NCBI RefSeq assembly: GCF_003334385.1
Contig: NZ_QOWN01000004.1
Length of the DNA stretch: 64,000 bases
Direction: 5' to 3' (one strand)
Source of the DNA: Escherichia coli
Lineage (GTDB): Bacteria > Pseudomonadota > Gammaproteobacteria > Enterobacterales > Enterobacteriaceae
The notes under the pieces were generated by a model that had not been told where the DNA came from, made no database searches, and worked only from the letters and a program-made list of their open reading frames with translations. The position numbers were made by a program, and so were the translations under genes. Numbering within the stretch: position 1 is the first letter of the stretch; each line of letters opens with the position of its first letter. Positions 1-64,000 of this stretch are shown in pieces.

Positions 1-34186: not shown

Positions 34187-35725
34187 TTATTCTGAAGCAA
34201 GAAATTTGTCGAGATAAGGTACAACATAAGGAACAGAAGTCTGGAATATACCATTTTCAATCCAGTAAAGGGTGTTTGCCCCTGGGCGTAAATTAAAGGC
34301 GGTGAGATATGCATCAGCTGCTTCCCGGCTCATCCCCTTCATTTCATAAACCTTGCCAAGCAACACATAATTTAGCCAGGACATTTCAAGATCAATGCCA
34401 GTATTTATCGCCTGGTAAGACTCATCTGTTTTACCTTTTACCAGAGCACTGACCGCTTTTATTTGATATATAATGGACAGGTTGTTCAATTCCGGCAGTG
34501 TAACAATGTTATCTATTTCTGTGTTCAGTGCTGCTAATTGTTTTTCATCTAAAGGATGTTGAGAATGGCGCACGATATCAACTAATGCTTTTTCTGCTCT
34601 CGCGTAGGTAAATTCTGGGGATGATTGAACAATCTCACCTAATAATTCACTGGCACGGTTCAATGATTTATCATCGCCATGCAGTAAATAATCATGTGCC
34701 TGATAAAAATTAGTTAATAACGCACCACGATGCGGCAAAATTTTCTGGAGCGTCTCCTGCATTCGTTGTGGCCACGGTTGGTTTAACGCTTTTGATAAAC
34801 TCTCCAGTAAATCATTTTGAATCGCCAGCTGATTACCGTTAGTGATGACATAACGTTTATCCAGCATGGTTGAACCATCTGCATTGTCTACCAATTTTAT
34901 CGACATAAAGCATTGTTGAGCACGGTATTGGCGCTGATTAACAAACGCAATAGATAATGTTTTACCGGAACTGCTCGGTTCATCAATGTTGTAGTTGATT
35001 TTGTCATGCACCATAAAGGTGGAGAAGGTGTTAAGTGATGTCGCCACCAAATCACCCACGCCTATCGCGTAAGAGAGCTGATACGGGGAACTCCAGCTGT
35101 TACAACTTTTATTTACCATATTAATGTCAATATCGCGTGGATTGAGCAAAATACGCGATTTGCTCATAGGAAGACGTGTATCAAGACTTGAAAACGCTAC
35201 CAGTGCTACACAGATACCTAACGACAACAGGAAAAAAAACCATACCCAAAAGGTAGTGAATCGTTTGCTTTTAACTGGGGATTGTTCAGGTGGCGTTGCG
35301 GTGTTTTGAATGTTAAGACTGTGGGAGGGAGAATCTGTGGCAGGAACCGCCTCTGGTATAGGGGGAGGCGAAGATAGCATTATTTCCTCTCCCTCTTCTT
35401 CGCTGTACCAGATAACCGGCACCATTAATTTATAGCCGCGCTTTGGTACAGTAGCGATATAGACAGGACTATCTTCATCATTATCTTTTAATGACTTACG
35501 TAGTTCTGAGATACTCTGCGTCACAACGTGATTGGTGACAATACTTCTCTTCCAGACATTATCGATAAGTTCATCCCTGCTAAGTACTTCGCCACTGTGT
35601 TGAGCAAAGAAAACCAGAAGATCGATTAATCTCGGCTCAAGGGTAAGTTGACGCCCATTGCGGCTAATTTGGTTTATGGACGGAGTAACAAGCCATTCGC
35701 CAACGCGAACTACAGGTTGTTGCAT
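34187..35725 (-). CDS. cadC: ToxR-like membrane-bound activator CadC, 512 aa
   Basis: N-terminal winged helix, single TM, periplasmic sensor domain. Confidence 0.93.
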   Translation of the reverse strand: MQQPVVRVGEWLVTPSINQISRNGRQLTLEPRLIDLLVFFAQHSGEVLSRDELIDNVWKRSIVTNHVVTQSISELRKSLKDNDEDSPVYIATVPKRGYKLMVPVIWYSEEEGEEIMLSSPPPIPEAVPATDSPSHSLNIQNTATPPEQSPVKSKRFTTFWVWFFFLLSLGICVALVAFSSLDTRLPMSKSRILLNPRDIDINMVNKSCNSWSSPYQLSYAIGVGDLVATSLNTFSTFMVHDKINYNIDEPSSSGKTLSIAFVNQRQYRAQQCFMSIKLVDNADGSTMLDKRYVITNGNQLAIQNDLLESLSKALNQPWPQRMQETLQKILPHRGALLTNFYQAHDYLLHGDDKSLNRASELLGEIVQSSPEFTYARAEKALVDIVRHSQHPLDEKQLAALNTEIDNIVTLPELNNLSIIYQIKAVSALVKGKTDESYQAINTGIDLEMSWLNYVLLGKVYEMKGMSREAADAYLTAFNLRPGANTLYWIENGIFQTSVPYVVPYLDKFLASE

Positions 35726-36299
35726 AATAGAAACTCATTCGAAAAGGGAATGATGCAATGATAATTGCCACAACCTATTTTTACCATCTATAGATGGGTT
35801 TATTTACATATTATTGGTGAATGCAAGACGTTATTTTTACCAGCCATAAACTTCTTGATTACATAGTATTACGAAAGGATTTTACTGAGAACCAGAAGTA
35901 ATATTCCTTACCATCAAAATTCATCATCTTTGCCAAAGAAAAATGTTCAGAAAATAATCCATGGAAAATTGTCCGGAGCACTTACTATTTTAATGGATTG
36001 TTAGTCTTTGCATGAGCAAGCGAACTGATACATTTCTCTTTGTTCTCATTCAGAAAATCTCATCAGTCGCCGTTCAGACCGGTGTTGTGCTTTATGGATG
36101 CGTTACGCTCCTGATGACGTCATTTGACGTTCAACAGCATCACGGGGCCGCACGACATTTCACGTCAGTTAGTGCTATAGCTCAGGAACAAATTTTCCCG
36201 AATTGGGATATGCCCGCAAATTGCTGGTGATGTGGGGAGAATCTGGTTGAGTTCGGTAGAATTGATTTGGAGGCAGAACGCTTAAATCGTGGCGTCCTG

Positions 36300-36332
36300 A
36301 AACGAAAAACGGACCTCCGTGGAGGTCCGTTT
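36300..36332 (-). terminator. Intrinsic terminator of pheU (cggacctcc/ggaggtccg stem plus U-tract)
   Basis: Perfect stem 9 nt past tRNA 3' end, followed on minus strand by TTTTTCGTT. Confidence 0.8.
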
Positions 36333-36341
36333 ATATGAATT

Positions 36342-36417
36342 TGGTGCCCGGACTCGGAATCGAACCAAGGACACGGGGATTTTCAATCCCCTGCTCTACC
36401 GACTGAGCTATCCGGGC
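36342..36417 (-). tRNA. pheU: tRNA-Phe (GAA anticodon), 76 nt including encoded CCA
   Basis: Reverse complement matches the E. coli tRNA-Phe sequence as I recall it (GCCCGGATAGCTCAGTCGGTAGAGCAGGGGATTGAAAATCCCCGTGTCCTTGGTTCGATTCCGAGTCCGGGCACCA). Confidence 0.95.
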
Positions 36418-36523
36418 AACGGGGCGCATTAAACCGTAATCTGCACATCTCGTCAACCTAATTTCAGTAAAAGCGATTCAACTGCTTAAGATTGCGGCAA
36501 ATCGCTTCTTTTCTGTGTTTCTG

Positions 36524-37099
36524 TCAGGTCAATGCACCACCCTGGCGGCAGCGGGCGAAGCGCAGGATATCTTCCGCCAGCCGATGTGCAGTGTCGACAT
36601 CCGCCTGGCTACGATTCACCAGCATTCGGCTTAAACAGCCTTCCAGCACCAGTTCCATCTGCTTTGCTACCATCGCCGGATCGTCAACTTCCAGTGTGGT
36701 TAACAGTTCGTGGGTGAAATCGTAGGCCGCGCTTTTTTGCTGATCGGCCAGTTGATGAATAGGGTGGCCAGGATCGGGATAAAACGTACAGGCAGCGATA
36801 AATAGACAGCCCGGATAGCGGTTGTTTTTAACGCACTCCGATAACGCCTGATAACGTGCCAGCAGCTTTTGTTCGGCGGTTTGCGTTTCGTCCAGCATCA
36901 GCTGACGACGCCAGACATCTATCTGTTGGCTAAGATAACGCAGCGCATCGTAGAGGATTGCCTCTTTGTCTGGCCAGAAGCGGCGTAGCTCGTCCAGTGG
37001 ATAATCCACACGTTCAGCAACCATCTCCAGCGTGGTGTTGGCAATCCCTTGTAATTCTAATAATTTCAGGGCTTCTCCCAGTACATCTTCACGTTGCAC
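36524..37099 (-). CDS. yjdC: TetR-family regulator YjdC, about 191 aa
   Basis: ORF 36524..37123; N-terminal HTH; start uncertain between ATG at 37123 (199 aa) and GTG at 37099 (191 aa). Confidence 0.8.
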
Positions 37100-37135
37100 G
37101 CTATTTTCCTCCGTCTTTCCCACTGCAAGTGTCGT

Positions 37136-38833
37136 TCACGGTTGGCGATCGCGCAAATGTGCGCTGAAGGTTTCAGCATCCATAAAGCCCGTGACGCGTG
37201 CTTGTGGATGCTCCTGGCCTTGTCCGTCAAAAAAGAGAATTGTCGGTAGGCCAAGGACATTAAGATGCTTTAACAGCGCCACATCTTGTGCGTCGTTGGC
37301 CGTGACGTTGGCCTGAAGTAAGACCGTGTCTGCTAACGCTTTTTGCACCTGCGGGTCGCTGAAGGTGTATTTCTCAAACTCTTTACAGGCGACGCACCAG
37401 TCGGCATAAAGATCTAACATCACCGGTTTGCCTTTGGCTTCAACGAGCGCCTGATTTAACTCATCTACCGTTTTGATTTGTGTAAAGTTGAGATGCGTCT
37501 GAGTTTGCGCGGTATGCGTCGCACCAAATGCCCAATCCTGAAGTGGGCGCACGCTAACCAATGCCGCTGCCAGCAGAATAATTTGCACAATACGCATCCA
37601 GCCGCGTTTAGCCTGTAGGCTGGTGATAAAGGCCCAGCCAAAGAATGCGACACCCAGCGCCGACCACAAGCGTAATCCCCATACATCACCAATCACTCGC
37701 TCCAGCAGGAAGACCGGCAGTGCGAGGATCACAAAACCAAACGCGGTTTTGACTTGTTCCATCCACGGGCCGCTTTTCGGCAGCAAGCGGTTACCAAAGA
37801 CGGTAATTAGCATCAGCGGCAGGCCCATGCCCAACGCATAGAGATAAAGCGTGCCGCCGCCCAGCCACATGTTCCCGCTTTGGGCGATATACAGCAGAAT
37901 CGCGCTAAGCGGTGCGGTGGTGCATGGTGAACAGATCAGTCCGGCAATCGCCCCCATAACAAACACACCGCCAGGTGAGCCGCCCTGTTGGCGATTGCTC
38001 ATCAACGTGAGACGTGTTTGCAGCGAAGAGGGGAGTTGCAGGGTAAACAAGCCAAACATTGACATCGCCAGCAAGGTAAAGACGATGGCGAGGCCAATGA
38101 GCACGTATGGGTGCTGTAGCGCCGCCTGGAACTGTAACCCTGCGGCGGCAACCACCAGACCCAGCGCCGTGTAGGTCAGCGCCATCCCCTGCACATAAAT
38201 AAAGGTCAGCAACAATGCTCTGGCAGTGGAGAGCCGCTGTTTACCACCCAGCACGATGCCAGAAATCAGTGGGTACATTGGCAGCACGCATGGCGTAAAG
38301 GCGATACCAATACCGATCAACAACGCCCAGAGCGCGGAAAAGGGCAATTGCGCGGTGGGCTGCTCTTGCTGCGGAACAGACACAGGCTGTGGCGCTGCGT
38401 TGTTGGCGACCACTTCGCTTAACGGAACGGTTTTGGTTTCTGGCGGATAACAGAAACCGGCATCAGCACAGCCCTGGTAGGTGACAGTTAACGTCGCTCC
38501 CGCACTCGCCTGGTTGATGGTGACGGGAAGCGTCAGCCGATCGCGGTAAATCTCGCTTTTGCCGTAAAACTCATCTTCATGCCAGACGCCTTGCGGCAGC
38601 TGCACGTCGGCAATTTTCGCGTGTTCCGGCGTAATGCGGATCTGTTTACGGTAGAGGTAGTAACCGTCTTTGATCTGCCAGGTCAGATTAAGGTCATGTT
38701 GGTTTTGCTGAAAATCAAAAGCAAAGGCTTGATCCGCGGGGACAAATTGTGAACGTCCCGGCGCGTCGAATAATCCGGCAAAAACGGAAGTGCTGCAAAG
38801 TAGCAGGATCAGCGTAAAGATGCGTTGAGCCAT
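37136..38833 (-). CDS. dsbD: Thiol:disulfide interchange protein DsbD, 565 aa
   Basis: ORF 37136..38914 trimmed to internal ATG ([19 protein letters not shown] signal peptide); C-terminal CVAC thioredoxin motif. Confidence 0.92.
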
Positions 38834-39147
38834 GAGAGGTAATCTGTGTCTCCGTGTGTAACAGGTAAAACCAGAAGTTCCGGGGTTTGATATGGATGAT
38901 GAGACTTCAGGCATTCCAGCAGTGCCTGCTGGTGAGATACGGTAGTTTTTAAAATCATCTGCACTTCGTATTCTTGCTCCAGCTTACCTTCCCAGTAATA
39001 GAGAGAGGTAGCGCCGGGGATCAAGGTCGCGCAGGCCGCCAGTTTTTCCGCCAGCACTTTGGCGGCTAAATCCTGGGCTGTCGCTTCATCTGGTGCCGTA
39101 CATAGCACCACGACAGACGCGGTATTCGAACTTTTTTCATCAAGCAT
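38809..39147 (-). CDS. cutA: Divalent-cation tolerance protein CutA, 112 aa
   Basis: ORF 38809..39153 trimmed to [15 protein letters not shown]...; 3' end overlaps dsbD start by 25 nt. Confidence 0.9.
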
Positions 39148-39262
39148 AAACACCTCGCAAGAACAGATGGAACCGCAAGAGAGAGGTCACTATACAACGG
39201 ACGGGGGAAGGATGTTAGTCGGCGGGAAAGAAAGCGGGGCGTGAACGCCCCGCGATTGATCA

Positions 39263-40564
39263 TTACAGCATGAAGCTACCCAGCACGAAGCCGAAGCAAA
39301 CGGCCAGGGCAACACCCAGAGTACCCGGGATGAAGAACGGATGGTTGAAGACGAATTTACCGATACGGGTAGTACCCGTGTCATCCATCTGTACCGCAGC
39401 AACCAGCGTCGGGTAGGTCGGCAGAATGAACAGACCAGACACCGCAGCGAAAGAAGCAACAGCGGTCAGCGGTGAAACGTTCAGTGCCAGAGCCATCGGC
39501 ATCAGTGCTTTTGCGGTTGCAGCCTGAGAGTACAGCAGAGCAGAAGCAAAGAAGAAGATGACGGCCAGCAGCCACGGATGACCCTGAATCACTTCACCAG
39601 CGGTATCTTTGATCCAGTCGATGTTGTTGGAAACGAAAGTATCGCCCAGCCACGCAACACCCAGGATACAAATACAGGCGCTCATACCTGCTTTGAAGGT
39701 GCTGGAGTTGAGGATGTTGTCGGTATCGACTTTACAGATAACGGTGGTCAGAGTTGCAACGCTGAGCATGATGATCAGGATTGCGTTGGTGGTGTTCATC
39801 AGCGGTTTTTCAACCAGACCCATGCTTGGGCTGTTGATGATTGCATAGATAACCACGCCAACTACGCCCAGCAGGAACAGCCAGACGGACGTTTTTGCAC
39901 CGGATTTGATTTCAATCTGCTTTTCACCGCGCAGTTCAACCAGGCCCTCTTCCAGACGCTTGCGATAAATCGGATCGTCAGAGAGTTTGGAGTTGAACAG
40001 CATAGTGACCAGGAAGGACATCACCAGAACCGCCAGCAGGGTGGACGGGATGACCACGGAGAGCAGATGGAGGTAGCTGATGCCATGACCTTCCATCACG
40101 GAAGACATGTAAACCACTGCCGCTGAGATTGGCGATGCGGTGATCGCAATCTGCGCGGATACCACTGCAGTAGACAGCGGACGGCAAGGTTTAACGCCTT
40201 GTTCCTTCGCAACTTCAGCGATAACTGGCAGTGTCGCCAGAGAGATGTTGCCAGTACCAGCAAAGATAGTCAGGAAATAGGTCACGATCGGTGCGAGGAT
40301 CGTGATGTATTTCGGGTTACGGCGCAGCAGCTTTTCTGTCTGATGAACCAGATAGTCCAGACCGCCAGCAACCTGCATGGCAGAAATAGCGGCGATAACC
40401 GCCATGATAATGGAGATGACATCGAACGGGATGTTACCGGGTTTAACGCCAATAGCGGCAAGAACCAGCACCCCCAATCCGCCTGCAAAACCAATACCTA
40501 TTCCCCCCAATCTGGCGCCCAAGAAGATCGCCAGCAAAACTATGATGAGTTCTACAACTAGCAT
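39263..40564 (-). CDS. dcuA: C4-dicarboxylate transporter DcuA, 433 aa
   Basis: Full-length ORF; paralogous to DcuB. Confidence 0.95.
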   Translation of the reverse strand: MLVVELIIVLLAIFLGARLGGIGIGFAGGLGVLVLAAIGVKPGNIPFDVISIIMAVIAAISAMQVAGGLDYLVHQTEKLLRRNPKYITILAPIVTYFLTIFAGTGNISLATLPVIAEVAKEQGVKPCRPLSTAVVSAQIAITASPISAAVVYMSSVMEGHGISYLHLLSVVIPSTLLAVLVMSFLVTMLFNSKLSDDPIYRKRLEEGLVELRGEKQIEIKSGAKTSVWLFLLGVVGVVIYAIINSPSMGLVEKPLMNTTNAILIIMLSVATLTTVICKVDTDNILNSSTFKAGMSACICILGVAWLGDTFVSNNIDWIKDTAGEVIQGHPWLLAVIFFFASALLYSQAATAKALMPMALALNVSPLTAVASFAAVSGLFILPTYPTLVAAVQMDDTGTTRIGKFVFNHPFFIPGTLGVALAVCFGFVLGSFML

Positions 40565-40628
40565 ATTAGCCTTCCTTGTTTTTTAACAAGTTGATATTAG
40601 ATTGTTATTTTTAAGTTACTGCTCACAA

Positions 40629-40662
40629 GAAAAAAGGCACGTCATCTGACGTGCCTTTTTTA
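40629..40662 (-). terminator. Hairpin between aspA and dcuA (ggcacgtca/tgacgtgcc) flanked by A- and T-runs
   Basis: Perfect 9-bp stem 40636..40655 with 7-nt runs both sides; bidirectional in form. Confidence 0.7.
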
Positions 40663-40681
40663 TTTGTACTACCCTGTACGA

Positions 40682-42118
40682 TTACTGTTCGCTTTCATCA
40701 GTATAGCGTTTTGCTTTGTAAGCCGGGTGCATCAGATTCTGTACGGAGAAAATATCGTCAAGTTCCGCTTCAGTCAACAGACCGCGTTCCAGAACGACTT
40801 CACGTACACTCTTACCGGTTTCGGCACAGATTTTACCCACGATGTCACCGTTGTGGTGACCGATGAACGGGTTCAGGTAAGTAACGATACCGATAGAGTT
40901 GTAAACGTAACCTTCGCACACTTCTTTGTTAGCAGTGATGCCGTTAATGCATTTTTCCAGCAGGTTGTAGCAAGCGTTGGTCAGAATGTGAACGGATTCG
41001 AACATGGCCTGGCCAATGACCGGCTCCATAACGTTCAACTGCAGCTGACCTGCTTCTGCTGCCATGGTAACAGTGGTGTCGTTACCGATGACTTTGAAGC
41101 ATACCTGGTTAACCACTTCCGGAACAACCGGGTTTACTTTAGCTGGCATGATGGAAGAGCCCGCCTGCAGTTCCGGCAGGTTGATCTCGTTCAGGCCGGC
41201 ACGTGGGCCTGAAGAGAGCAAGCGCAGGTCGTTACAGATTTTGGACATCTTCACAGCCAGGCGTTTCAGCGCGCCGTGAACCATAACATAAGCGCCGCAG
41301 TCAGAGGTCGCTTCGATCAGGTCTTCAGCCGGTACGCATGGGAAGCCAGTAACTTCAGCCAGTTTTTTCACTGCCAGCGGAGAGTACTCTTTCGGCGTGT
41401 TCAGACCAGTACCGATTGCTGTTGCACCAAGGTTAACTTCCAGCAGCAGTTCAGCGGTACGTTGGATGTTTTTCACTTCTTCTTTCAGCAGGATGCTGAA
41501 AGCGCGGAATTCCTGACCGAGGGTCATCGGTACTGCGTCCTGCAGCTGGGTACGACCCATTTTCAGGATGTCCTGGAATTCGACAGCTTTACGTTCAAAG
41601 CCTTCACGCAGTTGGTTAATCGCATCTACCAGCTTAATCAGGGAAGAGTAAACTGCGATACGGAAACCGGTCGGGTAGGCGTCGTTAGTGGACTGACATT
41701 TGTTAACATGGTCGTTCGGGTTCAGGTACTGATATTCACCTTTTTGGTGACCCATCAGTTCCAGACCGATATTGGCCAGCACTTCGTTGGTGTTCATGTT
41801 TACGGAAGTACCTGCGCCGCCCTGGTAGACGTCTACCGGGAACTGATCCATGCATTTTCCGTTGTTCAGGACTTCATCACATGCGGCAATGATGGCATTC
41901 GCTACACTTTTAGGAATGGTTTGCAGCTCTTTGTTTGCCATAGCTGCGGCTTTTTTAACCATTACCATACCGCGAACAAATTCAGGAATATCACTGATTT
42001 TGTTGTTGCTGATATAGAAGTTTTCAATCGCTCTCAGAGTGTGAACACCATAGTAGGCATCAGCTGGAACTTCCCTGGTACCCAACAGATCTTCTTCGAT
42101 ACGAATGTTGTTTGACAT
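40682..42118 (-). CDS. aspA: Aspartate ammonia-lyase AspA, 478 aa
   Basis: ORF 40682..42163 trimmed to internal ATG ([18 protein letters not shown]...); fumarase/aspartase signature [10 protein letters not shown]. Confidence 0.93.
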
Positions 42119-42454
42119 GTGAACCTTCTTTTTCAAGCTGCCAATGATTTGCTTTAAACACACAGAATATATGTGGTTTCGAATGTTTTTCGACCGACGA
42201 TTATCCCCTGCATCGACCGAATACCCGAGATCATATGCTGCTTGAGGATTTCTACCGTAATCTGGATCACTTTAAGTGTCGGTTTTTACCCCTTAATTAT
42301 TAATTTGTGAAATAGATCACCGCTTTGGGATTACTACCAAAAATAGTTGCGCAAACATCTTGAAATTTTGCTAATGACCACAATATAAGCTAAACGCGAT
42401 TCGCAACCCATTCAGGTAGCCGGGGTTAACCGGCTGCTATTACAGGAGAAACCT

Positions 42455-42931
42455 TTGCGCTGGTTACCTTTTATTGCCATTTTCCTTTATGTCTATATTG
42501 AGATTTCAATCTTTATTCAGGTTGCCCATGTATTGGGGGTATTGCTGACCCTCGTGCTGGTTATATTCACGTCAGTTATCGGTATGTCACTGGTACGTAA
42601 CCAGGGCTTTAAGAATTTCGTGCTGATGCAGCAAAAAATGGCGGCGGGTGAAAACCCAGCGGCGGAGATGATTAAAAGTGTTTCGCTGATCATTGCTGGT
42701 TTGCTGCTTTTATTACCGGGCTTTTTTACCGACTTCCTCGGTCTTCTACTTTTATTGCCGCCGGTGCAAAAGCATCTGACAGTGAAGTTGATGCCGCATT
42801 TGCGCTTTTCTCGCATGCCTGGCGGCGGTTTTAGCGCCGGGACCGGTGGCGGTAATACTTTTGATGGTGAGTACCAGCGAAAGGATGATGAGCGCGACCG
42901 CCTTGATCATAAAGACGATCGCCAGGATTAA
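42455..42931 (+). CDS. fxsA: FxsA inner-membrane protein (F-plasmid exclusion of T7), 158 aa
   Basis: Full-length ORF with N-terminal TM helices. Confidence 0.9.
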   Translation: MRWLPFIAIFLYVYIEISIFIQVAHVLGVLLTLVLVIFTSVIGMSLVRNQGFKNFVLMQQKMAAGENPAAEMIKSVSLIIAGLLLLLPGFFTDFLGLLLLLPPVQKHLTVKLMPHLRFSRMPGGGFSAGTGGGNTFDGEYQRKDDERDRLDHKDDRQD

Positions 42932-42946
42932 TGTCGAAACGCCGGA

Positions 42947-44203
42947 TTATGTGGTTATGCCATTTTCCGGCGTTTTTCGTTTTGGCAGCAACAGCCATAA
43001 CCCCGCCAGCATGATCAGCGCATAGAGACTTTTCCAGCCGACCATTGCCAGTAACAGAACGCATAACAGCCCGCCAACCACCGCCAGTAGTCGATAACGT
43101 CCTTGCAATAATTTACAGCCTGCCAGCATGCATAACAGATAAATCATAATAAAGATGCCATTGGCATAAATAATAAGAGCGTCCAGATTGATCTCTAAAG
43201 CATGAATCACCAAAGTGCTCACCACACAGCAGCCGAGCACCGCATTGAGGGCATTATTCGGGATATGGCGAGAAGAGAGGCGTGCCAGGTAGTGGTCAGG
43301 ATTATGTTGCGCCTGCGACCAGACCAGGCGGGCGAAGCTCTGTATATAAATGTTGAGACTGGCAAAGCAGGCCAGATAGCCAATCACGCAGGCAATCCAT
43401 AACGCTCCTACACCGAACAACTGCACTACAATTTTTGGAAGCGATGCTGCCGCCGCCATTTTTTCACCATAGGCGTCGAAGTGTAAGACGACTACCGTAC
43501 AGCCCCAGTAGACTAATCCTGCCAGCAGCAGACCAATCATCAAAGCACGAGGAAAATCACGCTCTGGATTTTTAAATTCCGAGGCGAGATGGGCAAATGC
43601 CTCCAGACCGACAAAACACCAGAACATCACTGATAACGCAGCAAATAACCCGGTAAGTTCGATATTACCAGGTGCCGGAAAGGGGATATTCGCAGGTTTG
43701 ATATCGCCCGCCCACCAGATAGCGACAATCAGCGCGACGATAAGTCCGGCAATAACGGTTTGTAGATTAGCACTGGAACTGGCACCGCGAGTACCGATAT
43801 ACCACACCAGCGCCAGCGTACCGAGTTCTGCCAACAACAGTTGCCAGCTATGCCAGCCAAACATCGCCTGGCCGAACCCGGCGGCAATTTGTAGTGCGGC
43901 AGGCAAACCCACGGGAATGACCGATAAAAACAGCCAGCCGGTGACTCGCTCAAGCCGCGAACCAAACGCCATACCGACGAAGTGCGCGACGCCGCCTGCG
44001 CTGGGATAGTGGCGACCCAGAATCGCAAACACAATCGCAATCGGGAACACTAAGATAATCAAAACGGGCCACGCCCACAGGCTGTTATTGCCCGCTACCA
44101 GCGCAGCTAACGCAGGAACGGCAAACACGCCAGTGCCTAATAATGACGTCGATAGCAGGCCAATGCCCTGGGCCAGCCCCAGTTCTTGTTTGAGTCCACT
44201 CAT
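42947..44203 (-). CDS. yjeH: Amino-acid exporter YjeH, 418 aa
   Basis: ORF 42947..44263 trimmed to internal ATG (MSGLKQELGLAQGIGLL...). Confidence 0.88.
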   Translation of the reverse strand: MSGLKQELGLAQGIGLLSTSLLGTGVFAVPALAALVAGNNSLWAWPVLIILVFPIAIVFAILGRHYPSAGGVAHFVGMAFGSRLERVTGWLFLSVIPVGLPAALQIAAGFGQAMFGWHSWQLLLAELGTLALVWYIGTRGASSSANLQTVIAGLIVALIVAIWWAGDIKPANIPFPAPGNIELTGLFAALSVMFWCFVGLEAFAHLASEFKNPERDFPRALMIGLLLAGLVYWGCTVVVLHFDAYGEKMAAAASLPKIVVQLFGVGALWIACVIGYLACFASLNIYIQSFARLVWSQAQHNPDHYLARLSSRHIPNNALNAVLGCCVVSTLVIHALEINLDALIIYANGIFIMIYLLCMLAGCKLLQGRYRLLAVVGGLLCVLLLAMVGWKSLYALIMLAGLWLLLPKRKTPENGITT

Positions 44204-44365
44204 GGGTTGATGTCCGATTGCGCCCAAATTTTGGGCAACTGCGTAGATTTTCGATGGTAGCACAATCAGATTCGCTTATGACGGCGATGAAGAAATTGCG
44301 ATGAAATGTGAGGTGAATCAGGGTTTTCACCCGATTTTGTGCTGATCAGAATTTTTTTTCTTTTT

Positions 44366-44399
44366 CCCCCTTGAAGGGGCGAAGCCTCATCCCCATTTC
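44366..44399 (+). promoter_or_regulatory. Sigma-32 heat-shock promoter of groESL (-35 CCCCCTTGAA, -10 CCCCATTTC)
   Basis: Close match to the sigma-32 consensus, about 80 nt upstream of groES. Confidence 0.85.
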
Positions 44400-44427
44400 T
44401 CTGGTCACCAGCCGGGAAACCACGTAA

Positions 44428-44772
<345 letters not shown>

Positions 44773-44803
44773 TCCGCGCACGACACTGAACATACGAATT
44801 TAA

Positions 44804-46462
<1,659 letters not shown>

Positions 46463-46489
46463 TTGCCCTGCACCTCGCAGAAATAAACA

Positions 46490-46522
46490 AACCCCCGGGC
46501 AGAAATGTCTGGGGGTTTTTCT
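46490..46522 (+). terminator. Intrinsic terminator of groESL (cccccgggc...ctggggg plus T-run)
   Basis: GC-rich hairpin followed by TTTTTCTTTT. Confidence 0.8.
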
Positions 46523-46599
46523 TTTGGTCATCTTTCTAGTATAAGATTCAGACACGGACGACGCGAGTGGCGTCCAGCTCATTGATTATGGGGAATAAC

Positions 46600-46953
46600 A
46601 TGCACGTAAAATACTTAGCAGGGATTGTCGGTGCCGCGCTACTGATGGCGGGTTGTAGCTCCAGCAACGAATTGAGTGCTGCCGGTCAGAGTGTACGCAT
46701 TGTGGACGAGCAGCCAGGCGCAGAGTGCCAGCTGATTGGTACTGCGACAGGTAAGCAAAGCAACTGGCTTTCCGGGCAACACGGAGAAGAAGGCGGTTCT
46801 ATGCGCGGCGCAGCAAACGATCTGCGCAACCAGGCGGCTGCAATGGGCGGTAACGTGATTTATGGCATCAGTAGCCCGTCGCAGGGAATGTTGTCCAGTT
46901 TTGTCCCGACGGATAGCCAGATTATCGGTCAGGTTTATAAGTGCCCGAACTGA
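46600..46953 (+). CDS. yjeI: Lipoprotein YjeI, 117 aa
   Basis: ORF 46567..46953 trimmed to MHVKYLAGIVGAALLMAGCSS (lipobox). Confidence 0.85.
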   Translation: MHVKYLAGIVGAALLMAGCSSSNELSAAGQSVRIVDEQPGAECQLIGTATGKQSNWLSGQHGEEGGSMRGAANDLRNQAAAMGGNVIYGISSPSQGMLSSFVPTDSQIIGQVYKCPN

Positions 46954-46987
46954 TGTGATCCAGAGGCTGGGTGACAAACGTATAATT

Positions 46988-47087
<100 letters not shown>

Positions 47088-47155
47088 TGACCAACGATCA
47101 CGTTATCAGTCATTTCAGGCTGGATGGCTCCAGCCTCGCATTAGCAAAGATGAGA

Positions 47156-64000: not shown

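Follow-up and report, generated by a model that had tools for sequence, protein, structure and literature searches.

A probable scar of an ancient P4-type integrase island beside the tRNA-Phe gene pheU of Escherichia coli

We analysed a 64-kb stretch of Escherichia coli DNA (hereafter the window, meaning the whole of its 64,000 nucleotides), in which ARAGORN identified a single tRNA gene, for tRNA-Phe. Because this gene is flanked by dicD (yjdC) on one side and cadC on the other it is pheU, as an earlier sequence-only reading of the same DNA had named it. The segment from 4358000 to 4364500 of the MG1655 chromosome differs from the window at 1 position in 6,501 nt, and the window therefore represents a K-12-like E. 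coli chromosome. The distance from the tRNA 3' end to cadC, put at about 600 nt in the earlier reading, is 616 nt (35726-36341). This gap has a GC content of 39.6%, falling to 32% in the 256 nt closest to cadC, as compared to 49.9% for the window, and AT-richness is in any case common in intergenic and H-NS-bound regions. On a larger scale, the GC content is 0.385-0.49 over cadC, cadB, lysU and ghoST (26000-36000) versus 0.51-0.53 on the dicD-dsbD side. The features of the locus, all on the minus strand, are the following.

34187-35725, minus strand: cadC, the right-hand flank, a 512-aa open reading frame annotated as cadC (b4133)
35726-35981, minus strand: AT-rich (32% GC) stretch upstream of cadC, without island homology
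35982-36178, minus strand: integrase remnant, a broken P4-type gene found by tblastn with an intact pheU-island integrase
35988-36059, with stop codons to 35982, minus strand: piece C of the remnant, codons 397-420, DFLNENKEKCISSLAHAKTNNPLK, in a third frame
36061-36144, minus strand: piece B of the remnant, codons ~359-391, RDAVERQMTSSG-----A*RIHKAQHRSERRLM, in a frame different from that of piece A
36146-36178, minus strand: piece A of the remnant, codons 1-11 of the L005 integrase, IALTDVKCRAA, with the start codon changed from ATG to ATA
36179-36299, minus strand: spacer between the tRNA and the integrase gene, with homology to the attL-to-int spacer of intact pheU islands
36300-36332, minus strand: hairpin AAACGGACCTCC-AC-GGAGGTCCGTTT and adjoining T run, the intrinsic terminator of pheU, from a terminator scan
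36342-36364, minus strand: attB core, TTCGATTCCGAGTCCGGGCACCA, made up of the final 23 nt of the tRNA, which are duplicated on island integration
36342-36417, minus strand: pheU, tRNA-Phe (GAA), from ARAGORN and Rfam (RF00005, 68.3 bits), equal to pheU b4134 in MG1655
36524-37099, minus strand: dicD (yjdC), the left-hand flank, from the RefSeq annotation of the identical sequence

The part of the gap next to cadC differs in its relationships from the rest. Likeness to an intact island ends at the integrase stop codon, before the stretch 35726-35981, and this stretch has been kept together with cadC in three other Escherichia lineages at 84-93% identity. It presumably holds the cadC promoter; a promoter scan of the gap gave no consensus promoter on the cadC strand and one match on the plus strand, which is no more than chance. 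The tRNA alone was recovered in an Rfam scan of 35500-36700 at E<=1, leaving the gap without an sRNA or cis-element. No integrase-like open reading frame is present in the gap, in line with the earlier reading. The longest frame, 72 aa in length (36012-36230, plus strand), is antisense to the integrase remnant and unannotated in the records examined, and was treated as a chance ORF.

The sequence-only reading had also described the gap as nothing other than AT-rich non-coding DNA, while leaving room for a remnant integrase pseudogene. The AT-richness stands, but the remnant does exist, and the description as purely non-coding DNA is lost with it. As tblastn queries against the gap we used the intact integrases of three E. 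coli genomes with an occupied pheU site, namely L005 (421 aa), L006 (392 aa) and L007 (414 aa). The L005 integrase matched the gap in three collinear pieces on the tRNA strand. Two long HSPs scored 32.7 and 32.3 bits, with a combined E of 1e-9, as compared to a best HSP of 23.9 bits in about 300 dinucleotide-preserving shuffles of the gap, where the best sum of the top two HSPs was 40 against 65 observed. The L005 integrase, the closest intact relative of the remnant, contains the domains Arm-DNA-bind_3, Phage_int_M and Phage_integrase and is 55% identical to the phage P4 integrase over 97% of its length, which justifies the label P4-type. The L006-type integrase, found where the locus breaks exactly at the tRNA end, was considered as a relative and rejected, since it does not resemble the remnant, which is accordingly placed in the L005/L007 lineage.

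Piece B (RDAVERQM..IHKAQHRSERRLM) has 19 identities in 33 positions to the L005 integrase and contains a 5-codon gap and an internal stop, with the region of the catalytic tyrosine destroyed. Piece C is identical to the C-terminus of the L005 integrase at 14 of 24 positions, including the terminal NNPLK. The short piece A has 8 of its 11 residues in common with MALTDAKIRAA or MALTDVKVRNA of intact integrases, which by itself is a weak, non-significant match (E 0.075), and is supported by its placement 163 nt past the tRNA as compared to 197 nt in an intact island; at the same position E. whittamii has ATG GCA CTG ACT GAC GCG AAA. The remnant as a whole thus starts on the minus strand 163 nt past the 3' end of pheU, the corresponding distance in intact islands being 176-197 nt.

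No complete three-domain open frame is left in the remnant, where only codons 1-11, ~359-391 and 397-420 persist, in three different frames. The gene has lost about 1 kb from its middle (codons ~12-358) and has acquired frameshifts and internal stops, and the remnant is a pseudogene rather than a functional member of the P4-family integrases. The scar encodes nothing. At the nucleotide level the pieces are 67% identical to the closest intact gene, and about 58% identical at the amino acid level.

Part of this scar is already known. In MG1655 it corresponds to the pseudogene yjdQ (b4654) at 4362191-4362353 of NC_000913.3, equivalent to 35982-36144 in the window, and PGAP annotates a pseudogene on the identical sequence at about 35985-36144 on the minus strand ('tyrosine-type recombinase/integrase; frameshifted; incomplete; missing N-terminus'). 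EcoGene describes yjdQ as a 'P4-like integrase remnant'. A literature search on yjdQ and b4654 returned no relevant paper. Piece B lies inside both annotations and piece A (36146-36178) outside both of them. The retention of the first 11 codons indicates that the gene suffered an internal deletion, rather than the loss of its N-terminus as given by PGAP. The present analysis adds these 11 N-terminal codons, the island origin of the spacer and, probably, of the terminator, the common junction in Escherichia and the tandem order in occupied strains.

The similarity to islands extends through the DNA between the integrase remnant and the tRNA. Aligned to the intact island locus L008, the window is 96% identical from a point upstream of the tRNA as far as 36209, past which the similarity decays, and the segment 36228-36341 is common to most occupied genomes. 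Within the first 114 nt past the tRNA (36228-36341 versus 190-323 of L008) the old scar is ~97% identical to a circulating island, as compared to 67% for the integrase pieces. Such a mosaic is not accounted for by simple decay and suggests that the scar later exchanged sequence with incoming islands through recombination or gene conversion. The spacer is 83-91% identical to its counterparts in other Escherichia species.

The terminator scan predicted a hairpin of 11 pairs, 6 of which are GC, coinciding with a perfect 12-nt inverted repeat (I17). We fetched 80 species-representative loci using DicD as anchor and compared the sequences 3' of pheU. The E. coli hairpin type (ACGGACCTCC..GGAGGTCCGT) was present in 10 of the 80 loci, and at least 9 of these 10 have an L005-type integrase or integrase remnant beside pheU. 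The loci with both hairpin and integrase or remnant are from Escherichia (L011, L012, L013, L014 and L016), Leclercia (L058), Trabulsiella (L070), Klebsiella spallanzanii (L087) and Raoultella planticola (L090). The hairpin type is also present in Citrobacter amalonaticus (L018), where no integrase match was obtained. Most other genera have a different hairpin 3' of pheU, AACCCAGCC..GGCTGGGTTTTT. This association suggests that the pheU terminator is probably island-derived and was brought in with the element's own copy of the tRNA 3' end, in which case termination of pheU transcription by the hairpin is probably the only surviving function of the scar. Since tandem att-like repeats occur in several genera, the hairpin of the other genera may itself stem from another integrative element.

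A far boundary of the element was sought throughout the window. As noted in the earlier reading, there is no direct repeat of the tRNA 3' end: the 64 kb contain no second copy of the 23-mer when as many as 3 mismatches are allowed, and none of the 14-mer when as many as 2 are allowed. A displaced ancestral terminator or attR was not found anywhere in the window, including the fumB-yjdF spacer, in BLAST searches with the 23 nt plus 300 nt from the 80 species and with a degenerate hairpin pattern.

We also examined how widely the scar is distributed. Of 5,426 complete E. coli genomes, 5,219 (96%) have the 616-nt gap unbroken, and the same scar directly precedes cadC in E. whittamii (L011), in Escherichia sp. 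E1V33 (L012) and in a divergent strain labelled E. coli SCPM-O-B-8794 (L013). The scar thus does not vary in presence among strains as would an island, being found with cadC in these three other lineages too. In all three, the N-terminal codons are fused to codon ~359 at the same junction (..AAATGTCG/TG.GG.CCCGTGAT.., the slash marking the point of fusion). In L013 the junction is longer by 10 nt, suggesting that the E. coli clade underwent a small secondary deletion. The identity of the scar to L011-L013 is 82-92%, as compared to 74-85% at the 4-fold sites of cadC and dicD, so that it would seem to have been inherited vertically under roughly neutral drift. In E. albertii (L016), whose contig stops short of any cadC, the terminator and spacer are shared and the integrase is represented by codons 17-41 with a stop, a part that is missing in E. 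coli. Given the different integrase part in E. albertii, a single event for the whole genus is no more than plausible.

Other islands occupy pheU in present-day strains. The region between yjdC and cadC is a documented hotspot and major target of islands with P4 integrases (PMC7686366, PMC11537424, 10.1101/549998), and islands at the sister gene pheV are bounded by imperfect attR repeats of 19-23 bp (PMC11537424). A 676-nt query centred on the tRNA was contiguous in 3,740 of the 5,426 genomes, the class to which the window belongs, and broken in about 31%, which bears out the claim of the sequence-only reading that tRNA-Phe genes are recurrent sites for P4-type islands. Most breaks are located 114 nt past the tRNA (36228), with others at 36300, at 36336 and exactly at the tRNA end, and in all three broken loci that we opened an intact integrase adjoins the tRNA. 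In the window, the tRNA and the attB core are intact, and the tRNA and both flanks are contiguous with no inserted element between them; set against occupied pheU loci, the window has the K-12-like island-free state, with 1 mismatch in 6.5 kb to MG1655.

One occupied genome, NZ_CP042969.1, was traced fully. The order here is tRNA, intact integrase gene, about 80 kb of cargo, attR, scar and cadC, where attR matches the tRNA 3' end at 22 of 23 nt and is followed by the whole K-12-type 616 nt at 99% identity. The cargo includes fimbriae, pgt, a sucrose PTS, a type I restriction-modification system, a two-partner secretion system and a CP4-44-like yee module. In this genome the new island is stacked between the tRNA and the old scar. 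With its attB core intact, the site continues to receive new islands, which insert upstream of the old scar in about one third of E. coli strains.

We conclude, with a probability of roughly 90%, that an ancient P4-type integrase island left its scar in the gap, beside a tRNA attachment site that is still usable. The conclusion is built on the homology and anatomy observed at the locus, on the distribution in the population and among species, and on the tandem order in one occupied genome. According to the proposed history, a P4-family integrative element would have recombined into the last 23 nt of pheU and so brought to lie directly downstream of the tRNA the element's copy of the tRNA 3' end and its terminator, along with its integrase gene and the spacer upstream of that gene. 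Deletions, the order of which we infer, would then have removed about 1 kb from the middle of the integrase gene (codons ~12-358) as well as everything from its stop codon onward, any attR included, so that some 360 nt of island origin (35982-36341) became joined to the region upstream of cadC. These events would predate the split that separated E. coli from E. whittamii as well as from two or more further Escherichia lineages, and since then the remnant would have drifted neutrally in a fixed state.

Two other explanations of the gap were weighed against this history. The site could be virgin, with 616 nt of native intergenic DNA that was never occupied, as might be thought from a gap with no ORF, no att repeat and no island genes and from a comparative table giving 'no mobile element' at pheU in K-12 MG1655 (PMC3032704). 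We hold this to be highly improbable, given that the three collinear integrase fragments exceed chance, that two independent pipelines annotated a pseudogene here and that the spacer from the tRNA to the integrase is homologous to that of intact islands; an artefactual similarity is excluded by the shuffle control and by the conservation of the junction across species. Far from being virgin, 35982-36341 is taken up by the remnant and by a spacer and terminator of island type. It is scarcely credible that the scar was instead left by a modern pheU or pheV pathogenicity island lately deleted from the K-12 lineage. Islands with integrases of the same type are indeed in circulation among E. coli strains, with ~97% identity to the scar over their first 114 nt, but a recent loss is contradicted by the presence of the scar in 96% of the complete E. 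coli genomes, carriers of new islands included, by the same junction in other Escherichia species and by integrase pieces with just 67% nucleotide and ~58% amino acid identity to the closest intact gene.

A further possibility concerns the extent of the ancient island. The scar could be the left end of an element whose cargo, the low-GC block at ~19349-35725 with cadCBA, dtpC, lysU and ghoST and possibly reaching to fumB, entered via pheU and became fixed in Escherichia, while the integrase gene decayed and attR eroded. The idea gains something from the location of cadC 256 nt past the integrase stop codon with no attR in between, from a GC content of 0.385-0.41 in cadC and 0.39-0.49 in 26000-36000, as compared to 0.51-0.53 towards dicD, and from the comparison of species: in the set of 80 species loci, a distance of ~6 kb or less between cadC and pheU is confined to Escherichia, and the gene next to pheU is yjdF or proP in Enterobacter, Kosakonia and Phytobacter. 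When compared to 19349-36341 of the window, the loci with the latter arrangement (L036, L044, L059, L062, L048, L084 and L085) lack cadCBA-dtpC-lysU-ghoST-yjdJI-dcuSR-dcuB-fumB, and mel, adi and bas are absent from them too. In E. coli, yjdF comes after this 17-kb block and proP lies beyond mel, adi and bas. We nevertheless regard a cargo origin of the block as doubtful. There is no right-hand repeat or displaced terminator at the yjdF end or elsewhere, the other genera could equally well lack the block through loss or rearrangement, and the pheU flank is hypervariable in every genus examined, which makes adjacency weak evidence. It also counts against this idea that cad, dcu and fum genes are widespread at other positions in the Enterobacteriaceae. 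If it were true, the lysine-dependent acid resistance of E. coli would be a domesticated island and the pheU terminator a part of the island that replaced the ancestral one, which would be of moderate evolutionary interest.

For the island scar itself, the detection of an integrase fragment changes the call from unoccupied to island scar, following the criterion that the sequence-only reading had set. The sequence-only reading was right to call the locus unoccupied in the sense that it is island-free with an intact attB; it is not unoccupied in the sense of a virgin site, given the integrase remnant and the island-type spacer. Replacing 'unoccupied' by 'island-free but scarred' is of little import beyond bookkeeping. 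For the definition of pheU island boundaries against K-12, the consequence is that 360 nt past the tRNA in the 'empty' reference would be island-derived, and that these same 360 nt recur at the right end of new islands, behind attR.

The flank of pheU showed additional variation among strains and genera. In strain YJ4 (L004, NZ_AP023230.2), where an IS1A abuts the scar at the equivalent of 35932, the cad operon has undergone an IS1-mediated loss: yjdJ is the first gene beyond, and nothing is left of the region from upstream of cadC through cadCBA, dtpC, lysU and ghoST. Another pheU flank was seen in L015 (CP089930.1, 'E. coli' E69, 6759-12573), where a hairpin of its own is accompanied by a dcm-type cytosine methyltransferase and an autotransporter, without the scar and without cadC within 6 kb. 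On the other side of the tRNA, E. whittamii (L011:6644-8659) and E1V33 (L012) have a 671-aa ORF between dicD and pheU with no NCBIfam match, which is absent from the window and from E. coli, and in many other genera the tRNA is located 1.5-2.2 kb further from dicD. Plasmid-borne matches to the locus were obtained in 7 places with the 676-nt query and in 5 places with the 616-nt gap. A tRNA-Phe copy with 91.5% identity to pheU is present at 37307-37436 on the 187-kb plasmid NZ_CP137739.1 (H90).

Degraded or truncated P4-type integrases are common beside pheU in other Enterobacteriaceae, as seen in L014, L090, L068, L073 and L082; the taxa with decayed integrases are Escherichia sp. MOD1-EC7003, Raoultella planticola, Leclercia, Trabulsiella guamensis and Intestinirhabdus. 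Downstream of pheU we also observed a repeated unit, consisting of the last 17 nt of tRNA-Phe, a terminator and the motif GGACTCTCCATCGAACTCCGTTCGATTATTCGCCGC. The repeats are 163 nt apart in L027, L059 and L085, about 325 nt apart in L079 and L081 and 3.3 kb apart in L050, and the taxa concerned are Citrobacter amalonaticus, Kosakonia, Phytobacter and Lelliottia. They look like tandem att scars of another family of elements, either very small or fully deleted.

Of the known systems, satellite phage P4 has the same three-domain integrase layout as the L005 integrase, and in both the integrase gene lies beside the attachment site. P4 differs by integrating at leuX rather than at tRNA-Phe, and no other parts of a P4-like genome are present here. 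The pseudogene yjdQ (b4654) of K-12 MG1655 is the same object as the remnant described here, although its annotation covers the C-terminal pieces only, leaving 36146-36178 and the spacer and terminator at 36179-36332 unannotated. Also close are the P4-integrase islands at pheU and pheV, such as PAI-CFT073-pheU, the LEE at pheU in O26:H11 and GI-pheV with its intP4 types. The scar resembles these islands in the target tRNA, the strand and position of the integrase gene, the core of the 23-nt repeat and the integrase family (PMC7686366, PMC11537424, 10.1101/549998). The islands have an intact integrase gene, 40-100 kb of variable cargo and usually an attR, and are patchily distributed among strains, whereas the scar has about 200 nt of the integrase gene, no attR and no identifiable variable cargo, and is fixed across the species.
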